DNA from: Escherichia phage JK1
Length of the DNA: 64,000 bases
Reading direction: 5' to 3' (one strand)
Sequence record: MZ436830.1
Shown here: piece after piece, positions 1 through 64,000 of the stretch
How positions within the stretch are numbered: the stretch's first letter is position 1
Layout of the letters: every line of letters starts with the position of its first letter
Translations under genes and position numbers: made by a program
The notes under the pieces: generated by a model
What the model was told of the DNA's origin: nothing
Databases searched by the model: none
The model's input: only the letters and a program-made list of their open reading frames with translations

Positions 1-1
1 G

Positions 2-670
2 CTGGAAATCAACCGCGAAGTTGTTGATTGGATTAACTACTCCGCTCAGGCTGGTAAATCTGGTATGACCCTGACTCCGGGTTCTAAAGCTGGTGTATTT
101 GACTTCCAGGACCCAATCGATATTCGTGGTGCTCGCTGGGCGGGTGAATCCTTTAAAGCTCTGTTGTTCCAGATTGACAAAGAAGCAGTTGAAATTGCTC
201 GTCAGACCGGTCGTGGTGAAGGTAACTTCATTATCGCTTCCCGTAACGTAGTTAACGTTCTGGCTTCAGTTGATACTGGCATTTCTTATGCTGCACAAGG
301 TCTGGCTACCGGCTTTAACACTGATACTACCAAGTCAGTATTTGCTGGTGTTCTGGGTGGTAAATACCGCGTATATATCGACCAGTATGCTAAACAGGAT
401 TATTTCACTGTAGGTTATAAAGGTCCGAACGAAATGGATGCTGGTATTTACTATGCTCCATATGTAGCTCTGACTCCGCTGCGTGGTTCCGATCCGAAGA
501 ACTTCCAACCGGTAATGGGGTTCAAAACTCGTTACGGTATCGGTATCAACCCATTTGCAGAATCCGCTGCTCAGGCTCCGGCTTCTCGCATCCAGAGCGG
601 TATGCCTTCTATTCTGAATAGCCTTGGTAAAAACGCTTACTTCCGCCGTGTATATGTTAAAGGTATCTAA
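2..670 (+). CDS. 23: Major capsid protein gp23, C-terminal part (5' end lies outside the window)
   Basis: Open frame from window edge; translation ...FKTRYGIGINPFAESAAQAPASRIQSGMPSILNSLGKNAYFRRVYVKGI matches remembered T4 gp23 C-terminus; followed by hairpin terminator. Confidence 0.9.
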   Translation: MEINREVVDWINYSAQAGKSGMTLTPGSKAGVFDFQDPIDIRGARWAGESFKALLFQIDKEAVEIARQTGRGEGNFIIASRNVVNVLASVDTGISYAAQGLATGFNTDTTKSVFAGVLGGKYRVYIDQYAKQDYFTVGYKGPNEMDAGIYYAPYVALTPLRGSDPKNFQPVMGFKTRYGIGINPFAESAAQAPASRIQSGMPSILNSLGKNAYFRRVYVKGI

Positions 671-685
671 TCTTTGACGATTTAA

Positions 686-714
686 GGGACCTTCGGGTCC
701 CTTTAGTTGTTTTT
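686..714 (+). terminator. Intrinsic terminator after gene 23
   Basis: GGGACCUUCGGGUCCC hairpin (UUCG loop) followed by U-rich tract. Confidence 0.75.
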
Positions 715-718
715 ATGG

Positions 719-726
719 TATAAATA
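719..726 (+). promoter_or_regulatory. Late promoter (TATAAATA) for gene 24
   Basis: Exact TATAAATA ~28 nt upstream of ATG 754. Confidence 0.7.
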
Positions 727-753
727 AATCATATAAACCAAAAGGAAAGCGCA

Positions 754-2037
754 ATGGCTAAAATCAACGAACTTCTGCGCGAATCAACCACAACGAATAG
801 CAACTCAATCGGTCGCCCAAATCTCGTTGCTTTGACTCGCGCTACCACTAAATTAATATATTCTGACATTGTAGCAACGCAAAGAACTAATCAACCTGTT
901 GCTGCTTTTTATGGTATCAAATACCTTAACCCAGACAACGAATTTACATTTAAAACTGGTGCTACTTACGCTGGCGAAGCTGGATATGTAGACCGAGAAC
1001 AAATCACAGAATTAACAGAAGAGTCTAAATTAACTCTCAATAAAGGCGATTTATTCAAATATAATAATATCGTTTATAAAGTATTAGAAGATACTCCATT
1101 TGCTGATATTGAAGAAAGCGACTTAGAGTTAGCTCTTCAGATTGCAATTGTTCTTTTAAAGGTTCGTCTATTTTCTGATGCTGCAGTAACAAGCAAATTT
1201 GAAAGCTCTGATAGTGAAATTGCGGATGCTAGATTCCAGATTAATAAATGGCAAACCGCAGTTAAATCTCGTAAACTTAAAACTGGCATCACAGTTGAAT
1301 TAGCACAAGATTTAGAAGCAAACGGATTCGATGCTCCTAATTTCTTGGAAGATTTGCTTGCAACTGAAATGGCGGATGAAATCAATAAAGATATTTTGCA
1401 GTCTTTGATTACAGTGTCAAAACGCTATAAAGTTACAGGAATTACTGATACTGGATTCATTGATTTGAGTTATGCATCTGCACCTGAAGCCGGTCGTTCA
1501 TTATACCGAATGGTATGCGAAATGGTTTCACATATCCAGAAAGAATCAACTTATACAGCAACGTTCTGTGTTGCTTCAGCTCGTGCCGCTGCGATTCTTG
1601 CTGCATCAGGTTGGTTAAAACATAAACCAGAAGATGACAAATATCTTTCACAAAATGCCTACGGGTTCTTAGCTAATGGTTTACCGCTTTATTGCGATAC
1701 CAACAGCCCATTAGATTATGTAATCGTTGGCGTAGTAGAAAATATTGGTGAAAAAGAAATTGTTGGATCAATTTTCTATGCTCCGTATACAGAAGGTCTT
1801 GACTTAGATGACCCTGAACATGTAGGTGCATTTAAAGTTGTAGTTGATCCAGAAAGTTTGCAGCCATCTATCGGTTTATTAGTTAGATATGCTTTATCTG
1901 CAAATCCTTACACTGTAGCAAAAGATGAAAAAGAAGCAAGAATAATTGATGGTGGAGACATGGATAAAATGGCGGGTCGTTCAGATTTGTCTGTTTTATT
2001 AGGTGTTAAGCTACCAAAAATTATCATTGATGAATAA
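754..2037 (+). CDS. 24: Head vertex protein gp24
   Basis: 427 aa, ATG preceded by AAGGAAAG and late promoter; synteny after gene 23; paralogous relation to gp23 expected. Confidence 0.9.
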   Translation: MAKINELLRESTTTNSNSIGRPNLVALTRATTKLIYSDIVATQRTNQPVAAFYGIKYLNPDNEFTFKTGATYAGEAGYVDREQITELTEESKLTLNKGDLFKYNNIVYKVLEDTPFADIEESDLELALQIAIVLLKVRLFSDAAVTSKFESSDSEIADARFQINKWQTAVKSRKLKTGITVELAQDLEANGFDAPNFLEDLLATEMADEINKDILQSLITVSKRYKVTGITDTGFIDLSYASAPEAGRSLYRMVCEMVSHIQKESTYTATFCVASARAAAILAASGWLKHKPEDDKYLSQNAYGFLANGLPLYCDTNSPLDYVIVGVVENIGEKEIVGSIFYAPYTEGLDLDDPEHVGAFKVVVDPESLQPSIGLLVRYALSANPYTVAKDEKEARIIDGGDMDKMAGRSDLSVLLGVKLPKIIIDE

Positions 2038-2040
2038 AAC

Positions 2041-2064
2041 AAAGGGACCTTTCGGTCCCTTTTT
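2041..2064. terminator. Bidirectional hairpin terminator between gene 24 and rnlB
   Basis: AAAGGGACCUUUCGGUCCCUUUUU: stem-loop flanked by A-run and U-run. Confidence 0.7.
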
Positions 2065-2066
2065 AT

Positions 2067-3071
2067 TTAACTTACCAATTCAATCCAAGCCGGACGAAGT
2101 ACATCTTGTACCATTTTAACTAATTCCTTCTTAATCAAAGAAGGATTATCCGCTTGAGTTAGAGTAATACCTTCACGAGAAGTTTCTTCCAAAATATCTT
2201 GAACCGTTAGTCCCATCACCTTTCCAAAATCTTTTGGACCAATTTCACCAATTTTAGAAATAACGTTATTTACTCGATTCAGTGTAACGTAACAAGCTAA
2301 AATTCCCAGCAATTTGTTATCAGCTTCTGACAGTTTAACTTTAGCTTTAATAGGCTTGTCAGACTTTTTCTTTTCACTAAATTTAGAATTCTTGCATTTG
2401 ATGGCTACACGATTGCGATTAGGCAGCCAAGAAGGATAACAAGGTTTCAATACATATCCTTCAGCGGTAAATACTTCGCCTTTGGCTTCAGCTTTCCAAA
2501 CACATTTGTTAGCGTCAATTAAACCTGCATTATCTACGGTAAAATTATAAGACGGAACAACAGAATCCAAATCATTTGGAAGTTTAATAAGATCTTCAAA
2601 TTTACCACGACCCAAAAGTGGAGCGATTTTAAACCCAAATGAATTACAAAACGATTCCATCATGTAATCATCAACATAAGTTACATCACCACTTTCGGTA
2701 GTGACAATAATGTCAAATACATAAAAATCTTTATCGCCATAATCAACATTCTTCTGAATGCCAGGTCCAGCGAATTCGCCAAAAACTTGATAAGTCACAA
2801 CAGCTGAAGTTTCCATAATTTCTTGGACAGCTTTAATAGAATCTTCGTAATTCTTTAAAATAATTTCATAACCGAAGAAATCTTCAGCAGGAAGAATCGG
2901 TCCAGTACGTTTAGCGCAAGTTACTTTATCACGCTCAATAATCAATGAGAAATTTGTGCCGTGAATCTTTTCACGAGCTACCCATTCGCCGCCAGTCAAT
3001 CCTAAGCTATAAATTTTTTCAATAAATTTAGAGTTGTAATGATTTTCAAGACTGCTATACTTTTTAAACAT
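2067..3071 (-). CDS. rnlB: RNA ligase 2
   Basis: 334 aa; nucleotidyltransferase motif I KIHGTN; matches remembered T4 Rnl2; synteny. Confidence 0.9.
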
Positions 3072-3080
3072 AATTAATCC

Positions 3081-3359
3081 TCAAAATGTAATTTCTAACC
3101 AATCACCATCACGCTGATCACTATTGACTTTAAAATTAAATCCTTCTTTTCTCAGCCAATCACCAATTTCCTCAGTAATCAATTTATCGCGAGCAGTACA
3201 ATAATAACTAAAATATGTTTTACCTTGTTCAGCTGCTTTATTAGCAAGTTCCGAAAAATCTTTAATAAAACACTCTAGCTTAAACTGTTTACTTTTTAAT
3301 GCTTTTTCACGTAATTGATTAGCAAAAGATTCATTTTCATAAAGATCATACTGTTCCAT
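3081..3359 (-). CDS. Hypothetical protein (92 aa)
   Basis: ORF with ATG start, synteny between rnlB and hoc. Confidence 0.6.
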   Translation of the reverse strand: MEQYDLYENESFANQLREKALKSKQFKLECFIKDFSELANKAAEQGKTYFSYYCTARDKLITEEIGDWLRKEGFNFKVNSDQRDGDWLEITF

Positions 3360-3561
3360 TTTTCACCTTTTTATTGATATGTCTTTTTCTATAGACAACT
3401 TTTTCTCGAGTTTCAAATTTATTCTTAGCAGTCATAGCTCGAGCCCATAATACAGCCACTTCTTTCGCCTGTAAGTTTAATTCACGAGCAATTTCAATGA
3501 ATGACTTTCCAGACTCATGAAGAGTAAACACCACAACCTCAGTTCTCATAATCAATCTCAT
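3346..3561 (-). CDS. Hypothetical small basic protein (71 aa), possible helix-turn-helix
   Basis: ORF; segment SFIEIARELNLQAKEVAVLW resembles an HTH by eye only. Confidence 0.5.
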   Translation of the reverse strand: MRLIMRTEVVVFTLHESGKSFIEIARELNLQAKEVAVLWARAMTAKNKFETREKVVYRKRHINKKVKNGTV

Positions 3562-3614
3562 GTTATCGAGTTGGTGCCATTATATACATCATTTTCTGAG
3601 TGTGTTTTGTGTGC

Positions 3615-3644
3615 TTTCAAAATGAAGAAAGGGGCCGAAGCCCC
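3615..3644 (-). terminator. Hairpin terminator after hoc
   Basis: GGGGCUUCGGCCCC on - strand followed by U-rich sequence. Confidence 0.5.
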
Positions 3645-3650
3645 TTATGA

Positions 3651-5069
3651 TTATGGATAGGTATAGATGATACCAGTTTCTAAAGCAGTTTTATGAATGA
3701 TGTATCCATTACGCGATTCTTGGACATCAACTTCTGGATAGTCTTTCATCATCTTCTGAAGAGTGTAACGATGCAGGTAGTATTTACTATCTGGATCTTC
3801 AGTTTTCCAATCTTTACCTTCTTCAGTCATTTTTTGAATTTCATCCATAACCCACCAACCGCACCAGATGTAAGCTGAGCTACGGTGTGGAAGAGGATGA
3901 ACATAAGGTAATTCACCTTCTGGTTCTGGAGCAACTTTATCAGTTACCTGAACTTGACCTTCTGCTGTAATAGTTTTGCTATCATAATCAGTAGCAGTAA
4001 CAATTGCCGTAACTTCAATAGTTTGACTTCCAATAGATGAGGTATCAACGGTATATACATTAGTTGACCCTTCTACAGGAGAAGAATCTTTCTTCCATGA
4101 ATACGCAATTTGCGCTTCTTCTGGAGCATCAGTGACATTAGCAGTAAATGTAGCCGAAGCATCTTGTTGAACGTTAATAGAAGGAGGAGTCAATGTAACC
4201 TGTGGATTCATTGTCTTCTTATTAACCGTTAATGATACTTCATTCGAAGTAACCTCCTTTTCATTGTAATTTTCTGCAGTTACTTGCGCTACACATTTAA
4301 TTCTTTTTACTCCACTTGTAGTTGGAGTATAGTTAAATGTAGCAGAAGTTGCTTCACCAATTTGAGAATCATCTACATACCACTGATACGTAGCAGATGC
4401 TCCACCAGGTTGAGAAGCTAAGGCAGCAGTAAATTGAACTGGGGTTCCAATTACTCCAGCTGGAGGACTATCAGGAGTTACTGCCAAGGTAGTTGTCTGT
4501 GTCTTTTTATTAACAGTCAGTGACACTTCATTAGAAGTAACTTCCTTTGCATCATAATCTGTCGCGGTTACTTGAGCTACACACTTAATTGTTTTAACTC
4601 CGCTTGCGTCAGGAGTGTAATTGAATGTAGCAGAAGTTGCTTCGCTTACAGGAGAACCGTCAACGTGCCATTGATACGTAGCAGACGCTCCTGGTGGCTG
4701 TGAAGCCAAGGCAGCAGTAAATTCAACGGCTGTTCCGATTACTCCTTCCGGAGGACTAGCAGGAGTTACGGCTAATGTAGTTGTTTGTGTCTTATTTTGA
4801 ACTGTGATAGTTGTACTAATTTCTGCTGTTTCAGGTTCAGATTCTGCAACTTGATTGGTTGCAACTACTTTAATAGTCTTTTGACCGGCAGGTCCTTTTA
4901 GTACATAACTAAAAGTTGCTGACGTTTCTTCCTGTGGAGCGTCGTCTACAGTCCAAGCATATGTAATAGGTCCATCTCCAGTTTGACCACTGGGTGTAGC
5001 AGTAAACTGCTGAGTCTGATCTATAACTCCAGTAGGTGTTTTAGGAGTTATATCAACTGTAAAAGCCAT
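3651..5069 (-). CDS. hoc: Highly immunogenic outer capsid protein Hoc (472 aa, four Ig-like modules plus capsid-binding C-terminus)
   Basis: Tandem Ig-like modules and C-terminus ...HRYTLQKMMKDYPEVD...IIYTYP; synteny; longer than remembered T4 Hoc. Confidence 0.85.
   Translation of the reverse strand: MAFTVDITPKTPTGVIDQTQQFTATPSGQTGDGPITYAWTVDDAPQEETSATFSYVLKGPAGQKTIKVVATNQVAESEPETAEISTTITVQNKTQTTTLAVTPASPPEGVIGTAVEFTAALASQPPGASATYQWHVDGSPVSEATSATFNYTPDASGVKTIKCVAQVTATDYDAKEVTSNEVSLTVNKKTQTTTLAVTPDSPPAGVIGTPVQFTAALASQPGGASATYQWYVDDSQIGEATSATFNYTPTTSGVKRIKCVAQVTAENYNEKEVTSNEVSLTVNKKTMNPQVTLTPPSINVQQDASATFTANVTDAPEEAQIAYSWKKDSSPVEGSTNVYTVDTSSIGSQTIEVTAIVTATDYDSKTITAEGQVQVTDKVAPEPEGELPYVHPLPHRSSAYIWCGWWVMDEIQKMTEEGKDWKTEDPDSKYYLHRYTLQKMMKDYPEVDVQESRNGYIIHKTALETGIIYTYP
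4221..4796 (-). repeat. Tandem duplication of a 288-bp Ig-like domain module inside hoc
   Basis: Two consecutive 96-codon units (4509-4796 and 4221-4508) nearly identical at protein level, with synonymous drift. Confidence 0.85.
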
Positions 5070-5078
5070 AAGTTATCC

Positions 5079-5759
5079 TTATTTTAATGTTACGAAAGAA
5101 GAATTACGTGTTTCACGAATTAGAACTGATCCGTCGCGATTAATGTAATAAATTAAGCTAAATAAAGTTTGGTGCGCCGACGCGTGTTCAAAACTAGTTG
5201 GGTGAGATTTCCAATCCGGAGTTTCAGCAATCCACTGGTAAATCCACCAAGGAACAGTGCAGAATCCTGGATTTTTTCCAATCAGCTGAAGATTCGGACT
5301 AAAGTTTTCCGGAAGAGTAAATACAGACGGCTTTTCAGATTCAATAATCTCAGCTACAGCCTGCTCAAATTTTTCTTCAACAAAAGGAGTATCTTCAATC
5401 AAAACATCGGTATTTTCAGGAATTTTATCCGTTTCTACTACTTCAATTTTAATGTCAGATTTAACCGGAGAATCAATCAGAAGTGCTGCCTCTGGATTGA
5501 CTTCTTCATCGTCATATTTTAATCCGTCTGCAGCATCAGCAGCATCAATTAAGTCTTTAATAGATAACCCATCAGTCTCTGGCATAGGTTCACTAGCGAG
5601 CTTCTGGAGGGCTTCTTCAATATCATTAACGATATTATCAAAAGATTTATTCTTTTTGACCTTTATACCAAACTGTTCAGCATATTCAGCTAATTTAGCT
5701 TTAGCTTCTTTATTATCATCAAGAGCCTTCAGCTCTGCAATATAATCTTTATCTATCAT
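5079..5759 (-). CDS. inh: Acidic protein, probable inhibitor of prohead protease (Inh)
   Basis: 226 aa acidic ORF in the position between hoc and uvsW; assignment by synteny. Confidence 0.6.
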   Translation of the reverse strand: MIDKDYIAELKALDDNKEAKAKLAEYAEQFGIKVKKNKSFDNIVNDIEEALQKLASEPMPETDGLSIKDLIDAADAADGLKYDDEEVNPEAALLIDSPVKSDIKIEVVETDKIPENTDVLIEDTPFVEEKFEQAVAEIIESEKPSVFTLPENFSPNLQLIGKNPGFCTVPWWIYQWIAETPDWKSHPTSFEHASAHQTLFSLIYYINRDGSVLIRETRNSSFVTLK

Positions 5760-5772
5760 AATATTTCCTCAG

Positions 5773-5780
5773 TATAAATA
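5773..5780 (+). promoter_or_regulatory. Late promoter for uvsW
   Basis: TATAAATA ~30 nt upstream of ATG 5810. Confidence 0.65.
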
Positions 5781-5809
5781 TAGATATATTTATTACATGG
5801 TATTTAGAC

Positions 5810-7321
5810 ATGACTGACATTAAAGTACATTTTTATGATTTTAGTCACGTGAGAATTGATTGTGAAGAAAGTACATTTCATGAACTCCGTGATTTCTTTA
5901 GCTTTGAAGCTGATGGGTATCGTTTTAATCCGAAGTACAAATATGGCCACTGGGATGGACGAATCCGTCTTTTAGATTATAATCGCCTTCTTCCATTCGG
6001 TTTAGTCGGGCAAATTAAAAAGTTCTGCGATAACTTTGGCTATAAAGCCTGGATTGACCCACAGATTAACGAAAAAGAAGAATTATCAAGAAAAGATTTT
6101 GATGAATGGCTTTCTAAATTAGAAATCTATTCAGGAAATAAAAGAATTGAACCGCATTGGTATCAAAAAGATGCAGTGTTCGAAGGATTAGTTAATCGTC
6201 GTAGAATTCTTAATCTTCCAACATCCGCAGGTAAATCTTTAATTCAAGCTTTGCTTGCTCGGTATTATTTGGAAAATTATGAAGGCAAAATTCTTATCAT
6301 TGTTCCAACAACTGCTCTGACAACTCAGATGGCTGATGACTTTGTTGACTATCGTTTATTCAGTCATGCAATGATAAAGAAAATCGGCGGTGGAGCATCA
6401 AAAGATGATAAATATAAAAATGATGCACCAGTCGTTGTTGGTACATGGCAAACTGTAGTAAAACAACCGAAAGAATGGTTCTCACAGTTTGGAATGATGA
6501 TGAATGATGAATGCCATCTTGCTACAGGAAAAAGTATTTCATCTATCATATCAGGTTTAAATAACTGTATGTTTAAATTTGGTTTGTCTGGTTCATTACG
6601 TGATGGCAAAGCTAATATCATGCAGTATGTTGGAATGTTTGGTGAAATATTTAAGCCAGTAACGACTTCTAAATTAATGGAAGATGGACAAGTAACTGAG
6701 TTAAAAATTAATAGTATTTTTCTTCGCTATCCAGATGAGTTCACTACTAAATTAAAGGGAAAAACTTACCAAGAAGAAATAAAAATTATTACTGGACTCA
6801 GTAAAAGAAATAAATGGATCGCTAAATTAGCTATTAAGCTTGCGCAAAAAGATGAAAACGCTTTTGTCATGTTTAAACACGTATCGCACGGTAAAGCTAT
6901 TTTCGATTTAATTAAAAATGAATACGATAAAGTTTATTACGTATCAGGGGAAGTTGATACCGAAACCCGCAATATAATGAAAACCTTAGCTGAAAATGGT
7001 AAAGGAATAATTATAGTAGCTAGTTATGGTGTATTTTCTACTGGTATTTCAGTTAAAAATCTGCATCACGTTGTTTTAGCGCACGGTGTTAAATCAAAAA
7101 TCATTGTATTACAAACAATCGGTCGTGTATTACGTAAGCATGGTTCTAAGACAATAGCAACCGTCTGGGACCTCATAGATGATTGTGGCGTTAAGCCAAA
7201 ATCTGCTAATACGAAAAAGAAATATGTTCATTTGAACTATCTTTTAAAACACGGCATTGATCGTATTCAGCGCTATGCAGATGAAAAATTTAATTACGTA
7301 ATGAAAACAGTTAATTTATAA
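5810..7321 (+). CDS. uvsW: UvsW RNA-DNA/DNA helicase
   Basis: 503 aa; Walker A-like PTSAGKS and DExH box MMNDECH; late promoter upstream. Confidence 0.9.
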   Translation: MTDIKVHFYDFSHVRIDCEESTFHELRDFFSFEADGYRFNPKYKYGHWDGRIRLLDYNRLLPFGLVGQIKKFCDNFGYKAWIDPQINEKEELSRKDFDEWLSKLEIYSGNKRIEPHWYQKDAVFEGLVNRRRILNLPTSAGKSLIQALLARYYLENYEGKILIIVPTTALTTQMADDFVDYRLFSHAMIKKIGGGASKDDKYKNDAPVVVGTWQTVVKQPKEWFSQFGMMMNDECHLATGKSISSIISGLNNCMFKFGLSGSLRDGKANIMQYVGMFGEIFKPVTTSKLMEDGQVTELKINSIFLRYPDEFTTKLKGKTYQEEIKIITGLSKRNKWIAKLAIKLAQKDENAFVMFKHVSHGKAIFDLIKNEYDKVYYVSGEVDTETRNIMKTLAENGKGIIIVASYGVFSTGISVKNLHHVVLAHGVKSKIIVLQTIGRVLRKHGSKTIATVWDLIDDCGVKPKSANTKKKYVHLNYLLKHGIDRIQRYADEKFNYVMKTVNL

Positions 7322-7346
7322 GGGCTTCGGCCCTTTGGAGAAAAAG

Positions 7347-7577
7347 ATGTTACTAGAATTTAAACAATTTCTTTATGAAGCTTCTATTGATGAATTTATG
7401 GGTAAAATTGCCTCTTGTCAAACATTAGAAGGTTTAGAAGAACTTGAAGCTTATTATAAGAAAAGAGTTAAAGAAACTGAATTAAAAGATACTGATGACA
7501 TCTCAGTCAGAGATGCTTTGGCAGGAAAAAGAGCTGAATTAGAAGATTCAGACGATGAAGTAGAAGAAAGCTTTTAA
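7347..7577 (+). CDS. uvsW.1: UvsW.1 small protein (76 aa)
   Basis: ATG at 7347 with GGAG 6 nt upstream (ORF-track start 7335 is TTG); acidic C-terminus. Confidence 0.7.
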   Translation: MLLEFKQFLYEASIDEFMGKIASCQTLEGLEELEAYYKKRVKETELKDTDDISVRDALAGKRAELEDSDDEVEESF

Positions 7578-7632
7578 ATTAAAAAAGGCCCAACCAAAAA
7601 GGAAGGGCCAAAACTATAGACTAAAGGTCACA

Positions 7633-7800
7633 CTATAGCAAAAGTTGTGTTTCATTTAATTGTTCTTCCGAACTTTCTGAAACTGGTAGTTCTTTAATGT
7701 AATTATAGCAAGGCCCAGGATGTACAGGACCTTTGTCTGTTTCAACAACCAATGCAGAATCGATTGGAGTTTTACAGACAACACAAATCTTATCTGACAT
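7633..7800 (-). CDS. Small Cys-containing protein (55 aa)
   Basis: Not in ORF track (<60 aa); GAGGAG RBS then ATG at 7800; CVVC...PGPC; late promoter at 7831-7838. Confidence 0.5.
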   Translation of the reverse strand: MSDKICVVCKTPIDSALVVETDKGPVHPGPCYNYIKELPVSESSEEQLNETQLLL

Positions 7801-7830
7801 GATTGTCTCCTCTGAATTATATATATATTC

Positions 7831-7838
7831 TATTTATA
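7831..7838 (-). promoter_or_regulatory. Late promoter for the 55-aa ORF
   Basis: TATAAATA on - strand ~30 nt upstream of ATG 7800. Confidence 0.55.
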
Positions 7839-8058
7839 CAACTCTCATATGCATATCAATGCCCATATCTTTAGAATAAAAATATTCATCAAGATATCCG
7901 GCAAATTTTCCTTTAATATAAATGACATCTTCACCACACGGGTGGTCGGCCAGGATACGAATATCCTGACGCTTAAGATTATACTTTTTCATTAAGAATT
8001 GAATTTCCGTTTCAAATTCTTCTTCATAATTAAAAGCATCATCAATGCTATATCTCAT
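7834..8058 (-). CDS. Hypothetical protein (74 aa)
   Basis: ORF immediately downstream of uvsY. Confidence 0.6.
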   Translation of the reverse strand: MRYSIDDAFNYEEEFETEIQFLMKKYNLKRQDIRILADHPCGEDVIYIKGKFAGYLDEYFYSKDMGIDMHMRVV

Positions 8059-8471
8059 TATTTTCCAGCCTCAAATGCTCGCATGTCTTGAATATGCTTA
8101 ATAGCAAATCCACGTGATTTGATAGCATCAAGAGCTCCGCTACAGAAATCTAATAAAATCCCCCAATACTGTAACGAGGTATCAATCTTTAAAACATCCT
8201 TATCAGCTGATAGAACTGTCTTCATTTCTGATTTCTCGTAACGATCCATACTAAATTCATCACCATCTCCTCGTCCCGAGTAGTAGTCTAATTTAGCTTT
8301 AAGAGCAACTTTTTTCTGTGCATCAATTCTAAGCATTTCCTTTTTAATACTTGAATGCTTATTAAGCCATTTACTATATAACATCACATTATTAGCTGCT
8401 TCATACTGTAATTTAGTCGAATCTATAAACACATCTTTCTTCAATTCTTCTTGAAGATCTTCTAATCTCAT
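8058..8471 (-). CDS. uvsY: UvsY recombination mediator
   Basis: 137 aa; matches remembered T4 UvsY size; MotA-box middle promoter upstream. Confidence 0.9.
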   Translation of the reverse strand: MRLEDLQEELKKDVFIDSTKLQYEAANNVMLYSKWLNKHSSIKKEMLRIDAQKKVALKAKLDYYSGRGDGDEFSMDRYEKSEMKTVLSADKDVLKIDTSLQYWGILLDFCSGALDAIKSRGFAIKHIQDMRAFEAGK

Positions 8472-8511
8472 ATTGTTCTCTATTCAATTGTTATTGGATG
8501 GACTTAGATTC

Positions 8512-8537
8512 ATTATACCACGTTTATACGTGAAGCA
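8512..8537 (-). promoter_or_regulatory. MotA-dependent middle promoter of uvsY (origin-associated in T4)
   Basis: - strand reads TAATGCTTCA-13 nt-TATAAT about 40 nt upstream of uvsY ATG. Confidence 0.6.
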
Positions 8538-8936
8538 TTATACTCTATTACTGGAAGCCAGTTGTAGTTTTATCTGCTCAATGTCATCAGGGTTATCAAT
8601 GACCGAAAAGCGTATTTCTACTATCAGAGTATAATCATCATAAACTGGTATAACATTAACTGCTAATTTATCAATACGTGGCTCATAGTTTCTTACTGCG
8701 CTTTCGATATTACGCTCAACCGTGTCAGCAGTAAGAGGAGTCATATTCTCAAAAAGTTGGTCAGATAAATCACATCCAAATTCAGGGTCAAACGGTCTTG
8801 AACCTTTTCTTGTTGTAATAATTCCTAAAAGACTATTTTTAATTGACCTTAATCCAAGTGATCTTGAAACGTCTTTGTTCCAATCCATTTTCATCTCTGG
8901 GTCAATATCAGAATAAAGCTTATTAATATTTGCCAT
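8538..8936 (-). CDS. 25: Baseplate wedge protein gp25
   Basis: 132 aa; synteny 25-26 divergent from 51. Confidence 0.9.
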   Translation of the reverse strand: MANINKLYSDIDPEMKMDWNKDVSRSLGLRSIKNSLLGIITTRKGSRPFDPEFGCDLSDQLFENMTPLTADTVERNIESAVRNYEPRIDKLAVNVIPVYDDYTLIVEIRFSVIDNPDDIEQIKLQLASSNRV

Positions 8937-9562
8937 TACAATAGCTCAAAGAATTCTTTGAGTCCTCTTATTACATGAGCGTGAGTTTTTCCACACTCTG
9001 GACACTTAATTGGAACAGCCAAATAAACGGTAGGCTTTAAAAGCATATCTTTTATAGCTACAATATCTGACTCTGTGATGATAGAATATAAATCTTCCAG
9101 TTCTTTTTCATTTAAGTCTTCAACTGGAATGCTTTCACCGTTAGCATGAATCGTTTCTATGCATGATACTATCATGTGGGCTATATTTTTATCATCAAAA
9201 ATTTTAGGGTAATGGAATTTAATTTTAATGTCACCCAGTGTATACCAGAGGTCTTCTGGTGCATCTATTTGTGTATGTAATAGATTTATATGGGTTGGTA
9301 TTTCAGTTCCACAGGTGCACTTCCAGGAGTTTTCGTGATTAACTTCTCCAAGAGAATGCGCCCATAAATGAATCAACAATAGTTCTGATTCTTGGCGGTT
9401 TAAATCTTTTGCATTTGTGCAGTCTTTGATTAGCTTTTTAACAATTACTTCTACGGAACCATTATTTTTGGCAGTAATAAGTTCTAGATATTCTTTAAGC
9501 GTGAATGCGCGACAATTGATTATTTTAGAACCAACTCTCACATCAAATTTGTATTCATACAT
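8936..9562 (-). CDS. 26: Baseplate hub protein gp26
   Basis: 208 aa; synteny; palindromic late promoter upstream. Confidence 0.85.
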
Positions 9563-9583
9563 ATTTAGCTCCTTTATTTATCA

Positions 9584-9595
9584 TATTTATAAATA
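9584..9595. promoter_or_regulatory. Divergent overlapping late promoters for genes 26 and 51
   Basis: Palindrome TATTTATAAATA reads TATAAATA on both strands, between divergent ATGs 9562 and 9613. Confidence 0.65.
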
Positions 9596-9612
9596 GAATA
9601 AAAGGAGCATCT

Positions 9613-10362
9613 ATGGCAAACATTATTCGTTGTAAATTACCAGATGGTGTTCATCGTTTTAAACCATTTACGGTAGAAGATTATCGAGATTTTTTGTTAG
9701 TTCGAAACGATATAGAACATCGGTCACCACAAGAACAAAAAGAAATAATTGCTGATTTAATTGCCGATTATTTTGGAGACTATCCGAAGACTTGGCAACC
9801 ATTTATATTTTTGCAGGTATTTGTAGGGTCAATAGGTAAAACTAAAGTACCGGTCACATTTGTATGTCCAAAATGTAAAAAAGAAAAGACAGTTCCATTT
9901 GAAATATATCAAAAAGAATTAAAGGAACCTGTTTTTGATGTAGCTAATGTTAAAATTAAATTAAAGTTTCCTTCTGAGTTTTATGAAAATAAAGCAAAGA
10001 TGATTACTGAAAATATTCATTCTGTTCAAGTAGATGAAATATGGTATGATTGGAAGGAAATTAGCGAGTCCAGTCAAATAGAACTAGTTGACGCCATCGA
10101 GATAGAAACATTAGAAAAAATTCTCGATGCAATGAATCCTATTAATTTAACTCTACATATGTCATGCTGTAATAAGTACATTAAAAAATACACTGATATA
10201 GTAGACGTGTTTAAGCTATTAGTTAACCCAGATGAGATATTTACTTTTTATCAAATTAATCACACACTCGTAAAAAGTAATTATAGCTTAAATTCAATAA
10301 TGAAAATGATTCCTGCCGAGCGCGGATTCGTATTAAAACTGATTGAGAAGGATAAACAATAA
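9613..10362 (+). CDS. 51: Baseplate hub assembly protein gp51
   Basis: 249 aa; AAAGGAG RBS; late promoter; synteny. Confidence 0.85.
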
Positions 10363-11537
10363 TGAGTATGTTGCAACGCCCCGGATATCCAAATCTCAGC
10401 GTTAAATTATTTGATAGCTACGACGCTTGGAGTAATAATAGATTTGTTGAATTAGCTGCTACTATTACCACATTAACTATGCGGGATTCTCTTTATGGAC
10501 GAAATGAAGGAATGCTGCAGTTTTATGATTCTAAAAATATCCACACAAAAATGGATGGAAATGAAATAATTCAAATTTCTGTAGCTAATGCAAACGATAT
10601 TAATAATGTTAAAACACGAATTTATGGATGCAAGCATTTTTCCGTGTCAGTAGATTCAAAAGGTGATAACATCATTGCTATTGAATTGGGAACTATTCAT
10701 TCTATAGAAAATCTTAAATTTGGTAGACCATTTTTCCCTGATGCAGGTGAATCTATAAAAGAAATGCTTGGTGTCATTTATCAAGACCGCACATTATTAA
10801 CTCCAGCAATAAATGCTATAAATGCTTATGTTCCTGATATTCCATGGACTAGTACATTTGAAAATTATTTGTCCTATGTAAGAGAAGTTGCTCTAGCTGT
10901 AGGAAGTGACAAATTTGTATTTGTGTGGCAAGACATCATGGGAGTTAACATGATGGACTATGATATGATGATAAATCAAGAACCATATCCAATGATTGTC
11001 GGCGAGCCATCTTTAATAGGTCAATTCATCCAAGAATTAAAATATCCATTAGCATATGATTTCGTTTGGTTGACTAAATCGAATCCTCACAAACGTGACC
11101 CAATGAAAAATGCTACTATCTATGCGCATTCATTTTTAGATTCTTCATTGCCAATGATTACTACGGGAAAGGGCGAAAACTCTATTGTAGTGTCAAGGTC
11201 AGGTGCTTATTCTGAAATGACTTATAGGAATGGCTATGAAGAAGCTATTCGTCTTCAAACTATGGCGCAATACGATGGCTATGCTAAATGTTCTACTGTC
11301 GGTAATTTTAACTTGACTCCTGGCGTTAAAATTATTTTTAATGATAGTAAAAACCAATTTAAAACAGAATTTTACGTTGATGAAGTCATCCATGAATTAT
11401 CCAATAATAATTCAGTAACTCATCTATATATGTTCACTAATGCAACGAAACTGGAAACAATAGACCCAGTTAAGGTTAAAAATGAATTTAAATCTGATAC
11501 TACCACTGAAGAAAGTAGTTCTTCCAATAAGCAATAA
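10362..11537 (+). CDS. 27: Baseplate hub protein gp27
   Basis: 391 aa; ATGA overlap with gene 51 stop. Confidence 0.9.
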
Positions 11538-12015
11538 AGAAGTTTCTATTCCTAAAATGGGTCTTAAACACTATAACATTTTAAAAGATGTTAAAGGTCC
11601 TGATGAAAATTTAAAACTTCTTATTGATTCTATTTGTCCGAATTTATCACCGGCAGAAGTTGATTTCGTTTCTATTCATCTATTGGAATTTAATGGAAAG
11701 ATTAAATCTCGTAAAGAAATAGATGGTTATACTTATGACATTAATGATGTTTATGTATGCCAAAGATTGGAATTTCAATACCAAGGAAATACATTTTATT
11801 TTAGACCTCCTGGAAAATTTGAACAATTTTTAACTGTAAGCGATATGTTATCCAAATGCTTGCTTAAGGTCAATGATGAAGTTAAAGAAATTAATTTTCT
11901 TGAGATGCCAGCATTCGTTTTAAAATGGGCAAATGATATTTTTACAACTTTAGCAATTCCTGGCCCTAATGGTCCAATAACCGGAATTGGCAATATTATT
12001 GGATTATTTGAATGA
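11482..12015 (+). CDS. 28: Baseplate hub distal subunit gp28
   Basis: 177 aa; overlaps 3' end of gene 27 by 56 nt. Confidence 0.8.
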
Positions 12016-13784
12016 AAAAGCCACAAGAAATGCAAACGATGCGTAGAAAAGTTATTTCAGATAATAAACCAACACAGGAAGCGGCTAAATCCGCTTCCAA
12101 CACTTTATCTGGACTTAACGATATATCTATGAAATTGGATGATGCTCAAGCTGCCTCTGAATTAATAGCTCAAACTGTCGAAGAAAAATCGAATGAAATA
12201 GTTGGAGCAATTGACAACGTAGAAAGCGCAGTGAGTGATACTACCGCAGGTTCTGAGTTAATTGCCGAAACTGTTGAAATTGGCAATAATATCAATAAAG
12301 AAATAGGCGAATCACTCGGAAGCAAATTAGATAAATTAACGAGTTTATTAGAACAAAAAATTCAGACAGCTGGAATTCAACAGACTGGAACGAGTTTAGC
12401 AGTAGTCGAAAATGCTATTCCTGTTAAAGTTGTTGAGGATGATACAGCTGAATCTGTGGGTCCTTTATTACCGGCCCCTGAAGCAGTTAATAATGATCCT
12501 GACGCTGATTTTTTCCCTACCCCTCAGCCAGTTGAACCCAAACAAGAATCGCCAGAAGAAAAACAGAAAAAAGAAGCATTTAACTTAAAATTATCTCAAG
12601 CTTTAGATAAATTAACGAAGACTGTTGATTTTGGATTTAAAAAATCCATTTCAATTACTGATAAAATATCAAGCATGCTATTTAAGTACACCGTCAGTGC
12701 TGCTATTGAAGCTGCTAAAATGACTGCAATGATATTGGCTGTTGTTGTTGGAATAGACCTGTTGATGGTTCATTTTAAATACTGGTCAGATAAATTTTCA
12801 AAAGCCTGGGATTTATATAGTGGCAACTTTACTAAATTCTCTAGCGAAACTGGAACATGGGGTCCTTTATTACAGAGCATCTTTGATTCTATTGATAAAA
12901 TTAAACAACTTTGGGAAGCGGGAGATTGGGGTGGATTGACAACAGCTATTGTTGAAGGGCTCGGAAGTGTTCTTTTTAATTTAGGAGAGCTTATTCAATT
13001 AGGTATGGCTAAATTATCTGCAGCAATTCTTCGAGTCATTCCTGGCATGAAGGATACTGCTGATGAAGTAGAAGGAAGAGCACTGGAAAATTTCCAAAAT
13101 ACTACTGGAGCATCTCTCAATAAAGAAGACCAGGAAAAAGTTGCAAATTATCAAGATAAACGAATGAACGGAGACCTTGGTCCGATAGCAAAAGGATTAG
13201 ATAAAATTGCTAATTGGAAAACTCGTGCATCTAATTGGATTCGTGGGGTTGATAATAAAGAAGCACTAACTACCGACGAAGAACGTGCAGCAGAAGAAGA
13301 AAAATTAAAGCAACTTTCACCTGAAGAAAGAAAAAATGCTTTAATGAAGGCTAATGAAGCCCGTGCCGCAATGATTCGCTTTGAAAAATATGCTGATTCA
13401 GCTGATATGAGTAAAGACTCAACGGTTAAATCTGTTGAATCTGCCTATGAAGACCTTAAAAAACGGATGGATGACCCGGATTTAAATAATTCACCGGCAG
13501 TTAAAAAAGAACTTGCTGCTAGATTTTCTAAAATTGATGCTACTTATCAAGAGCTCAAGAAAAATCAGCCTAATGCCAAACCTGAAACTTCTGCTAAATC
13601 GCCAGAAGCAAAACAAGTCCAGGTAATAGAAAAGAACAAAGCACAGCAAGCTCCTGTTCAACAAGCATCTCCTTCAATCAACAATACTAATAATGTTATT
13701 AAGAAAAATACTGTCGTTCATAATATGACACCTGTCACAAGCACAACTGCTCCTGGTGTATTTGATGCGACTGGGGTTAATTAA
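12012..13784 (+). CDS. 29: Baseplate hub / tail length determining protein gp29
   Basis: 590 aa, long helical Ala/Glu/Lys-rich regions. Confidence 0.85.
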   Translation: MKKPQEMQTMRRKVISDNKPTQEAAKSASNTLSGLNDISMKLDDAQAASELIAQTVEEKSNEIVGAIDNVESAVSDTTAGSELIAETVEIGNNINKEIGESLGSKLDKLTSLLEQKIQTAGIQQTGTSLAVVENAIPVKVVEDDTAESVGPLLPAPEAVNNDPDADFFPTPQPVEPKQESPEEKQKKEAFNLKLSQALDKLTKTVDFGFKKSISITDKISSMLFKYTVSAAIEAAKMTAMILAVVVGIDLLMVHFKYWSDKFSKAWDLYSGNFTKFSSETGTWGPLLQSIFDSIDKIKQLWEAGDWGGLTTAIVEGLGSVLFNLGELIQLGMAKLSAAILRVIPGMKDTADEVEGRALENFQNTTGASLNKEDQEKVANYQDKRMNGDLGPIAKGLDKIANWKTRASNWIRGVDNKEALTTDEERAAEEEKLKQLSPEERKNALMKANEARAAMIRFEKYADSADMSKDSTVKSVESAYEDLKKRMDDPDLNNSPAVKKELAARFSKIDATYQELKKNQPNAKPETSAKSPEAKQVQVIEKNKAQQAPVQQASPSINNTNNVIKKNTVVHNMTPVTSTTAPGVFDATGVN

Positions 13785-13792
13785 GGAATAAT

Positions 13793-14887
13793 ATGGCAAT
13801 TGTTAAAGAAATAACTGCTGATTTAATTAAAAAGTCCGGTGAGAAAATTTCAGCCGGACAGAGTACTAAATCAGAAGTAGGAACTAAAACATACACAGCC
13901 CAGTTTCCAACTGGGCGTGCTAGTGGTAATGACACTACAGGGGACTTCCAGGTAACAGATCTATATAAGAATGGATTATTATTTACTGCATACAATATGT
14001 CATCTAGGGATTCTGGAAGTCTTAGATCGATGAGATCTAACTACTCTTCTTCATCTTCGAGTATTTTACGTACAGCCAGAAACACTATCAGTAATACAGT
14101 ATCAAAACTGTCAAATGGATTAATATCAGATAATAATTCAGGAACAATAAGTAAAGCCCCTGTTGCAAATATTCTTTTACCAAGATCTAAATCCGATGTT
14201 GATACATCATCACATAGATTTAATGATGTTCAAGAAAGTCTTATCAGCAGAGGCGGAGGTACTGCTACTGGTGTGCTAAGTAATATTGCTTCAACTGCAG
14301 TATTTGGAGCACTGGAAAGTATAACACAAGGTATAATGGCTGATAATAATGAACAAATATACACTACGGCTCGAAGTATGTATGGTGGTGCTGAAAATAG
14401 AACTAAAGTGTTTACTTGGGATTTGACTCCACGTTCAACAGAAGATTTAATGGCTATTATTAATATCTATCAATATTTTAACTATTTTTCTTATGGTGAA
14501 ACTGGTAAATCTCAATATGCTGCTGAAATAAAGGGGTATTTAGATGATTGGTATCGTTCTACGTTAATTGAACCTTTATCTCCGGAAGACGCAGCTAAAA
14601 ATAAAACACTATTTGAGAAAATGACATCGAGTTTAACTAACGTTCTAGTAGTTTCAAACCCGACAATTTGGATGGTGAAAAACTTTGGTGCAACATCTAA
14701 GTTTGATGGAAAAACGGAAATATTTGGCCCATGCCAAATACAAAGCATCAGATTTGATAAAACACCTAATGGTAACTTTAACGGATTAGCTATTGCTCCA
14801 AACCTCCCTAGTACATTTACTCTTGAGATTACTATGAGAGAAATTATCACGTTAAACCGTGCTTCTTTATATGCGGGGACTTTTTAA
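13793..14887 (+). CDS. 48: Baseplate tail tube cap gp48
   Basis: 364 aa; synteny. Confidence 0.85.
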   Translation: MAIVKEITADLIKKSGEKISAGQSTKSEVGTKTYTAQFPTGRASGNDTTGDFQVTDLYKNGLLFTAYNMSSRDSGSLRSMRSNYSSSSSSILRTARNTISNTVSKLSNGLISDNNSGTISKAPVANILLPRSKSDVDTSSHRFNDVQESLISRGGGTATGVLSNIASTAVFGALESITQGIMADNNEQIYTTARSMYGGAENRTKVFTWDLTPRSTEDLMAIINIYQYFNYFSYGETGKSQYAAEIKGYLDDWYRSTLIEPLSPEDAAKNKTLFEKMTSSLTNVLVVSNPTIWMVKNFGATSKFDGKTEIFGPCQIQSIRFDKTPNGNFNGLAIAPNLPSTFTLEITMREIITLNRASLYAGTF

Positions 14888-15852
14888 TGTATTCTTTAGA
14901 GGAATTTAATAATCAAGCAATAAACGCAGATTTCCAACGTAATAATATGTTTAGCTGCGTTTTTGCGACAACTCCATCAACTAAAAGCTCTTCGTTGATA
15001 AGTTCAATTAGCAACTTTTCTTATAATAACTTGGGCCTAAATTCAGATTGGTTAGGATTGACTCAAGGTGATATTAATCAGGGAATTACCACGCTAATTA
15101 CTGCTGGCACACAAAAACTGATAAGAAAATCAGGGGTTAGTAAATATCTTATTGGTGCCATGAGTCAACGTACAGTTCAAAGTTTATTAGGCTCATTTAC
15201 AGTTGGTACATATTTAATTGACTTCTTTAACATGGCATATAACTCATCTGGATTGATGATATACTCTGTAAAAATGCCAGAGAATAGATTATCCTATGAA
15301 ACTGACTGGAACTACAATTCTCCTAATATTCGCATAACCGGGAGAGAATTAGACCCTTTGGTTATTTCATTTAGAATGGATTCAGAAGCTTGTAACTATC
15401 GTGCAATGCAAGACTGGGTTAACTCCGTTCAAGACCCAGTAACTGGATTACGCGCTTTGCCACAGGATGTCGAGGCAGATATTCAGGTTAATCTTCATTC
15501 TCGTAATGGATTGCCTCATACTGCGGTGATGTTCACCGGATGCATTCCAATATCAGTGAGCGCTCCTGAGTTATCATATGATGGAGATAACCAAATAACT
15601 ACATTTGATGTTACTTTTGCGTACAGAGTGATGCAGGCTGGAGCGGTTGATAGGCAAGCTGCGCTTGAATGGCTTGAATCTGCTGCTATAAATGGTATTC
15701 AAAGCGTTCTCGGAAATAGTGGAGGTGTTACTGGACTATCTAATTCGCTTTCACGACTTAGTAGATTAGGAGGGACTGCTGGAAGCATTTCAAACATTAA
15801 TACTATGACAGGAATTGTTAATTCGCAGAGTAAAATATTAGGAGCAATATAA
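14887..15852 (+). CDS. 54: Baseplate tail tube initiator gp54
   Basis: 321 aa; ATGA-type overlap with gene 48; hairpin terminator after stop. Confidence 0.85.
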   Translation: MYSLEEFNNQAINADFQRNNMFSCVFATTPSTKSSSLISSISNFSYNNLGLNSDWLGLTQGDINQGITTLITAGTQKLIRKSGVSKYLIGAMSQRTVQSLLGSFTVGTYLIDFFNMAYNSSGLMIYSVKMPENRLSYETDWNYNSPNIRITGRELDPLVISFRMDSEACNYRAMQDWVNSVQDPVTGLRALPQDVEADIQVNLHSRNGLPHTAVMFTGCIPISVSAPELSYDGDNQITTFDVTFAYRVMQAGAVDRQAALEWLESAAINGIQSVLGNSGGVTGLSNSLSRLSRLGGTAGSISNINTMTGIVNSQSKILGAI

Positions 15853-15856
15853 CAAT

Positions 15857-15886
15857 GGGGACCTTTCGGTCCCCATATTTTTATTT
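15857..15886 (+). terminator. Intrinsic terminator after gene 54
   Basis: GGGGACCUUUCGGUCCCC hairpin followed by AUAUUUUUAUUU. Confidence 0.7.
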
Positions 15887-16171
15887 ACGGAATGAAATGA
15901 AAGCAGAAACTGAAGCAACTAAACTGTCTTCAATATAAACTTCAATTTTTACCGGAGCTTCTGACTCGAATTTACCTGTTACTACACCTTGGAAAATACT
16001 TTCAGTTTGTTCTGGCTTTGAAAAATTTTCAGAAGGAAAAATTCCGAACTTTTTATCTGTTCCAAAAATTTTGATAAATTCATCATAAACTGCTTCATTA
16101 AAAGCATTATCAGCAGGAATAACGCCTTCAACTACAAGTTCTTGACCCAAAAAGCGCAAAGAAGATTTCAT
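15881..16171 (-). CDS. Hypothetical protein (96 aa)
   Basis: ORF with GAGGAA RBS, early-type promoter at 16203-16232. Confidence 0.6.
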   Translation of the reverse strand: MKSSLRFLGQELVVEGVIPADNAFNEAVYDEFIKIFGTDKKFGIFPSENFSKPEQTESIFQGVVTGKFESEAPVKIEVYIEDSLVASVSAFISFRK

Positions 16172-16202
16172 TTTGTGTTCCTCATGTTATGTCAGTAAGA
16201 CT

Positions 16203-16232
16203 ACTATAACACAACACGAGGGACTTGTAAAC
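16203..16232 (-). promoter_or_regulatory. Early promoter (GTTTAC-N18-TATAGT)
   Basis: -35 GTTTAC (16227-16232) and -10 TATAGT (16203-16208) on - strand; part of a 52-bp repeat. Confidence 0.5.
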
Positions 16233-18289
16233 TACATCTTGAACTTTTTAGACATTCCGTTGATGTTAACCAAAGAAGCCAAGATTTGAGAAACTTCGTT
16301 TTCCTCTTCTTTTGATTCTTCTACAAGGAATTGATTAAATCCAGCCATTGGACGAACTTCACCAGTTTCCATTAAATGGTCGCCATCATATACTGATTCT
16401 TCTAATTGTTCAGAAGGAGGAACGATTGTACCTTCTATTAGATACTTGTTATAAGCAGTTTCTTTCATAAAGTACGTGCTCACTTTATTAATCTTCAGTA
16501 AAATTCCACGCGGTAGAATAACTTCAGCTTCTGATGGAAATCCTGATAAATGACCTGGAACGATAACTTTGATTCGCTCAGCTCCTTTAATTACCATACC
16601 CACGCTAGTTTCAGCATCTTCATTAGCATATGTAGAATGACTACCCATATGCATCAAATCTTCTGCATCAACGGAACCTTCTCCTTCACCAGAAAATACT
16701 GCGCCGGAATCATCTAGAGCCATATAGTTTTTACCATGCTCACCGAAGATATTTGGTTTAAGCGATGTGGATACGAAGTTCTTGAAATAGAACATTTTAT
16801 TTTCAATGTTATGACGCAAAGTTTTAAAGGTAACTTCTTGCCCACGATAAAGAGTAGTTCCTGGAGGAAGAACAGAACCTTTAGCAAATGCAGAATCCAA
16901 CGTCTCGATGTGTTTAATAGCTCGTTCCATATATTCTTCACGGGTAGAATCAGGTTTACCTAAAAGGAACGAGTTCATTTCAACATATGAATCTGCACAA
17001 TAATCTTCAATTACATCAGATTCAGCTTGGGTTAATCCTTTTGGAGTTACTTCGGTGCTTGCGTATTCATATGCCTGAGCAGCAGATTCATTAATCAATT
17101 TATAAATGCCATTCATTACAAATTGAATAATAGCTGTCTTTTCATCTGGCGTAGCTTTAGAACCTTTAACCAAATCATTGATAATTTTCTTAATAACATC
17201 AAAGCTATTAGAAATATTAATGTCAGCAAGATCGCTTAAAATTTTATCAGTTTTATAATCAAAGAATTCTTTATTCTTTAAATATTCTTGAGAACCTTGA
17301 TATGTTATATCGCTCTGCAACTTGATGGATGGATCACGTAAACGTGCATGGGCTAATGCAATATGATTTCGGAAACTTTCTAGTTCATAATCGTTAGATT
17401 TAAAACGAGAAGCACTCCTCATACCACCGATAGCTCCTTTGCTGAAGTTTGAACCAATCTGAATAACGCCAGAGTTCATTGGTCCTTCTGCTTTATATAC
17501 CGGAACTTTAGATTCAAACTCTTGATATTTCTTAGCAGCGAAGCTATCACCCTGAAGTGAAGCATCAACAGTAGAATATTGAGCTTGTGCTGCTAATCGA
17601 CGACTAATTTTAGTTTTCTGAATAACAGCTTGATCCGTGCGCTTATCATTTTCTAAAGCAATAGAAGCAGCGACAGCGACAGCTTTAGGAACAGCATTAC
17701 CTGTTTTAACGTCTACATAAACATCACCAACCTTTGATTCAACTTTTGTGAATAACTCAGTTGAAATAGGAGGTACACCTGGAATGTCTTCTAAATTGGC
17801 ATTTTTACGGTAAACCATAATATATGCATATTTCTTATCATAGTCCCAGATTTCCTTTAAAAGAACATATCGACCTGCTCCTTTAGTACGTACTAAACGG
17901 TCAGCAATAACTTGCATTTGACGAGCTGCGCCATTTGTTTTACTTTTTAGTACGCGGAATAGGCATGCGTCGATTTTATACTGTTTCATTGTTTGAAGAG
18001 CAGTATCAAAAACAGCATTAATGACGCCAATTGGATTTCCACCCAAGTTTCTAAGCTTGACTAACGATAATTTCTCGTTGACACCTATCATTACGATATG
18101 CATCATTTTGTCGCCTGGCTTAACGTTTTTATTCGTATCACCGCCAGAGGTGTATGTACAAAATCTAAATCCAGGAAGAACGCTTTCTTCACCGGCTTGA
18201 ATAGCAAAAATTTGTGGTATTTTATGCTTAGGATTTAAGTTAACAACCGGCGCCGAAGCGCCGTCAAATAATTCTGTAATAAGTTCCAT
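16232..18289 (-). CDS. alt: Alt-family ADP-ribosyltransferase (685 aa)
   Basis: R-S-E ART signature in C-terminal half (LYRGQ ... FVSTSL ... EAEVILPRG); N-terminal MELITE peptide; synteny next to gene 54. Confidence 0.8.
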   Translation of the reverse strand: MELITELFDGASAPVVNLNPKHKIPQIFAIQAGEESVLPGFRFCTYTSGGDTNKNVKPGDKMMHIVMIGVNEKLSLVKLRNLGGNPIGVINAVFDTALQTMKQYKIDACLFRVLKSKTNGAARQMQVIADRLVRTKGAGRYVLLKEIWDYDKKYAYIMVYRKNANLEDIPGVPPISTELFTKVESKVGDVYVDVKTGNAVPKAVAVAASIALENDKRTDQAVIQKTKISRRLAAQAQYSTVDASLQGDSFAAKKYQEFESKVPVYKAEGPMNSGVIQIGSNFSKGAIGGMRSASRFKSNDYELESFRNHIALAHARLRDPSIKLQSDITYQGSQEYLKNKEFFDYKTDKILSDLADINISNSFDVIKKIINDLVKGSKATPDEKTAIIQFVMNGIYKLINESAAQAYEYASTEVTPKGLTQAESDVIEDYCADSYVEMNSFLLGKPDSTREEYMERAIKHIETLDSAFAKGSVLPPGTTLYRGQEVTFKTLRHNIENKMFYFKNFVSTSLKPNIFGEHGKNYMALDDSGAVFSGEGEGSVDAEDLMHMGSHSTYANEDAETSVGMVIKGAERIKVIVPGHLSGFPSEAEVILPRGILLKINKVSTYFMKETAYNKYLIEGTIVPPSEQLEESVYDGDHLMETGEVRPMAGFNQFLVEESKEEENEVSQILASLVNINGMSKKFKM

Positions 18290-18292
18290 GAT

Positions 18293-20386
18293 TTATCCTT
18301 GAACGAACTTGTAAGGCATGTTTGTAATATCTATGCAAGACGCAATAATTCCAAGAGATGATTCTACTTTCTGTTTAACGTTTGATGAAACAAATGATGC
18401 AAAGTCAACTTTGTCTTCTATTTCAATATCACCTGTCATTGCAACTACTTCGCCGGTTTCCATTAGATGGTCACCGTCATAAATTACCGATTCGGTGAGT
18501 TCTTCTGTGGTCATAACTTCAGCTTGAATAAGTTTTGTATTATTAGATGTTGTTCCGTCATTATTAGAAGCATCAGTTATTTTATTAACTTTAACCATCA
18601 ATCCGCGCGGTAGAATAACTTCAGCTTCTGTTGCTATTCCTAGACTTCCTGGATATACAACATTAACTTTATGTGCGCCGTCAATTGCCCATCCTATTTG
18701 AACTTTAACGTATTCAGGATTTTCTTTATACGCTCTTATTTCGTTTGGATTAATAGTTATTCCTTCTTCATTTTTATCAACTGTTAATTCATTGCGAGCT
18801 TCTGGTTCTAAAAGACCAATACCAGCATGTGTAATTCCAAAACGTCCAAAAATGATAGGAGTTAAAGAAGTAGATACAAAATTTCTGAAGTAGAACACTT
18901 TATTTTTAACTAACGCTTCATATATAGGAGCAGTCATACTTTGAGCACGATAAACTGTAATGCCTTCTGGTATACGGTCACCATTTTCAAAAGCTGAATC
19001 TAAGTTATTTATAGCAGATTCAATTTCTTTTTCACTCATTACATCATATCGTTCTGGATTGTAACGACCTAAAAGAAGATTATTGATGTCAGTATATCCT
19101 GAACCGCAATATTCTCTAATGCCACGCTTTTGTGATGGAGTATATTTAGAACCATCGCGGGCAATAGTAATATCAATCATTGGACCAGCACCAATTCCAG
19201 AAAAACTGTAAATCATTCGTTTGAGGAATTTAGTTTTTGCTGCGTTCCAGGAATTTTTAGTTATTTCTTCCCAGACTTCATCTGGTTGTCCTTTACGATT
19301 TTTATTATGATTAGCAAGCCATTTATCTTTATAATCTTCAAAGAATTGATTTACAGCTGCTGCGTATTTCTCTAAACATTTTATTGAAGTAGTTGGTTCA
19401 TTTTTAATTGCATTAAAAATTACTTCTTTAATTTTTTCTGAAACTTCACCGACTTGACTCATTGGAAAGAATTTATAATCATAGTGAAGTTCATCTGCCG
19501 TTCCTTCAGCAATAATTTTTGCTGCCTTTGTTTTAGAAGCTAATGAATTAATTCCAATTTTCATTTCTTCTGCTTCGGGAATTAAAGGTGCAGTAGCTGG
19601 TTTATTAAAATTAGCTGCTGTAGATTCATACTTCTGGAATAATTCACTTTCAAATCTAGAAGATTCCAATGACTGACTTTGTGCAATTGCTCTACGGGAA
19701 ATTTTAACTTTAACGATTACAGCTTGGTCAGAACGTTTATCGTTTTCTTGCGCAATAGATGCTGCAATTGCCTCATTTTTAGTTACTTGGGCTCCAGTAT
19801 CTTTATTGATATAAACATCACCAACCTTCGATTCAACCTTAGTAAAGAGTTCAGTACTAATTTCTGGAACTCCTGGAATGTCTTCTAGTGATACGTTTTT
19901 ACGATGTATAAGAATATATGCATACTTTTTATCGTAATCCCAGAGTTCCTTAAGAAGGACGTATCTGCCACCTGAACGACTACGGATAAGTCTATCAGCA
20001 ATAACTTGAATTTGTCGAGCTTGACCAGCGGTTTTAGACTTAAGAATACGAAGCATACAAGCATCAATTTTATATTGACGCATTGTTTGCATTGCAACAG
20101 TAAAAACTGAATTGATATAATTAATTGGGCTTGGACCAAGACCTTTCAATTTAGCAATTGAACCTTTAGCAGTTAATGTAAAAGGAACAATATGCATCAT
20201 TTTGTCGCCCATTTTTAAATCACGATTAGTATCACCTCCAGATGTATAGGTACATAAACGAAAGCCTGGTTGTTCAATTGCATCATCAACATGAACTGAA
20301 AAAATTTGTGGTATTTTCTTCTTTGGATTTAAGTTTGTAATCGGAAGAGTAGTATCTTCGTCAAATAATTCTGTAATGAGTTCCAT
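18293..20386 (-). CDS. Second Alt-family ADP-ribosyltransferase paralog (697 aa)
   Basis: Paralog of adjacent ORF: same N-terminal ~230 aa and same ART triad (VYRAQ ... FVSTSL ... EAEVILPRG); late promoter at 20410-20417. Confidence 0.8.
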   Translation of the reverse strand: MELITELFDEDTTLPITNLNPKKKIPQIFSVHVDDAIEQPGFRLCTYTSGGDTNRDLKMGDKMMHIVPFTLTAKGSIAKLKGLGPSPINYINSVFTVAMQTMRQYKIDACMLRILKSKTAGQARQIQVIADRLIRSRSGGRYVLLKELWDYDKKYAYILIHRKNVSLEDIPGVPEISTELFTKVESKVGDVYINKDTGAQVTKNEAIAASIAQENDKRSDQAVIVKVKISRRAIAQSQSLESSRFESELFQKYESTAANFNKPATAPLIPEAEEMKIGINSLASKTKAAKIIAEGTADELHYDYKFFPMSQVGEVSEKIKEVIFNAIKNEPTTSIKCLEKYAAAVNQFFEDYKDKWLANHNKNRKGQPDEVWEEITKNSWNAAKTKFLKRMIYSFSGIGAGPMIDITIARDGSKYTPSQKRGIREYCGSGYTDINNLLLGRYNPERYDVMSEKEIESAINNLDSAFENGDRIPEGITVYRAQSMTAPIYEALVKNKVFYFRNFVSTSLTPIIFGRFGITHAGIGLLEPEARNELTVDKNEEGITINPNEIRAYKENPEYVKVQIGWAIDGAHKVNVVYPGSLGIATEAEVILPRGLMVKVNKITDASNNDGTTSNNTKLIQAEVMTTEELTESVIYDGDHLMETGEVVAMTGDIEIEDKVDFASFVSSNVKQKVESSLGIIASCIDITNMPYKFVQG

Positions 20387-20409
20387 CATATCCTCTCTAG
20401 TGTTTATTC

Positions 20410-20417
20410 TATTTATA
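20410..20417 (-). promoter_or_regulatory. Late promoter for the upstream Alt-family gene
   Basis: TATAAATA on - strand ~20 nt upstream of ATG 20386/20389. Confidence 0.6.
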
Positions 20418-20418
20418 A

Positions 20419-20440
20419 AATTAAAGGCCCGAAGGCCTTT
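20419..20440 (-). terminator. Hairpin (possible terminator) upstream of the alt late promoter
   Basis: AAAGGCCUUCGGGCCUUU on - strand followed by AAUUUUAU. Confidence 0.4.
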
Positions 20441-20627
20441 AATAATCTATTGGTAAGAGAGTACGATATATTTCAAACTTTGGACCTTTTTCATAGGCAT
20501 CAAATGTTTCTGTGAATTTATTATAAGCATATGCATCTATAAATTCAATCATGATTTGTGATACAGAAGTAGAAACATCTCCACCTTCTTTTTGAGCCAC
20601 GACAATTGTTTCTAAGTAAGCTTTCAT
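20439..20627 (-). CDS. Hypothetical protein (62 aa)
   Basis: ORF downstream of DNA ligase gene. Confidence 0.5.
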   Translation of the reverse strand: MKAYLETIVVAQKEGGDVSTSVSQIMIEFIDAYAYNKFTETFDAYEKGPKFEIYRTLLPIDY

Positions 20628-22087
20628 AGACCAGTTACCTCATGAAAATCACCAAATACATCTTCGAATGTATTAGCTTTAGTTTTATCTTCACGCAAAC
20701 GAATCGCAATTGGAAGAAATAATTTAACGTAATCAGTGCGGCCATCGGATTTTAACCAACCGTTGCATTCGCACTCTAGAATTTTTCCAATATAATAATT
20801 TTGGTTTTCCATAATGCGAGTACGGTCAAGTTCATGTGATTTTACGCCGGCTTTATCTTTTAAGCCTGAACCGGCATTTACCTTAATTTTTCCACACTCT
20901 GACTCAAGAATAAATCCACCTGCTTTAGTAGGGTCTTTACGGTGAGGATAAATTCCTACAATTTTTAAATCAACATCAATTACTTCTTTAAATTTATAGA
21001 GATTTTTTGAACGAGCATTTTCCCATAATCCATCGATATTTTTGAGAATAATACCTTCAAGACCTTGATCAATATACTTTTTGTAAATTACCTTAGCTTC
21101 ATCTAGGTTATTTACTACTTGGTTTTCAATTAAAATTACTTTATCATAGCCTGATGTCATTTGTTCTAGTTTAGAAAAACGTACATCATACTTTAAACGA
21201 AATGCAGGAAGACCATATATTTCTACTAATGGAACATAATCCCAGACCTGAAACTTCATGCATTGTGCTTCTTTTTCGGAAATGGTTCCCTTTAAAGATT
21301 TATTAGCGATTCCATTAGAAGTAGTACGTGATTCAGCTACTTCGGCGAATTCTTTAGCTTTACTAATTTCAGGATAAGCATCAAAAAGAAAATCTAGGCC
21401 TTCTGGCTCCTTTTTAACTTGCTCATGGTATACCAATTCGCCATCAATTAACACACCTTCTGGATGAATCTGGCGGGCTTCAGCGGTCATTTTGATTAAC
21501 TCTTCCTTAAGAAGATCTAATCCTAGATATTCATTACCAGCTCGTGATAAAAGACGGACATCATCTAATTCATCACCTCTAACTTCAGCAAAACACCGAG
21601 CTCCATCTGCTTTTAATTGTGCAAAGGCTGGAAATTTGATATTCTTACTAATGCCTTTTTCATCATAAGAACTTGCGAGCATTTGAGGTTGTTCAGGAAT
21701 TAAACCTGGCCAAACTTTGTTTGCAATAGATACTGAAGCACCACATTCAAGGTCTCGCATCATCACTCGACGCAAAACTTCAACATCATCTTTTTTACCA
21801 TCGGTGATATATCCAGTTAATTCCTCAATTGCCGCATTTCCAGTCAATTTCCGAGTAGCTAACGTGAATTCAATGAAGTCAAGCATATCGGTAAGAGTCA
21901 ACATTCCAAAACTCTGGGTAGCAATACCAGGTTTAGGCCATTTCTTGATATAATACTGTAACCCACGAGAATAAGTCAGACGATATACTCGTTTAAGCAA
22001 TTCATTATCTTTATTCTTTTCAAGAATTGCTTGCTTCTGCTTAGTTGAACCAATAGATGCTATTTCGTTCAGAATTTTAAGAATCAT
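20624..22087 (-). CDS. 30: ATP-dependent DNA ligase gp30
   Basis: 487 aa; adenylation motif KADGAR; matches remembered T4 DNA ligase over full length. Confidence 0.95.
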   Translation of the reverse strand: MILKILNEIASIGSTKQKQAILEKNKDNELLKRVYRLTYSRGLQYYIKKWPKPGIATQSFGMLTLTDMLDFIEFTLATRKLTGNAAIEELTGYITDGKKDDVEVLRRVMMRDLECGASVSIANKVWPGLIPEQPQMLASSYDEKGISKNIKFPAFAQLKADGARCFAEVRGDELDDVRLLSRAGNEYLGLDLLKEELIKMTAEARQIHPEGVLIDGELVYHEQVKKEPEGLDFLFDAYPEISKAKEFAEVAESRTTSNGIANKSLKGTISEKEAQCMKFQVWDYVPLVEIYGLPAFRLKYDVRFSKLEQMTSGYDKVILIENQVVNNLDEAKVIYKKYIDQGLEGIILKNIDGLWENARSKNLYKFKEVIDVDLKIVGIYPHRKDPTKAGGFILESECGKIKVNAGSGLKDKAGVKSHELDRTRIMENQNYYIGKILECECNGWLKSDGRTDYVKLFLPIAIRLREDKTKANTFEDVFGDFHEVTGL

Positions 22088-22353
22088 TGTTCATCCTTTA
22101 GAGTTTGGTTTACAGCTCTATTATAAATCAATTCATCATTAAGCTCAGTCAAAGACCTGTGGTACGTTGTTCTAACTTTATTTCCTTGCATCCAGTGCTT
22201 GACGTAAATGAAACCTTGCTCTACACATTTTTTAAAAATTCGTTCGTCTTTTTGAGCTCGGAATTCTGGATTGCATCTAAAAAATTGATTTACGTGACCG
22301 TAATCACGTGTAGTATTACCTTCATTTTCATAAATAGTGTGAACGACAAACAT
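22084..22353 (-). CDS. Hypothetical protein (89 aa)
   Basis: ORF overlapping ligase start by 4 nt. Confidence 0.6.
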   Translation of the reverse strand: MFVVHTIYENEGNTTRDYGHVNQFFRCNPEFRAQKDERIFKKCVEQGFIYVKHWMQGNKVRTTYHRSLTELNDELIYNRAVNQTLKDEQ

Positions 22354-23192
22354 TAGAATGCTCCTTGGAAAATATTATCACCACTAGTAGGTCTATTATA
22401 CAAATACTCTATGCCACCAGGTTTAATATAGTTCCATGTCTGAAACGGATGTGTCTGATATGGATGATATAGATGATTATAAGGATTAAATCCAGGAGTT
22501 CTCCAGGTAGTGTTCCAAGGAAAAGAATCGTTTTTGATCATCTTCTCAATTACATCTTTTATAAATTTTTCACTATCAAAACTTTCTTTATTTTCCTTCG
22601 ATGGAAAAAGCTTATTCTCTACATCATTCCATGTATAAACTCGCTGTGCAGTTTTTGGAATACTGTCACGCTCTCCTCGAGCCATCCAATAAACTGGAAC
22701 ATTTAATATTTCACTCGCATGATCGCAGTGGTGAGCGAGATCGTCAATATAACAAATTACGTTATATTTCTCTTTTGCCTTTTTGAACAACTCTTCTTTT
22801 GAAGAATCATGGCCACACATCAATACTTCTGAGAAGGCACCAGGAAAAAGAGCATTCAAATTAAATTGACGATTCAGCAGAGCGTCAATAGAATCACCCA
22901 ATGCTGTAACAGCTACAAAATTATAATCTTCTTTTAATTTGTTAATTACACACAGAGCATCTTTATATGGAGACAAGTAACGAATAAAATCTGAACGATT
23001 ATATTTTTCAATTAACTTGACACCAAGTTCTTCATCGCAATTAAAGAGCTTACCAGGAGAAATAAATTTTTCGTCCTGAATCATTTTTAAAATATGTTCT
23101 AATGGAAGATTATATTTTTGGGCAAAATAAGGAAGACCTGATTGCCAGCTTAAACATACACCATCAATATCAGTCAAAATAGTAGGCTTCAT
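22353..23192 (-). CDS. HAD-like hydrolase/phosphatase candidate (279 aa)
   Basis: N-terminal ILTDIDGV resembles HAD motif I DxDG(T/V); otherwise unassigned. Confidence 0.55.
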   Translation of the reverse strand: MKPTILTDIDGVCLSWQSGLPYFAQKYNLPLEHILKMIQDEKFISPGKLFNCDEELGVKLIEKYNRSDFIRYLSPYKDALCVINKLKEDYNFVAVTALGDSIDALLNRQFNLNALFPGAFSEVLMCGHDSSKEELFKKAKEKYNVICYIDDLAHHCDHASEILNVPVYWMARGERDSIPKTAQRVYTWNDVENKLFPSKENKESFDSEKFIKDVIEKMIKNDSFPWNTTWRTPGFNPYNHLYHPYQTHPFQTWNYIKPGGIEYLYNRPTSGDNIFQGAF

Positions 23193-23653
23193 AGAGAGTC
23201 TCTTAGTAGGTTTAACACATCAATAAATTCAGCTTCGGTTAGTATTGTATCATCTTTTGTTAGACCACTAGCCATGCTGTGCTTCAAAACTTTTCCTTTC
23301 GAGGCTTGTAATGCATCACGAAAGCCCTTGTTTTGGATCGCTGCTTCAAAATATGCATTTGTGTATAATTCTTTCCACGCCGGGGAGTATCTTGAAAACG
23401 GAACTCCGAGCCAGAAGAGGGTCCCACGGTCCTGAGCTCTTGCATAAGACCTTCCAGCTTGCTGTGCGGCAAGCCCGGATAACCCAAATATACGACGTTG
23501 TTGTTCAACATTTTTCACCTTGCACCCTTGGAGGAATCCTTCAAGACCTCCAAATTGAATACCATCCATAACGAAAGGCCATTTGGCGAAATTACTTAAT
23601 GCACATGATGGCCACCTAAAATTGCTTCTAATCTCTAACTCAGACATTTTCAA
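23189..23653 (-). CDS. NADAR/YbiA (DUF1768)-like protein (154 aa)
   Basis: Segment LSNFAKWPFVMDGIQFGGLEGFLQGCK resembles YbiA-family core (FSNF..WP..DG....EH.FQA.K). Confidence 0.6.
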   Translation of the reverse strand: MKMSELEIRSNFRWPSCALSNFAKWPFVMDGIQFGGLEGFLQGCKVKNVEQQRRIFGLSGLAAQQAGRSYARAQDRGTLFWLGVPFSRYSPAWKELYTNAYFEAAIQNKGFRDALQASKGKVLKHSMASGLTKDDTILTEAEFIDVLNLLRDSL

Positions 23654-23846
23654 TGCTTATAATTTCAACATCAGCCCAATGACCATAGCAAGGAAGACGA
23701 AATTCAACTGGCCAGTTAGGGTCCTTTTCTAATATAATAGACTTAACTTGTGGTTCTTCATGTTCATCAGTATATGGATTTTTATCTGTTACTTTATATG
23801 TGACCTTAATGTACTGAATTCCAAAAATCTTATTAATTATATTCAT
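23640..23846 (-). CDS. Hypothetical protein (68 aa)
   Basis: ORF in operon-like array. Confidence 0.55.
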   Translation of the reverse strand: MNIINKIFGIQYIKVTYKVTDKNPYTDEHEEPQVKSIILEKDPNWPVEFRLPCYGHWADVEIISIENV

Positions 23847-24040
23847 ACTAGTTCCTTTAATCCGTAAATAGGAGATAATTCATCACCCATACGAAGGTCT
23901 TCATTTCCATCTACCCAGGAAACAATATAAGCCTCTTTTATTTGAACACCACTCCATTTAAATGGAGGTAGAACCTTAGAAATTAATCCAGGTATACCAA
24001 CTCCCTTTAATTCAACAGTTTGACCTAAAAAGAATTTCAT
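23843..24040 (-). CDS. Hypothetical protein (65 aa)
   Basis: ORF in operon-like array. Confidence 0.55.
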   Translation of the reverse strand: MKFFLGQTVELKGVGIPGLISKVLPPFKWSGVQIKEAYIVSWVDGNEDLRMGDELSPIYGLKELV

Positions 24041-24327
24041 TAGAACCTCATCTGAAAACCGTGCGATTTAACATTACCGCCGCCAATATCAGAAATGTTA
24101 ATTTCACGCGCAATTGAAGGGTCAATGTCAATTTCGCGATTGAGTTTAGTGATAGCTAAAGTATCACGCCCATTTACAGTACGGAATTCTAAAGGACAAA
24201 CCACATCAACGTAATTTTTAATCGATTCACTGGTAGGTTGCAAATGAGCAGGAAGGTCTTTGGGCGCCTTTGAGAAAACCACTTCACAGAAATTTTTACG
24301 GGTATCAAAATAAGTAGTCATAAACAT
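24040..24327 (-). CDS. Hypothetical protein (95 aa)
   Basis: ORF with GAGGAAAA RBS. Confidence 0.6.
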   Translation of the reverse strand: MFMTTYFDTRKNFCEVVFSKAPKDLPAHLQPTSESIKNYVDVVCPLEFRTVNGRDTLAITKLNREIDIDPSIAREINISDIGGGNVKSHGFQMRF

Positions 24328-24368
24328 GGTATTTTCCTCAGTAAGGGGCCGAAGCCCCTCATTTTATT

Positions 24369-24734
24369 TTAAATATCAAATTCATTAAGAACTACATCAA
24401 AGATTGCTTCGAGATGTTCAGGTTTAGCTCTGTTACTCAGAATATGACGAATCCAAGTTTTAACCAAAAGCTTGCGATTAGCACCATTCCAACAAGGATG
24501 AGTCCCTAAATCGCGTTGACGGAAATCATCATCCAGAGCGATTTTAAAGTTGGAACCTTCCATTGTGATTGAAACCGTGATGCCATTTTCAAATCGCATA
24601 TAAACGTAATTAGGAGTCATATACTGTTCAATTTCGCATACTGATCCATTTTGATGTTTCCAAAGGCAGATAGTATCAATAGAACCTGCAATACCATTAG
24701 AAACATATTTACGTTCAAAGTTGATGTAGTTCAT
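24369..24734 (-). CDS. Hypothetical protein (121 aa)
   Basis: Start moved to ATG 24734 with GGAG RBS (ORF-track start is TTG). Confidence 0.6.
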   Translation of the reverse strand: MNYINFERKYVSNGIAGSIDTICLWKHQNGSVCEIEQYMTPNYVYMRFENGITVSITMEGSNFKIALDDDFRQRDLGTHPCWNGANRKLLVKTWIRHILSNRAKPEHLEAIFDVVLNEFDI

Positions 24735-24770
24735 TTTATTCTCCAAGATGTTTAATTGCGGTACAGGTAT

Positions 24771-24799
24771 ATAATATCATATCCTGTACCAAAGTAAAC
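24771..24799 (-). promoter_or_regulatory. Early promoter (GTTTAC-N17-TATTAT) inside inverted repeat
   Basis: -35 at 24794-24799, -10 at 24771-24776; flanked by GGTACAGG/CCTGTACC inverted repeat. Confidence 0.45.
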
Positions 24800-24803
24800 T
24801 ATT

Positions 24804-25172
24804 TTATGCAACTTTAATCCAATTATCTAAATTTAATTCACCTTTGGCTTTCATTTTTTCAATCAAGAGGTCAGCGGTAATACGACCATTTTGATACCAC
24901 GTAACATCTTCAGAGTAACCAGTTTCTTTATCTTCATAAGTCTCACAACGAATTTTACCAATAATCAAAGTTTTCAATTCGTATGTATCTCCAGTAAAAA
25001 AGTTAGTTAACATTATTTTCCAAGAGAAATCATCAGAAGGACCTTCAGGAGTCATGCAACCTACAAATTCAAATTGTTCTTTGTATAAGTGCCACTGAAG
25101 TTCTTTAGTTTCGATAGCTTTATAGCCGTCGTGATCTTTACCTTTGATGTATGAGTTAAGATTGATTTTCAT
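24804..25172 (-). CDS. Hypothetical protein (122 aa)
   Basis: ORF with early-type promoter upstream. Confidence 0.6.
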   Translation of the reverse strand: MKINLNSYIKGKDHDGYKAIETKELQWHLYKEQFEFVGCMTPEGPSDDFSWKIMLTNFFTGDTYELKTLIIGKIRCETYEDKETGYSEDVTWYQNGRITADLLIEKMKAKGELNLDNWIKVA

Positions 25173-25199
25173 TTTATTCTCCTTTGTTTGTGTAAGATA

Positions 25200-25229
25200 A
25201 TACTATCACAAAGGAACTATACTGTAAAC
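25200..25229 (-). promoter_or_regulatory. Early promoter candidate
   Basis: GTTTAC at 25224-25229, TAGTAT-like -10 18 nt away; ~30 nt upstream of ATG 25172. Confidence 0.4.
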
Positions 25230-25282
25230 AACTTTATGCAATCTTTGGAAAATAAAAAAGGACTCCCGAAGGAGTCCTCAAC

Positions 25283-25501
25283 TTATGCTTTCTGCTTACC
25301 AAAACGAGAAGCATCATCTCGAAGAACCGCACGTGCTCGACGCATGATCTTCTCAACAGTTTGATTAATACGAGAGTTCGACCCACGCTTGTAGCCAGCG
25401 CGTTTAGAATCACCAACTTTCTTTTCAACTGCTTTCTTTGCTTTAGCTTGTTTTGCCATTATAAATTCTCTTTTAAATGAAAATGCAGGACTTATTGGCA
25501 T
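25283..25501 (-). CDS. Small highly basic protein (58-72 aa, start uncertain)
   Basis: Lys/Arg-rich ORF; alternative start MAKQAKAKK at 25459. Confidence 0.45.
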   Translation of the reverse strand: MPISPAFSFKREFIMAKQAKAKKAVEKKVGDSKRAGYKRGSNSRINQTVEKIMRRARAVLRDDASRFGKQKA

Positions 25502-25578
25502 TGCCTGCGCAAGCCCTCAAGGGGTACTTAGGTTTTGAATATTTACCGACAGGATAACCATAAACCTCGTCAACATAA

Positions 25579-25827
25579 TTACTTCAGTGTTACCACAAAG
25601 TGACGAACTGCTTTTCGTGCAGCAGAAGCCAAAGGCTTAGCATATTTAAGCTCATCTTTTTCCTGGAGCTCAGCGGCTAATGCAGTTTGAGCAGGATTCA
25701 GATGTTTGAAATAACGCAGGATTTCAAGAGCTTCGGCTTCAACATCAATAGATGCGCCATAGTTTTCGTGACCATTATTCCATGCGTTTCGTTGCAGTTC
25801 AAGAGCGTGTTGTAATTGTTTAATCAT
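25579..25827 (-). CDS. rIII: rIII lysis inhibition accessory protein
   Basis: 82 aa; position immediately downstream of gene 31. Confidence 0.75.
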   Translation of the reverse strand: MIKQLQHALELQRNAWNNGHENYGASIDVEAEALEILRYFKHLNPAQTALAAELQEKDELKYAKPLASAARKAVRHFVVTLK

Positions 25828-25974
25828 TTAAAAATTCTCGTTAGAGATTAAAACTCGGTAGTCACGTTCTTCTGAATTTCATCTTCTTTCGACAGATCTC
25901 TCAGTTGTAGACTACCACATAGAATTGTTCGGTTAACTTATTATTCCGACACCCAATTCATATTATTATTTATA

Positions 25975-26310
25975 TCACTTATAAAGACACGGAATAGCTT
26001 TATAGTGACAAGTAACGAATTTTTGTTTAATTTCTTTTGGCTGCTTAAGACCCAGAGCTACAAAAGGATGCGGAACATTTCGAATTTGACCAACTGGAAG
26101 AGAAGTCAAATCACCAACTTCGCAGAAACCTTCAGGAACATCAGGACCAACAGAGTGAACTACACACAGTTCAGGAACTTCACCTTGAACACGTTTACCG
26201 ATAATAAGTCCTGATTCTGTAACTTCTTCATCACCAGCCTGTGCAGGTTCAGAAACTAAAATAACATATTCACCGACAGCACGAATTGGTAGCTGTTGTA
26301 CTTCAGACAT
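25975..26310 (-). CDS. 31: Co-chaperonin gp31 (GroES analogue)
   Basis: 111 aa; AGGAAA RBS; MotA-box middle promoter upstream; synteny. Confidence 0.85.
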
Positions 26311-26340
26311 CGTTTTTCCTTTTTGTTAACAGATGAATTA

Positions 26341-26365
26341 ATAATAACAAATAATTCTTAAAGCA
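26341..26365 (-). promoter_or_regulatory. MotA-dependent middle promoter of gene 31
   Basis: - strand AAATGCTTTA (MotA box) -12 nt- TATTAT upstream of gene 31 ATG. Confidence 0.55.
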
Positions 26366-26366
26366 T

Positions 26367-26675
26367 TTATTTACCAATAAATTGGAGTAAATGCTCAACT
26401 TTCATACCATTAACGGAAATCAATTTGTCAATAGAAAAACCTCGCCATGCACCAAGTTCAACATCAAATACTGGAATCATGTCAGTAGATTCTTTCCGAG
26501 TAGATTCAGTCAATTTACCAGTTTGCATGGTTGGCATAAAGTCTGCATCACGAGTACCTTTCATAGTACGAATAGTACCATCAGACTTTTCAAAAACTAC
26601 GTTTGAAACACCCATGGACAATTTAGTTTTCAAAATTTCACGAATTGCTACTTTCTGCTCAGTTGTCAGTTTCAT
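26367..26675 (-). CDS. Hypothetical protein (102 aa)
   Basis: ORF. Confidence 0.6.
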   Translation of the reverse strand: MKLTTEQKVAIREILKTKLSMGVSNVVFEKSDGTIRTMKGTRDADFMPTMQTGKLTESTRKESTDMIPVFDVELGAWRGFSIDKLISVNGMKVEHLLQFIGK

Positions 26676-26912
26676 TTATTTACCTATTACAGTTTTAATA
26701 TGAGTTGTTCCACGTTCTTTAAGGGTGGAAAGTAATTTTTGGCATTTTTCTAAATCAGATTTCCAACTATACGGTCTATCAATACTAGTCCAATCAGTTT
26801 TATAATACTGTTTCCATTTAGAGAAAAAATATTTCTTATACTCTACAGCAAATGAGATGTTCTCATTAGAATAAGAACTAATTGCTGTAAGCTTTACCAA
26901 ACGAAATTTCAT
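26676..26912 (-). CDS. Hypothetical protein (78 aa)
   Basis: ORF. Confidence 0.55.
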   Translation of the reverse strand: MKFRLVKLTAISSYSNENISFAVEYKKYFFSKWKQYYKTDWTSIDRPYSWKSDLEKCQKLLSTLKERGTTHIKTVIGK

Positions 26913-27493
26913 TATTCACCACAGAATTCGTTGATATTTTCCCAATTTAACTTATTCAAGTTTTTCTTAGGAACATTAAACACTTCAATACCCGCATTTC
27001 GCAGAATATCATCCCAGCCAGGTTTATTTTTATCGTATGTTTCGCAATAAACCAGCTTTTTAATACCAGATTGAGCTATCGCTTTTGCACAATCTGGGCA
27101 AGGAGAAAGTGTTACATACATAGTAGCACCTTCAATAGAAGAACCATTTCGCGCAGCAAACAAAATTGCATTTAGTTCAGCATGAATTTCATTTTTAGAT
27201 GACCATTCCGAGTGAGCACTACGATGTTCTTTCGCCAAAACAAAACGATCAGTTGAACCAAATGATACGCATTCAGGCTTATGGCCTTGAATGATAGTGT
27301 GTTTAGGCTTATTCAACAACCAACCTTGCTCAGCAGCATAATCACAACAGTTCACACCCCCTGCGGGGGAACCATTATACCCAGTAGAAATAATACGTCC
27401 ATTCTTTTCAATTACTGCTCCTACCTTCCAGGAGCAACATTTTGATTCCTGTGATACTAAATATGCAATTTGAAGTACTGTACTCGCTTTCAT
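26912..27493 (-). CDS. cd: dCMP deaminase
   Basis: 193 aa; zinc-binding cytidine deaminase motifs HAELNAI and PCPDCAKAI. Confidence 0.9.
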   Translation of the reverse strand: MKASTVLQIAYLVSQESKCCSWKVGAVIEKNGRIISTGYNGSPAGGVNCCDYAAEQGWLLNKPKHTIIQGHKPECVSFGSTDRFVLAKEHRSAHSEWSSKNEIHAELNAILFAARNGSSIEGATMYVTLSPCPDCAKAIAQSGIKKLVYCETYDKNKPGWDDILRNAGIEVFNVPKKNLNKLNWENINEFCGE

Positions 27494-27828
27494 TTCATAA
27501 TCACCAGATAAGCAGATTTAGCAGTTTCAACACGATAAATTTCGTGACGAAGTTTAGTTATACTTTTAATAACAGAACTAATTATATTCTGCCCATCTTT
27601 AAAGCGGTTTTTCTTATCAATAAAAATTGCGCCAACCATCTTTTTGTGAAGCTCAACTGGATACTTCGTCACAATAATAGCATCATACACAGAAGGATGA
27701 ATACTATTCACTAGAGTATCATTCATTAAAGTTATTCTAATGAACTGTGCTGTTTCAGAATCAAGCGCTCTATGATCGCCAGTATCATTTTCAAGACAAT
27801 TATCAATTATATCAGTTAAATTCATCAT
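27490..27828 (-). CDS. Hypothetical protein (112 aa)
   Basis: ORF overlapping cd start (ATGA). Confidence 0.6.
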   Translation of the reverse strand: MMNLTDIIDNCLENDTGDHRALDSETAQFIRITLMNDTLVNSIHPSVYDAIIVTKYPVELHKKMVGAIFIDKKNRFKDGQNIISSVIKSITKLRHEIYRVETAKSAYLVIMK

Positions 27829-28061
27829 AGTACGCCATACACCCTTTGTGCTTCAACTAATCCATCAAAATCCAGTTTAAGATGCGATATTTGATCGCCA
27901 TCACCTGGATTCACAATTACTAATACTGAACGAGGAGTTTCGGTAATAACACGAACCGATGTTTCAGGAAATCGTTCAGAAACCTTATTTACCAATTCCT
28001 GTGCAAATAGTTTAACTTTTTCTTGGAATTCTTTAACAGTAATTGGTTTTTCACTTAGCAT
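27825..28061 (-). CDS. Hypothetical protein (78 aa)
   Basis: ORF, GAGGAA RBS, early promoter upstream. Confidence 0.6.
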   Translation of the reverse strand: MLSEKPITVKEFQEKVKLFAQELVNKVSERFPETSVRVITETPRSVLVIVNPGDGDQISHLKLDFDGLVEAQRVYGVL

Positions 28062-28091
28062 TTTGTTTTCCTCATTTGTTTTGGTAGAGCT

Positions 28092-28121
28092 ATAATATCA
28101 CAACTCTACCGTAAAGTAAAC
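28092..28121 (-). promoter_or_regulatory. Early promoter (GTTTAC-N18-TATTAT) inside inverted repeat
   Basis: -35 28116-28121, -10 28092-28097; GGTAGAG/CTCTACC inverted repeat around -10. Confidence 0.45.
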
Positions 28122-28123
28122 TG

Positions 28124-28399
28124 TTAAATTGCTTTGAATTCTGATGTCTGTGATTCAAAGCGAATATCGCCTTTGATGACTAGCTCAGCATCAAGACCAA
28201 ATACGACAATGATATGCGCAGAACCTGGATACAGCGTAATGGCAATAGAATCCACCTGGTCTGGAAGCAAAGTGTTCAATACATGAGTCACTTGAGCATG
28301 AATTCGAAGCTCGGCTGCGTTATCAAGCTTTTCAAACATATTATTAGCGATAATTTGGCTAAAAACTACTTCTACGATTTTAGAATAAGTCGGAAACAT
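28124..28399 (-). CDS. Hypothetical protein (91 aa)
   Basis: ORF. Confidence 0.6.
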   Translation of the reverse strand: MFPTYSKIVEVVFSQIIANNMFEKLDNAAELRIHAQVTHVLNTLLPDQVDSIAITLYPGSAHIIVVFGLDAELVIKGDIRFESQTSEFKAI

Positions 28400-28401
28400 A
28401 T

Positions 28402-28594
28402 TTACCTCACATAATTTTCTTCAAGCCAATCAATAACATCCAACGCATTATCAAAAGTTGAACCATCTACTTTTTCTTCTGTTTCATAATCAAGAACATC
28501 TAAGCCTAATCTTCCGTTAACAATAGGCCATAAACAAAATAGATATTTCTTTTCTTTTTCAATTTTATCACAAAGACGATAAATCTTTTCTAGG

Positions 28595-28602
<8 letters not shown>
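28402..28602 (-). CDS. Hypothetical protein (66 aa)
   Basis: ORF. Confidence 0.55.
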
Positions 28603-30017
<1,415 letters not shown>

Positions 30018-30251
30018 TTATTTTTTCTCAACCAATGATTGAATATAATCATGCAGGTCTTTAGATGCTTTACCCCACTTATTTTGATATTCATTTTTGA
30101 GATTAGCGCGTGATTGAGCTAATAAAACATCATTAGTTGGAGGTAAAGATTCTAATCGCTGAATCTGGCGTCCATAAATCATTGCAGCCATCTCGGATTC
30201 ATAAATCAATCCTTTAAGATGTTCAAATTGATGCCATGAAATCATTTGCAT
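30018..30251 (-). CDS. Hypothetical protein (77 aa)
   Basis: ORF. Confidence 0.55.
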   Translation of the reverse strand: MQMISWHQFEHLKGLIYESEMAAMIYGRQIQRLESLPPTNDVLLAQSRANLKNEYQNKWGKASKDLHDYIQSLVEKK

Positions 30252-30541
30252 TTATCCTCTTTTAACTCTTGACGATAATAACATATCATAGTTTTCTGGT
30301 CATGTACATATCGTTTTACATCATTAAGCCAAATACGAAATTCCTGGGAATCTTCAAATGGCATACCGACCCAAGCTTTACCATCAATAACTTTAACTTG
30401 CCAAGATAGTTTAGCTTCATCATATGACTTTATTTGTACAGGCCAATTAGGATGAACTGTTTCTTTCTTTACTTCTAGAGGCTTTGTCGAACAACCAACT
30501 AGAAGACCAATAGATAATATTACTGCTGATAGTTTAATCAT
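30242..30541 (-). CDS. pseT.2: Outer-membrane lipoprotein, o-spanin candidate
   Basis: 99 aa; signal peptide with lipobox LLVGC; ATGA-coupled to upstream i-spanin candidate; T4 pseT.2/pseT.3 are recalled spanin genes. Confidence 0.7.
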   Translation of the reverse strand: MIKLSAVILSIGLLVGCSTKPLEVKKETVHPNWPVQIKSYDEAKLSWQVKVIDGKAWVGMPFEDSQEFRIWLNDVKRYVHDQKTMICYYRQELKEDKCK

Positions 30542-30891
30542 TTAGAAAGGTCCTGGATGTCTTCTGCGAACTTGTTGAAGGAGTTGTTGATTTGTTTTTC
30601 AACCAATCCTGGCTTATGAGCCACCACATCCGCCTTCTTTGCGTCTTTGCGCAGTTTTTCATTTTCACGCTCAATAGCAGCAATTGCCTCACGATTTTTA
30701 TTATTCATCGCATCAATATAATTATACTGAATTCGCAAATTATTTAATGCTAAGGCGTTTTCATTGGCCGTTTTTGTAATTTCAGTAACCGATGTTTCTA
30801 ATCTTTCTACCTTATTTTTTAAAATAATAGATGTTCCGCCAAATACTATTACAAGTAATAGCAAACCTGCTGTCGTATTACTTAATTGCAT
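30538..30891 (-). CDS. pseT.3: Inner-membrane coiled-coil protein, i-spanin candidate
   Basis: 117 aa; N-terminal TM helix LLLLVIVFGG then coiled-coil-like periplasmic region. Confidence 0.7.
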   Translation of the reverse strand: MQLSNTTAGLLLLVIVFGGTSIILKNKVERLETSVTEITKTANENALALNNLRIQYNYIDAMNNKNREAIAAIERENEKLRKDAKKADVVAHKPGLVEKQINNSFNKFAEDIQDLSK

Positions 30892-31388
30892 AAAGTTTTA
30901 ATAACCTCTATAATATCGTCTTGAGAAAGACCGTTAATTAAAATATGATGTTCCGCCGGAGATTTAGAAATTTTAAAGCATGCCGCAACATCTTCTGCCA
31001 TATCCGATGCGCTACGATTTGGATTACTAATTCCAAGACGATGTTTTCCCGTTAAAGGATTAACGATGATATAGCATTTACAGCTATTGATATGAACATT
31101 AGGTTGAGTCTGATTAATGAACACTTCACAATCATACTTAGCGAGTTGATTTTCTAAAAAGACTTTCATCTCTTCAACCGCATCAGGAAGCATATCACGG
31201 GCTTGCTCAAGACGACGATTTCGATATTCTTTAATGGTCGTTTTCCGCTTGACTTGCTTAGCTAAATCTTTCTTAAGATCGGTGATATATCCAACTCGAC
31301 GATTTCCTTTAAATACAGAAATCCCATCTGTAGTATCACCGTATGCTTCAACGACCATTTCAGTAGTAATAAGCTGCAAATCCATCAT
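30882..31388 (-). CDS. alc: Alc (inhibitor of host transcription on cytosine DNA)
   Basis: 167-168 aa; synteny between spanins and rnlA; early promoter upstream. Confidence 0.75.
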   Translation of the reverse strand: MMDLQLITTEMVVEAYGDTTDGISVFKGNRRVGYITDLKKDLAKQVKRKTTIKEYRNRRLEQARDMLPDAVEEMKVFLENQLAKYDCEVFINQTQPNVHINSCKCYIIVNPLTGKHRLGISNPNRSASDMAEDVAACFKISKSPAEHHILINGLSQDDIIEVIKTLCN

Positions 31389-31416
31389 AAAGTCCTCATG
31401 CTATGTCAGTAAGATT

Positions 31417-31446
31417 ACTATAACACAACACGAGGGACTTGTAAAC
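31417..31446 (-). promoter_or_regulatory. Early promoter upstream of alc (copy of 52-bp repeat)
   Basis: GTTTAC (31441-31446) -N18- TATAGT (31417-31422). Confidence 0.5.
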
Positions 31447-31449
31447 AGC

Positions 31450-33037
<1,588 letters not shown>

Positions 33038-33045
33038 AATAAAAT

Positions 33046-33059
33046 GGGCCTTGCGGCCC
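33046..33059 (-). other. GC hairpin between nrdB and denA (RNA structure or terminator)
   Basis: GGGCCGCAAGGCCC followed by AUUUUAUU immediately before denA ATG. Confidence 0.4.
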
Positions 33060-33064
33060 ACTCC

Positions 33065-34243
33065 TTAAAAGTATTTTTTAAAACTCATCATAACTTTATC
33101 ATCAACGTCATTATCAATCTGTGCTACAAGATAAGATGACAGTTCTACTTCTTGCGGCGCGGATTGAACATTATCAGAATTAAGATATTCACGAATCCAA
33201 GGATATGGATGTTTAACCGGAGCATCGGTAATTGGGCATGGAAGACCACACTGTTTCATACGAGATACAGTTAAGTAATCAATAAAGCTCCACATGCTAT
33301 TTGTATTTAATCCAGGAACATCGCCATCTTTAAATAAATGAACTGCCCAATCTTTTTCTTGGCGGTTAACTTCCATGAAAATATCAACTGCTTCTTGTTC
33401 ACACTCTTGAGCAATTTTAACCCATTCATCGCCATCAGTACCGGATTGAAGCTGACGAATAATATATTGAGTGCCTTTAAGGTGAAGCTGCTCATCACGT
33501 GCAATGAACTTCATAATCTTGGCATTACCTTCCATGATTTCCATGTTCTTGTGGAAGTTAAAGGTACACGCGAAAGATACATAAAAACGAATAGCTTCTA
33601 AGGCATTAATAACGTACAAACAGAGGTAAAGAGATTTCATTAAAGCACGTTTAGCTTCGGCTTCTTGTTTAATAGCTCGGTTTAAACGAAAGTCGGCATC
33701 AGGAGATTCTTTAGCTAGTTCTACAAATTCTTTAGCGTTTTCCCAATAACGAGTTTTAGTCAGAACATCATCATAATAACGTCCAATGGATTCAGCACGT
33801 TTCATAATAGCTTCATCTAATACAATCTCATCAAATACCTTCGACGGATCAGTATAAAGATTTCGCATGATATGTGTATATGAACGGCTGTGAATAGTTT
33901 CACTAAAAGTCCACGTAGCAACCCATGTATCAAGGCTCGGGTCTGAAATTAATGACATAAGTACAGCAGACGGCGCACGACCCTGAATGCTATCCAAAAG
34001 TGATTGATACTTCAGATTATTAGTAAAAATATTTTGCTGATACTGAGGAAGCTTATTAAACTGTGCAGCATCCATCATTAAGTTTACTTCTTCAGGCCGC
34101 CAGAAAAATGATAATTGCTTTTCGGTTAAATCTTCAAAAACTTTATGACGTTGAATATCATAACGCGCAATACCAAGGCCTGAACCAAAAAACATAGGTT
34201 CTTTTAAAACATCAACTGGATTTGTATTAAAAACTGTGCTCAT
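33065..34243 (-). CDS. nrdB: Ribonucleotide reductase small subunit (uninterrupted)
   Basis: 392 aa continuous ORF; ferritin-like R2 fold inferred; synteny. Confidence 0.9.
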   Translation of the reverse strand: MSTVFNTNPVDVLKEPMFFGSGLGIARYDIQRHKVFEDLTEKQLSFFWRPEEVNLMMDAAQFNKLPQYQQNIFTNNLKYQSLLDSIQGRAPSAVLMSLISDPSLDTWVATWTFSETIHSRSYTHIMRNLYTDPSKVFDEIVLDEAIMKRAESIGRYYDDVLTKTRYWENAKEFVELAKESPDADFRLNRAIKQEAEAKRALMKSLYLCLYVINALEAIRFYVSFACTFNFHKNMEIMEGNAKIMKFIARDEQLHLKGTQYIIRQLQSGTDGDEWVKIAQECEQEAVDIFMEVNRQEKDWAVHLFKDGDVPGLNTNSMWSFIDYLTVSRMKQCGLPCPITDAPVKHPYPWIREYLNSDNVQSAPQEVELSSYLVAQIDNDVDDKVMMSFKKYF

Positions 34244-34294
34244 AAATTTTCCACTTAGTTAATAGATAGTGACTCGTCCATGAGTCAAATTATA

Positions 34295-36559
34295 TCATAA
34301 TTTACAGGATGAACAATCTTCAGCTTTTGGAGTTTCTATTTCATAATCATCAGTACCAGAACCATCGCGGGTATTATGATAATAGAAATTTTTTCCGCCA
34401 AAATACCAAAAATACAAAAGGTCATCAATCATTATTGACATTGGAACCTTTCCTTTTGGAAAAATCTGCGGGTCATAATATGTATTCGCCGAAGCTGATT
34501 GACAAACCCATTTCAGCATAATAGCTACCTGCGTAAGATAAGGTTTATTACCTTTCTTAGCTAATTTCCATGTATAATCATAGAGGTCTATGTTATGCTC
34601 AATATTGGGCACGACTTGATTAAAGGAGCCCTCTTTTGATTCTTTAACAGAGACTGGTCCACGTGGAGGCTCGATACCGTTTGTACTGTTAGAAACTTGG
34701 GAAGATGACTCACATGGCATAAGTGCTGATAATGTGCTATTACGGATGCCAAAGAGCTTAAGGTCTTCCCGCAGCGACGACCAGTCACAAACGTATTTTG
34801 GAGCTGCGATTTGGTCAATCTTTTTATTGTACCAGTCGATAGGTAATTCGCCTCGAGACCAACGAGTGTCTGAATAATATTCGCAAGGTCCTTTTTCTTT
34901 GGCGAGCTTAATGGATGCTTTAATGAGTCCATACTGTAATCTCTCAAATAGTTCATGTGTTAAATCGTTAGCATCTTCATAAGAAGCAAAGTTACTTGCC
35001 AGCCAAGCTGCATAGTTAGTAACACCTACACCAAGGTTTCGACGCTTTTTAGCTTTTTCTGCTTCAGGAACTGGATATCCTTGGTAATCCAAAAGATTAT
35101 CAAGAGCACGAACTTGAACTTCTGCCAATTCATTAATTTTATCTTGGTCTTGCCAATCGAAGTTATCCAGCACAAATGCAGATAACGTGCACAATCCAAT
35201 TTCAGCATCGGGGCTATTCACATCATTTGTTGGAATAGCAATTTCACAGCACAAGTTACTCTGACGAATAGGTGCCTTTTCACGAATAAATGGAGTATAG
35301 TTATTCGTATTATCAATGAACTGTACATAAATCCTTGCTGTTCCTGAGCGTTCAGTCATGAGCAATTCAAATAGTTCACGGGCTTTAATACGCTTTTTAC
35401 GAATATTAGGATCTTTTTCTGCTGCTTCGTATAATTCACGGAAACGGTCTTGGTCTTTAAAATAAGAATAATAAAGCTCGCCACCCATTTCATGCGGACT
35501 GAACAAAGTAATGTAGTCGTTCTTTCCAAAACGTTCCATCATCAAATCATTCAGTTGAACACCATAATCCATATGACGAATGCGGTTTTCTTCTACGCCT
35601 TTGTTATTTTTCAAAACGAGAAGATTTTCAACTTCCAAATGCCAAATAGGATAATAAGCAGTAGCAGCGCCGCCACGAATTCCACCCTGTGAACATGATT
35701 TAACTGCAGTCTGAAAATGTTTCCAAAAAGGAATAACACCAGTATGACGTACTTCACCCATGCCAATCTTAGAACCTTCGGCACGAATCATACCAACGTT
35801 AATACCAATTCCAGCACGTTTGGAGATATATTCAACAATTGAAGCGGAAGCCTTATTGATAGACTTTAATGAATCACCTGCCTCAATAACAACACATGAA
35901 CTAAACTGTCGAGTCGGAGTACGACAACCAGCCATAATAGGAGTTGGTAATGAAATCTGTCGAGTAGATACTGCTTCATAAAAACGGATAACGTGTTTTA
36001 ATCTATCAACAGGTTCATCTTGATGCAGTGCCATTCCAATAGTCATAAATGCAAACTGTGGAGTTTCATAAATTTGACCAGTGGTTTTATCTTTAACTAA
36101 ATATTTTTCTTTTAATTGCATCGCCCCGGAATAAGTAAATTCCATATCCCGCTCGTGCTTAATTTTTGATTCTAAAAATGTAATTTCTTCTGCTGAATAT
36201 TTTGACAATAATTCAGGGTCATATTTACCTGCATTTACACAATAAGAAATATGGTCAATAAATGAACGTGGTTCATACTGCCCATAAACATGCTTACGAA
36301 GAGCGAACATTAAACAACGTGCAGCTACATATTGGTAATCAGGCTCTTCAACCGAAATAGAATTCGCAGCAGCCTTAATGACAATAGTCTGAATATCATC
36401 AGTTGTCATTCCATCACGGAGATAAGATTTAATATTTTCATATAATTCATAAGGATCTACTGATGTTCCCTCAGCTGCCCAAGATAAAACTTTAATAATT
36501 TTTTGTGGGTCAAAGCTCTGAGAAACACCACTACTTTTGATAACATTAATTAATTGCAT
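34295..36559 (-). CDS. nrdA: Ribonucleotide reductase large subunit
   Basis: 754 aa; class I RNR; synteny. Confidence 0.9.
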   Translation of the reverse strand: MQLINVIKSSGVSQSFDPQKIIKVLSWAAEGTSVDPYELYENIKSYLRDGMTTDDIQTIVIKAAANSISVEEPDYQYVAARCLMFALRKHVYGQYEPRSFIDHISYCVNAGKYDPELLSKYSAEEITFLESKIKHERDMEFTYSGAMQLKEKYLVKDKTTGQIYETPQFAFMTIGMALHQDEPVDRLKHVIRFYEAVSTRQISLPTPIMAGCRTPTRQFSSCVVIEAGDSLKSINKASASIVEYISKRAGIGINVGMIRAEGSKIGMGEVRHTGVIPFWKHFQTAVKSCSQGGIRGGAATAYYPIWHLEVENLLVLKNNKGVEENRIRHMDYGVQLNDLMMERFGKNDYITLFSPHEMGGELYYSYFKDQDRFRELYEAAEKDPNIRKKRIKARELFELLMTERSGTARIYVQFIDNTNNYTPFIREKAPIRQSNLCCEIAIPTNDVNSPDAEIGLCTLSAFVLDNFDWQDQDKINELAEVQVRALDNLLDYQGYPVPEAEKAKKRRNLGVGVTNYAAWLASNFASYEDANDLTHELFERLQYGLIKASIKLAKEKGPCEYYSDTRWSRGELPIDWYNKKIDQIAAPKYVCDWSSLREDLKLFGIRNSTLSALMPCESSSQVSNSTNGIEPPRGPVSVKESKEGSFNQVVPNIEHNIDLYDYTWKLAKKGNKPYLTQVAIMLKWVCQSASANTYYDPQIFPKGKVPMSIMIDDLLYFWYFGGKNFYYHNTRDGSGTDDYEIETPKAEDCSSCKL

Positions 36560-36876
36560 AAGTCCTCAACTTGAAAATCGTCTTTAAACAATCGGTTAAC
36601 TATATGAGCTATTATATCACCATGACACGGCTTTGGTTTACATGTGCATCCTAGCCTCATTCCACGTAAAGGCTCTAAATGTGCTTTAGTTATTTCTCCG
36701 GATTTAATTCGACGTATAAAATCTTTTTTGAATAATTCAATGGCAGCCTCCCGGCTGCCAGCATCTTTACCGACGTAATTTCCCCAAAATGTACCACGGT
36801 GAATATTAACATCAAAGTCGGATTTGTATTTATTCACTACCCGGCATAGACGGCCCGGTTGGTAATAATTCTTCAT
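36550..36876 (-). CDS. Hypothetical protein (108 aa)
   Basis: ORF overlapping nrdA start. Confidence 0.6.
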
Positions 36877-37093
36877 ATTGTTTTTCCGTTAATACAGTAA
36901 TATCATAGTAACAATCGGAAGAAGTTTTAACTGTGGAAATTTTATTGTCAAAATACTCACGAGTCATTTTATGAGTATAGTATTTTTTACCATAAATGGT
37001 AATAGGCTGTTCTGGTCCTGGAACTTCTAACTCGCTTGGATTAGGAAGTGTAAAAAGAACGACACCAGAAGTATCTTTAAATCGTAAAATCAT
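36830..37093 (-). CDS. Hypothetical protein (87 aa)
   Basis: ORF. Confidence 0.55.
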
Positions 37094-37950
37094 ATTGCCA
37101 TTTTCCCTTTAATTGCTGGATGCGATTCATAATTTTCAAGGATAAAATCTTTCGGTTTCATGTATTCAGTTAACCAGTAAAGCTGTGTTTCGGTGTCACA
37201 ATTTCCAAACTCTATAGGCCAATCAATTTTAAGTTCACATAGTTCTTTAGGCTCACGACGTAAAATTTCTTTACATTGCTCAGTATGATTCATATAGATG
37301 TGAGTATTACCACCAGAAAATATCAAATCTCCTGGGATAAGATTACACATCTTAGCCACAATATGCGTCAAGGCAGCGTACGAGGCAATGTTGAATGGCA
37401 AGCCCAAGAAAACATCTACACTTCTTTGGTACCATTGTAAATCAAGATAACCATTACGCACATTAAACTGATAGAACATATGACAGGGCGGTAATGCCAT
37501 TTGATTGATTTCAGCTGGATTCCATGCTGAAACGATTTGACGTCGATCAGTTGGTAATTTTTTAATACGATCAATAGTTTCAACTAATTGATCCACACCA
37601 CCGAAATCACGCCATTGTTTACCGTATATAGGACCAAGTTCACCACTATGATATCCTAGGTCTTTAGCCTGGTTTTCATAGTTATCGTCCCAAATAGTTT
37701 TACCTTGAATAAGACTACCATGAGTGCGAAGACGTAAATCATTAACATTGGTAGAACCGGAAATAAACCATAAAAGCTCAGCAATGCATGCATTCCAGGC
37801 GAGCTTCTTAGTTGTTACTGCAGGAAAACCTTTGGTTAAATCCCATCGTAATTTAGTACCGAACAAAGCAATTGTTCCTGTGCCCGTTCGGTCATCGGTT
37901 TCATAGCCATTTTCAAAAATGTCTTTAATTAAATCTTGGTATTGTTTCAT
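37090..37950 (-). CDS. td: Thymidylate synthase (uninterrupted, no intron)
   Basis: 286 aa continuous ORF; active-site LPPCH; C-terminal ...[10 protein letters not shown]. Confidence 0.95.
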
Positions 37951-37994
37951 TTAGTACCTTATATAAATTATAATACATTTTATGAAGCTAATAA

Positions 37995-38342
37995 TTAATA
38001 CGGTTTAGCATCAAATTTTCTCTCAATTTCAGGCGTGAAATATAATTCTTTACCGCGTTTGGAAAAGCGACCAATAATATGATAATTATTCTCATCAAAC
38101 GTAATATTACCAATATCCATAGCTTTCAACCAAATATCGATATTTCTATCCAGCTTTATGTCAAAATTCCAATACGGAGAACTATTACCGAAAATACTGC
38201 AAGCGGATTCAGTGAAACAGCTACTATAAATCTTGTCTTTAGGAACTACTAATTGATAGACACCTTTAATAAACTGAGGACCCTGCCACTTTGGCTGTTT
38301 CTCGTCTTTTTCTAACAGAATAGGGTAATAATTAAAATTCAT
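37995..38342 (-). CDS. Hypothetical protein (115 aa) between frd and td
   Basis: ORF with ATG; no recognisable motif. Confidence 0.55.
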   Translation of the reverse strand: MNFNYYPILLEKDEKQPKWQGPQFIKGVYQLVVPKDKIYSSCFTESACSIFGNSSPYWNFDIKLDRNIDIWLKAMDIGNITFDENNYHIIGRFSKRGKELYFTPEIERKFDAKPY

Positions 38343-38361
38343 ATTTCCGCCACGCGTTATT

Positions 38362-39188
<827 letters not shown>

Positions 39189-39199
39189 ATTATCTCCTA

Positions 39200-39532
39200 T
39201 TAAAAAGGATCAGGAACATATCCGCTAGCTTTAATCATTTTAATTAACGTTAACATTCCTTTGTTAACTGCTCGTGAGATTTCATCAAAAACTTCATCAC
39301 TAAAAAGTTCTAACACGCCCTTCTGAACTTTTAATTTACAGCCAACAATTTCTTCATCGCCTATAGTAAATTCATTACCACCAATTCCACCGAAAAACTT
39401 AATTACACCAGTTAACTGTCTTCCACGAGAATATGGGTCGTGTGATAAAGTAATATGAGTCACCCCGGGTACAGTTTTAAATTGGCAGCGAATATTTACT
39501 TGTGAAATTCCAGTTACATGAATGTCAGACAT
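39200..39532 (-). CDS. Hypothetical protein (110 aa)
   Basis: ORF. Confidence 0.6.
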   Translation of the reverse strand: MSDIHVTGISQVNIRCQFKTVPGVTHITLSHDPYSRGRQLTGVIKFFGGIGGNEFTIGDEEIVGCKLKVQKGVLELFSDEVFDEISRAVNKGMLTLIKMIKASGYVPDPF

Positions 39533-39542
39533 AATATTTTCC

Positions 39543-39785
39543 TCAAATAGACTTTTTCACAATTTTCCAATCAGCTTTAAACTGATCGACGTCAGAGTGA
39601 TAAATCCAAAATCCTGCGCTTTCACCGTCTTCATAAAGCGGACACCCATCACATTCATCTTCCCATCCCATGCCACGTAAAAGGTGTTCAGCTTTTTCAA
39701 CAAGTTCAGAATCTTTACCGATGATATTAAAATACCATTTACCTCTAACTTCCGAATCTTTGATGCTCTGACGTTGTAATCTCAT
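39543..39785 (-). CDS. Hypothetical protein (80 aa)
   Basis: ORF with GAGGAG RBS and early promoter. Confidence 0.6.
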   Translation of the reverse strand: MRLQRQSIKDSEVRGKWYFNIIGKDSELVEKAEHLLRGMGWEDECDGCPLYEDGESAGFWIYHSDVDQFKADWKIVKKSI

Positions 39786-39811
39786 TTTATTCTCCTCAAG
39801 TTGATAAGGCT

Positions 39812-39841
39812 ATAGTATCATTACCATAGCCCGTTGTAAAC
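39812..39841 (-). promoter_or_regulatory. Early promoter (GTTTAC-N18-TACTAT) inside inverted repeat
   Basis: -35 39836-39841, -10 39812-39817; GGCTAT/ATAGCC inverted repeat. Confidence 0.45.
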
Positions 39842-39843
39842 AA

Positions 39844-40104
39844 TTATTTTTGAATTTTATCGAGCCACTTACCAAGCTTAATCATTTCTTTAGTAGCCTT
39901 TTCCATACTTCTGAACTTGACCAATAGAGGATAGGTATCGACACCCATAACTAAACTGGTTACAAGACTGTGTTCACCCACAAGCCATAACGAATACGTT
40001 TGAATATCGAGCCCGTAATTTCTGTCTTTATGGACCCGTACACCCATCACTTCAAATTTCTCACTAGCTTTTTCTACCGCATCCAGGAAATCATCTTTAG
40101 TCAT
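39844..40104 (-). CDS. Hypothetical protein (86 aa)
   Basis: Start moved to internal ATG 40104 to avoid 41-nt overlap. Confidence 0.5.
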   Translation of the reverse strand: MTKDDFLDAVEKASEKFEVMGVRVHKDRNYGLDIQTYSLWLVGEHSLVTSLVMGVDTYPLLVKFRSMEKATKEMIKLGKWLDKIQK

Positions 40105-40105
40105 A

Positions 40106-40486
40106 TTAGGCCTTAAAAGTTTTTCGCAAAAGTTCAATGATTTCATCTACATTGTTTTCATCTACAATGCAGTGAATTTTTGTTACGCCAGAAACCTTGT
40201 CTTTGACTTCATTTTCTTCAGAAGTCGGTTCTTTATACTCACGAAAACAATGAAATTCATCTTCGCAAATTTCTAAAAGTCTATCTTTGAGGTAAAAATG
40301 CTTTCCATTTGCGCATTCAATGTGTTTTACTGCTTTATATCCATTAGCGACGGAAACTTCTTTAACTTCAAACCATCCGCCATTATCTCGAATAGCTTTA
40401 ACGATTGATGAATTAGAACGTGGGCTATAATTAATAAATGTATCAATAAGTCTTGGAACAAGTTCATACTTTTTGCCAATATACAT
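40106..40486 (-). CDS. Hypothetical protein (126 aa)
   Basis: ORF. Confidence 0.6.
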   Translation of the reverse strand: MYIGKKYELVPRLIDTFINYSPRSNSSIVKAIRDNGGWFEVKEVSVANGYKAVKHIECANGKHFYLKDRLLEICEDEFHCFREYKEPTSEENEVKDKVSGVTKIHCIVDENNVDEIIELLRKTFKA

Positions 40487-40530
40487 TATGTTTTCCTCAT
40501 TTTAACGGGGCTGTAATAGCCCCTTAATAA

Positions 40531-40761
40531 TTATTGTTCAATCAGTCCCATGTAAAATTCTGCGTCTTCAGAATCCATGCCGTCACAATACTCATTAGCC
40601 ATAAAGCGGGTGAGGTCTTCAAGAGGACCTTCAATGACAATAGAAAAATTGCAATAATTGGGATCATCGTGAATACTTGTGATACTAAGCTCAGGATAAC
40701 GATTACGAATAATTTCTTCAATATATTCAAAATCAACGATGTCAATATCAACTTTAGCCAT
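40531..40761 (-). CDS. Hypothetical acidic protein (76 aa)
   Basis: ATG 40761 with AAGAGGAAA RBS. Confidence 0.55.
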
Positions 40762-40804
40762 ATTATTTTCCTCTTTAATCATCAGCAGTATTGCCGATAG
40801 TTGT

Positions 40805-40834
40805 ATAGTACCACAGTCCTTGTGGTATGTAAAC
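40805..40834 (-). promoter_or_regulatory. Early promoter, member of repeated promoter-leader cassette
   Basis: GTTTAC (40829-40834) -N18- TACTAT (40805-40810) with conserved GTGGTACTATACAACTATC block. Confidence 0.5.
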
Positions 40835-40845
40835 TGTTTTGTGAA

Positions 40846-40884
40846 AAAATTTTTGAAATAAAAAAGGGGACCCTAGAGGTCCCC
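40846..40884 (-). terminator. Intrinsic terminator after gene 32
   Basis: GGGGACC-CUAGA-GGUCCCC hairpin then UUUUUUAUUU on - strand. Confidence 0.75.
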
Positions 40885-40906
40885 AATTAATTAGTAATAT
40901 AATCTA

Positions 40907-41815
40907 TTAAAGGTCATTCAAAAGGTCATCCAGGTCCGTGTCATCAGCACTAGATGAACTACCAGAGCTTGAGCTCATAAAATCATCTTCAGTTTTTGTA
41001 TTGAAGTCATCAACATTGAATGCATCCAAATCATCAGCAACTTTATCAGCTTTCTTAGCGGCAGTTGCTGCAGCACCACCCATAGCAGCAGTTCCCATAA
41101 CTTGACTGAACTTAGTGCTCAGTTCTTCAAACGATTTGAATTTATCTTTAGAAGTCATTTCAGAAAGGTCAACCATTTGTTCGAACAGTTCTTTCTGGAA
41201 AGATTCATCATCAATGTTTGGAATCGCAGATTGATTCAGGAATTTAGATTCATCGTAGTTACTAAAACCAGAAACTTGTTTAACTTTCAGTACAAAGTTA
41301 GCACCTTCCCAAGGACAAGTTACATCAACCGGAGTTTCACCCATTTCAACATCAACTGCAATCATTGCGTTGATTTTATCCCAGATTTTCTTACCGAAAC
41401 GGTATTTAAATACTTTACCTTCATTTTCTGGAGCAGCTGGGTCTTTTACTACAAGAATGTTAGCCCAGTAAGAAGTTTTACGTTTAACAAGACTGTACTC
41501 TTTATTGTCAGTGTTGTACAGATCATTTTTACTAATGTATTGACATACTGGGCAAGAATCGTAATCACCGTGGGTAGATGAACAATTTTCGATATACCAT
41601 TTACCATTTTTCTTGAAACCGTGATTTACAAGAATTGCGAATGGTGCTTGTTCATCATTTTTAGACGGAAGAAAACGAATTACTGCTTGACCGTTACCCG
41701 CATTGTCGAGTTTCAGTTTCCACTCGCCTTTATCTTCAGAAGAAAAACCACCTTTATTTCCAGCCAGTTTAGCCATTTGTGCAGCGAGTTCAGCAGTAGA
41801 TTTACGTTTAAACAT
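40907..41815 (-). CDS. 32: Single-stranded DNA-binding protein gp32
   Basis: 302 aa; acidic Ser/Asp-rich C-terminus ...[22 protein letters not shown]; leader with operator. Confidence 0.95.
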
Positions 41816-41890
41816 TTTTATTTCCTTTTTAATTTAATTAACAGTTGGTGCTATGACGATGTATGACCTCATAGCTGGTCAGTGAGATAA
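41816..41890 (-). promoter_or_regulatory. Gene 32 translational operator (pseudoknot region plus AU-rich unstructured leader)
   Basis: Leader reads ...CACUGACCAGCUAUGAGGUCAUACAUCGUCAUAGCACC...UUAAUUAAAUUAAAAAGGAAAUAAAAAUG, as remembered for the T4 gp32 autoregulatory site. Confidence 0.6.
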
Positions 41891-41891
41891 T

Positions 41892-41914
41892 TATAATCTA
41901 TTTATAATAAGCAA
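41892..41914 (-). promoter_or_regulatory. Nested middle (MotA box TTGCTTA -12- TATAAT) and late (TATAAATA) promoters for gene 32
   Basis: - strand reads ATTGCTTATTATAAATAGATTATAAT; TATAAATA at 41899-41906. Confidence 0.55.
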
Positions 41915-42568
41915 TTAATACTTACAAGATTTCACAGTTTCAATGAAAACATTTTTAGCTTTCTGTGAATCAATATTTAAAATTTTTCTATAAGCCTTTA
42001 ACTTTATAGAATAATTATTCCAGACTAAATTATCAGTCTGTTCATCATGTTTATCGATTATATTTAAAAACGAATCAAGCAAGATAAACGTCTCAAACGA
42101 AATTATATTCGATTGCAGAAGTTTAAAAATATAACTTGACTGAACTTTTGGATTATACTCAAAGATTTCTTTAAAAGCAGAAACTTCAACTTTTTTACTA
42201 AAATAATAAATGTTGCGAATATCTTCTTCAAACTTAAATTTAATTTGCTTTAAGCGTCCGATATATTCACGATAAAACACAAGTGCATCAGCGTCAGAGA
42301 TGTCGCCAATCCAAGCATCTTGGTTAGCAACCAAATTACTTATAAAGATTAAAGCAAGTTCCTTTAATTTATATTTTTCTGATAACTTCTGGAAAAAATA
42401 CTTATCCCTTCGCTTTTGATAAGCGGCATCAGACACCCGCATGCACCAATTATACTTAATAACATCATACTTTCCATTCATATGCTGTTTTATCATTAAG
42501 TATAATTTATAAACTGATTTACCATCAATGTATCTTTCACCACCAGCAGGCATGCGGAGTTTAATCAT
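41915..42568 (-). CDS. 59: Helicase loader gp59
   Basis: 217 aa; synteny directly upstream of gene 32. Confidence 0.9.
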   Translation of the reverse strand: MIKLRMPAGGERYIDGKSVYKLYLMIKQHMNGKYDVIKYNWCMRVSDAAYQKRRDKYFFQKLSEKYKLKELALIFISNLVANQDAWIGDISDADALVFYREYIGRLKQIKFKFEEDIRNIYYFSKKVEVSAFKEIFEYNPKVQSSYIFKLLQSNIISFETFILLDSFLNIIDKHDEQTDNLVWNNYSIKLKAYRKILNIDSQKAKNVFIETVKSCKY

Positions 42569-42903
42569 AGTAGAAAATCTAATGTATTAGTTTTTTCACA
42601 ACGAACAACAGAAGGACGTAAAAGATTTTCGTCAATAGCTTCCGACTGAATTTTTTCAATTATACCCGAAGGAATAAATTTAGCAAATTGAGTTTCAGGA
42701 ATAGAGTTTTCTTCCAAGAATGCTGTCGTAGCTTCAAGATAACTCATTCCAAACTCTTCTACCATTTTTTCAATAATAAATCCATTTTCTTGACGATCAA
42801 GAAGCTTTGCTATTTCATCCTTTTCTTTCTTGATTGAAAGTTCTTTTTCTGAAAGACCGGTCTCATCGACCGGGCGAATATCATTTAGAGAAAACTGTGT
42901 CAT
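42565..42903 (-). CDS. 33: Late transcription co-activator gp33
   Basis: 112 aa from ATG 42903 (ORF-track start is TTG). Confidence 0.85.
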   Translation of the reverse strand: MTQFSLNDIRPVDETGLSEKELSIKKEKDEIAKLLDRQENGFIIEKMVEEFGMSYLEATTAFLEENSIPETQFAKFIPSGIIEKIQSEAIDENLLRPSVVRCEKTNTLDFLL

Positions 42904-43150
42904 AAAGTTCAACTACCTCTTCAGTTTCAGCTTCAAACACATCACGGTTATCTTTATGATACAAAGCTAATAGACGATTAAACATCTTACCATCAACGCC
43001 AAGTTCATCTTTGGCACGAATTCGAATATCTTTAATCAGTTCATTATAACCGGAAATTTTCAGTTTATGATCAGATGCTTCTTTAATAAATTTAGCCAAG
43101 TCTTCGCCATGGATAGCTTCATCAAATTCAACCATTTCTTTTTTAGCCAT
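42881..43150 (-). CDS. dsbA: Double-stranded DNA-binding protein DsbA
   Basis: 89 aa; synteny between rnh and 33. Confidence 0.8.
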   Translation of the reverse strand: MAKKEMVEFDEAIHGEDLAKFIKEASDHKLKISGYNELIKDIRIRAKDELGVDGKMFNRLLALYHKDNRDVFEAETEEVVELYDTVFSK

Positions 43151-43158
43151 TATTCACC

Positions 43159-44076
43159 TCAAAATTCATTAATGCTATTAGTTAATTTAGAAAGACCCGC
43201 TTTTACAAAATATGAATAAATTTTGCCACGCGGTGGTAATTTATATGAATTATAGTAATTCACAATGTTTGAAGCAATATTATCAGGAATATAATCAAAA
43301 TCAATTAGAACTAAATTTTCTTTATAACGATTATATTCAGATTCTGTGAGAAGCACCTTAGCTTGCTCACGGTCATTAGCAATAGCTTCAACGATTGAAG
43401 TTTTCATTGAAGGAGTTCGTTCACCTTCAACTCTGGTAAACCAAAAGTCAGATCGTACTTTAACTGAAGCAACGTTATCCTTTTTGTCGCCTTTAAGGAT
43501 TTTAGTCATACAGTCAATTTCAGCAGAACCGCTTTTAATTTTAACCCATTTCTTATGCATCGGTGACCATTGCTTAACATTTGGGTATTTGTGAAGCTGT
43601 GTAAAGTCACCATCCGATGAAATGATTAAAATCTTGTGTCCTTCTAAAGAGAACTTTTTAACAAGAACAGCAATGTGGTCATCTGCTTCATACTTATCAA
43701 TATCCATAACAATGTATGGCATATAAGCTTTCAATTCATCTATAACTTTATGACTGGATTCAAAATAACCTTCCCAGTCCCAAGTCGATTCTTCTCGTGC
43801 TTTTCCACGGTTTTTCTTATAATAATAAGCGAAATCACGACGCCAGTATCCAGATTTCGCGTTATCAATACACAGTACAATTTTAGTGTATCCAAGCGTT
43901 TTTGCTTTTTTGACATTAAACTTAATTGAGTTCAATATCAAATGACGAACCATTGATAAATTAATTTTTTCTTTATCTGGGAAGTTTACCAGAGCAGTTG
44001 AAAGCGCAATTTGACTAAAGTCAATAAAGCAAATTCCTTCTTTGTAATCTTCATCCAGCATCATTTCTAAATCCAT
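43159..44076 (-). CDS. rnh: RNase H / 5'-3' flap exonuclease
   Basis: 305 aa from ATG 44076; FEN-family acidic clusters. Confidence 0.9.
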   Translation of the reverse strand: MDLEMMLDEDYKEGICFIDFSQIALSTALVNFPDKEKINLSMVRHLILNSIKFNVKKAKTLGYTKIVLCIDNAKSGYWRRDFAYYYKKNRGKAREESTWDWEGYFESSHKVIDELKAYMPYIVMDIDKYEADDHIAVLVKKFSLEGHKILIISSDGDFTQLHKYPNVKQWSPMHKKWVKIKSGSAEIDCMTKILKGDKKDNVASVKVRSDFWFTRVEGERTPSMKTSIVEAIANDREQAKVLLTESEYNRYKENLVLIDFDYIPDNIASNIVNYYNSYKLPPRGKIYSYFVKAGLSKLTNSINEF

Positions 44077-44138
44077 ATGAACCTCGTTCAATTAGTGAGA
44101 TTTCTATTATATACCATCCGAATCTTAAAGTAAACAAG

Positions 44139-44146
44139 TATAAATA
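44139..44146 (+). promoter_or_regulatory. Late promoter for gene 34
   Basis: TATAAATA ~35 nt upstream of ATG 44181. Confidence 0.7.
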
Positions 44147-44180
44147 CTTATTATTGAAAACACAATAGGAGCCCGGGAGA

Positions 44181-47100
44181 ATGGCCGAGATTAAAAGAAA
44201 GTTCAGAGCAGAAGATGGTCTGGACGCAGGTGGTGATAAAATAATCAACGTAGCTTTAGCTGATCGTACCGTAGGAACTGACGGTGTTAACGTTGATTAC
44301 TTAATTCAAGAAAACACAGTTCAACAATACGATCCAACTCGTGGATATTTAAAAGATTTTGTAATCATTTATGATAACCGCTTTTGGGCTGCTATAAATG
44401 ATATTCCAAAACCGGCAGGAGCTTTTAATAGCGGACGCTGGAGAGCATTACGTACCGATGCTAACTGGATTACAGTCTCATCTGGTTCATATCAATTAAA
44501 ATCCGGTGAAGCTATTTCGGTTAACACTGCAGCTGGTAATGATATTACATTTACTTTACCATCTACCCCAATTGACGGTGATACTATCGTTCTCCAAGAT
44601 ATTGGAGGAAAACCTGGAGTTAACCAAGTTTTAATTGTAGCTCCAGTGCAAAGTATTGTAAACTTTAGAGGTGAACAGGTACGTTCAGTACTAATGACTC
44701 ATCCAAAGTCACAGCTAGTTTTAATTTTTAGTAATCGTCTGTGGCAAATGTATGTAGCTGATTATAGTAGAGAAGCTGTAGTTGTAACACCAGCGAATAC
44801 TTATCAAGCGCAATCTAATGATTTTATCGTGCGTAGATTTACTTCTGCTGCACCAATTAATGTTAAACTTCCAAGATTTGCTAATCATGGCGATATTATT
44901 AATTTCGTCGATTTAGATAAACTGAATCCACTTTATCATACAATTGTTACTACATACGATGAAACGACTTCAGTACAAGAAGTTGGAACTCATTCCATTG
45001 AAGGCCGTACATCGATTGACGGTTTCTTGATGTTTGATGATAATGAGAAATTGTGGAGATTGTTTGACGGGGATAGTAAAGCACGTTTACGCATTATAAC
45101 GACTAATTCTAATATTCGTCCAAACGAAGAAGTTATGGTATTTGGTGCGAATAACGGAACAACTCAGACAATTGAACTTCAGCTTCCTACTGATATTTCT
45201 GTTGGTGATACTGTTAAAATTTCCATGAATTACATGAGAAAAGGACAAACAGTTAAAATCAAAGCTGCAGGTGAAGATAAAATTGCTTCTTCAGTTCAAT
45301 TGCTGCAATTCCCAAAACGCTCAGAATATCCACCTGAAGCTGAATGGGTTACAGTTCAAGAATTAGTTTTTAACGGTGAAACTAATTATGTTCCAGTTTT
45401 ACAACTTGCTTATATAGAAGATTCTGATGGAAAATACTGGGTTGTACAGCAAAACGTTCCAACTGTAGAAAGAGTTGATTCTTTAAATGATTCTACTAGA
45501 GCAAGATTAGGCGTAATTGCTTTAGCTACACAAGCTCAAGCTAATGTCGATTTAGAAAATTCTCCACAAAAAGAATTAGCAATTACTCCAGAAACATTAG
45601 CTAATCGTACTGCTACTGAAACTCGTAGAGGTATCGCAAGAATAGCAACTACTGCTCAAGTGAATCAGAACACCACATTCTCTTTTGCTGATGATATTAT
45701 CATCACTCCTAAAAAGCTGAATGAAAGAACTGCTACAGAAACTCGCAGAGGTGTCGCAGAAATTGCTACGCAGCAGGAAACTAATACAGGTACTGATGAT
45801 ACTACAATCATCACTCCTAAAAAGCTTCAAGCTCGTCAAGGTTCTGAATCATTATCTGGTATTGTAACTTTTGTATCTACTGCAGGTGCTACTCCAGCTT
45901 CTAGCCGTGAATTAAATGGTACGAATGTTTATAATAAAAACACTAATAATTTAGTTGTTTCACCTAAAGCTTTGGATCAGTATAAAGCTACTCCAACACA
46001 GCAAGGTGCAGTAATTTTAGCAGTTGAAAGTGAAGTAATTGCTGGACAAAGTCAGGAAGGATGGGCAAATGCTGTTGTAACGCCAGAAACGTTACATAAA
46101 AAGACATCAACTGATGGAAGAATTGGTTTAATTGAAATTGCTACGCAAAGTGAAGTTAATACAGGAACTGATTATACTCGTGCAGTCACTCCTAAAACTT
46201 TAAATGACCGTAGAGCAACTGAAAGTTTAAGTGGTATAGCTGAAATTGCTACACAGGTTGAATTCGACGCAGGCGTCGACGATACTCGTATCTCTACACC
46301 ATTAAAAATTAAAACCAGATTTAATAGTACTGATCGTACTTCTGTTGTTGCTCTATCTGGATTAGTTGAATCAGGAACTCTCTGGGACCATTATACCCTT
46401 AATATTCTTGAAGCAAATGAGACACAGCGTGGTACACTTCGTGTAGCTACACAGGTCGAAGCTGCTGCAGGAACATTAGATAATGTTTTAATAACTCCTA
46501 AAAAGCTTTTAGGTACTAAATCTACCGAATCGCAAGAAGGTGTTATTAAAGTTGCAACTCAGTCTGAAACTGTAGCTGGAACGTCAGCAAATACTGCTGT
46601 ATCTCCAAAAAATTTAAAATGGATTGCGCAGAGTGAACCAACCTGGGCAGCTACTACTGCGATAAGAGGTTTTGTTAAAACTTCATCCGGTTCAATTACA
46701 TTCGTTGGTAATGATACAGTCGGTTCTACCCAAGATTTAGAACTGTATGAGAAAAATAGCTATGCAGTATCACCATATGAATTAAACCGTGTATTAGCAA
46801 ATTATTTACCGTTAAAAGCAAAAGCTGCTGATACAAATTTATTGGATGGTCTAGATTCATCTCAGTTCATTCGTAGGGATATTGCACAGACGGTTAATGG
46901 TTCACTAACCTTAACCCAACAAACGAATCTGAGTGCCCCTCTTGTATCATCTAGTACTGCTACGTTTGGTGGTTCAGTTTCGGCAAATAGTACATTAACT
47001 ATTTCTAATACTGGAACTGCAACTCGTCTGATTTTTGAGAAAGGACCTCAAACTGGAACTAACCCAGCACAGACGATGACTATTAGAGTTTGGGGAAATC

Positions 47101-48050
47101 AGTTTGGCGGCGGTTCAGATACAACACGTTCTACTGTATTTGAAGTTGGTGATGAAACGTCTAATCACTTTTATTCTCAACGTAATAAAGCTGGGAATAT
47201 AACGTTTAGTATCAATGGTACTGTAATGCCAATAAACATTAATGCTTCGGGTTCTTTAAATGCGAATGGCGTTGCAACATTTGGTAGTTCAGTTACAGCC
47301 AATGGTGAATTCATCAGCAAGTCTGCAAATGCTTTTAGAGCAATAAACGGTGATTATGGGTTCTTTATTCGCAATGATGCTGCTAATACCTATTTTATGC
47401 TCACTGCATCCGGTGATCAGACTGGCGGATTTAATGGATTACGTCCTTTGTCTATTAATAATGCATCTGGCCAAGTAACGATTGGTGAAAGCTTAATAAT
47501 TGCCAAAGGTGCTACTATAAATTCAGGTGGTTTGACTGTTAACTCAAGAATTCGTTCTCAGGGTACTAAAACATCTGACTTATATACCCGTGCGCCAACA
47601 TCTGATACTGTAGGATTCTGGTCAATTGATATTAATGATTCAGCTACTTATAACCAGTTCCCGGGTTATTTTAAAATGGTTGAAAAAACTAATGAAGTGA
47701 CTGGACTTCCGTACTTAGAACGTGGCGAAGAAGTTAAATCTCCTGGTACACTGACACAGTTTGGTAACACACTTGATTCGCTTTACCAAGATTGGATTAC
47801 TTATCCAACGACACCAGAAGCGCGTACCACTCGCTGGACACGTACATGGCAGAAAACCAAAAACTCTTGGTCAAGTTTTGTTCAGGTATTTGACGGAGGT
47901 AACCCTCCTCAACCATCTGATATCGGTGCTTTACCATCTGATAATGCTACAATGGGGAATCTTACTATTCGTGATTTCTTACGAATTGGTAATGTTCGCA
48001 TTATTCCTGACCCAGTGAATAAAACTGTTAAATTTGAATGGGTTGAATAA
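44181..48050 (+). CDS. 34: Long tail fiber proximal subunit gp34
   Basis: 1289 aa; internal ~40-aa repeats; late promoter upstream. Confidence 0.9.
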   Translation: MAEIKRKFRAEDGLDAGGDKIINVALADRTVGTDGVNVDYLIQENTVQQYDPTRGYLKDFVIIYDNRFWAAINDIPKPAGAFNSGRWRALRTDANWITVSSGSYQLKSGEAISVNTAAGNDITFTLPSTPIDGDTIVLQDIGGKPGVNQVLIVAPVQSIVNFRGEQVRSVLMTHPKSQLVLIFSNRLWQMYVADYSREAVVVTPANTYQAQSNDFIVRRFTSAAPINVKLPRFANHGDIINFVDLDKLNPLYHTIVTTYDETTSVQEVGTHSIEGRTSIDGFLMFDDNEKLWRLFDGDSKARLRIITTNSNIRPNEEVMVFGANNGTTQTIELQLPTDISVGDTVKISMNYMRKGQTVKIKAAGEDKIASSVQLLQFPKRSEYPPEAEWVTVQELVFNGETNYVPVLQLAYIEDSDGKYWVVQQNVPTVERVDSLNDSTRARLGVIALATQAQANVDLENSPQKELAITPETLANRTATETRRGIARIATTAQVNQNTTFSFADDIIITPKKLNERTATETRRGVAEIATQQETNTGTDDTTIITPKKLQARQGSESLSGIVTFVSTAGATPASSRELNGTNVYNKNTNNLVVSPKALDQYKATPTQQGAVILAVESEVIAGQSQEGWANAVVTPETLHKKTSTDGRIGLIEIATQSEVNTGTDYTRAVTPKTLNDRRATESLSGIAEIATQVEFDAGVDDTRISTPLKIKTRFNSTDRTSVVALSGLVESGTLWDHYTLNILEANETQRGTLRVATQVEAAAGTLDNVLITPKKLLGTKSTESQEGVIKVATQSETVAGTSANTAVSPKNLKWIAQSEPTWAATTAIRGFVKTSSGSITFVGNDTVGSTQDLELYEKNSYAVSPYELNRVLANYLPLKAKAADTNLLDGLDSSQFIRRDIAQTVNGSLTLTQQTNLSAPLVSSSTATFGGSVSANSTLTISNTGTATRLIFEKGPQTGTNPAQTMTIRVWGNQFGGGSDTTRSTVFEVGDETSNHFYSQRNKAGNITFSINGTVMPININASGSLNANGVATFGSSVTANGEFISKSANAFRAINGDYGFFIRNDAANTYFMLTASGDQTGGFNGLRPLSINNASGQVTIGESLIIAKGATINSGGLTVNSRIRSQGTKTSDLYTRAPTSDTVGFWSIDINDSATYNQFPGYFKMVEKTNEVTGLPYLERGEEVKSPGTLTQFGNTLDSLYQDWITYPTTPEARTTRWTRTWQKTKNSWSSFVQVFDGGNPPQPSDIGALPSDNATMGNLTIRDFLRIGNVRIIPDPVNKTVKFEWVE
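45580..46640 (+). repeat. Internal ~40-codon sequence repeats within gene 34
   Basis: At least seven copies of pattern (I/V)TPxxL...T(E/D)...G(I/V)...IAT(Q/T)xE. Confidence 0.6.
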
Positions 48051-48058
48051 GAGGTATT

Positions 48059-49174
48059 ATGGAAAAATTTATGGCAGAGTTTGGACAAGGATATGTCCAA
48101 ACACCATTTTTATCGGAAAGCAATTCAGTAAGATATAAAATAAGCATAGCGGGTTCTTGCCCGCTTTCTACAGCAGGACCATACGTTAAATTTCAGGATA
48201 ATCCTGTAGGAAGTCAAACATTTAGCGCAGGCCTTCATTTAAGAGTTTTTGACCCTTCCACCGGAGCATTAGTTGATAGTAAATCATATGCTTTTTCGAC
48301 TTCAAATGATACTACATCAGCTGCCTTTGTTAGTTTCATGAATTCTTTGACGAATAATCGAATTGTTGCTATATTAACTAACGGAAAGGTTAATTTTCCT
48401 CCTGAAGTAGTATCTTGGTTAAGAACCGCCGGAACGTCTGCTTTTCCATCTGACTCTATATTGTCAAGATTCGACGTATCATATGCTGCTTTTTATACTT
48501 CTTCTAAAAGAGCTATTGCATTAGAGCATGTTAAACTGAGTAATAGAAAAAGCACAGATGATTATCAAACTATTTTAGATGTTGTATTTGACAGTTTAGA
48601 AGACGTCGGAGCTACCGGGTTTCCAAGAAGAACGTATGAAAGTGTTGAGCAATTTATGTCGGCAGTCGGTGGAACTAATAACGAAATTGCGAGATTGCCA
48701 ACTTCAGCTGCTATAAGTAAATTATCTGATTATAATTTAATTCCTGGTGATGTTCTTTATCTTAAAGCACAGCTATATGCTGATGCTGATTTACTTGCAC
48801 TTGGAACTACAAATATATCTATCCGTTTTTATAATGCATCTAATGGATATATTTCCTCGACACAAGCTGAGTTTACTGGGCAAGCTGGGTCATGGGAATT
48901 AAAGGAAGATTATGTAGTTGTTCCAGAAAACGCAGTAGGATTTACGATATATGCACAAAGAACTGCGCAAGCTGGCCAAGGTGGCATGAGAAATTTAAGC
49001 TTTTCTGAAGTATCAAGAAACGGCGGTATTTCAAAACCTGCTGAATTTGGCGTCAATGGTATTCGTGTTAATTATATCTGTGAATCTGCTTCACCTCCGG
49101 ATATAATGGTACTTCCTACGCAAGCATCGTCTAAAGCTGGTAAAGTGTTTGGACAAGAATTTAGAGAAGTTTAA
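48059..49174 (+). CDS. 35: Long tail fiber hinge protein gp35
   Basis: 371 aa; synteny; hairpin terminator after stop. Confidence 0.85.
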   Translation: MEKFMAEFGQGYVQTPFLSESNSVRYKISIAGSCPLSTAGPYVKFQDNPVGSQTFSAGLHLRVFDPSTGALVDSKSYAFSTSNDTTSAAFVSFMNSLTNNRIVAILTNGKVNFPPEVVSWLRTAGTSAFPSDSILSRFDVSYAAFYTSSKRAIALEHVKLSNRKSTDDYQTILDVVFDSLEDVGATGFPRRTYESVEQFMSAVGGTNNEIARLPTSAAISKLSDYNLIPGDVLYLKAQLYADADLLALGTTNISIRFYNASNGYISSTQAEFTGQAGSWELKEDYVVVPENAVGFTIYAQRTAQAGQGGMRNLSFSEVSRNGGISKPAEFGVNGIRVNYICESASPPDIMVLPTQASSKAGKVFGQEFREV

Positions 49175-49179
49175 ATTGA

Positions 49180-49205
49180 GGGAGCCTTCGGGTTCCCTTT
49201 TTCTT
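49180..49205 (+). terminator. Intrinsic terminator after gene 35
   Basis: GGGAGCCUUCGGGUUCCC hairpin then UUUUUCUUU. Confidence 0.7.
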
Positions 49206-49213
49206 TATAAATA
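49206..49213 (+). promoter_or_regulatory. Late promoter for genes 36-37-38
   Basis: TATAAATA ~24 nt upstream of ATG 49237. Confidence 0.7.
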
Positions 49214-49236
49214 CTATTAAAATAAAGGGGCATACA

Positions 49237-49899
49237 ATGGCTGATTTAAAAGTAGGTTCAACAACTGGAGGCTCTGTCATTTGGCATCAAGGAAATTTTC
49301 CATTGAATCCAGCCGGTGACGATGTACTCTATAAATCATTTAAAATATATTCAGAATATAATAAACCGCAAGCTGCTGATAACGATTTCGTTTCTAAAGC
49401 TAATGGTGGTACTTACGCCGCGACTGTTCGATTTAATGGAGGCGTACATGTTCCTACTATAGGTAGTAGTCAACAGTGTGGTGTTTATCCAGGTAACGGT
49501 GATGCAGCTACTTTTGCTATGGCAAATATTGACATCGTTTCGTGGAATGGTATTGGTTTTAAATCATCACAAGGTTCAGCAGACCGAACTGTAGTAATTA
49601 ATACACGCAATGGTGATATTAGTACAAAAGGCGTTGTGACAGCAGTAGGTCAAATAAGAAGTAATGCAGTTTCTCCTGTATCAGCAAATGACCTTACTAG
49701 AAAGGACTATGTTGATGGAGCAATAAATACTGTTACGGCAAATGCGAACTCTAGAGTGTTGCGTTCTGGCGACACTATGACAGGTAATTTAACCGCACCA
49801 AACTTTTTCTCGCAGAATCCCGCATCTCAACCTTCACATGTTCCACGATTTGACCAAATCGTAATTAAGGATTCTGTTCAAGATTTCGGCTATTATTAA
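49237..49899 (+). CDS. 36: Long tail fiber proximal connector gp36
   Basis: 220 aa; late promoter at 49206-49213. Confidence 0.85.
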
Positions 49900-49907
49900 G
49901 AGGACTT

Positions 49908-52900
49908 ATGGCTACTTTAAAACAAATACAATTTAAAAGAAGCAAAACCGCAGGTGCACGTCCTGCTGCTTCAGTATTAGCCGAAGGTGAATTGGCTATA
50001 AACTTAAAAGATAGAACAATTTTTACTAAAGATGATACAGGAAATATCATTGATCTAGGTATTGCTAAAGGCGGTCAAATTGATGGAAATGTAACTATTG
50101 ATGGAACTTTACGCGTCAATGGACCAATAAACAACTTTGGAAATTTTTCTACAAGTGGTACTATTACGGCAAGTAATATTGTTTCTGCTACAGTATTCAG
50201 ATCAACATCCGGTTCATTTTATACAAGAGCAATAAATGATACTGCAAATGCCCATCTTTGGTTTGAAAATACAAATGGCTCAGAACGTGGCGTTTTATAT
50301 TCAAAACCGCAGTCTGAAAATGAAGGCGTAATTACAATGCGTGTTCGTCAAGGAACCGCTGCGGGAGCTCAAAATTCAGAATTTCATTTCATTTCTACTG
50401 ATGGCGGTATCTTCCAGGCACGCAAATTAACTGCTTTAACTTCTATTAGTACACCAACTATTAGTGTTAATTTAATTAATCATGATTCTAAAGCCTTTGG
50501 ACAATACGATTCACAATCTTTGGTTAACTATGTTTATCCTGGAACCGGTGAAACAAATGGTGTAAACTATCTTCGTAAAGTTCGTGCTAAGTCAGGCGGA
50601 ACTATGTGGCATGAAATCTGTACAGCTCAGACAGGACAAGCTGATGAAATGTCATGGTGGACTGGTAATACTCCTCAGTCTAAACAATACGGTATTCGTA
50701 ATGACGGACGAATGGCTGGACGTAATAGCCTTGCATTAGGTACATTCACTACAAATTTCCCGTCTAGTGATTATGGCAACGTCGGTGTAATGGGCGATAA
50801 ATATCTTGTTCTCGGTGACACTGTAACTGGCTTGTCATACAAAAAAACTGGTGTATTTGATCTAGTTGGCGGTGGATATTCTGTTGCTTCTATTACTCCT
50901 GACAGTTTCCGTAGTACTCGTAAAGGTATATTTGGTCGTTCCGAGGACCAAGGCACCACATGGATTATGCCTGGAACTAATGCCGCTTTCTTGTCTGTTC
51001 AAACGCAAGCTGATAATAACAATGCTGGAGACGGCCAGACGCATATTGGGTACAATGCTGGCGGTAAAATGAGTCATTATTTCCGCGGTAAAGGCAAAAC
51101 TAATATTAATACTCAGGAAGGTGTAGACGTTAACCCGGGTATATTGAAGTTAACCACCGGCGGTGAAAGTATTAGCTTTAATGCCGCAACTGGAAGTATT
51201 AATTCTACATTAGCTTTTCGTCTTAATAAAGGCATAATTATTGATGGACCTGATAATCAGGGATTCCAGTTTAACGCCCCGACGGCTGCAGATGGTACTA
51301 GAAGTATATACTGGAACAGTGGTACTCGCGCAGGTCAAAACAAAAGCCCTGTTACAGTTAAAGTGTGGGGTAATTCATTTAACGCATCGGGCGATCGTGC
51401 TCGTGAAACGGTTTTTGAAGTAGCTGATGGGCAAGGTTACCATTTTTATTCTCAGCGAGTTGCTCCCGGATCAGGTTCTACTGTCGGACCTATTCAATTT
51501 CGAGTTAATGGTGGTTTATTAACTTCTGGTGGTATTACATCATCTGGTTCTATTGTTACTGAATCAAGTTTAGTTGCCAATAATGGCATGTCAGTAAATG
51601 GTCAGGCTAAATTTGGCGGAACAGCAAACGCACTGAGAATTTGGAACGCTGAATACGGTGTTATTTTCCGTCGTTCTGAAAGTAACTTTTACATTATTCC
51701 AACCAATCAAAATGAAGGCGAAAGCGGAGACATTCATAGCTCTTTGAGACCTGTAAGAATAGGATTAAACGATGGCATGGTTGGGTTAGGAAGAGATTCT
51801 TTTATAGTAGATCAAAATAATGCTTTAACTACGATAAACAGTAACTCTCGCATTAATGCCAACTTTAGAATGCAATTAGGGCAGTCGACATATATTGATG
51901 CAGAATGCACTGATGCCGTTAGACCTGCAGGGGCTGGTTCATTTGCCTCGCAAAATAATGAAAACGTCCGTGCTCCGTTCTATATGAATATTAATCGCAC
52001 AGATACAAGTACTTACGTTCCAATTGTTAAACAGAGATACGTACAAAATAATAGTTGCTATTCTATTGGTACTTTAATAAATGGCGGTAACTTCAGAGTT
52101 CATTATCATGAAGGTGGTGATGGCGGTTCTACTGGCGCGATTATAAAGGATTTAGGTTGGGAATTTAATAAAAACGGTGATTTTTACTCTCCTGGTAAAT
52201 TAGGTGCTGGAAATATTCGTATCGGAACAGACGGTAATATTACGGGTGGTTCTGGTAATTTTGCTAACTTGAATACCACATTAAACCGTAAGGTCAATTC
52301 CGGATTTGTAACATACGGTGCAACTGCTGGATGGTATAAATTCGCTACAGTAACGATGCCACAATCTACTTCTACTGTTTCATTTACTATAACTGGTGGT
52401 AAAGGATTTAATACTGGACTGTTTACACAGTGTGCTATAACAGAAATTGTTCTTCGTACTGGTAATGACCGCCCAGCAGGTTTAAACGCCGTGATGTATA
52501 CCAGAACAGCTGCAGGTCTTACTGATATTGCTGTAGTTAATACCTCAGGAAATACATATGATATCTATGTTGAATCGGGTACTTATGCCAACCAATTAGC
52601 TTATACTTGGCATACAGTTGATAATGCTACCGTAGAAGTTATCGGCGCTTTTGGTCCTACTCAAAACCCAGTAGATTCTTTGCCAGTTGATCATGTTAAA
52701 GGCCAAGTAGCTAACATGCTTAACAACCTAGTAGACACTGGTAAAGTAAAACGCTATGTAGCAGAGTCGGAAATTGCTATTAATAACCCAACTGGTATTC
52801 GTATTACGAGTAATTATGATAGATCAGGTTCTAATTCCGTTTTATTTCGAAATGACGGTGGAAGCTTCTATATTTTACTGACCGACAAAAACTCTTCAGA

Positions 52901-53846
52901 CGGCGATAATAAAGCAACTGAAGGTGATTGGAATGGAAAACGACCATTTTCAATTGATATGACTGCTGGTACTGTTCGTCTTGGCGAAAATACTTCTTTT
53001 GGTAAAGATGTTACTATTGATGGAAGCATTAATTCACGAGTTAAAGTTGTCGGACAGTGGAATGTTGGCTTTTCTGATATTTCAGATGTGACTCGTGACC
53101 GTTCTGCATTTTTAGTGAATACGGGTGGCATTTCCAAGACAAGTCAATCTTATTACCCGCTATTTTCTGGATACAGTTTTTTAACTGACGCAGGTTATCG
53201 CCAATCGTTTGAATTTGGATGGTTAGGTGTTTCTGGTACTTGGCGTCAAGGCATTATTCGCATGCGTGGTGACAACCCATCGGGGCAACAGGCTCGTTGG
53301 ACTTTTGATATGGACGGAACATTTTATGCTCCTATACTATCATGCGGATCTGCGAGAGCATTCGGTGTCAATACATCAAATGGTCTCGGTGGAAACAGTA
53401 TAACATTTGGTGATAGCGATACTGGTATTAAGCAAAATGGCGATGGATTATTAGACATATATGCGAACAGCGTACAAGTGTTCCGTTTCCAAAACGGTGA
53501 TTTGTACTCATACAAAAATATAAATGCTCCAAACGTTTATATTCGTTCTGATATTCGTTTAAAATCCAACTTTAAGCCTATCGAAAATGCACTTGATAAA
53601 GTTGAAAAACTTAACGGTGTCATTTACGATAAAGCTGAATACATCGGTGGAGAGGCAATTGAAACTGAAGCGGGTATTGTGGCTCAAACGTTACAAGACG
53701 TTTTACCAGAAGCTGTCCGTGAAACAGAAGACAGCAAGGGTAATAAAATACTCACTGTTTCTTCTCAAGCCCAGATCGCTCTTCTGGTTGAAGCTGTGAA
53801 AACGCTTTCTTCTCGTGTAAAAGAACTTGAATCTAAACTTATGTAA
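49908..53846 (+). CDS. 37: Long tail fiber distal subunit gp37 with C-terminal intramolecular chaperone domain
   Basis: 1312 aa; C-terminal ~107 aa carry the S-D-x-R-x-K style autocleavage/chaperone signature ([10 protein letters not shown]...). Confidence 0.9.
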
Positions 53847-53876
53847 AAGAGGGCTTCGGCCCTCTAAGGATTTTTA

Positions 53877-54662
53877 ATGGCAATTGTAGGTGTTCCTGGC
53901 TGGATTGGTGAATCTGCCGTGAATGAAACTGGACAACGTTGGATGGATGCTGCAATGAGAGCAGTCCGTGTTTCAGTTCCCGGTTGGATGAGCTCAATGG
54001 CCGGACAATCTAAAGAAGTATATTATAGCATTGGTGCTAGTAATTCTTATAATAAAGATACATTAATAAACTGGATAAAAGCACAAGGGTCCACGCCTGT
54101 TGTTATTACTATTACAGGAAATATTGTTTCTCAATCTACTGGTGTTCCATGCTTAGATTTTCCTAGCTCATTAACTAATGCATACGTGACACTTAATATC
54201 AATTCAGGCGTGCATGTTTGGGGCCGTGGCGGGAATGGCGGAAATAACTCTGCCGGTGGAGCAGGAGGAACTGCAATAAATAATGGAATTGGAACTAGAT
54301 TGCGTATTAACAACAATGGTGTTATCGCAGGAGGCGGTGGCGGCGGTGGAGGCGGATATTATTCTCCTTTTTCACAAATGAAATTGACTTTTGGCGGTGG
54401 CGGCGGTCGTCCATTTGGTGCTGCTGGCGGGTCTGCTAATATGGAACAGGGCGCTACTGCTGGTACTATTTCTGCACCTGGTAAAGGGTCTGTCAATGGT
54501 ATCTATAATGGCGGGAATGGCGGTGATGCTGGTGCCGCAGGTGGTAAATGTAATATTCGTGGGCAAGGATCAGAATATAACGGCGGTGCGGCCGGTAAAG
54601 CTGTTACTGGTAATGCTCCAACTTGGACTAAGGTTGGTACAATATATGGTTCAAGAGTATAA
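53877..54662 (+). CDS. 38: Receptor-recognising tail fiber adhesin gp38 (T2/T6 type)
   Basis: 261 aa; poly-glycine motifs (GGGGGGGGGYY, GGGGGRPFG, NGGNGGDAG) separating variable segments. Confidence 0.85.
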   Translation: MAIVGVPGWIGESAVNETGQRWMDAAMRAVRVSVPGWMSSMAGQSKEVYYSIGASNSYNKDTLINWIKAQGSTPVVITITGNIVSQSTGVPCLDFPSSLTNAYVTLNINSGVHVWGRGGNGGNNSAGGAGGTAINNGIGTRLRINNNGVIAGGGGGGGGGYYSPFSQMKLTFGGGGGRPFGAAGGSANMEQGATAGTISAPGKGSVNGIYNGGNGGDAGAAGGKCNIRGQGSEYNGGAAGKAVTGNAPTWTKVGTIYGSRV

Positions 54663-54694
54663 TTTTTGAATAAATATCCTTAAAAGGAGGGTCT

Positions 54695-55351
54695 ATGGCA
54701 GCACCTAGAATATCATTTTCGCCCTCTGATATTCTATTTGGTGTTCTAGATCGCTTGTTCAAAGATAACGCTACCGGGAAAGTTCTTGCTTCCCGGGTAG
54801 CTGTCGTAATTCTTTTATTTATGATGGCGATTGTTTGGTATAGGGGAGATAGTTTCTTTGAGTACTATAAGCAATCAAAGTATGAAACATACAGTGAAAT
54901 TATTGAAAAGGAAAGAAATGCACGCTTTGAATCTGTCGCCCTGGAACAACTCCAGATAGTTCATATATCATCTGAGGCAGACTTTAGTGCGGTGTATTCT
55001 TTCCGCCCTAAAAACTTAAACTATTTTGTTGATATTATAGCATACGAAGGAAGATTACCTTCAACAATAACTGAAAAATCACTTGGAGGATATCCTGTTG
55101 ATAAAACTATGGATGAATATATAGTTCATTTAAATGGACGTCATTATTATTCTGACTCAAAATTTGCTTTTTTACCAACTAAAAAGCCTACTCCCGAAAT
55201 AAACTACATGTACAGTTGTCCATATTTTAATTTGGATAATATCTATGCTGGAACGATAACCATGTACTGGTATAGAAATGATCATATAAGTAATGACCGC
55301 CTTGAATCAATATGTGCTCAGGCGGCCAGAATATTAGGAAGGGCTAAATAA
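54695..55351 (+). CDS. t: Holin T
   Basis: 218 aa; single N-terminal TM segment (VVILLFMMAIVWY) with large periplasmic domain; AAAGGAGG RBS. Confidence 0.9.
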   Translation: MAAPRISFSPSDILFGVLDRLFKDNATGKVLASRVAVVILLFMMAIVWYRGDSFFEYYKQSKYETYSEIIEKERNARFESVALEQLQIVHISSEADFSAVYSFRPKNLNYFVDIIAYEGRLPSTITEKSLGGYPVDKTMDEYIVHLNGRHYYSDSKFAFLPTKKPTPEINYMYSCPYFNLDNIYAGTITMYWYRNDHISNDRLESICAQAARILGRAK

Positions 55352-55624
55352 TTATTTGTTCGTATACATCTCTAGATATCGATATACACCCTCAAAACCC
55401 TCGTTGAATTCGTCGATGAGGGTTTTCTTATCTTCTTGAGTTAATTCAGAAACAATTTTACGGAATGAATTCTGATTTAATTTTCTACCTTCATGCGTTA
55501 CTCCAATCTCATTCAGAAATGCAATAAAATTAGCACGATTCTCAACAATATCTTCTCTGGAAAATTTAATCAAAATAGATGCAACAGTAATAATTTCACG
55601 AACTGTATCAATGTTTTTATTCAT
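55352..55624 (-). CDS. asiA: Anti-sigma-70 factor AsiA
   Basis: 90 aa; matches remembered T4 AsiA. Confidence 0.9.
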   Translation of the reverse strand: MNKNIDTVREIITVASILIKFSREDIVENRANFIAFLNEIGVTHEGRKLNQNSFRKIVSELTQEDKKTLIDEFNEGFEGVYRYLEMYTNK

Positions 55625-55636
55625 TAACTATACCAC

Positions 55637-55789
55637 TCAATTAGTTGACTTTATTATAATATCATCAGACGCTTGATTTGTAAACTGGTCTGTGTTATTT
55701 TCTTCAAAAATTTTTTCTACGAATTCCTTGAACGACTCACGTTCCTGAGCTACATTATGCTCGATTACCTTTTCAAGATTATGACTCAT
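55637..55789 (-). CDS. Small hypothetical protein (50 aa)
   Basis: Not in ORF track; ATGA-coupled to upstream ORF stop. Confidence 0.4.
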   Translation of the reverse strand: MSHNLEKVIEHNVAQERESFKEFVEKIFEENNTDQFTNQASDDIIIKSTN

Positions 55790-56064
55790 TCGAAATAATC
55801 TTCAATTTCATAATCATGGACATAAATCATTATAGTTTTTAATACATCATCGATACTTTTTCCTGGAGCTGGAATTACGTAAAAATACCCTGCTTTTGAG
55901 AGGTCTTTATAAGTTCCAATCAAGAAATCATTATTCTCGAGATGTAGTTCTTCAACTAATTCATTAACAATTGAGTGGTATAAATTTGGTAGAAACTTAT
56001 ATAGCTTTTCTAGAATATCAATTTTGATTGTGTATTGAACCACGGACTGAGAATCAATAATCAT
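55786..56064 (-). CDS. Acidic protein (92 aa), possible Arn-like anti-restriction DNA mimic
   Basis: Size and net acidity; assignment by position only. Confidence 0.5.
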   Translation of the reverse strand: MIIDSQSVVQYTIKIDILEKLYKFLPNLYHSIVNELVEELHLENNDFLIGTYKDLSKAGYFYVIPAPGKSIDDVLKTIMIYVHDYEIEDYFE

Positions 56065-56147
56065 AGACCTTCCCCTTATGTTTCTGTTTGCGATTAGATT
56101 CTTTAAACGCTTTCTTCTTATCCTTATGAACAGAAGCTTTATTAAAA

Positions 56148-56366
56148 TTATGTTTTGCGACTAAATTGTTCATAGTGCTGAATTACCTCTCTTAAACATT
56201 TGCATGTGAATGAAAACTTTTTAGCTACACCACATTCAAATATATGTTCTCTTAAATCGCGTGTATCAGTATATCCCATCTCAACAATAAAATGCCGTAT
56301 TAGATTTTTATCTTTATCATTGAGAGAGTTAAAATAGTCAGATTTTGAATTAATTTCCCTGGCCAA
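56148..56366 (-). CDS. Hypothetical protein (72 aa)
   Basis: ORF. Confidence 0.55.
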   Translation of the reverse strand: MAREINSKSDYFNSLNDKDKNLIRHFIVEMGYTDTRDLREHIFECGVAKKFSFTCKCLREVIQHYEQFSRKT

Positions 56367-56646
56367 ATTGAATCACCTTCAGTTGACGTTTTAACTCTTT
56401 TATCATTTCTTCGTTCATCGCAATATAAAGATCGCGTAAAGCAGGTTTTAGCATGTCATTTATTATAGAACTAAATGGGCATACATAATCTTTTCCTACA
56501 AGCTTTTTGGTGAATTCCATATCACAGAACTTAAATCCCGGCTCATTGGTATAAATTCCCCAATTAGTTGACATCATTTTATTAGCATATTCCAGTGCCT
56601 GGATTTGATTCATAATTCCATCGATTTGAAACTTTTTAATATTCAT
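56350..56646 (-). CDS. Hypothetical protein (98 aa)
   Basis: ORF. Confidence 0.6.
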   Translation of the reverse strand: MNIKKFQIDGIMNQIQALEYANKMMSTNWGIYTNEPGFKFCDMEFTKKLVGKDYVCPFSSIINDMLKPALRDLYIAMNEEMIKELKRQLKVIQFGQGN

Positions 56647-57107
56647 TAGTAAAGGTCCTCAGAGTAAAGTTCTTTTTCACTACCACCACGTTCAATACGT
56701 ACTTGTCCAGCGTAAGTTGCAATAATCATTGCTTCTTCACGTGTCCAATAATTACTATATTGGTCAATAAACCCTTGGTCATCATCACAAACTTGTTGAG
56801 TAACTAATTGAGGTTTAACTACATCTAAAACTTCTGCCATATCTTTAGAATAATGACGAGCACCTGGAATAATAAGAGTTCGTCCATCTTTTAATTTAAA
56901 ACGGTTGGCTGCACAGACAATTCGTCGTTGATACTTTTGGTTTTCATCCCAGTACGCAGTCTGCCAACAGATTTCAGGAACTTCTTTCAGAATATCTTCT
57001 TCTGTGCATTTATAACCATGTGCTTTAAATTTTTGAACAAGACTTTCTGGAGTCTCACGAGATAAAGGAACATTCAACATTTTTAAACGATTAATAAATG
57101 GGTTCAT
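56646..57107 (-). CDS. Hypothetical protein (153 aa)
   Basis: ORF, ATGA coupling to downstream ORF. Confidence 0.6.
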
Positions 57108-57433
57108 TTAAACCATCCTTTAATACGTTGCCACAAAGTTTTCTGCTGAGCTTTGTTAACACCAATTGAACGAATAACTGGTTGAGATTCCTGGAATTCT
57201 TTATAATCAGCAAGGTAAATTTCGTAAGCTGCATCCGTAAATGAACTTATCGCTGCCATAAAATTATTGCGAATACCTACTGGAGCATCTTTACTTTCAC
57301 GAATAATCATGTATTTACCAGTCTTAATCTTTACGATAGTTCCAAGATAAGCTCCATGGTACCAAATATCCCAACCCTCTTGAGTAGGTTCTGCACAACG
57401 ACGAAGTTCATTGACAATTTCTAACTTGTTCAT
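57104..57433 (-). CDS. Hypothetical protein (109 aa)
   Basis: ORF directly downstream of motA. Confidence 0.6.
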
Positions 57434-57443
57434 TATTTATTCC

Positions 57444-58079
57444 TCACAGTTCAGATGCTACAGTGATTACTGCTTCAATGTTTTCTACTGAGCGTTTAAT
57501 GTCAAGATACACATTACCGTTTTTAGCGATTTTACATGACATTCCGATGTCAGTAAATTTCTGAATATGATGTTCCATCATTTTGTATCCAAAAATTCGC
57601 ATATTTCCATTGTTGTTAATTTCAAAATTACGAATTCCGTGAGTGCGTTTTTCTAAAATAGCAAGATAGTTACTGCGATAAGTTTCAACCTTTTTAAGAA
57701 CAAATCCATTTTCATCCAAAAGTTTTAACATGAGGTCTTTATCTTCTTCCATATCAGAAGTAATCTCGCGAGCTTTACGAGTTGCTCGTTTTTTCAGCAG
57801 TTCCGGAGCATTTTCCTGTGCGTATAAAGTTGCTGCGTTTGAAATAATATCCTGAGCTTCACCTGTAATGATTAATCCATCACCAGATTTCTCCACCAGG
57901 CCCTTTTTAATCAATACCCCAATATTACTATTAACTACTGCGTTACCTAAATCTGGATGCACCTCACGAACTTCTGCAGCTGTAATGAAATCTTTCTTAG
58001 CAATAGTAATTAAAATCGCAGCAGTTTTTTCATTCAGAACATCGTTAGAAGCTTTGATGATGTAAGTTACTTTAGACAT
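57444..58079 (-). CDS. motA: Middle-promoter transcription activator MotA
   Basis: 211 aa; matches remembered T4 MotA; early promoter upstream. Confidence 0.9.
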   Translation of the reverse strand: MSKVTYIIKASNDVLNEKTAAILITIAKKDFITAAEVREVHPDLGNAVVNSNIGVLIKKGLVEKSGDGLIITGEAQDIISNAATLYAQENAPELLKKRATRKAREITSDMEEDKDLMLKLLDENGFVLKKVETYRSNYLAILEKRTHGIRNFEINNNGNMRIFGYKMMEHHIQKFTDIGMSCKIAKNGNVYLDIKRSVENIEAVITVASEL

Positions 58080-58120
58080 TTTCTAATCTCCGTAATTCTG
58101 TATCAGTAGTTGATAGTTGT

Positions 58121-58150
58121 ATAGTACCACAGTATGCTTTGGTTGTAAAC
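58121..58150 (-). promoter_or_regulatory. Early promoter of motA (repeated cassette member)
   Basis: GTTTAC (58145-58150) -N18- TACTAT (58121-58126). Confidence 0.5.
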
Positions 58151-58160
58151 CGTTTTGTGA

Positions 58161-58201
58161 AAAAATTTTAAAATAAAAAAAGGGAGAGCCTCGGCTCTCC
58201 C
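58161..58201 (-). terminator. Intrinsic terminator between gene 52 unit and motA promoter
   Basis: GGGAGAGC-CGAG-GCUCUCCC hairpin followed by UUUUUUUAUUUU on - strand. Confidence 0.6.
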
Positions 58202-58206
58202 TAAAA

Positions 58207-58356
58207 TTACTGCATGACTGTGATAACTGTCATGATAACACGTTGAATTCCGAACGCAAGAAGACCTCCTGCTATGGCTGGAACAACGCCTAAACCCGCC
58301 AGTAAAATGCTACCAGATACTAATGCAGCGCTTGTAATACCAATGAATGGACTCAT
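58207..58356 (-). CDS. Small hydrophobic membrane peptide (49 aa)
   Basis: Not in ORF track; ATGA-coupled to gene 52 stop; followed by hairpin terminator. Confidence 0.5.
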   Translation of the reverse strand: MSPFIGITSAALVSGSILLAGLGVVPAIAGGLLAFGIQRVIMTVITVMQ

Positions 58357-59681
58357 TTGATTTCCTCTAAATCTTTGGTGTATTCGGTAACTACATCAGT
58401 AGTTTTCCAATATTCGTTTTCTTCTTTTTTAGCTTTAGCTTCTTCAGCAAGTTTCTTTGCTTCGTCGGAAGTCATATGAAAAATATTCATTCCAACTAGT
58501 TTATCAACATAAGAAGAATACATATCGATTTTCGAAAGTTCTTCGGTCAGTTCTTTACGAGTTTTACCCTGTACAACAATTTCACCTGAAATTACTTTCT
58601 TAATGAAATGTGCCTTGGCAAAGGCTAAACGAAAAGCTGACTCAGTTTCTTTAATTTTGTTATCAATTCGTTTTTGGACATAAGTTTTACGAACTTCGAC
58701 GAAGTCTTTGATTAAATCAACTACGTTATCGTAAACTTGCAGTTTTCCTTTCTCATTAATAACCGTAATATTCTGAGAACGACGCTCAATCAACCCGAAG
58801 TCTTTCATAATTTTTGCATGGCGTTCTTCTTCATTATCGCTCAAAGAATATTCTTTGCGGAATTTAACTTTAAAGCCGAAGCCGTGCTCACCACAAGCAT
58901 CATCCCATGTAATGAAGCCTTTATCTTCAAGCGGGTCTAAGATTTTACTCACATAAGTTTCACGATCATACTTATACGGAATCTCAGTGATATGCATTTG
59001 AGTTCGTGAAGTAAACTTATATGTTCCACGAATTTCATATTGCCCATCAATTTCAACGACTTCACCACGAAATTCTGGGAATTCTACTTTCGGTTTAGTT
59101 ACTTTCTTTCCTTGAAGAGCTTGCAGTACAGCTTTCTTAACAGAAGAAACGCTATGAGGAAGAATGTAAGTTGCATAACCAGTTGCAATACCGGAAACGC
59201 CATTAAGAAGAACAGTAGGAATAATAGGCAAATAGAAAGCAGGCGGAATGTGTTCTTTATCTTGATGTACTGGAGCATATTCAGTATCTTTATATACGTT
59301 ATAGAAATTTTTACTTACACGAGCAAAAATATAACGACTTGCTGCTGCTTTTTGAACGGTACGAGAACCAAAGTTTCCTTGACCATCTAACAAAGGAAAG
59401 TTATTATTCCAAGTATTAGCCATCAAAGCTCCCGCATCTTGTGCAGAGTTTTCGCCATGGTGATATCCAAGGTCCGCTACACCGCCTGCAATAGAAGCGA
59501 GTTTGTGAAACTTATCTTTATTTCCTCGTGCCAAATCAAGAGCTCGAGCAATAACAAATCGTTGAACTGGCTTAAATCCATCAATCATATTTGGGATAGC
59601 ACGATTTTCAACCGTGTACATAGCATAAGCCAATGCTTCATTATCAATGATACTTTTTAAATCGCGATTATTCAGTTGCAT
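58353..59681 (-). CDS. 52: DNA topoisomerase II medium subunit gp52
   Basis: 442 aa; GyrA-like N-terminal region; synteny. Confidence 0.9.
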   Translation of the reverse strand: MQLNNRDLKSIIDNEALAYAMYTVENRAIPNMIDGFKPVQRFVIARALDLARGNKDKFHKLASIAGGVADLGYHHGENSAQDAGALMANTWNNNFPLLDGQGNFGSRTVQKAAASRYIFARVSKNFYNVYKDTEYAPVHQDKEHIPPAFYLPIIPTVLLNGVSGIATGYATYILPHSVSSVKKAVLQALQGKKVTKPKVEFPEFRGEVVEIDGQYEIRGTYKFTSRTQMHITEIPYKYDRETYVSKILDPLEDKGFITWDDACGEHGFGFKVKFRKEYSLSDNEEERHAKIMKDFGLIERRSQNITVINEKGKLQVYDNVVDLIKDFVEVRKTYVQKRIDNKIKETESAFRLAFAKAHFIKKVISGEIVVQGKTRKELTEELSKIDMYSSYVDKLVGMNIFHMTSDEAKKLAEEAKAKKEENEYWKTTDVVTEYTKDLEEIK

Positions 59682-59685
59682 AAAT

Positions 59686-59826
59686 TTACCATACTAGTGA
59701 ATGTAGTGCCATAATAACATCAGAAATGAAAAGCACGACTTGAATTAATCCGAACATTACTCCATAATATAGTGCTACCAATAAAGCAGCAAGGGCTAAT
59801 GAATAGCCCAAGATTTTCTTAATCAT
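59686..59826 (-). CDS. Small hydrophobic membrane peptide (46 aa)
   Basis: Not in ORF track; MIKKILGYSLALAALLVALYYGVMFGLIQVV... Confidence 0.45.
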   Translation of the reverse strand: MIKKILGYSLALAALLVALYYGVMFGLIQVVLFISDVIMALHSLVW

Positions 59827-59977
59827 TAGTAGATAACAACACAAATGTTAAATATGCACACATACCCTGGGCTAAAGCTTGTGAAAACACACTGCTGGCA
59901 TCGATACAGATAGTTAAAACACATGCTACTATCCAACAAATAAATGAAATAACTCCTAATAATTTTGCGATATTCAT
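59819..59977 (-). CDS. Small membrane protein (52 aa), Ac-like
   Basis: ATG 59977 (MNIAKLLGVISFICWIVACVL...); size and position match T4 ac, identity unverified. Confidence 0.5.
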   Translation of the reverse strand: MNIAKLLGVISFICWIVACVLTICIDASSVFSQALAQGMCAYLTFVLLSTND

Positions 59978-59987
59978 AATATTCTCC

Positions 59988-60143
59988 TCAACTATTTTTA
60001 GAACCAATGTACGCGAATAATGATAAAATCGCTAATACGCCCTGAGCTGATGCTTGCAAAAATACTGAAGTTTCTCCAGTTATTACTGTTCCGATGCATA
60101 AAAAGAACCAACAGAAAAAGGCTATACCGTGAACAAATTTCAT
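59988..60143 (-). CDS. Small membrane protein (51 aa), paralog of adjacent Ac-like ORF
   Basis: Not in ORF track; shares ...VF.QA.AQG... core with neighbour. Confidence 0.45.
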   Translation of the reverse strand: MKFVHGIAFFCWFFLCIGTVITGETSVFLQASAQGVLAILSLFAYIGSKNS

Positions 60144-60150
60144 ATTTTCC

Positions 60151-60231
60151 TCACTGGCGTCCGAAGACGCCTTTGGTTTTAAGATTGTTACGATAGAACT
60201 GCATCACATGTTCGTTATAGAAATTACTCAT
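60151..60231 (-). CDS. stp: Stp peptide (26 aa)
   Basis: Not in ORF track; translation [26 protein letters not shown] matches remembered T4 Stp apart from one residue. Confidence 0.7.
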
Positions 60232-60686
60232 TAATATGCCTGCAAAACAAATTTAAAGTTATCAGCCAACATACGATTCATTTCTTCAAGTGTTTGATAC
60301 TCAGAATGATGATTACGAGTAAACGCTAAAGCTAACTGTCCTTTTCCAAATCCCGTCGTCAGAGGTTTCATCTTAGAAGCAGGCAGATAAAATACTGTGT
60401 ATGGAACATTGTTATTTGCAATAGTACGTGCAAGCTGAGACCGACGTTGACGAATATGACTTAGAACTGCACTGAATCCTTGCTTAGAACGCTGATTACC
60501 TACATAAAATCGTGCTGACACACATGGATTACTAAATGGACCACCGAGTTTACTCACTAAAAAGTAAAATCCAGGTTTAGATAAAATATCTTTATGCGGA
60601 GTTCCCAAAAACCACTCACCACCCTTGATTGTACCAATAACAGTAGCGCCTGCGTTGTTCAGATCAGTAACAGTCATGTATTTCAT
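60231..60686 (-). CDS. ndd: Nucleoid disruption protein Ndd
   Basis: 151 aa from ATG 60686 ([11 protein letters not shown]...). Confidence 0.85.
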
Positions 60687-60746
60687 ATTAATTTCCTCTA
60701 AATTATTTTCTACTCCAAGGCCGCATGAATACACGCGGCCATTAAA

Positions 60747-60962
60747 TTAATCGTCGCAGTCGACGCTCAATTCCCAAAACTCTTCTACGGTATAAGTTTC
60801 AGTATCATTTTCAATATAGAAACGTTCATTACTGTTATTTGCTAAAGTAGCATTAACTGTCGGTTTCTCGCTAGTGCTCTTAAGAGGTGAAATACGAATT
60901 AACTGATCACCGTTATCTAAACAGAAAATTTCACCAACTTTTACATCTTTAAAGATTTTCAT
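60747..60962 (-). CDS. Hypothetical protein (71 aa)
   Basis: ORF with GAGGTG RBS. Confidence 0.55.
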   Translation of the reverse strand: MKIFKDVKVGEIFCLDNGDQLIRISPLKSTSEKPTVNATLANNSNERFYIENDTETYTVEEFWELSVDCDD

Positions 60963-60970
60963 AATTCACC

Positions 60971-61078
60971 TCAAGGAGTATAAAATCCGAATGCAGTTGT
61001 TGACCATCCCATCCAATATGGAAAATTTGCACCAATGTAAAACATAAGAATATAAAACCAAATGTTTAGTAAATTCAT
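60971..61078 (-). CDS. Small hydrophobic peptide (35 aa)
   Basis: Not in ORF track; aromatic/hydrophobic; coupled to upstream stop. Confidence 0.35.
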   Translation of the reverse strand: MNLLNIWFYILMFYIGANFPYWMGWSTTAFGFYTP

Positions 61079-61275
61079 CATTTTACACCATTCCAAATTG
61101 TTTCAACTACGGATTTTAAACCATTTTGATGAATATCCATTCCGACTACTGCCATCAAATAGATTCCAACTACAACTGAACCTAAGGCAAAAATCAGCAT
61201 GAAAATGAATAAAGCCGGAAAAATATTATCGAAAAACCATTCAATAAATGTAAAAGCACTGCGTTTACGCTTCAT
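61078..61275 (-). CDS. Small membrane protein (65 aa)
   Basis: ATG 61275 with GAGGAAAAT RBS; two predicted TM segments. Confidence 0.5.
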   Translation of the reverse strand: MKRKRSAFTFIEWFFDNIFPALFIFMLIFALGSVVVGIYLMAVVGMDIHQNGLKSVVETIWNGVK

Positions 61276-61282
61276 ATTTTCC

Positions 61283-61396
61283 TCACATAAATCCAAAGTA
61301 AACGTTTAATACATCAATCATTAAAACGATTGGGAATATACTCAAAACTATTAGTATTATAACTACATTCCATATAGCTTTAATAATCTTTTTCAT
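61283..61396 (-). CDS. Small membrane peptide (37 aa)
   Basis: ATG 61396 after GGAGG leader; single TM helix. Confidence 0.45.
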   Translation of the reverse strand: MKKIIKAIWNVVIILIVLSIFPIVLMIDVLNVYFGFM

Positions 61397-61424
61397 TTTC
61401 TGTTCCTCCGTAGTTGATAGGGTA

Positions 61425-61454
61425 ATAGTACCACGGAAGAACAGTCTTGTAAAC
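61425..61454 (-). promoter_or_regulatory. Early promoter (repeated cassette member)
   Basis: GTTTAC (61449-61454) -N18- TACTAT (61425-61430), leader CAACUACGGAGG. Confidence 0.45.
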
Positions 61455-61639
61455 AACTTTTTTAAAAATATTCGTAATAAATGTGAATACCAACTACTAC
61501 CGCTGAAACCTGTGCAACCCACCACGCACAAGCAATAAGTACAGAATTCAAAATTTTCATAATAACCTCATCACAAAAGTAAATGTTAAACAAATTAATG
61601 GAATACTAATTAACCAAACAAAACACCACCATAATGAAC

Positions 61640-61903
61640 TCATAGTTCAATCTCAATGATTTCCAGGTGTTTTTGTTTTATTGCCTTTTTAACACAATCA
61701 TGGACTAAATATGACCATGAATCATTATATTCTCCATTAACTAATCGTTGGAGATCTTCACGTGATGATAAGTAAGGTTGATCTGATTCCCATTTTGATA
61801 AAAATACTGCAGTAAAAATATCTCCTTCACCTGTAGTTGAAGTCGTAAATGCAATAAATTCACCGGTAATTTTATGTTTAGCGTAATAAAATTTAAATTT
61901 CAT
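61640..61903 (-). CDS. Hypothetical protein (87 aa)
   Basis: ATG 61903 after GGAGGAG leader (ORF-track start further upstream lacks RBS). Confidence 0.55.
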   Translation of the reverse strand: MKFKFYYAKHKITGEFIAFTTSTTGEGDIFTAVFLSKWESDQPYLSSREDLQRLVNGEYNDSWSYLVHDCVKKAIKQKHLEIIEIEL

Positions 61904-61930
61904 TTTTACTCCTCCGTAGCTGATAGTTGT

Positions 61931-61960
61931 ATAGTACCACGGTCCTTGTGGTATGTAAAC
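61931..61960 (-). promoter_or_regulatory. Early promoter (repeated cassette member)
   Basis: GTTTAC (61955-61960) -N18- TACTAT (61931-61936), leader CAGCUACGGAGGAG. Confidence 0.45.
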
Positions 61961-61980
61961 CATTTTGTGAAATTTTTTTT

Positions 61981-62538
61981 TTAAATGGAAAGATACCATC
62001 CGTTGTAGTTGCTTTTTCTTACAACCTTACGAAGGTCTTCTCTGTCACCGATGAACTTCGGAGTGTACTGGATGACACCTGGATGAATTTCTTTAGTGTT
62101 GAATATAATTATACAGTCAGCGACTTGATGATTTAGAATGGGCCCTAGATTTATTCCAGAACCGTATGGATACTCTCCGCTGCATCCTGTTGTTACAGAA
62201 ATCCAACGTGAGTCAGTTTGATGTGTCTTAACTTCTACACGAAGCCCGCAGTATCTTGGATGCGCCAATACATCCCATGCGTATGTATACGGGTCATTAA
62301 CATCCTCTTGGCCTTTGTTAACATACCCGCTTAGCCAATCTGCTACAAAAAACTCTGCGTACACAGCGATACGACATCTTTCAATAACTTCTGCTTTATC
62401 CTGGTTCGGGTTTTGTTTTAAAGAGTATCTTGCTGTATCAGCAATTTTGACCTTCATTTCACTAGTCAAGTCACTGTTCGATAGGGTAAATGTCGGAATC
62501 TGAAATAGTCTCTGTAAACCCGGATTCGTTTTCTGCAT
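61981..62538 (-). CDS. denB: Endonuclease IV candidate
   Basis: 185 aa, size and position (between ndd cluster and rIIB) match T4 denB; AAGGAAAG RBS. Confidence 0.65.
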   Translation of the reverse strand: MQKTNPGLQRLFQIPTFTLSNSDLTSEMKVKIADTARYSLKQNPNQDKAEVIERCRIAVYAEFFVADWLSGYVNKGQEDVNDPYTYAWDVLAHPRYCGLRVEVKTHQTDSRWISVTTGCSGEYPYGSGINLGPILNHQVADCIIIFNTKEIHPGVIQYTPKFIGDREDLRKVVRKSNYNGWYLSI

Positions 62539-62800
62539 TTAGACTTTCCTTTTTACCACTGAGATAGGCGTTATATACTTTAAGAGTGCCATAATAAATT
62601 CGGTCATTTTCATCTAAAGACTCGCGGTCAAGTTCATCGAGCTCCTTTTTATCCATGACTATAACATCATTACAGTAAAGAAACCCAAGTTTTTCGTGAC
62701 CAAACTCAAATTTATTACAGTACACAATATTAGCGTGATGATTTCCGTGCAGTTTAATCTCTTTTATGTCGGAATCACCGATATTCATACAATAAATCAT
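62471..62800 (-). CDS. Hypothetical protein (109 aa)
   Basis: ORF; 3' end overlaps next gene by 68 nt. Confidence 0.5.
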   Translation of the reverse strand: MIYCMNIGDSDIKEIKLHGNHHANIVYCNKFEFGHEKLGFLYCNDVIVMDKKELDELDRESLDENDRIYYGTLKVYNAYLSGKKESLNAENESGFTETISDSDIYPIEQ

Positions 62801-62810
62801 AATTTTTCCT

Positions 62811-62840
62811 TAAAACAAAAGGGCCGAAGCCCTTTATTTT
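62811..62840. terminator. Bidirectional-looking hairpin terminator
   Basis: AAAAGGGCCGAAGCCCUUUAUUUU: stem-loop flanked by A and U runs. Confidence 0.5.
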
Positions 62841-63033
62841 ACTTGAATTGTGCAATTCTTTTCTCTAGACATTCAGCATAAGATTTCATTGAGATGAACT
62901 GTGAAAGTAGCAGTTCTTGCTCAACTGCACTAACTGTTAGAAACTTTGCGCTTTCTAAAAATTTACTCAGTGCATTAATTTTGAGCATTAATTGATCGTA
63001 TTCTTCTTTTACTCGTGCTTGATAACCTAACAT
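62839..63033 (-). CDS. Hypothetical protein (64 aa)
   Basis: ORF directly downstream of rIIB. Confidence 0.5.
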   Translation of the reverse strand: MLGYQARVKEEYDQLMLKINALSKFLESAKFLTVSAVEQELLLSQFISMKSYAECLEKRIAQFK

Positions 63034-63061
63034 AATTTTCCTTAGTTAAGGGCCGAAGCCC

Positions 63062-64000
63062 TTATTTAAATTGTTCAGTAACGTCTTCAACTACTTCGTA
63101 TTGGCAGGTACGCATTTTAGCATCGTTGTAATCAATCGGAATTGATACTACATCGCGAGGATGTACTTTAACTTTTACGACTCGACTGGTTGAACTGCCA
63201 AAGTGACGAATATAAGATTTAGAACACACATGCAGACCACGAGAACAAGTTTGTGTATCATCGTCATTTACACGAGTACGTGGCATTTTAACTACTTTAC
63301 CCGGACTGTTATCAAAGGTGTTTGAGTGACAGTCAAAGTAATTGCTACGAACTACTTTCCAAGCATAGAAGTAGCCATCTTCTGTAATTTCAATATCGTT
63401 TGCTACCAAGAAATCAAAGAGTCGAGATACTGCTTTTTGGCTCGGGTTTTCCAACAGATTTTCCAAGAACGGAAAATAAAATTCAAAGTTTTCGCCTTTT
63501 TCCATCGAATCGAGAATACGATCAACTAAACCAGACCGTAATTCAATATTTTGATAGAACAAGCTTCCACCTTCAATTCGAACATCGCCGGAAATATATT
63601 TTTCAACAGCGCGACGAACATTAATTTTTTGTGCCGCTTCTTCCAGCTTATCCGCTACAAGCAGATTAAGAATTTCCTGGAAGTTTGAATGAGTATTAGG
63701 AGTTGCGTTATAAGTTACACCGTCAACAGTAATTGAAATGAATTTTTTAGATGCATTCCAAATAATGTCAGATTTAGCAACTGGAGCAATAACTGCATCG
63801 CTATTAACTTTAACTGTAATATCACCACTAATAGTAACTTTAGGGCGTTTAGCTTCTTCAGCATTTTTCAAAACACGACGGATTGTGTCAACCGATACAT
63901 CCTTCCAATAAGCTAATTCCTGCTGAGTGTAATTACCACTTGAATACAATTTAACAATTTCAGCTTGTTCGTTTTTGGTCAGGCATTTAATATTGTACAT
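63062..64000 (-). CDS. rIIB: rIIB protein (complete CDS ending at window edge)
   Basis: 312 aa; ATG is the last three bases of the window (revcomp of cat 63998-64000). Confidence 0.85.
   Translation of the reverse strand: MYNIKCLTKNEQAEIVKLYSSGNYTQQELAYWKDVSVDTIRRVLKNAEEAKRPKVTISGDITVKVNSDAVIAPVAKSDIIWNASKKFISITVDGVTYNATPNTHSNFQEILNLLVADKLEEAAQKINVRRAVEKYISGDVRIEGGSLFYQNIELRSGLVDRILDSMEKGENFEFYFPFLENLLENPSQKAVSRLFDFLVANDIEITEDGYFYAWKVVRSNYFDCHSNTFDNSPGKVVKMPRTRVNDDDTQTCSRGLHVCSKSYIRHFGSSTSRVVKVKVHPRDVVSIPIDYNDAKMRTCQYEVVEDVTEQFK

Follow-up and report, generated by a model that had tools for sequence, protein, structure and literature searches.

An additional Ig-like domain in Hoc of Escherichia phage JK1 as probable part of an old, copy-number-variable cassette array

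The outer capsid protein gene hoc of Escherichia phage JK1 (sequence record MZ436830.1) encodes T4 Hoc plus exactly one added segment of 96 aa, which repeats T4 domain 2, and the resulting pair of tandem units most probably belongs to an old, selectively maintained and copy-number-variable array of domain cassettes that is reshuffled by homologous recombination between phages; the probability of this reading is put at roughly 0.85. The initial annotation of the window, which is the whole stretch of 64,000 nucleotides that was analysed, had interpreted the pair as nearly identical copies left by a recent tandem duplication. In the history proposed here, the domain 2 cassette would be present one to four times per natural phage hoc gene and would fall into at least four old, diverged families of fixed order, and each unit would be a complete folded Ig-like domain kept by purifying selection. 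JK1 would have inherited the array, which was probably not newly made in its genome, and would share it with other phages through domain-by-domain exchange. The 472-aa Hoc of JK1 thus represents a common allele class and ordinary natural variation.

The phage genome from which the window derives is of the T4 type (Tequatrovirus-like), and the gene at 3651-5069 is hoc (Table 1), with the length of 472 aa that had been read from the sequence at the outset. Its product matches T4 Hoc (376 aa; PDB 5vf3 chain Z) with a phmmer E value of 5e-209, and the gene order around it, with hoc downstream of inh, between it and the 71-aa ORF, and near uvsW, is matched in T4, RB14, teqsoen and others. The terminator-like hairpin AAGGGGCTTCGGCCCCTT follows hoc directly, and a terminator is annotated at the equivalent position in the record of Yersinia phage fPS-65, while no T4 late promoter (TATAAATA) was found on the hoc strand in the interval from hoc to uvsW. 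The first 12 kb of the window are about 97.5% identical to teqsoen, phiD1 and others; in comparisons with the same phages hoc is about 94% identical and its flanks about 97.5%, so hoc is more diverged than its flanks.

Table 1. Features of the hoc region of phage JK1, in positions of the window
Feature	Position	Strand	Description
hoc	3651..5069	minus	ORF, 472 aa + stop; decoration fibre of the outer capsid with a four-domain Ig-like string followed by a C-terminal capsid-binding domain
Ig-like domain 1, fibre tip	4797..5069	minus	aa 1-91; aligns to T4 Hoc 1-91; AF2 beta-sandwich, pLDDT ~90
Linker motif AATAAGACA (N-K-T)	4788..4796	minus	domain 1/unit 1 boundary; junction alignment
Repeat unit 1, family A	4509..4796	minus	aa 92-187
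NEVSLT copy 1	4515..4532	minus	aa 180-185, unit 1
Linker motif AAAAAGACA (K-K-T)	4500..4508	minus	unit 1/unit 2 boundary; junction alignment
Repeat unit 2, family B	4221..4508	minus	aa 188-283; family of T4's single domain 2
NEVSLT copy 2	4227..4244	minus	aa 276-281, unit 2
Linker motif AAGAAGACA (K-K-T)	4212..4220	minus	unit 2/domain 3 boundary; junction alignment
Ig-like domain 3	3942..4220	minus	aa 284-376; aligns to T4 Hoc 188-280; Pfam Ig_3/I-set at 289-373; AF2 strands to residue 376
C-terminal capsid-binding domain	3654..3941	minus	aa 377-472; aligns to T4 Hoc 281-376; nearly invariant in relatives
Terminator-like hairpin AAGGGGCTTCGGCCCCTT + T-rich tail	3619..3646	minus	begins 4 nt past hoc stop codon
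71-aa ORF	3346-3561		other side of hoc; slot of DUF2774 protein (gene 24.3) in relatives
inh-like ORF	5079-5759		neighbour of hoc
uvsW-like ORF	5810-7321		beyond inh-like gene

T4 Hoc residues 1-112 pair with JK1 Hoc residues 1-112, and T4 residues 99-376 pair with JK1 residues 195-472 without gaps, so that the domain-wise alignment bears out the earlier view that JK1 Hoc has one Ig-like domain more than T4 Hoc. Structure prediction gave the same count, the AF2 model placing four beta-sandwich Ig-like domains over residues 1-376 with pLDDT of about 90. The C-terminal part of this model is of low confidence (pLDDT below 50), and its relative domain geometry is therefore provisional. Pfam profiles matching JK1 Hoc are PKD, Ig_2, Ig_3 and I-set, and four-Ig ectodomains are the top Foldseek matches in the PDB, ICAM-5 D1-D4 and Dscam1 among them. 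On virions of T4-type phages, Hoc is characteristically bound as a single molecule in the middle of each major-capsid-protein hexamer. The T4 segment that aligns with the C-terminal domain is the capsid-binding domain as used in an earlier study (PMC10385173). The last 96 residues of JK1 Hoc are nearly identical to T4 Hoc, and the match between the hoc genes of RB69 and JK1 is confined to this C-terminal part, at 96% nucleotide identity. The repeat units are about 40% identical in amino acid sequence to domains 1 and 3 (36 of 88 residues shared between domain 1 and unit 1), which are older paralogues.

The two 96-residue units lie exactly at the positions given in the initial annotation. Tandem Repeats Finder reported a period of 288 at 4212-4793 with 2.0 copies, 80% matches and a score of 747, and a second repeat search likewise returned two 288-nt copies at 79%. 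Since the linker motif AAGAAGACA follows the second unit, the repeat finders run 9 nt beyond two full copies. The sequence GTT-NAN-AAN-AAGACA is common to all three domain boundaries of JK1 hoc and would hold unit exchanges in frame.

Among 50,697 records of the phage collection searched, megablast with JK1 hoc found matches in 656 phage records, many with a 1419-nt hoc gene (best 95.7%) and others with the 1131-nt T4 form, while a census with a one-unit query gave 890 unit matches in 616 phage records. When 60 evenly spaced records were taken from these 616, one unit was present in 38, two units in 21 and four units in 1, and a whole-gene sample contained about 20 two-unit versus 32 one-unit hoc genes. 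The two-unit form is therefore found, by these samples of the phage collection, in about 35-40% of T4-type hoc genes, and it also occurs in phages labelled Mosigvirus, which is another genus. Hoc lengths form a series of 376, 472, 568 and 664 aa that corresponds to one, two, three and four units, with phage FJ1 carrying the 664-aa four-unit Hoc. An IMG/VR scan contributed little, with four close relatives. The hoc genes in the T2 and T6 records are frameshifted. More distant Hoc genes (L005-L021), whose internal repeats at the protein level were judged by eye, form an independent series marked by duplication of domain 3 or loss of domain 2, and their domain 2 is too diverged for rooting the unit families. 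Variable Ig-domain number in Hoc has already been published, while no description of the 376/472/568/664 series or of the cassette order was found in the literature searched, a coverage that largely leaves out subscription journals.

With a dN/dS of about 0.1, purifying selection acts on both JK1 units, and neither shows signs of decay. Unit 1 and unit 2 are identical at 227 of 288 nucleotides (78.8%) and at 78 of 96 residues (81%), and the differences are distributed 12/9/40 by codon position, with 31 synonymous versus 18 non-synonymous differing codons, which agrees with the earlier remark that the copies differ mainly at synonymous sites. By the Nei-Gojobori method, dS between the two units is 0.96 and dN is 0.109, giving a dN/dS of 0.11, and the 14 multi-unit genes gave a between-unit dS of 0.81-1.39 with dN/dS of 0.09-0.26. 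Across 119 Hoc proteins with 162 units, mean column entropy is 0.32 in domain 1, 0.37 in the units, 0.15 in domain 3 and 0.043 in the C-terminal domain; variability in these 119 relatives drops from the fibre tip toward the capsid, the C-terminal domain being the least variable. Within the 162 units, variation gathers at some two dozen positions, each with discrete alternatives, and none is seen in the NEVSLT segment or in the beta-strand core.

Such constraint, including the clustering of variation at a few positions and the lack of decay in either unit, argues against regarding the extra domain as a neutral change of length, without consequence for the biology of the phage, in a decoration protein that is dispensable. 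The AF2 model, in which both units are predicted to be well folded, points the same way, as does the demonstrated ligand of domain 2 in the related PhiPNJ-9 Hoc (PMC11853027). Neutrality would nevertheless accord with the non-essential role of Hoc in the laboratory (PMC9958956), with the frameshifted hoc records of T2 and T6, and with the coexistence of one- to four-unit alleles in similar phages from similar sources; it is considered possible but doubtful.

The units of different phages fall into discrete families. Clustering of 40 DNA units gave four families, A to D, with identities of 0.88-0.97 within and 0.775-0.84 between families, B and C being the closest pair (0.84) and A the most distant (about 0.78); 21 diagnostic sites split the first-unit type from the later-unit type. 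FJ1 holds all four families in the order A-B-C-D, JK1 has A-B, and each of the 14 multi-unit DNA arrays can be read as an ordered subsequence of A-B-C-D. The same order is followed by 37 of 37 multi-unit protein clusters (AB 23, AD 3, AC 2, BD 1, ABC 3, ABD 3 and ACD 2) in a sample of the 120 clusters most similar to JK1 Hoc; the sampled clusters are kin by descent, so the order rule reflects fewer independent events than these counts suggest. Neither the 14 DNA arrays nor the 37 multi-unit protein clusters contain a gene with two units of one family. Family A comes first in the multi-unit genes examined, except in PuKrdSF4, where the first unit is an A/B chimera, and in the one BD protein cluster.

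Several units are chimeras that mark past crossovers. Unit 1 of PuKrdSF4 equals unit 1 of ABZCBI to nt 24 and unit 2 of ABZCBI from nt 38; the T4 unit starts with an A-type 5' tip, has B sequence as its body and contains an A-like patch at nt 231-255; and the fPS-65 unit has an A tip followed by D. In FJ1, one known array matches the left two units at 100% identity, and a second one matches the right two at 96-98%. The A-type 5' tips on single-unit B and D genes were considered as proof of array deletion and set aside, as single-unit genes that recombine allelically would show them as well. In the 21-gene DNA sample, the closest relative of JK1 hoc shifts from domain to domain. The earlier suggestion that the repeat is a substrate for expansion and contraction finds support on the evolutionary scale, given the alleles with 1, 2, 3 and 4 units and the chimeric units.

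Single-unit genes are known for family A (RB14, UFV13), family B (T4, LF82-8) and family D (fPS-65), and from such alleles a two-unit gene could have been joined by unequal crossover at the linker between an A-type and a B-type allele in co-infecting phages, in which case the divergence of the units would predate the joining and the single-unit form would be ancestral. The boundary sequence shared by all three junctions could guide such a crossover, and the left and right parts of FJ1, each matching a known array at 96-100%, indicate that arrays are built by joining. Repeated independent joining, however, is not expected to keep one order, and all 51 of 51 arrays are collinear; moreover, the similarity of the families tracks their order in the array, as stepwise tandem duplication predicts. 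Neither objection is decisive, and this origin is judged rather unlikely. For the old cassette array preferred here, a longer ancestral array that contracted would account for the chimeras and the conserved order, and so would a few assembly events with later allelic recombination; contraction is favoured because the unit order is conserved, whereas the chimeras fit both directions.

The distances between units were further compared for JK1 hoc and 20 other hoc genes (the 21-gene DNA sample). JK1 unit 1 has a dS of 0.18-0.69 to the first units of other phages and of 0.73-1.12 to their later units, with the exception of the third unit of UGKSEcP1 (0.44), while JK1 unit 2 has a dS of 0.14-0.55 to the second units of other phages. 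To the single unit of T4, dS is 0.23 for JK1 unit 2 and 0.82 for JK1 unit 1. Each JK1 unit is thus much nearer to same-position units elsewhere than to its own neighbour (0.96). Within each multi-unit gene examined, the nucleotide identity between units is 74-84%, and among these genes no two units of one gene exceed 84% identity; in the genes with the two-unit architecture the copies are as diverged as those of JK1, at 75-80%.

It is therefore very improbable that domain 2 was recently duplicated in the JK1 lineage and that the copies are still near-identical, as the initial annotation had proposed. What had suggested it stands, in that the units lie head to tail and in frame, each of 288 nt or 96 aa, and the domain is single in T4. 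The copies, however, are diverged at the level given above, with no identical in-register run longer than 20 nt; each has closer counterparts in many phages than its neighbour; roughly one T4-type hoc gene in three has the two-unit form, among them genes of phages labelled as another genus; and 84% is the maximum identity between two units of any gene examined. The initial annotation had itself named two observations that would speak against it: Hoc proteins of the same lineage with the four-Ig architecture and equally similar repeats, which were found, and units less than 60% identical at the DNA level, above which the observed 78.8% lies.

Targeted hypermutation, for example by a diversity-generating retroelement with one unit templating the other, is the least probable reading and may practically be discounted: although a phage surface protein whose Ig-like domains vary mainly at a restricted number of positions might call it to mind, the 61 differing sites are not adenine-specific (C20/G16/A15/T10 in one unit against A25/T16/G12/C8 in its neighbour), transitions number 33 and transversions 28, third codon positions account for two thirds of the differences, the unit variants are discrete alleles common to several phages, and a template/variable repeat signature with adenine-specific mismatches is absent in the pair of hoc units. 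An assembly artefact or a chance repeat was also rejected, as the copies are 21% diverged and in frame and the structure recurs in hundreds of independent genomes.

Within the old cassette array, copy number and unit content may be altered by in-register homologous recombination between units, most plausibly in co-infecting phages, and the conserved linker and last-strand sequence at each domain boundary might assist this recombination. The efficiency of T4 recombination drops sharply at short homology lengths. The JK1 copies share identical runs of at most 20 nt and would therefore be poor recombination partners, so frequent length polymorphism within a stock is not expected. Judged from these sequences, the JK1 array is expected to be fairly stable within a stock. 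Persistence of only those neighbouring units that are diverged would likewise fit the lack of same-family pairs and of pairs more than 84% identical.

The functional consequences of the extra unit may be approached through a relative with a known ligand. In the PhiPNJ-9 Hoc, binding of fucosylated MUC2 lies with domain 2 (N92-N187) and depends on residues S183, L184 and T185 (PMC11853027). JK1 Hoc has the corresponding segment, NEVSLT, at residues 180-185 and a second time at 276-281. The Hoc of AV113 (283 aa) has the PhiPNJ-9 architecture, with one unit and without domain 3, and its family-A unit is 88% identical at the nucleotide level to JK1 unit 1. In JK1, the extra unit would add one Ig domain of length to the capsid fibre and would supply a second copy of NEVSLT, which might serve as a second glycan-binding and antigenic module. 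In mucus adherence, this might change the reach and avidity of the fibre as well as its antigenic surface, with the capsid-binding domain left untouched. By analogy with PhiPNJ-9, the doubling of NEVSLT may affect mucin binding of JK1, the published binding being that of the three-domain PhiPNJ-9 Hoc. A more tentative idea is that one to four A-B-C-D cassettes, tuned in number and combination by recombination and each supplying a NEVSLT copy of its own, could make hoc a population dial of fibre length, glycan avidity and antigenic identity in the gut, with synonymous divergence letting the array survive T4 recombination.

As a finding in a single genome, JK1 hoc is of little weight, its allele class being common and already deposited. 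The one-to-four copy series and the fixed order of four families may serve work on mucus adherence, phage immunogenicity and T4 Hoc display, and they provide natural length and valency variants of the Hoc fibre on a conserved capsid anchor that are directly comparable. T4, the laboratory reference, has just one of several common Hoc architectures. In addition, the patterns suggest that repeat divergence shields in-frame arrays in a highly recombinogenic genome. The ordered four-family pattern and the copy series may merit a short comparative study, which does not make the JK1 gene unusual.

In comparison with known systems, JK1 hoc is the same gene at the same locus as hoc of T4, with high collinear similarity in domain 1, domain 3 and the capsid-binding domain; the difference is that T4 Hoc has three Ig-like domains (Fokine et al. 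2023, PMC10385173), whereas JK1 Hoc has four, a family-A 96-aa unit being placed in frame ahead of the T4-type unit. The 472-aa Hoc proteins of PinkRuby, teqsoen, phiD1, ECO4, slur02 and others have the same architecture, length, two unit families and order, with 88-96% nucleotide identity over the gene, and JK1 hoc differs from these genes at the allele level only (best full-length match 95.7%). GenBank lists these 472-aa relatives under the names Hoc-like head decoration or PKD domain protein. Hoc has been described as a conserved capsid-binding domain that carries Ig-like domains in a string of variable length, ten at most in some phages, and the Hoc homologue of Serratia phage Muldoon has 10 Ig-like domains (PMC10385173). 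Domain number in Hoc is described as varying widely, and an additional Ig-like domain relative to T4 is reported for Klebsiella phage PMBT63 (PMC13435897), and the Hoc of PhiPNJ-9 is without domain 3 (PMC11853027). The Hoc proteins of Muldoon, PhiPNJ-9 and PMBT63 resemble that of JK1 in the modular Ig-like string on a conserved capsid-binding domain; the published comparisons concern distant phages, whereas the present series of one to four copies concerns a single domain within one close group and consists of ordered families. Bacterial adhesins with Ig-like or other repeat domains change length by recombination between repeats, and hoc resembles these surface proteins in its in-frame whole-domain repeats, in alleles that differ by whole units and in recombination between units. 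The repeats of bacterial adhesins are often near-identical and shift in length at high frequency, whereas the hoc units are about 20% diverged without long identical runs; the array would therefore be comparatively stable within a genome, unlike the adhesin repeats.

Identity between the window and the same related phages is about 94% within hoc and about 97.5% in the surrounding 12 kb, and synonymous divergence (dS) between the window hoc and that of teqsoen alternates by domain: it is 0.01–0.02 in domains 1 and 3, which are almost identical, and 0.24–0.31 in the C-terminal domain and in both copies of the 96-aa repeat (hereafter, unit) that corresponds to domain 2. Since hoc is less conserved than its flanks and its divergence changes from domain to domain, the comparison indicates that the gene is built of domain-sized mosaic blocks. 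The top full-length match to the window hoc (95.7%) lies in a 32 kb record labelled Staphylococcus phage SAJK-IND, which bears a T4-type hoc; the label or the record itself is probably wrong.

Coordinates of hoc loci and nearby features
Feature	Record (handle)	Position	Strand
hoc	Window	3651-5069	minus
Surrounding 12 kb	Window	1-12000	
Late-promoter motif	Window	5773-5780	plus
hoc, SAJK-IND	MG010123.1 (H1/H41)	18685-20103	
hoc, vB_EcoM_FJ1	MZ170040.1 (L040)	940-2934	
hoc, T2	PV648363.1 (L031)	301-1417	
hoc, T6	NC_054907.1 (L032)	301-1432	
hoc, sister lineage	IMG/VR contigs (L005-L012)	1501 onward	

The longest allele among the T4-type hoc genes seen is that of Escherichia phage vB_EcoM_FJ1 (1995 nt, 664 aa), in which four tandem units bring the total to six Ig-like domains. 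A homing endonuclease gene is located immediately upstream of inh in this phage. Hoc proteins of a sister lineage, with about 50% amino acid identity, also vary stepwise in size, at 282, 377 or 471–472 aa; the longest members carry a tandem pair of domain-3-like units, while the shortest is devoid of domain 2. Judged by sequence, whole Ig domains have been gained and lost independently in this lineage, at the same NKT/KKT linkers.

The exact T4 late-promoter motif (TATAAATA) is absent from the hoc/inh (minus) strand between hoc and uvsW (window 5079-5800), and a promoter for inh-hoc was not found there; the sole nearby copy is on the plus strand. In the laboratory phages T2 and T6, hoc, or its record, appears to be frameshifted, because the annotation is split into two or three fragments and translation ends after 62 codons in T2 and 161 in T6.

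T4-type hoc alleles, with one or two units or without domain 3, are also present in the Mosigvirus-labelled phages mobillu (L028), JN02 (L029), LF82-8 (L036) and AV113 (L041); the match of RB69 itself (H99) to the window hoc is restricted to the last 273 nt, at 96% nucleotide identity. Together, these two patterns suggest that hoc, or parts of it, have been exchanged between genera, with a recombination boundary where the capsid-binding domain begins.

Follow-up and report, generated by a model that had tools for sequence, protein, structure and literature searches.

The 54-bp sequence found upstream of both alc and alt.-3 in Escherichia phage JK1 is probably, though far from certainly, an early-only expression cassette, with an early promoter embedded in it, a Shine-Dalgarno sequence (SD) that would be masked on RNA reading through from upstream, and an alt.-3 copy derived from the one at alc; the repeat, its promoter motifs, the hairpin with its covariation, the direction of copying and the early expression in T4 are borne out by the data, and it is the transcription start, the translational block and the mechanism of conversion between the copies that we infer. 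The window that we analyzed, i.e., the whole stretch of 64,000 nucleotides of phage DNA (sequence record MZ436830.1), is a Tequatrovirus (T4-like) segment with early genes on the - strand. A preliminary description of this DNA had drawn attention to the two near-identical promoter-leader copies but overlooked their main feature, a conserved hairpin of 14 bp (plus 4 bp) in which the promoter spacer is paired with the SD.

The repeat and its promoter

The 52-mers at positions 16181-16232 and 31395-31446 differ by two mismatches. Beyond these two places, the window contains no match to the 52-mer at up to three mismatches, and none was found in 100 dinucleotide-preserving shuffles, so the repeat reported at two distant early gene starts is borne out and has no third copy here. 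When the - strand is read, the identity extends two bases further into GAGGA, which makes the repeat 54 bp long, still with two mismatches (52 of 54 positions in common). Both copies are on the - strand and are direct repeats separated by about 15 kb: copy 1 (16179..16232) is located upstream of alt.-3 (T4 equivalent, L001 5041-5094) and copy 2 (31393..31446) upstream of alc (T4 equivalent, L001 18284-18337). The flanks are unrelated on both sides. Upstream, copy 1 adjoins the end of an Alt paralogue and copy 2 the end of rnlA; downstream, the sequences are ...ACACAAAATGAAA and ...CTTTATGATGG. The repeat is therefore not the edge of a longer duplicated coding block, a possibility that the preliminary description had raised against its own proposal. 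The comparison with related phages that it had called for places the element at the same two genes in T4, where the copies differ by one base, and in about 500 Tequatrovirus genomes: blastn found the element in 576 phage records, with at least 80% query coverage in 498, and nearly all of the ~498 Tequatrovirus records have the cassette at two places per genome.

The promoter scan agrees with the earlier reading of the - strand as GTTTAC-N18-TATAGT followed by a GAGGA SD that serves both downstream genes; it scores both copies as TTTACA-17-TATAGT with 10 of 12 matches and TG present. The -35 element GTTTAC is at 16227..16232 in copy 1, where the TAG stop codon of the upstream Alt paralogue ends on its G, and at 31441..31446 in copy 2, while the -10 element TATAGT, preceded by TG (extended -10), is at 16203..16208 and 31417..31422, respectively, all on the - strand. 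Both copies have the -35 element, the 17-18 nt spacing and the TGn-extended -10 TAnnnT of a T4 early sigma-70-type promoter. Where an A/T-rich UP element would be expected, an A/T-rich run is present ~20-45 nt upstream in the alc copy, and the sequence upstream of the alt.-3 copy is coding. The usual distance of 7 nt from the -10 leads to the A of UUACUG, and from this promoter geometry the transcription start is predicted at 16196 in copy 1 and at 31410 in copy 2 (- strand). The other early-promoter-like sites of the window have only the -35 and -10 motifs in common with this pair and nothing of its spacer or leader. The overlap of the upstream TAG stop with the -35 G (window positions 16229-16234) has its like at many alc loci (…GAGTAGTTTAC…), and such a compact stop/-35 junction brings the terminating ribosome near the anti-SD arm of the hairpin described below.

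A motif search detected no late promoter TATAAATA in either cassette, and no Rfam covariance model matched a region overlapping either of them at E <= 1. The terminator scan called no intrinsic terminator in either cassette, in which no U-tract follows the stem, and an intrinsic terminator was rejected as a reading of the element for want of such a call. A RegB site was likewise rejected because the SD is GAGGA and not GGAG.

The genes served and the timing of their expression

Copy 1 serves a homologue of alt.-3 (T4 annotation) that encodes 96 aa (15881..16171, - strand), and copy 2 serves alc, the gene of the inhibitor of host transcription (30882..31388, - strand). A second Alt-like ADP-ribosyltransferase ORF (16232..18289, - strand) enters copy 1, and rnlA, which encodes RNA ligase 1 (31450..32610, - strand), ends 3 nt before copy 2. 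The terminator scan found no terminator between either of these upstream ORFs and its cassette; since the Alt-like ORF runs into copy 1 without a terminator, it is a source of read-through RNA. The late-promoter consensus TATAAATA is present at 20410..20417 (- strand), just before the first alt ORF (18293..20389), and late transcripts initiated there would run on into alt.-3. The alt/alt.-3 transcription unit is closed by a bidirectional terminator-like hairpin (15855..15876; 9 bp, 6 GC), which sits between alt.-3 on the - strand and gene 54 on the + strand.

In T4, omics data place alc and alt.-3 in the early class at the level of RNA as well as of protein, alt.-1 and alt.-2 among the middle genes and alt among the late genes (PMC9697503). 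The early expression of T4 alt.-3 behind middle and late genes is indirect in vivo evidence for an early promoter of its own at that place. The window encodes two full-length alt paralogues of 685 and 698 aa (16232-20389, - strand), whereas in T4 a single alt gene is accompanied by the fragments alt.-1 and alt.-2; for this reason the T4 cassette overlaps the end of the alt.-2 remnant. C-terminal extension mutations of Alt.-3 let T4 escape the CmdTAC defence (PMC11618068), which means that the gene behind copy 1 has counter-defence potential.

Pairing of the promoter spacer with the Shine-Dalgarno sequence

The spacer sequence CCUCGUGUUGUGUU (element positions 12-25) pairs with the leader sequence GACAUAACAUGAGG (positions 40-53), the SD included, and an extra inner stem of 4 bp is formed around the -10, which is located in the hairpin loop. 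In copy 1, the 5' arm CCUCGUGUUGUGUU occupies 16208..16221, within the promoter spacer, and carries the anti-SD CCUC; the 3' arm GACAUAACAUGAGG occupies 16180..16193 and contains the SD GAGG of alt.-3. In copy 2, folding and arm pairing place the 5' arm at 31422..31435 and the 3' arm GACAUAGCAUGAGG, which contains the SD of alc, at 31394..31407 (all on the - strand). The minimum free energies of the two hairpins are -23.3 and -27.3 kcal/mol (z = -3.9 and -4.3), and no shuffle folded as well as either of them.

Through this pairing the SD is predicted to be buried on read-through RNA. By promoter geometry, in contrast, transcription from the cassette should start in the hairpin loop, 3 nt before the 3' arm, and thus a promoter-initiated transcript should be devoid of the 5' arm. 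In partition-function folding, the predicted probability that the SD is unpaired is 0.001 and 0.008 on read-through RNA versus 0.38 and 0.71 on promoter-initiated RNA, and the predicted energy of SD opening is 18.3 and 16.5 kcal/mol versus 1.9 and 4.5 kcal/mol.

The preliminary description had noticed in the leader a mini-ORF of 4-5 codons whose stop overlaps the main start. It is indeed present in both copies (MRNTK* and MRTL*), but it is not conserved: 3 of 12 lineages lack it, and in the others it encodes peptides in two frames, with lengths from 3 to over 10 codons. Its AUG adjoins the SD and belongs to the 3' arm, and that its stop overlaps the main start is a result of the frame and the A after the AUG. 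Lacking an SD of its own, missing from these three lineages and variable in frame and length, the mini-ORF was rejected as a functional unit and is treated as incidental.

Covariation of the hairpin arms at alc

The alc loci of T4-like phages were taken from GenBank and IMG/VR. The same layout, GTTTAC followed by a 5' arm, the -10, a loop and a 3' arm with the SD, was found upstream of alc in many genera, including Gelderlandvirus, Karamvirus, Dhakavirus, several groups of Klebsiella phages and others. The SD-masking architecture recurs before alc in at least 11 T4-like lineages, with arms that are different yet complementary: the pairs AUCUCCGUUUAGUU/AACUAAACGGAGAU, AUCCUCAUCAG/CUGAUGAGGAU, AACCUCUCAUUUU/AAAAUGAGAGGUU and CCUCGUUUGUU/AACAAACGAGG, for example, are unrelated between lineages. 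The 3' arm includes the SD in all 11 lineages compared. The spacer-leader duplex of these lineages has a mean energy of -21.0 kcal/mol in cognate combinations versus -11.0 kcal/mol in the 110 non-cognate ones, and the cognate arm is the best partner in both directions in 10 of the 11 (permutation p < 1e-5).

RNAalifold applied to a plain MAFFT alignment of 20 full cassettes returned no consensus pairs, because the register of the helix shifts by 3 nt between lineages. The pair counts therefore come from a structure-derived alignment of 9 pairs that takes the SD end of the helix as its anchor, and stand next to the cognate and non-cognate duplex energies. In this structure-anchored alignment, 98% of the cells are paired, versus 74% with shuffled and ~50% with slid partners, two-sided (compensatory) changes are found in 7 of the 9 pairs, and the covariation score is 0.757 versus 0.275, with none of 500 shuffles attaining 0.757. 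Pairing is also retained on the shorter evolutionary scale. Within Tequatrovirus, all six types of substitution in the 14-bp stem seen among 10 genomes keep the pairs: G16A (GU to AU), C13U and C15U (CG to UG), G40A (UG to UA), U44C (GU to GC) and A46G (UA to UG). This within-genus sample was built from GenBank records; a scan of IMG/VR with the 5' half of the element gave only 7 stretches.

These data bear on the simplest explanation of the repeat, that it is a plain duplicated promoter in which the complementarity of spacer and leader has no function and the identity of the copies is due to the constraint on promoter and SD together with gene conversion. T4-type early promoter cassettes are 67-79% similar already at baseline, and signs of conversion are indeed seen between the two copies. 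However, promoter spacers are otherwise free to vary, and here the arms covary across lineages whose sequences are wholly different, while the within-genus substitutions in the stem all preserve pairing; we regard a functionless complementarity as very unlikely. We find it hardly probable at all that the element acts at the level of DNA, as a protein-binding palindrome, a cruciform or a recombination hotspot that drives the shuffling of cassettes, even though the cassette has clearly moved between genes and Arbiol et al. speculated that the stems of PeSL cassettes might be targets of a recombination protein. Three G-U pairs of the T4 version of the stem can be formed on the sense strand only, which points to RNA rather than to a DNA palindrome: they are C-A mismatches on the other strand and G-T mismatches in DNA. 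The substitutions, moreover, swap G-U and Watson-Crick pairs, as expected of a sense-strand RNA.

Not all alc loci have the structure. Mosigvirus and two other groups have merely a small hairpin inside the spacer at alc, the stem stops just 5' of the SD at L028/L045 and L035, and the Gaprivervirus locus contains a terminator together with a partial duplicate of alc. The existence of alc genes without SD sequestration in Mosigvirus, L028/L045, L035 and Gaprivervirus implies that the gating is dispensable or replaceable. The short hairpin that lies wholly within the -35/-10 spacer is a second conserved structure, with a loop of the AAGGA/AUGGA type and covarying arms (CCAC/GUGG, ACACC/GGUGU, AACC/GGUU). 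It was found at L052-L057 (~440-470), L006 (1447-1475), L034, L047 and L049, before alt.-3 in six genera and before alc in Mosigvirus, and some of its loops contain GGAU, a secondary RegB motif.

A proposed early-only mode of expression

Each copy of the repeat could act as a self-contained early expression cassette, in which a strong sigma-70-type promoter has a spacer complementary to the leader and the SD. RNA that comes from upstream, i.e., from rnlA into alc and from the late alt genes into alt.-3, would fold into the 14-bp and 4-bp stems and bury the SD, so that the downstream gene would be poorly translated from it. RNA initiated at the embedded promoter would start in the loop, lack the 5' arm and leave the SD free. 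In this way, alc and alt.-3 would be translated essentially only from their own early transcripts; by analogy with the T4 hairpins discussed at the end of this text, we think it likely that their translation is confined to such promoter-proximal transcripts.

The position of the upstream stop codon, ~9-14 nt from the base of the stem, makes translational coupling a serious alternative to silencing. In the case of coupling, the translation of alc or alt.-3 would depend on a ribosome completing the upstream ORF: on terminating there, it would melt the base of the helix, where the anti-SD is paired with the SD, and there would be no silencing. This fits the position of the stop, which in the alt.-3 copy and many alc lineages (…GAGTAGTTTAC…) overlaps or abuts the -35, at ~9-14 nt from the first paired base. 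It fits less well with the distance of ~60 nt from the stop to the start and with the alc copy of the window, where the stop is 14-15 nt from the stem, outside the reach of the ribosome. A coupling model also leaves the embedded promoter without a role, and the T4 precedents of the same geometry show ~100-fold repression (PMC3014915). We consider coupling unlikely, albeit an explanation to be reckoned with.

Two further early-promoter-like sites of the window (28050-28121 and 24730-24799, - strand) have inverted repeats across the -10, GGTAGAG...CTCTACC and GGTACAGG...CCTGTACC, with z = -3.1 and -3.8 versus shuffled leaders; their 3' arms are located right at the predicted start, and the SD is not covered. 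T4 early promoters may be placed in hairpins quite generally, and this design may have more than one function. Another reading of the alc and alt.-3 hairpin is a role in RNA processing, stability or insulation, in which it would protect 3' ends on read-through RNA, be an RNase III-type site or, as a weak terminator, insulate the early promoter, as has been proposed for PeSL stem-loops. In line with this would be the repeats just described, which leave the SD untouched, and the T4-like PeSL cassettes, which join early promoters with terminating stem-loops (PMC2839356, PMC4122927). For the alc and alt.-3 copies such a role is quite improbable in our opinion, given that no U-tract is present, that the terminator scan was empty in both cassettes, and that the 3' arm includes the SD in all 11 lineages, which would be needless for a mere stability hairpin.

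Origin of the alt.-3 copy and recombination between the copies

Homologues of alt.-3 are found behind alt in Gaprivervirus, Dhakavirus, a Mosigvirus-like phage, Marfavirus, Karamvirus and Kanagawavirus. In all six, alt.-3 has an early promoter of a different type, with a short covarying hairpin in the spacer and a leader ending in ...CAUGAGGA... The presence of this other promoter type in six genera indicates that the SD-masking type is ancestral at alc and that the Tequatrovirus alt.-3 cassette is a replacement copied from the alc type. The suggestion of the preliminary description that the promoter was copied by recombination thus finds support. The 54-bp identity begins at GTTTAC and stops at AUGAGGA; as both motifs were already common to the donor and the ancestral recipient, the crossovers by which the copy would have replaced the original alt.-3 promoter likely took place at GTTTAC and ATGAGGA. 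Such an exchange within conserved motifs has been proposed for PeSL cassettes (PMC2839356, PMC4122927).

Since the replacement, selection on promoter and structure may have maintained the likeness of the copies, together with occasional gene conversion. The distance from copy to copy amounts to 1.9 differences within a genome versus 2.74 between genomes (permutation p = 0.002, n = 10, phylogeny ignored), and orthologous copies of different genomes have 2.1 and 3.0 differences, i.e., are about as alike as the copies within a genome. The substitution G16A is present in both copies of three genomes, and phage G28 has three identical copies of a variant cassette. For these 10 genomes, with phylogeny ignored, the data suggest that gene conversion between the copies happens occasionally, and it is the sole sign of recombination from copy to copy. 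The preliminary description had also envisaged the copies as a substrate for deletion or inversion. Inversion is excluded because the copies are direct repeats, and deletion is argued against by what would be lost with the DNA between the copies, i.e., alc through alt, with genes 30, 31 and ~30 others. Genes 30 (DNA ligase) and 31 (co-chaperonin) are essential in T4 by established genetics.

The third copy in G28 was formed by a 351-bp tandem duplication, the junction of which, with AAGCG microhomology, is in coding sequence outside of the cassette; the duplication (L058 4148-4556) comprises the 3' end of rnlA, the cassette and the 5' end of alc. Partial duplicates of the alc N-terminus just upstream of alc are present in two unrelated phages, G28 and VR25 (L004 1260-1493). 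In Mosigvirus SHSML-52-1 (L008 2500-2561), the part of the T4 alt.-3 version from the -10 to the AUG (TATAGTAGTCCTACTGAAACATGAGGAACACAAAATG) precedes an unrelated ORF of 66 aa that adjoins ndd; the spacer there is different, and the hairpin CAGUAGGA/UCCUACUG is not over the SD. A swap of cassettes between alc and alt.-3 in Mosigvirus was considered too and was dropped because the identity of 78% is within the baseline of 67-79% for unrelated early cassettes.

Significance

T4 is the reference system for temporal gene control. To our knowledge, translational gating by a promoter placed in a hairpin is textbook material only for late genes, and a strongly covarying early version upstream of alc, the gene of host-transcription shut-off, would be a second and opposite use of the same design. 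If the proposed mechanism is true, a gene located downstream of middle or late genes can be made translatable only from its own immediate-early transcript, and the location of early-only genes behind alt or other late genes would thereby be explained. Transplantation of a regulatory cassette followed by concerted evolution would have a dated example in the alc/alt.-3 pair, which is also relevant to the rewiring of accessory and counter-defence gene expression in T4-like phages. We suggest tentatively, and would not be surprised to be wrong, that early promoters in SD-masking hairpins are a distinct class of portable early-only cassettes, which can be transplanted at their -35 and SD motifs and whose paralogues evolve in concert. 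An early-promoter spacer that masks the SD and is conserved through covariation upstream of alc, in combination with the transplantation of such a cassette to alt.-3, is not described in the two Virology Journal reviews on T4 and the two PeSL papers, to which the comparison was confined.

Comparison with known systems

Repeated early-promoter cassettes and the masking of an SD by a hairpin that contains a promoter are both known in T4-like phages. The T4 genes e, soc, 49 and I-TevI have an SD that is sequestered when the RNA is early or middle read-through, and an internal late promoter gives rise to translatable transcripts; the repression of e by the SD hairpin is ~100-fold (PMC3014915). The cassette described here resembles those of e, soc, 49 and I-TevI (also mobE and segB) in that the SD is predicted to be in a helix on long transcripts and the 5' strand to be lacking from transcripts of the internal promoter, and in that the structure is kept among relatives. 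It differs from them in that their promoter is a late one (TATAAATA) and the gating late-only, whereas the promoter here is of the early sigma-70 type and early-only gating is predicted; moreover, the 5' arm is the -35/-10 spacer itself. As the embedded promoter is early and not late, the predicted logic is opposite to that of e, soc, 49 and I-TevI. Neither alc nor alt.-3 is among the cases covered in that review (PMC3014915), where the word 'alc' occurs 0 times.

The PeSL cassettes (Arbiol 2010; Comeau 2014) are similar in being short, near-identical repeated units of early promoter, SD and ATG in phages of the T4/PST group, but their stem-loop is a terminator located upstream of the -35, whereas the stem described here spans the -10, includes the SD and is not followed by a U-tract. 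There are two copies here, 15 kb apart, and since they flank essential genes, the excision of a mini-circle is not viable. PeSL cassettes are associated with gene insertion, deletion or replacement between close relatives; here, the cassette replaced the alt.-3 promoter in Tequatrovirus, its -10/leader part is found at the unrelated Mosigvirus ORF, and the junction in G28 is outside the cassette. The genes alc and alt.-3 are not named in the two PeSL papers. With T4 early promoters in general (UP element, -35 GTTTAC, TGn and -10), the cassette shares GTTTAC, the 17-18-nt spacing, the TG-extended -10 and the early class of the downstream genes. The ordinary T4 early promoters of the window have only the hexamers in common with it, whereas the spacer of the alc/alt.-3 pair is under an RNA-structure constraint.

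Follow-up and report, generated by a model that had tools for sequence, protein, structure and literature searches.

Tandem Alt-type ADP-ribosyltransferase genes in the late alt operon of Escherichia phage JK1, a locus at which phage T4 is atypical

Escherichia phage JK1 carries two adjacent genes that both resemble the gene for T4 Alt, and this arrangement raises the question of whether they encode one enzyme twice or two enzymes with different tasks. To our knowledge, studies of how phages ADP-ribosylate host proteins have dealt almost wholly with T4 (Alt, ModA, and ModB). The window analysed here is the whole stretch of 64,000 nucleotides from record MZ436830.1, in which a first-pass annotation had placed two neighbouring minus-strand ORFs exactly where they are found. 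The locus belongs to a T-even phage of the T2/T6/RB14 type and is its late alt operon, in which alt stands together with a full-length alt.-2, the name used for the downstream gene in the RB14, RB32, and RB51 annotations. The gene order is ligase (gene 30), alt.1, alt, alt.-2, alt.-3, and gp54, which puts the pair between gene 30/alt.1 and alt.-3/gene 54; the pair lies on the strand opposite to that of the baseplate genes. The main elements are as follows.

16232–18289, minus strand: full-length alt.-2 (downstream copy), ORF of 685 aa plus stop
18293–20386, minus strand: alt (upstream copy), ORF of 697 aa plus stop, T2/T6/RB14-type allele
20410–20417, minus strand: T4-type late promoter motif TATAAATA, exact match, 21 nt upstream of the alt start at 20386
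20423–20440, minus strand: G+C-rich hairpin AAAGGCCTTCGGGCCTTT followed by AATTTT, just past alt.1, read from the sequence

Taken from its first ATG, the alt ORF spans 18293–20389 (minus strand; 698 aa), and the second ATG (20386) is the start annotated in T4, T2, and RB14, giving a protein of 697 aa that begins with MELITE. The late promoter expected ahead of the upstream copy is indeed present as TATAAATA, in a context identical in T4 and T2. Because this octamer is not enriched across the whole window (12 found versus 8.85 expected), its role as a promoter is deduced from its position and conservation. The hairpin and its AATTTT tail have the same letters in T4 and T2 and probably act as a terminator between the upstream genes (gene 30 and alt.1) and the late alt transcript; a consensus scan did not flag the hairpin at this position.

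Both proteins belong to the T-even Alt family by domain, full-length match, and locus position. Each exceeds the Pfam gathering score of 23.4 for PF03496 (ADPrib_exo_Tox), alt with 129.9 bits (9.7e-38) and alt.-2 with 71.9 bits (5.8e-20), and phrog_802 is matched by alt residues 1–696 (3.7e-273) and alt.-2 residues 1–685 (2.5e-256). Homologues carry PF26846 (Tevenvirinae_ADPRT), which is precomputed for P0121 and for the 99%-identical cluster P0001; a Pfam search with a local copy gave no PF26846 match for either protein. The parts of the two proteins can be delimited in parallel.

20369–20386, minus strand: alt N-terminal propeptide MELITE with gp21 site ITE-6, from the sequence; T4 Alt is cut there (PMC5694885)
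19673–20368, minus strand: alt basic N-terminal alpha/beta domain, residues 7–238, pI 9.5, from alignment, AF2 model, and pI
19142–19672, minus strand: alt all-helical hypervariable middle, residues 239–415, from alignment and AF2
18491–19141, minus strand: alt transferase (ART) domain, residues 416–632, with R480, S505-T-S507, and E587-A-E589, from Pfam and invariant residues
18296–18490, minus strand: alt predicted C-terminal propeptide, residues 633–697, after LTE-632, aligned with T4 Alt LTE-619 and including YDGDHLMETGEV
18272–18289, minus strand: alt.-2 N-terminal propeptide MELITE, from the sequence
17579–18271, minus strand: alt.-2 basic N-terminal alpha/beta domain, residues 7–237, pI 9.7
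17045–17578, minus strand: alt.-2 all-helical middle, residues 238–415, from AF2
16397–17044, minus strand: alt.-2 transferase (ART) domain, residues 416–631, with R482, S507-T-S509, and E587-A-E589
16235–16396, minus strand: alt.-2 predicted C-terminal propeptide, residues 632–685, after LEE-631, from the invariant E631 and the L-x-E pattern

That the two genes are paralogues is borne out by BLASTP, which aligns them over their full length at 41% identity (E 2e-163). A three-way alignment with T4 Alt likewise agrees with the collinear N-termini and divergent centre described earlier: about 240 N-terminal columns are 55–75% identical between alt and alt.-2 (alt itself being ~100% identical to T4 Alt here), columns 241–440 drop to 12–20%, and the ART domain recovers to about 40–45%. 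The alt middle is 14–36% identical to that of T4 Alt. Profile–profile comparison of the alt and alt.-2 middles detects no homology between them (probability 0.45%, E 0.13). In the AF2 models, both of which came from alignments mixing alt-type and alt.-2-type sequences, the alt middle consists of helices and nothing else, that of alt.-2 has eight helices at pLDDT 80–90, and the two helix patterns are similar, so that the middles may share a single fold whose sequence has drifted, instead of being distinct recognition modules. The helical middle is hypervariable throughout the Alt family, since the middles of 61 family members fall into 42 sequence clusters and alignment coverage drops in this region across 82 family representatives. 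As dS exceeds 1 between alt and alt.-2 in every segment and the same tandem pair is present on one diverged phage contig, the sequences indicate ancient tandem paralogues from an old duplication.

The catalytic apparatus is retained in both copies. YRAQ/YRGQ, FVSTSL, EAEVILPRG, and the shared tail YDGDHLMETGEV were all located in the two proteins, and Arg, Ser-Thr-Ser, and Glu-x-Glu follow in the expected order, which disposes of the concern that one copy might lack its catalytic residues. The Arg, Ser-x-Ser, and Glu-x-Glu positions (R482, S507/S509, and E587/E589 in alt.-2) are invariant in 24 diverse family members. The Alt-family motifs align to the YRG and Q/E-x-E of the solved C3cer and BECa toxins, with YRG paired with C3cer YRG and EAE with QYE (C3cer) and EYE (BECa). 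Both proteins have the ART fold of the R-S-E clade, and Foldseek finds the arginine transferase Vis as the best match to both AF2 models, followed by C3, VIP2, iota, and CDTa. In this clade QxE marks the asparagine-specific C3 enzymes and ExE the arginine type, and from the ExE motif we infer that both enzymes transfer ADP-ribose from NAD+ to arginine. The R-S-E toxins (Vis, C3bot, Certhrax, CDTa, and iota Ia; PF03496) are delivered by secretion or through a binary-toxin pore, whereas the phage proteins would be delivered in the phage head, and the latter add an N-terminal domain, a helical middle, and two propeptides predicted to be removed by protease.

The conserved ends are most likely packaging and processing modules, because both genes keep the two gp21 sites mapped in T4 Alt. 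T4 Alt is a prohead core protein of ~40 copies that is ejected into the host (PMC9958956; PMC9026906), and gp21 cuts it at ITE-6 and LTE-619, removing 63 C-terminal residues (PMC5694885). Both JK1 proteins begin with MELITE, as had been noted from their N-terminal peptides, and ITE-6 matches the mapped site; the putative C-terminal site is LTE-632 in alt and LEE-631 in alt.-2. Since L-x-E tripeptides abound, with 11 in alt and 7 in alt.-2, the motif alone is no proof of cleavage; the P1 Glu of the C-terminal site (E631 in alt.-2) is invariant in the family, and its position aligns with T4 Alt LTE-619. AF2 confidence is low over both predicted C-terminal propeptides.

Whether reference T-even genomes carry both copies had been left open, and the answer is that T2, T6, RB14, RB32, and RB51 all do. 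T2, T6, and RB14 have the same pair of 2094 and 2058 nt, with the same 2094-nt gene annotated as alt. The alt.-2 genes of RB14, RB32, RB51, T2 (BBF63359), and T6 (BBF63615) are orthologues of 2058 nt in the same position and without material difference, at 96–97% nucleotide identity to the downstream copy and with 5 to 9 nonsynonymous nucleotide changes. The T2 and T6 entries are labelled "hypothetical protein", while RefSeq uses "Alt-like RNA polymerase ADP-ribosyltransferase" for the orthologues, and the 90%-identity cluster containing alt.-2 has 772 member sequences. The pair is thus already known, and hundreds of deposited genomes carry it as an annotated feature. The refuting case named beforehand, a near-identical annotated pair in every reference T-even genome, holds for most of these genomes and fails for T4. 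More widely, the 3' 1.7 kb of alt.-2 is found in 401 phage records at 90–99% DNA identity (393 at 95–99%), and roughly 400 of some 540 Tequatrovirus records have the gene at 95–99%. A second intact, strongly selected Alt-type enzyme therefore occurs in about three quarters of sequenced relatives, T2 and T6 included. Purifying selection on both genes is strong (dN/dS of 0.02–0.08 for alt and 0.02–0.05 for alt.-2). These low values, the intact ORFs in all four genomes compared, and the 401 records with alt.-2 argue that both are functional genes.

T4 is the atypical phage at this locus. It retains the 5' 116 codons of the alt.-2 gene, split by a 1-nt deletion in an A-run into the ORFs named alt.-1 and alt.-2 (61 and 67 aa; phrog_23015 and phrog_15247), which are 95–96% identical to residues 1–56 and 62–116 of the full-length alt.-2. 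Codons ~117–680 were lost in an out-of-frame deletion of 1,699 bp between two 9-bp repeats, which can be located in JK1.

17942–17950, minus strand: left copy of the repeat CTAAAAAGT, 5' endpoint of the T4 deletion
16243–16251, minus strand: right copy of the repeat CTAAAAAGT, 3' endpoint of the T4 deletion

The GenBank note for T4 attributes alt.-1/alt.-2 to an old duplication of the initial part of alt; the full-length genes show instead that they are the remnant of a complete paralogue. The T4-type junction is found in 91 phage records (about 17%), so under some conditions, at least, a phage can do without alt.-2. That T4 has just this broken remnant is probably the reason why the second enzyme has gone unstudied, and the searchable literature yielded no experimental description of alt.-2.

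The upstream gene differs from its T4 counterpart as well. T4 Alt (gpAlt, NP_049811), a head-packaged and injected NAD+:arginine ADP-ribosyltransferase, shares locus, promoter, and terminator context with the alt gene of JK1, as well as the gp21 sites and the R-S-ExE set. The first 240 residues are ~100% identical and the C-terminal tail 88–100%, but overall identity is 70.6%, and the catalytic context is YRAQ and TEAEV in JK1 versus YRSQ and NEMEV in T4. The difference is confined to a central cassette, as measured by nucleotide identity in 20-codon blocks.

18533–19666, minus strand: alt central cassette, codons 241–618, unlike T4 alt

This cassette takes in the helical middle and the greater part of the transferase domain. 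Its blocks match T4 alt at 27–80% nucleotide identity, and its edges are sharp; outside it nearly all blocks are at 92–100% (codons 639–658 are at 78%). About 340 phage records carry the JK1-type cassette, against 175 with that of T4; about two thirds of sequenced relatives have an alt cassette unlike the T4 one. RNA polymerase alpha of E. coli is reported to be ADP-ribosylated by T4 Alt (Goff, 1974; Depping, 2005, as given by a citing source). Since the cassettes differ, the target lists of T4 Alt may not transfer to the alt of JK1.

What, then, would two such enzymes do? Most likely, by analogy with T4 Alt, both are arginine-specific transferases that are packaged and injected together and differ in their substrates. 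A single late promoter (20417–20410) would transcribe both genes, and translation of alt.-2 may be coupled to that of alt across a 3-nt spacer, with AAGGA upstream of the alt.-2 ATG. As in T4, the prohead core would take in both proteins, gp21 would trim them at both ends, and the trimmed products would enter the host with the DNA and ADP-ribosylate arginines of host proteins using NAD+. The common layout, from N- to C-terminus, is a 6-residue propeptide that ends in ITE, a basic alpha/beta domain (~230 residues), a helical middle (~175 residues), a C3/VIP2-type transferase domain, an L-x-E gp21 site, and an acidic predicted C-terminal propeptide of 54–65 residues. With the conserved ends serving delivery and processing, the middle and the STS-to-ExE insert would be the likeliest substrate choosers, and the target sets of alt and alt.-2 therefore probably differ. 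We regard this explanation as a whole (a late operon of ancient paralogues encoding delivered Alt-like enzymes with differing targets) as probable. Should alt.-2 enter the host in this way and act on targets of its own, host modification in the first minute of T-even infection would go beyond the T4 model.

The common architecture, catalytic motif, and arginine-type ExE signature, together with the similar AF2 helix patterns of the middles and the fact that T4 and 90 other records manage without alt.-2, might suggest redundancy, with alt.-2 as a backup or dosage copy that would be packaged and injected to act on essentially the same host proteins, RNA polymerase alpha foremost. However, paralogues this old (dS > 1) are both held under strong purifying selection, their middles lack profile-level homology, and the STS-to-ExE stretch is 7% identical, with indels; moreover, intact survival in about 400 records is not what one would expect of pure redundancy. 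Such a copy is therefore unlikely. It is less probable still that alt.-2 is made late and stays behind, acting in the producing cell, perhaps on proteins of the phage or the host towards the end of infection, or as a structural or scaffolding accessory. Probable co-transcription from the late promoter would fit this, as would the lack of virion proteomics for alt.-2 in the searchable literature, but both gp21 sites are kept at positions matching those cut in T4 Alt, the N-terminal domain and C-terminal propeptide are common to the packaged paralogue, and such delivery features would have no obvious use in a protein outside the head. A decaying duplicate or catalytically dead pseudo-enzyme, as the deleted and frameshifted version in T4 and 90 other records might lead one to think, is contradicted by the selection and conservation data and is very improbable.

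Beyond the preferred explanation of two injected enzymes with differing targets, whose delivery and activity are, for alt.-2, deduced from T4 Alt, a wider reading can be put forward tentatively, at somewhat below even chances. The alt locus would be a polymorphic injected-effector locus with constant delivery modules (the N-terminal domain and the two propeptides removed by gp21), in which middle-plus-transferase cassettes are swapped by recombination and full-length alt.-2 is a second arginine transferase, injected along with Alt, that has targets unlike those of Alt; among them might be defence or toxin proteins instead of RNA polymerase. The role of alt.-2 would then have escaped notice through the loss of the gene from the model phage T4, and the genus would have at least three effector specificities, of which the classic biochemistry of T4 Alt would describe only one. 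In its working, although membership is not claimed, the locus resembles polymorphic toxin and effector loci, which join a constant delivery module to a variable toxin module. Unlike them, it has no immunity genes or spare cassettes that we could see, and every cassette seen here is of one enzyme class (ART) rather than an unrelated toxin domain. As in those loci, constant ends surround a central cassette that varies and at whose borders identity changes sharply, and several cassette types circulate, here within one genus.

The locus that holds the two genes is the counterpart of the T4 alt locus, and the source phage of the window is a T-even of the genus Tequatrovirus. In a nucleotide search, the two-gene region matches 539 phage records, the best full-coverage match being 98.3% identical. 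The features of the locus are as follows.

13793-14887, plus strand: gp48
14887-15852, plus strand: gp54
15855-15876, both strands: G+C-rich hairpin with a 9-bp stem, flagged as terminator-like, between the converging gp54 and alt.-3
15881-16171, minus strand: alt.-3, 96 aa (DUF5498, phrog_1739)
16231-16203, minus strand: sigma-70-like promoter site for alt.-3 (TTTACA, 17-nt spacer, TATAGT, TG before the -10 hexamer)
16232-18289, minus strand: alt.-2, the downstream copy, a 685-aa ORF
18293-20386, minus strand: alt, the upstream copy, a 697-aa ORF
20410-20417, minus strand: promoter motif TATAAATA, an exact match, immediately after a G+C-rich hairpin
20439-20627, minus strand: alt.1, 62 aa (PF24647, 'Phage blade protein', 7.5e-29)
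20624-22087, minus strand: DNA ligase gp30

The first-pass annotation described this gene pair accurately. The two ORFs that it took for obvious paralogues share 41% identity over their full length (E 2e-163), and both are Alt-family transferases, as it had claimed, since each exceeds the Pfam cut-off for ADPrib_exo_Tox and is matched end to end by phrog_802, 'Alt-like RNA polymerase ADP-ribosyltransferase'; neither has an NCBIfam model. Aligned together with T4 Alt, alt and alt.-2 show identities of 55-75% over the first ~240 columns, 12-20% in columns 241-440 and ~40-45% in the catalytic domain, with a tail motif common to both. A collinear N-terminal part and a central part that cannot be aligned had been reported by eye, and both observations hold, as a profile-profile comparison of alt-type with alt.-2-type middles also found no homology (probability 0.45%, E 0.13).

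The gene pair is not new, having already been annotated as alt and alt.-2 in RB14; in T2 and T6 the two genes are exactly as long (2094 and 2058 nt, respectively), and RefSeq names both proteins 'Alt-like RNA polymerase ADP-ribosyltransferase' in many genomes. A total of 401 records contain the 3' 1.7 kb of alt.-2, with a DNA identity of 95-99% in 393, and the alt.-2 protein cluster at 90% identity comprises 772 member sequences. Paralogues are known to adjoin alt in T4-like phages, and T4 alt.-1 and alt.-2 have been linked to alt (Nolan et al., 2006; PMC1524935). Literature searches on alt.-2, 'Alt-like', Tequatrovirus ADP-ribosyltransferases and virion proteomics returned no experimental paper on the full-length second gene.

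Whether reference T-even genomes carry both copies had been left open: T2, T6 and RB14 do, and T4 has a remnant only. A GenBank note attributes T4 alt.-1 (61 aa) and alt.-2 (67 aa) to an old duplication of the initial part of alt; comparison shows instead that they are what is left of a complete paralogue, as they match residues 1-56 and 62-116 of the downstream copy at 95-96% identity and the upstream copy at only ~60%. The alignment of T4 with the window runs to 17942 and resumes from 16251, and CTAAAAAGT stands at both breakpoints, with a single copy retained in T4; therefore, an out-of-frame deletion has removed 1,699 bp between 9-bp direct repeats in T4. A further 1-nt deletion in an A-run splits alt.-1 from alt.-2. 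The T4-type junction is found in 91 records, the natural isolates HY03, SG1 and vB_EcoM_112 among them, and is a circulating allele rather than a laboratory artefact. The model phage T4 is thus without a functional alt.-2.

Among the window, RB14, T2 and T6, dN/dS is 0.02-0.05 for alt.-2 and 0.02-0.08 for alt, and neither ORF is interrupted in any of the four. Between the paralogues, dS is saturated in every segment, reaching 2.05 in the N-terminal domain and exceeding 1 in the others. Selection maintains both genes, and the duplication is old. Recent gene conversion might account for the conserved N-terminal domain; this is ruled out by its saturated dS and a nucleotide identity of 66%, so that the similarity reflects constraint at the protein level. 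The same tandem pair (697 and 694 aa) occurs in a contig of a divergent T4-like phage (L006, 2242-6423; SRR23924977_2808), in which the middle and catalytic domain of the downstream copy are 60-70% identical to those of alt.-2, and the middle of the upstream copy is only 33% identical to that of alt. In phage JS10, the protein named Alt is closer to alt.-2 (47% identity in the middle, 52% in the catalytic domain) than to alt (nothing detectable and 34%, respectively). From these comparisons, the alt.-2 lineage is therefore the more conservative of the two. In the L006 contig, gene calling placed no alt.1 between ligase and the first copy.

Both copies had been credited with the R-S-E residue set, and neither lacks it. 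In alt.-2 numbering, Arg482, Gln484, Ser507, Ser509, and Glu587 and Glu589 followed by ILPRG are invariant in 24 diverse family members. A phmmer search of PDB sequences with the single alt.-2 sequence gave no match; the family profile did match, aligning its YRG with that of C3cer and its E-A-E with the Q-Y-E of C3cer and the E-Y-E of BECa. R-S-E transferases have their catalytic residues at these positions. The AlphaFold2 models (mean pLDDT 75 for alt.-2 and 70 for alt) retrieved the same Foldseek set, namely Vis toxin, CDTa, VIP2, iota and C3. That alt.-2 is a pseudogene or a dead enzyme is contradicted by the selection data and these invariant residues. An ExE rather than a QxE motif marks an arginine acceptor by the rule of the family, and arginine is therefore the predicted acceptor of both enzymes.

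The conserved ends point to delivery and processing. Mass spectrometry of T4 Alt showed that the prohead protease gp21 removes six residues (ITE-6) and 63 residues (LTE-619), leaving a 68.2-kDa mature protein (PMC5694885), and Alt is a prohead core component of ~40 copies that is ejected into the host (PMC9958956; PMC9026906). The gp21-type L-I-T-E peptide noted at the start of both copies is indeed there, as each begins with MELITE, matching the mapped ITE-6. LTE-632 of alt and LEE-631 of alt.-2 align with LTE-619, and the Glu of this site is invariant in the 24 members, although L-x-E tripeptides are frequent in both proteins. The common motif YDGDHLMETGEV lies just past the site, inside the propeptide predicted to be removed. 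The pI is acidic in both tails (4.2-4.6), where model confidence is low, and basic in both N-terminal domains (9.5-9.7). We infer that the conserved ends are delivery and processing modules, and because alt.-2 shares them, its packaging and trimming would proceed as for Alt, giving predicted mature forms of 7-632 (70.1 kDa) for alt and 7-631 (69.2 kDa) for alt.-2. In sequence terms, alt.-2 shows all that would be expected of an arginine transferase that is packaged, processed and injected.

The middle is the most variable part. Among 1.84 billion representative proteins, 112 relatives were found. Two other large protein searches, the second of them with a profile, gave an identical set of 258 proteins, with no gain in depth. 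When coverage was counted over the 82 of the 112 that have 550 aa or more, 57 aligned to the N-terminal domain and ~83 stretches to the catalytic domain, and only ~25 to residues 260-335. The middles of 61 proteins with both end domains span 117-193 aa (median 170) and form 42 sequence clusters. In the models of both paralogues, the middle is all-helical: about eight helices fall at similar positions and spacing, and a long helix runs from it into the catalytic domain. This suggests that the middle may be one very fast-evolving fold rather than unrelated inserts, although both models were built from mixed alignments. A second hotspot of variability is the stretch from STS to ExE, with 7% identity between the paralogues, indels and poor modelling in alt. 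The substrate sets of alt and alt.-2 are likely to differ.

Between the window alt and T4 Alt, identity is just 70.6%. Nearly all 20-codon blocks of codons 1-240 and 619-697 have a nucleotide identity of 92-100%, which drops sharply to 27-80% in codons 241-618 (window 18533-19666). The window-type cassette is present in ~340 records and the T4-type in 175, which makes the T4 cassette the rarer of these two main ones; each can be found beside a full alt.-2, as in Sf21, APTC-EC-2A and PYPS2T. Within the genus, at least three middle-plus-catalytic cassettes therefore circulate on common putative delivery modules. Four metagenomic proteins (P0003-P0006) have the alt.-2 middle and catalytic domain at 99-100% identity and an N-terminal domain graded from alt.-2-like to alt-like, 98% alt-like in P0006. 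The P0006 gene lies directly after alt.1 (L005, 5001-7061; Logan SRR19633722_48321), and the contig ends right after it; proteins of this type may be real fusions from unequal recombination between the tandem paralogues, or assembly chimeras.

The late-promoter motif reported ahead of the upstream copy stands, and the hairpin and TATAAATA are arranged alike before alt in T4 and T2. The mechanical ORF of alt opens at 20389, one codon before the annotated-type start at 20386; the start context ATGATGGAA is identical in T4, T2 and RB14, and the second ATG is the annotated start in RB14, T2, T6 and T4 (682-aa alt). Only 3 nt separate the alt stop codon from the alt.-2 ATG, with AAGGA just before the latter, which fits co-transcription and coupled translation. 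Another exact TATAAATA stands within alt (19006-19013, minus strand), ~720 nt before alt.-2 begins. As the motif is about as frequent in the window as chance predicts, this copy may be coincidental, or it could serve alt.-2 as an internal late promoter. With its own promoter-like site in the spacer after alt.-2, alt.-3 looks like a separate early gene; C-terminal extension mutants of T4 Alt.-3 evade the CmdTAC defence system (PMC11618068).

Finally, in Shigella phage PSD9 (MZ561532.1) the alt.-2 middle-plus-catalytic query matches at three separate places, and an alt-like cassette is present with 81% DNA identity; this phage may have three Alt-family genes. A stretch of 44 residues at the record end of Staphylococcus phage SAJK-IND (MG010123.1, 32039-32170), 97.7% identical to alt.-2, looks like contamination or misassembly. 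In some Acinetobacter T4-like phages, ZZ1 and Henu6 (BFVD I3WW50 and A0A410T5F4), Alt-family parts lie in separate genes, annotated 'split RNA polymerase ADP-ribosylase'.

What the first reader, a model, noticed from the sequence alone, without database searches (positions are those of the whole stretch)
22353..23653. NADAR/YbiA-like ORF next to a HAD-like hydrolase ORF in the early 30.x array
Seen: the 154-aa ORF (23189-23653) contains LSNFAKWPFVMDGIQFGGLEGFLQGCK, which resembles the core of YbiA/NADAR (DUF1768) proteins. The adjacent 279-aa ORF starts with ILTDIDGV, a HAD-type DxDG motif. Established: NADAR domains act on ADP-ribose conjugates and have been reported to reverse guanine ADP-ribosylation of DNA by DarT-type toxins. 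Inference: the pair may be a counter-defence or nucleotide-damage-reversal module. The motif match is by eye only.
Basis: partly seen in the sequence, partly recalled or inferred. Interest (0 to 1): 0.5.

Follow-up and report, generated by a model that had tools for sequence, protein, structure and literature searches.

The report
Known anti-DarT NADAR gene plus phosphatase
The two reading frames are phage T4 genes 30.3 and 30.2: the first is AdfN, an already published enzyme that strips ADP-ribose off phage DNA to defeat the bacterial DarTG1 defence. The second is an uncharacterised phosphatase that published knockout data show is not needed for that job.

Summary
The window is a T4-like phage (Tequatrovirus). 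The 154-aa ORF is gene 30.3. Its real start is the ATG at 23647, giving 152 aa, and 150 of 152 residues match T4 gp30.3. That protein is AdfN, shown in 2024-2025 to be a NADAR DNA ADP-ribosylglycohydrolase that is necessary and sufficient against DarTG1. My checks agree:
- Pfam Phage_30_3 matches at E 5.6e-70.
- A confident model has the three solved NADAR structures as its best fold matches.
- E36, K43 and H123 are present and the C-terminal helix is intact.

The 279-aa ORF is gene 30.2. Residues 1-195 form a HAD phosphatase fold with all four motifs conserved (D8/D10, T96, K132, D150-D151). Remote relatives point to the NT5C 5'(3')-deoxyribonucleotidase family. The C-terminal 84 residues are mostly low-confidence in the model.

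The "pair is a module" idea fails two tests:
- A published T4 transposon screen on DarTG1 shows 30.3 at log2FC -7.25 and 30.2 at -0.12 (p 0.61).
- The NADAR gene lies next to 30.2 in only 5 of 11 sampled lineages, whereas 30.2 stays beside DNA ligase in 10 of 11.

Verdict: observation confirmed, interpretation half right, NADAR part already known. Low interest.

The parts
23189..23647 (-). Gene 30.3 = adfN (152 aa), a NADAR-fold DNA ADP-ribosylglycohydrolase.
   Evidence: PF08010 at E 5.6e-70. 150/152 residues identical to T4 gp30.3. AF2 model pLDDT 92.9; the top three Foldseek PDB hits are YbiA 2b3w, PnNADAR 8bau and G. lovleyi NADAR 8bat. Function of the T4 orthologue was shown experimentally.
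23519..23599 (-). It contains the catalytic E36 (23540-23542) and K43 (23519-23521).
   Evidence: Translation checked. The family profile aligns this stretch to YbiA FSNFAAWPIKVDGKTWPTSEHYFQAQKF. E36A and K43A abolish AdfN function in T4.
23279..23281 (-). H123 codon. This is the His that replaces the Glu (YbiA family) or Asp (BC4488/DarG1 family) near the catalytic centre and marks the phage gp30.3-type NADARs.
   Evidence: Invariant in 36 family members. Described as the phage-NADAR signature.
22353..23192 (-). Gene 30.2 (279 aa). Its ATG overlaps the adfN stop (ATGA).
   Evidence: ORF, junction. phrog_420 at E 2.8e-92, unknown function. About 97% identical to T4 gp30.2.
22608..23192 (-). 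gp30.2 residues 1-195: a HAD-superfamily phosphatase domain with a helical cap between motifs I and II. Motif I DIDGV is at 23157-23171, motif II T96 at 22905-22907, motif III K132 at 22797-22799 and motif IV D150-D151 at 22740-22745.
22356..22607 (-). gp30.2 residues 196-279: a variable C-terminal tail, absent from many homologues. It carries a conserved near-terminal motif GIEYLYNRPT (22386-22415).
   Evidence: The tail has a predicted helix at 207-220 (block pLDDT 84) but falls to about 40-50 from 224 onward. It is missing or different in about 200-aa homologues. The motif [GSN]xEY[LWYF]..[QRK]P[TS] occurs 6-10 residues from the C-terminus in 16 of 57 long homologue clusters.
23640..23846 (-). 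Gene 30.4 (68 aa), immediately upstream of adfN and overlapping its start by 8 nt. It is context only and probably provides translational coupling for adfN.
   Evidence: ORF. adfN has a weak ribosome-binding site. 30.4 was the only other significant gene in the DarTG1 screen (log2FC -1.79, adjusted p 0.014).
20624..22353 (-). Genes 30.1 (22084-22353, DUF3045) and 30 (DNA ligase, 20624-22087). These are the neighbours that stay with 30.2 across T4-like phages.
   Evidence: Pfam DUF3045 at E 2.9e-64. Ligase lies within 0-2 genes of the 30.2 homologue in 10 of 11 sampled loci.

Best explanation
These are two independent early genes of a T4-like phage that happen to be neighbours.

Gene 30.3 is adfN. 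Its product is a small free-standing NADAR enzyme that hydrolyses the N-glycosidic bond between ADP-ribose and guanine in phage DNA. This undoes the modification made by the host DarT1 toxin and lets replication proceed in DarTG1-carrying bacteria. That function was shown for the T4 protein. It is inferred here from 98.7% identity, intact E36/K43/H123 and a full-length C-terminal helix.

Gene 30.2 encodes a Mg-dependent HAD-type phosphomonoesterase of the NT5C (5'(3')-deoxyribonucleotidase)-like branch, with a capped active site. The fold, catalytic motifs and family link are shown here. The capped active site favours a small substrate, most likely a (deoxy)nucleoside monophosphate or a related phospho-sugar, but the substrate is inferred. 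It is followed by a poorly conserved tail with a short conserved C-terminal motif.

gp30.2 is dispensable for growth on E. coli K-12 in LB and M9 and for DarTG1 resistance, so its role is conditional and separate from AdfN's. Its constant neighbour is DNA ligase, not the NADAR.
For: AdfN identity:
- Pfam PF08010 matches at E 5.6e-70.
- 150/152 residues are identical to T4 gp30.3, with E36, K43 and H123 intact.
- The model has pLDDT 92.9, and the only three Foldseek hits with probability of at least 0.98 are NADAR structures.
- The family profile hits YbiA at E 0.0034.

AdfN function, from the literature:
- adfN is necessary and sufficient against DarTG1.
- E36A and K43A are inactive.
- The purified protein removes ADP-ribose from DNA.
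- Transposon insertions in 30.3 are lost on DarTG1.

gp30.2 as a HAD phosphatase:
- The four motifs are invariant or nearly invariant.
- The DxD first motif is typical of phosphatases (established knowledge).
- The Foldseek top hit is cdN 2jao at E 2e-8, and the profile's best PDB hit is also 2jao at E 0.02.
- 18 of 36 remote relatives hit Pfam NT5C, best 4.2e-10.

Independence of the two genes:
- 30.2 has log2FC -0.12 on DarTG1 and -0.10 in M9 versus LB, and 72/72 TA sites are hit on K-12.
- The NADAR gene is 58 kb from 30.2 in Karamvirus. It is absent within +/-3-5 kb of 30.2 in five further lineages, all but one of which keep DNA ligase beside 30.2.
Against: - The two genes share an ATGA stop/start overlap, and the adjacency is kept as far away as an Acinetobacter Lazarusvirus (46% and 49% identity). 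Some selective linkage therefore cannot be excluded.
- AdfN works fully only in T-even infections, and its discoverers propose an unidentified helper.
- A transposon screen cannot exclude a redundant or condition-dependent contribution of 30.2.
- gp30.2 itself gets no Pfam hit.
- No biochemical data on gp30.2 were found, so the substrate assignment is weak.
Confidence: 0.82

Rival explanations
1. One reading: 30.3 and 30.2 form a two-enzyme counter-defence or damage-reversal module. gp30.2 would either process the ADP-ribose released by AdfN (for example by dephosphorylating a breakdown product) or be the T-even-specific helper that AdfN needs.
For: - The genes have a translationally coupled ATGA junction.
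- The adjacency is conserved in Tequatro-, Dhaka-, Gapriver- and Lazarusvirus.
- Both genes occur in about 1,450-1,500 Straboviridae records with near-identical host breakdowns.
- AdfN shows full activity only in T-even infections, and an unknown helper has been proposed.
Against: - 30.2 insertions at 71 sites show no depletion on DarTG1 (log2FC -0.12, p 0.61), while 30.3 shows -7.25.
- AdfN alone deribosylates DNA in vitro and, expressed alone, fully rescues RB69.
- The NADAR gene is not near 30.2 in 6 of 11 sampled lineages.
- A jumbo-phage NADAR has no HAD neighbour.
- Every junction in the 30.x array is equally tight.
- Genome-level co-occurrence is expected for any two widespread Straboviridae genes.
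Confidence: 0.06
2. gp30.2 is a DNA-end phosphatase that works with the adjacent DNA ligase. It would remove 3'-phosphates so that nicks can be sealed, as PNKP-type HAD phosphatases do. The conserved C-terminal motif would dock it onto a replication or repair protein.
For: - DNA ligase lies within 0-2 genes of 30.2 in 10 of 11 loci, including one where the gene order is inverted.
- There is a weak PHROG hit to polynucleotide kinase (E 0.004).
- A conserved C-terminal short motif sits in a low-confidence tail.
Against: - gp30.2 has a roughly 70-residue helical cap between motifs I and II. PNKP-type DNA phosphatases lack one (established knowledge of HAD cap classes), and a cap usually restricts access to small substrates.
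- Sequence links go to NT5C, not to HAD_PNKP.
- T4 already encodes PseT, a 3'-phosphatase.
- Synteny with ligase may simply be inherited gene order.
Confidence: 0.08
3. AdfN's main natural substrate is not DarT1-modified DNA. It would instead be soluble ADP-ribose derivatives or immune signals, or damaged riboflavin intermediates as for YbiA, with DarTG1 reversal a side activity.
For: - Iyer, Burroughs and Aravind argued from distribution that phage NADARs mainly target low-molecular-weight ADP-ribose derivatives.
- YbiA is a riboflavin-intermediate N-glycosidase.
- The NADAR gene is near-universal in Straboviridae (1,510 records).
Against: - Deletion of adfN gives a 4-log sensitisation to DarTG1, and transposon insertions in 30.3 are lost on DarTG1.
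- There is direct in-vitro DNA deribosylation, and it is specific for guanine-linked rather than thymine-linked ADP-ribose.
- adfN insertions show no fitness effect without DarTG1.
Confidence: 0.04

Closest known systems
AdfN (T4 gp30.3), anti-DarT factor NADAR (Johannesman, Carlson & LeRoux, Nat Commun 2025; in-vitro activity in Toxins 2024, 16:208)
   Same: It is the same gene: 150/152 residues identical, the same length, the same position between 30.4 and 30.2, catalytic E36 and K43 and the phage-type H123 present, and the C-terminal helix intact, unlike the inactive RB69 allele.
   Different: Only K22Q and M124I relative to T4. Activity of this allele was not itself tested.
DarG1 / BC4488-family NADAR antitoxins and E. 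coli YbiA (PDB 8bat, 8bau, 2b3w)
   Same: They share the NADAR fold (Foldseek TM 0.68 to 2b3w) and the Glu/Lys catalytic pair. They carry out the same chemistry, removal of ADP-ribose from guanine N2.
   Different: There is no N-terminal DNA-binding extension. His replaces Asp/Glu at the third active-site position. The gene is not paired with a DarT toxin gene. It falls in Pfam PF08010, not PF08719, with only 15-18% identity.
NT5C family 5'(3')-deoxyribonucleotidases (cdN/mdN, PDB 2jao, 2i7d, 1q92; Pfam PF06941) within the HAD superfamily
   Same: gp30.2 shares the DxDGV first motif, a Thr, a Lys and a hDD fourth motif, and a helical cap inserted after motif I. It has an aromatic residue (W16) where cdN has the Phe of DGVLADF. 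These structures are the best Foldseek and best profile-to-PDB matches, and remote relatives hit PF06941.
   Different: Identity is only about 17%, and gp30.2 itself falls below every Pfam threshold. It has an extra 84-residue C-terminal tail with a conserved terminal motif. The substrate is unknown, and no phenotype was seen in published screens.
AdfM (T4 Tk.4 macrodomain, anti-DarTG2) and AdfA (gp61.2, anti-DarT1 binder)
   Same: They are the other T4 counter-measures against DarT toxins, and each is a single-gene factor.
   Different: They have different folds and mechanisms and lie elsewhere in the genome. AdfN does not act on thymine-linked ADP-ribose.

Membership tests
gp30.3/AdfN clade of the NADAR superfamily | Sequence membership in Pfam PF08010 (Phage_30_3) | tested here: met
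   E 5.6e-70, 234 bits against a cut-off of 36, covering the full-length model.
gp30.3/AdfN clade of the NADAR superfamily | Direct match to the general NADAR model PF08719 | tested here: not met
   There is no hit at E<=1 for this protein. The link is indirect: 4 of 36 family members hit PF08719 (best 1.5e-7), and the family profile hits YbiA at E 0.0034.
gp30.3/AdfN clade of the NADAR superfamily | NADAR (YbiA-like) alpha+beta fold | tested here: met
   The model has pLDDT 92.9. The top three Foldseek PDB hits are 2b3w (E 1.6e-4, TM 0.68), 8bau and 8bat; the next hits have probability below 0.1.
gp30.3/AdfN clade of the NADAR superfamily | Catalytic Glu and Lys (E36, K43), plus His in the last strand instead of Glu/Asp | tested here: met
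   E36, K43 and H123 are present. E36 and H123 are invariant and K43 is at least 90% conserved in 36 homologues.
gp30.3/AdfN clade of the NADAR superfamily | Full-length C-terminal helix (the RB69 frameshift allele lacking 15 residues is inactive) | tested here: met
   The protein is 152 aa with helix 138-151 modelled.
gp30.3/AdfN clade of the NADAR superfamily | Removal of guanine-linked ADP-ribose from DNA, and protection from DarTG1 | not testable with these tools
   This was shown for the T4 protein, which differs at 2 of 152 residues.
HAD superfamily phosphatases | Four catalytic motifs: I DxDx[TV], II S/T, III K/R, IV DD or equivalent | tested here: met
   D8-I-D10-G-V, T96, K132 and D150-D151. 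These are invariant or at least 90% conserved in 33 homologues, and D, D, K and D are also kept in 36 remote relatives.
HAD superfamily phosphatases | Rossmann-like HAD core fold | tested here: met
HAD superfamily phosphatases | Match to a curated HAD model at its threshold | tested here: not met
   There is no Pfam or NCBIfam hit for this protein. Relatives give sub-threshold hits to PF00702 (9 of 33) and HAD_2 (5 of 33).
HAD superfamily phosphatases | Mg-dependent phosphoryl transfer through an aspartyl-phosphate intermediate | not testable with these tools
   No biochemical report on gp30.2 was found.
NT5C 5'(3')-deoxyribonucleotidase family (PF06941) | Sequence membership | tested here: inconclusive
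   The protein itself gives no hit. 5 of 33 close relatives (best 1.2e-4) and 18 of 36 remote relatives (best 4.2e-10) hit PF06941. The profile hits cdN 2jao at E 0.02.
NT5C 5'(3')-deoxyribonucleotidase family (PF06941) | Closest structures are deoxyribonucleotidases with the same cap | tested here: inconclusive
NT5C 5'(3')-deoxyribonucleotidase family (PF06941) | dNMP phosphatase activity | not testable with these tools
   An enzyme assay is needed.
   The genes are adjacent in 5 of 11 sampled loci. The NADAR gene is 58 kb away in Karamvirus and absent within +/-3-5 kb in five others.
   In the published HIDEN-SEQ table read here, on DarTG1, 30.3 has log2FC -7.25 (adjusted p 0) and 30.2 has -0.12 (p 0.61).

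The most novel reading that the evidence does not exclude
gp30.2 is not a bystander. On this reading it is a ligase-linked, NT5C-like nucleotidase whose conserved C-terminal GIEYLxxQPT peptide docks it onto a phage replication or repair protein. It would matter only under conditions not yet screened: for example as a counter to a nucleotide-based defence, or as a redundant part of the unidentified T-even factor that AdfN needs for full activity.
Probability: 0.12. Interest if true: 0.45.

Novelty: already known. Interest (0 to 1): 0.15.

Why it matters
But the biology was published in 2024-2025: AdfN reverses DarT1 ADP-ribosylation of phage DNA. What remains open is small but concrete.
- gp30.2 is a widespread phosphatase, found in about 1,440 phage genomes, with no known substrate or phenotype. 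It is always kept beside DNA ligase.
- The helper that AdfN needs in T-even infections is still unidentified. The data read here argue that it is not gp30.2.

Tried and rejected
- Direct Pfam, NCBIfam and PADLOC scans gave nothing for NADAR or HAD on either protein. Single-sequence PDB searches were also not significant. Family profiles and structure models were needed.
- The promoter and terminator scan of 20300-26500 found no more sites than shuffled sequence and none inside the pair.
- I looked for an NAD-salvage link through the NARP3 paper. It is irrelevant: that system uses NadR and PnuC, not a HAD enzyme.
- I searched for Rosetta-stone fusions among remote gp30.2 relatives of 258-660 aa. 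No informative partner domains appeared.
- I tested whether the small gene 30.4 travels with the NADAR gene in distant phages. It does not. It is confined to the T-even-type genera.
- I tested whether the annotated overlapping ORF 30.3' is under selection. Its open +1 frame of 76 codons is reached by 9.7% of synonymous shuffles, and it is not in register in distant homologues.
- The afdb50 fold library was unavailable.
- A full-text search found no paper containing the term gp30.2.

Full report
**What the window is.** A 2.4-kb stretch around the finding is 97-98% identical to hundreds of Tequatrovirus (T4-like) genomes. The minus-strand gene order matches T4: a second Alt-like ORF (16232-18289), alt, alt.1, 30 (DNA ligase), 30.1, 30.2, 30.3, 30.4 and onward.

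**Observation check.** Both ORFs are present at the stated coordinates. The quoted peptide is encoded at 23519-23599, and ILTDIDGV is residues 5-12 of the 279-aa ORF. The only correction concerns the first gene. It starts at the ATG at 23647 (152 aa, MSELEIR...), as in the T4 annotation and in the primers used to clone adfN, not at the TTG at 23653.

**Gene 30.3 is a NADAR.**
- The protein matches Pfam PF08010 (Phage_30_3) at E 5.6e-70 but does not reach the general NADAR model PF08719.
- I collected 104 homologues and aligned 36 of them (A2).
- Four of the 36 members hit PF08719 themselves, best E 1.5e-7.
- An AlphaFold2 model built on A2 is confident (pLDDT 92.9).
- Its three best Foldseek matches in the PDB are YbiA, the Phytophthora NADAR bound to ADP-ribose, and the Geobacter lovleyi DarT1-associated NADAR. 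Everything below those has probability under 0.1.
- E36 and H123 are invariant and K43 nearly invariant in A2.

**This is already known.**
- De Souza and Aravind grouped phage gp30.3 proteins in the NADAR superfamily as the branch with His in place of the Glu/Asp near the catalytic centre (as summarised).
- Schuller et al. (Mol Cell 2023) showed that NADARs remove ADP-ribose from guanine.
- A 2024 Toxins paper tested T4 gp30.3 in vitro.
- Johannesman, Carlson and LeRoux (bioRxiv 2024; Nat Commun 2025) named it AdfN. They showed that it is necessary and sufficient for T-even resistance to DarTG1, that E36A and K43A are inactive, that the purified protein deribosylates DNA, and that the RB69 allele lacking the last 15 residues is non-functional.
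- The protein in this window differs from T4 AdfN at two positions (K22Q, M124I). It is full length and keeps E36, K43 and H123.

**Gene 30.2 is a HAD phosphatase.**
- The protein itself has no Pfam or NCBIfam hit. It belongs to phrog_420, of unknown function.
- Homologues are confined to T4-like phages. The conserved part is the first ~195 residues; the tail varies or is absent.
- In 33 aligned homologues D8, D10, G11 and K132 are invariant, and T96, D150 and D151 nearly so. These are HAD motifs I to IV.
- The DxD form of motif I is characteristic of phosphotransferases rather than dehalogenases (established knowledge).
- The model has pLDDT above 90 through residue ~190 (block mean 82 for 191-200), with a helical cap between motifs I and II. 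The tail keeps one predicted helix (207-220) but drops to about 40-50 from residue 224 onward.

**Which HAD branch.**
- The evidence points to the NT5C 5'(3')-deoxyribonucleotidases, though not decisively.
- Foldseek ranks cdN, mdN and a staphylococcal homologue first, at E about 2e-8.
- The best profile-to-PDB hit is cdN 2jao at E 0.02.
- In that alignment the invariant W16 sits opposite the Phe of cdN's DGVLADF. I recall that Phe as a base-stacking residue; this is from memory and was not tested.
- An exhaustive profile search found 1,530 cluster representatives.
- Of 36 remote ones, 18 hit Pfam NT5C (best 4.2e-10), against 10 for the generic Hydrolase model.
- No paper in the library mentions gp30.2.

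**Are the two genes a module? Published genetics.**
- The HIDEN-SEQ preprint screened a saturated T4 transposon library on E. coli with and without DarTG1. I read its supplementary resampling table:

| Gene | Sites | log2FC on DarTG1 | Significance |
|---|---|---|---|
| 30.3 | 28 | -7.25 | adjusted p 0 |
| 30.2 | 71 | -0.12 | p 0.61 |
| 30.4 | 21 | -1.79 | adjusted p 0.014 |

- 30.3 and 30.4 are the only two significant genes in that comparison.
- 30.2 is also non-essential on K-12, with 72 of 72 sites hit, and neutral in M9 versus LB, log2FC -0.10.
- The transposon has no terminator, so insertions in 30.2, which lies downstream of adfN, report on 30.2 alone.

**Are the two genes a module? Synteny.**
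- I fetched the 30.2 neighbourhood in nine further genomes or contigs plus T4. I searched them with profiles of both families.
- A 30.3-family gene lies directly upstream of 30.2 in the window, T4, a Dhakavirus, a Gaprivervirus and an Acinetobacter Lazarusvirus.
- In a Karamvirus it is 58 kb away, among the tRNA genes.
- It is not within 3-5 kb of 30.2 in a Ceceduovirus, a Tegunavirus, a Schizotequatrovirus or two metagenomic T4-like contigs.
- DNA ligase, by contrast, is within two genes of 30.2 in 10 of the 11 loci, even where the order is inverted (L009).
- A jumbo-phage NADAR of the same family has no HAD neighbour.
- The ATGA overlap between 30.3 and 30.2 is not special. 30.2/30.1 overlap as TAATG, and 30.4/30.3 overlap by 8 nt.
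- The two genes occur in similar numbers of phage records (1,439 and 1,510) with matching host breakdowns. That is what one expects of any two widespread Straboviridae genes.

**Conclusion on mechanism.**
- AdfN acts alone as an orphan, antitoxin-like glycohydrolase that cleans DarT1-made ADP-ribosyl-guanine from phage DNA.
- gp30.2 is a separate capped HAD phosphomonoesterase, most likely acting on a nucleotide-sized substrate. Its role shows no phenotype in the conditions screened so far.
- Its steady association with DNA ligase and its conserved C-terminal peptide (GIEYLxxQPT, in 16 of 57 long homologue clusters) are leads, not explanations.

**One open thread.** The Nat Commun version reports that an unmodified-DNA T4 strain is still DarTG1-resistant. 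[quoted passage not shown] The screen data argue against 30.2 being that factor. The partial depletion of 30.4 could mean a helper. More simply, it could mean loss of translational coupling, because adfN has a poor ribosome-binding site and its ATG lies inside the end of 30.4. 30.4 is restricted to the T-even-type genera: 720 records, against 728 with AdfN at 80% identity or more. It does not accompany the NADAR gene elsewhere.

**Verdict.** The NADAR and HAD assignments are correct. The counter-defence role of the NADAR is correct but already published, and the module idea is not supported. Interest is low.

Noticed in passing
window 23640-23846 (-), gene 30.4: In the published T4 transposon screen on DarTG1, 30.4 is the only significant gene besides adfN (log2FC -1.79, adjusted p 0.014). 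It overlaps the adfN start by 8 nt, and adfN has a weak ribosome-binding site, so polarity through lost translational coupling is the simple reading. However, AdfN's discoverers postulate an unidentified T-even helper. 30.4 is found in 720 phage records, close to the 728 that carry a T-even-type AdfN.
   Followed up: partly
window 22386-22415 (-), gp30.2 residues 260-269: A short motif, G-I-E-Y-L-x-x-[QR]-P-T, sits 6-10 residues from the C-terminus of an otherwise variable, largely low-confidence tail. It is present in 16 of 57 long homologue clusters. It looks like a docking peptide. From memory it loosely resembles the hydrophobic C-terminal clamp-binding tails of T4 gp43 and gp55; this was not tested.
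   Followed up: partly
window 20624-23192 and loci L001, L003-L007, L009-L011: The 30.2 homologue stays within 0-2 genes of the ATP-dependent DNA ligase in 10 of 11 sampled T4-like lineages, including one contig where the order is inverted (ligase upstream of 30.2).
   Followed up: partly
L008 (Vibrio phage TCU-VP03-AIR1, PP712906.1 51952-58401): In this Schizotequatrovirus the 30.2-like HAD gene (37% identity over 153 aligned residues, query residues 1-151) is not near ligase. It lies between a nicotinamide phosphoribosyltransferase gene and two radical-SAM genes.
   Followed up: no
window 23284-23511 (-): This is the ORF annotated in T4 as 30.3', a 75-codon frame inside adfN in the +1 frame. 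Its open stretch (76 codons) is reached by 9.7% of synonymous-codon shuffles of adfN. The open stretches in distant homologues lie at different positions. There is no sign that it is a selected gene.
   Followed up: yes
window 16232-18289 (-) and 18293-20389 (-): There are two tandem Alt-type ADP-ribosyltransferase genes, of 685 and 698 aa and 41% identity, where the T4 annotation in the HIDEN-SEQ supplementary gene table lists one alt followed by three small genes. The recent T4 screen links Alt to evasion of Mokosh type I.
   Followed up: partly
L002 (Klebsiella phage KaAlpha, MN013084.1 69892-78329): In Karamvirus the gp30.3-family NADAR gene lies in the middle of the tRNA gene cluster, 58 kb from 30.2. 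The NADAR gene has therefore moved within T4-like genomes.
   Followed up: no

Follow-up and report, generated by a model that had tools for sequence, protein, structure and literature searches.

The three inverted repeats that surround the -10 element of early promoters in this phage are composite cassettes of the published PeSL (promoter-early stem-loop) type of T4-like phages, and they match also its subclass of stem-loops that overlap the -10 element; the concept is thus a known one. The explanation that we think probably accounts for the repeats as a whole is that, within such a cassette, the hairpin forms on read-through RNA and likely serves to attenuate or pause transcription and/or to form a barrier that sets the 3' end of the upstream transcripts.

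Three early promoters embedded in PeSL-type cassettes

The window (the whole stretch of 64,000 nucleotides that was analysed) belongs to a Tequatrovirus with 96-98% identity to many T4-like coliphages, and the 5-kb stretch around sites 1 and 2 is found at 96-98% identity in hundreds of Tequatrovirus genomes. The early genes of the window lie on the minus strand and include 11 GTTTAC promoters in their regions. Placement by way of the T4 record puts site 1 between 30.8 and 30.7, site 2 between cd.3 and cd.2, and site 3 between frd.2 and frd.1. All three of the perfect inverted repeats named in the preliminary description are present (Table 1), with the position given there being exact at site 3 and starting one nucleotide off at site 1 (24761 for 24760) and at site 2 (28082 for 28083). 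They do bracket early promoters, as had been claimed, since on the minus strand each repeat wraps around a T4-type sequence GTTTAC-N17/18-TA(T/C)TAT. The site 1 promoter has the same sequence in T4, and the site 2 promoter is the equivalent of T4 Pe133295, named in the T4 record as 'early promoter Pe133295 between cd.2 and cd.3'. The intergenic gaps at the three sites measure 57-62 nt, and each cassette has the upstream stop codon a few nucleotides before the -35 element and a GGAG or GAGG plus ATG downstream, a layout (stop codon, promoter, ribosome-binding site and ATG) that is also found across relatives.

Table 1. Positions of the repeats, promoters, predicted hairpins and terminators in the window
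Feature	Position	Strand	Description	Basis
Site 1 repeat arms	24760-24767 and 24783-24790		GGTACAGG and CCTGTACC	sequence
Site 2 repeat arms	28083-28089 and 28104-28110		GGTAGAG and CTCTACC	sequence
Site 3 repeat arms	39808-39813 and 39826-39831		GGCTAT and ATAGCC	sequence
Site 1 early promoter	24771..24799	-	GTTTAC 24799-24794; -10 TATTAT 24776-24771	pattern scan
Site 2 early promoter	28092..28121	-	GTTTAC 28121-28116; -10 TATTAT 28097-28092	pattern scan
Site 3 early promoter	39812..39841	-	GTTTAC 39841-39836; -10 TACTAT 39817-39812	pattern scan
30.7 homologue ribosome-binding site and start	24732..24744	-	GGAGAATAAAATG	sequence
Site 1 hairpin	24759..24791	-	8-bp outer stem GGTACAGG/CCTGTACC; inner AUAUG/UAUAU stem, one bulge, AUAU loop	
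Site 2 hairpin	28083..28110	-	12 bp, GGUAGAGUUGUG/UAUAGCUCUACC, AUAU loop	
Site 3 hairpin	39807..39832	-	11 bp, GGGCUAUGGUA/UACUAUAGCCU, AUGA loop	
Fourth promoter-embedded repeat	25180..25215	-	TCCTTTGT/ACAAAGGA, 8 bp, around the -10 of the 25229 promoter	
Fifth promoter-embedded hairpin	61400..61444	-	15 bp, -22.7 kcal/mol, z = -4.2; spans the -10 of the 61454 promoter	
Canonical terminator upstream of the 25229 promoter	25258..25279	-	GAGGACTCCTTCGGGAGTCCTT then TTTT, 30 nt upstream; 'stem-loop upstream of the promoter' arrangement	
Canonical terminator upstream of the 40834 promoter	40866..40884	-		terminator scan

PeSLs were described by Arbiol et al. (2010) as intergenic units of a strong sigma-70-like early promoter and a stem-loop, with five positional subclasses, one of them overlapping the -10 element, and with G-T pairs noted in the stems (PMC2839356). 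The cassettes recombine and in doing so shuffle small genes, and one PeSL stem-loop matched the rrnB T1 terminator in lowering lacZ expression; the experiments on terminator activity and on recombination that forms mini-circles concern RB49 and phi1 only, and the terminator assay used one G/C-rich RB49 stem, unlike the stems found here (PMC2839356). PeSLs were extended to the PST/T4 pair by Comeau et al. (2014), with the promoter consensus TTTACW-N17-TAYWAT (PMC4122927). That consensus is matched by all three of our sites, which are intergenic, form stable hairpins with their centre at the upstream edge of the -10 element, and belong to a type of unit that is repeated in small-gene regions and accompanied by indels and replacements between relatives. 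The likeness extends to the order of the elements (stop codon, AT-rich stretch, sigma-70-type early promoter, ribosome-binding site and ATG, together with a stem-loop), to the subclass of stem-loops that overlap the -10 element and carry G-T pairs in their stems, and to the dispersal among small non-essential genes, at the indel or replacement junctions of close relatives. There are also differences, in that the legend of the PST/T4 figure puts the stems 'just upstream of the promoter' (PMC4122927) and the layout bracketing the -10 element is illustrated for phi1 and RB49 with stems of the form G(n)...C(n), whereas the stems here have neither a common sequence nor a U-tract. The PeSL identity had not been recognised in the preliminary description; among the roles listed there, the hairpin on read-through RNA is supported and the palindrome on DNA is not.

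Folding of the intercistronic transcripts, the check suggested at that stage, predicts stable hairpins at all three sites, with sense RNA energies of -16.1 kcal/mol (z = -4.98), -16.3 kcal/mol (z = -6.31) and -14.7 kcal/mol (z = -5.49) for sites 1, 2 and 3, respectively, against -15.0, -9.1 and -10.1 kcal/mol for the antisense strand. The helices comprise 11-14 bp and the loops 4 nt. It had been stated that the -10 hexamer sits in the loop of the repeat, and this is roughly right, except that the 3' arm of site 3 covers the last two bases of the hexamer and that the RNA stems of all three sites run through its 3' half by means of G.U pairs. By consensus, transcription is predicted to start at the A of CTATCAA, 7 nt past the hexamer, a position inside or beyond the 3' arm; consequently, only RNA initiated upstream holds both arms, and the transcripts of the embedded promoter lack the 5' arm. 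This position of the start site, the stable sense folds, their greater stability compared with the antisense ones and the tolerance of G.U but never of A.C in the stems together bear out the proposal that the hairpins belong to read-through RNA between cistrons.

The stem of site 1 is kept in 14 related loci, in which one inner pair varies between A-U, U.G and U-A and a C-to-U change gives a G.U pair. Upstream of frd.1 three different stems occur across phages (GGCTAT/ATAGCC, GGGTAGTAG/CTATTACCC and ATGGGGC/GTCCCAT). A search of Rfam gave zero matches anywhere in the window.

Pairing beyond chance and on one strand

The repeats might in principle be a by-product of chance or composition, the AT-rich promoter consensus happening to complement itself, although we give this hardly any credence. 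The inner four to five pairs are drawn from consensus bases (GUGAUAUUAU), and the inner stem, being made of the promoter consensus (TGTGATAYTAT), could thus be partly a by-product of the promoter. When all positions outside the hexamers were shuffled, the probability for each promoter was 0.008 at site 1, 0.025 at site 2, 0.066 at site 3, a single 6-bp repeat taken alone, and 0.009 at the fourth promoter (25229), with a Fisher's combined p of 0.006 for all 11 GTTTAC promoters of the window. For comparison we assembled 198 distinct GTTTAC...TAnnAT...SD...ATG cassettes from IMG/VR and T4, for which an exact GTTTAC -35 was required, many being retrieved through the GGAGAATAAAATG pattern. Of these cassettes, which are phylogenetically related and not independent, 68 (34%) fold at -10 kcal/mol or below (an arbitrary threshold, as are the other energy thresholds), in contrast to 2.2% of 1522 chimeras in which the 5' half of one promoter was followed by the 3' half taken from another, unrelated promoter, with the position-specific composition retained (binomial p ~1e-60). 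Against shuffles, z is below -3 in 35% of the 198 cassettes, and the loop centres of the set fall in two registers, at about -11.5 and about -14.5 relative to the start site. Moreover, the outer stems occupy non-consensus positions and covary, and orthologous sites retain their pairing through G.U intermediates and double changes. On the chimera control and the covarying outer stems we rejected chance and composition; the repeats are non-random, and far from what chance would give.

By stem sequence, the 68 strong hairpins form no fewer than 18 mutually unrelated clusters. Among 17 promoters with the same register, the share of cells that pair is 88%, whereas shuffles give 67% and slid controls 34-56%; both partners have changed in 11 of the 14 pairs. 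These promoters were, however, picked for folding in that register, and the result shows the diversity of the stems and is no independent proof of pairing. Covariation at a fixed register over all 198 promoters yielded weak, scattered signals only, because the register of the hairpin varies between promoters, and it was replaced by folding each promoter separately together with the chimera control.

The constraint on these stems is also specific to one strand. The minimum free energy of the sense strand is below that of the antisense strand in 121 cassettes, the opposite being true in 72 (p = 1e-5). Counted with a helix picker that is strand-symmetric and penalizes G.T and A.C equally, the internal imperfections of the stems are 31 G.T and 0 A.C. 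They come from 19 distinct helices, and in 8 or more of these the G.T falls in the outer stem, outside the consensus bases. This asymmetry indicates that selection acts on the sense strand only, which fits a role in RNA, most simply in read-through RNA, and speaks against both a cruciform and a palindrome bound by protein; single-stranded DNA tolerates G.T wobble too, and a DNA hairpin of the sense strand is formally possible.

It is accordingly quite improbable, in our judgement, that the repeats act on DNA, whether by binding, as palindromes, a regulator that shuts off the early promoters or by serving as cruciform or recombination signals behind the shuffling of cassettes. Such action would agree with the overlap between the repeats and the promoter core, with the gene replacements that relatives show exactly at these junctions, with the note in the T4 record on an earlier, inverted report of the 14-nt loop of site 2, and with the speculation of Arbiol et al. 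on a DNA-binding protein for the conserved GGGG...CCCC stems of RB49 (PMC2839356). However, the promoters share no common half-site, their stem sequences being unrelated; the strand-specific symmetry is not what is expected of a duplex-binding dimer or a two-sided cruciform; the hairpins computed with DNA parameters are weak (-5 to -8.4 kcal/mol); and the near-identity over about 55 nt of promoter cassettes dispersed in the genome can explain the shuffling. Stems that differ from promoter to promoter and a symmetry confined to one strand also leave the earlier suggestion of protein-binding palindromes unsupported. Nor do the sites show the shared, symmetric half-site of a palindromic operator, given the number of unrelated clusters, the variation of nearly all pairs and the restriction of imperfections to G.T.

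Termination, translation and the stop-codon junction

None of the three sites was called in the terminator scan. They share with intrinsic terminators a G+C-containing hairpin positioned where a gene ends, but the tails of terminators are U-rich, whereas those at the three sites are A-rich; across relatives the tails after the stems are likewise A-rich, and only 3% have at least 5 T in the next 8 nt. Because there is neither a U-tract nor a terminator call, efficient intrinsic termination at the three sites is unlikely, and the canonical intrinsic terminator was rejected as a description of them for the missing U-tract. In the 100 nt that precede the -35 element, a strong hairpin is present at 3 of 67 promoters with a -10 hairpin and at 30 of 125 without one (p = 5e-4). 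The -10 hairpins are hence largely mutually exclusive with separate terminator hairpins upstream, and behave as alternatives to terminators. In the window, the promoter at 40834, which has a canonical terminator of a hairpin and a T-run just upstream (Table 1), has no hairpin bracketing its -10 element, and the promoter of the 30.8 homologue, at 25229, has two structures, the arms that bracket the -10 element and a canonical terminator upstream.

The position of the preceding gene separates the two kinds of promoter as well. The stop codon of a long open reading frame lies no more than 20 nt upstream of the -35 element (median 2 nt) in 54 of 61 promoters with a hairpin and in 40 of 122 others (p = 2e-13), and the bracketing hairpin is thus found at junctions so tight that the promoter adjoins the stop codon of the preceding gene and no space is left for another element. 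Within the promoter, only the spacer and the start-site region are free to vary, and a junction this small can accommodate a hairpin only if these two stretches are complementary.

A hairpin placed between two genes could alternatively control translation of the downstream one. In the T4 genes e, soc, 49 and I-TevI, the hairpin that sequesters the ribosome-binding site holds an internal promoter in its 5' arm, and this paradigm has been described (PMC3014915). The likeness to our sites consists in the promoter being inside the hairpin and in the structure forming on upstream transcripts and being absent from those of the internal promoter; the difference is that the T4 promoters are late or middle ones with the ribosome-binding site or AUG in the helix, whereas at the three sites the ribosome-binding site is outside it. 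Two further promoters of the window do fit the paradigm. The repeat at the 25229 promoter, which was absent from the preliminary description, covers with its 3' arm the AAGGA ribosome-binding site of the 30.8 homologue, and in the hairpin at the 61454 promoter the spacer CTGTTCTTCCGT pairs with ACGGAGGAACAG, the ribosome-binding site (GGAGG) of a small downstream open reading frame. As modelled, the latter hairpin is an early-promoter version of the translational trap of T4 genes e and soc, and at both promoters the ribosome-binding site is predicted to be fully paired in read-through RNA and free in the promoter's own transcript. Pointing the same way are the CTCC or CCTC that a class of T4-like early promoters carries at -28 to -24 and a weak CUUUA/UGAGG extension in the fold of site 2. 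Nevertheless, we consider translational control an unlikely function of the hairpin, since GGAG is unpaired in the predicted read-through folds of sites 1 and 3, and the accessibility of the ribosome-binding site in the read-through RNA of the 198 cassettes is 0.46 for native sequences and 0.42 for chimeras (p = 0.07), a difference in the wrong direction. With the site unpaired at two of the three promoters, paired only in a weak, G.U-rich extension at the other, and showing no excess over chimeras, sequestration was rejected as a general explanation for the three sites.

The CTCC or CCTC of that sizeable class of T4-like early promoters (loci L033-L151, from IMG/VR contigs) comes right after GTTTACAT or GTTTACTT and has the character of an anti-Shine-Dalgarno motif, its predicted pairing with the downstream GGAG or GAGG occurring in read-through RNA only. 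Less than 30% of the ribosome-binding site is unpaired in 76 of the 198 cassettes in read-through RNA, compared with 11 in the promoter's own transcript.

Proposed role of the hairpins and exchange of the cassettes

Returning to the hairpin on read-through RNA, we propose that the variable stretches of the promoter, namely the spacer (about -26 to -18) and the start-site region (about -6 to +5), have been made mutually complementary. RNA polymerase arriving from an upstream promoter would transcribe both arms and the read-through RNA would fold into a hairpin of 11-14 bp, while the transcripts of the embedded promoter would begin in or after the 3' arm and lack it, so that the hairpin would act on the upstream message only. 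Its role is probably that of an attenuator or pause site without a U-tract and/or that of a barrier to 3'-exonucleases; once an endonuclease had cut in the A-rich leader, such a barrier would define and stabilize the 3' end left on the message of the upstream cistron. A candidate for this cleavage is RegB, which might cut at the GGAGAATAAAA site 17-22 nt downstream and leave an upstream RNA that ends in the hairpin. The strong cleavage consensus of RegB is GG*AGRAYARAA (PMC3014915), and it is matched by the downstream GGAGAATAAAA at sites 1 and 3, as it is by GGAGAATAAAATG at the ribosome-binding site and start of the 30.7 homologue. Attenuation and RNA stability are both plausible as functions and are inseparable by sequence alone; our search of the literature gave no usable T4 map of 3' ends, processing or termination, and no study of these intergenic regions.

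Outside the T4 group, close parallels are the REP elements of E. coli and the 3' hairpins of T7 early mRNA, which are likewise intercistronic hairpins without a U-tract in polycistronic RNA and could likewise block 3'-exonucleases after an endonucleolytic cut downstream. They differ in sharing no sequence with our sites, for which the part of a stabilizer is one that we infer. The early 3' sites of T7 are substrates of RNase III with longer, bipartite helices.

A more far-reaching possibility, which we put forward tentatively and regard as doubtful, is that the hairpins centred on the -10 element are a distinct, strand-specific RNA device, different from terminators and present in about one third of T4-type early promoters, that masks an AU-rich stretch prone to RNase E and protects the upstream 3' end after a cut by RegB or RNase E. 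If this were true, the device would arise whenever a promoter abuts the preceding stop codon, and the stability of each early message would be uncoupled from that of its neighbours. Such a reading goes beyond the termination and recombination proposed in the PeSL papers. What our results add to those papers is quantitative, that is, the presence of a hairpin in about one third of T4-like GTTTAC early promoters, the constraint on the sense strand only and the lack of U-tracts, together with the replacement of separate upstream terminators by these hairpins where intergenic space is minimal. A promoter nested in a structure that only upstream transcripts can form would be a compact arrangement, and one that insulates neighbouring early genes in a dense phage genome.

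The cassettes may also matter as portable, conserved junctions for swaps of accessory genes among T4-type phages, and as a secondary consequence their dispersed and conserved sequences could supply short homologies for gene swaps between related phages. At site 1 the flanks diverge more than the cassette does. The sequence upstream of cd.2 is replaced in four of five relatives by a completely different one without a promoter, although the cd.2 proteins encoded behind it are 100% identical. Compared with window positions 28062-28123, four relatives from IMG/VR (L016-L019) have a cd.2 protein that is 99-100% identical, no promoter-hairpin cassette and no homologue of cd.3, and a different upstream gene in them reaches the start codon of cd.2, which places a breakpoint of replacement at the cassette.

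A further difference between relatives was observed in the gap between frd.2 and frd.1. In T4 (L001, 24022-24090 on the minus strand) and in two relatives from IMG/VR (L021 and L032), a hydrophobic mini-ORF of 22 codons (MFAPYIMAAVMLVCLYLLIKAC) with a GGAG of its own stands between a PeSL and frd.1 and is unannotated in the T4 record; in the window (39786-39843) the mini-ORF is missing and a different PeSL directly abuts frd.1.

Within the window itself, three dispersed early promoter cassettes on the minus strand (at about 61905-61975, 58095-58165 and 40780-40850) are near-identical over about 55 nt (TTTCACAAAAnnGTTTACA...GTGGTACTATACAACTATC), and in two of them the stretch separating the -35 element from the -10 element contains a short CCAC(A)...(T)GTGG stem. 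Judged from this near-identity, the three are potential substrates for homologous exchange.

Finally, the T4 record carries at 133300-133313 (L152, 3901-3914) a misc_feature that reads 'inverted complement of previously reported sequence; corrects the early promoter Pe133295'. The feature corresponds to window positions 28090-28103, which is exactly the 14-nt loop between the arms of site 2. This loop therefore stood flipped in the older T4 sequence, either through a sequencing artefact related to the hairpin or through a real inversion between the arms.
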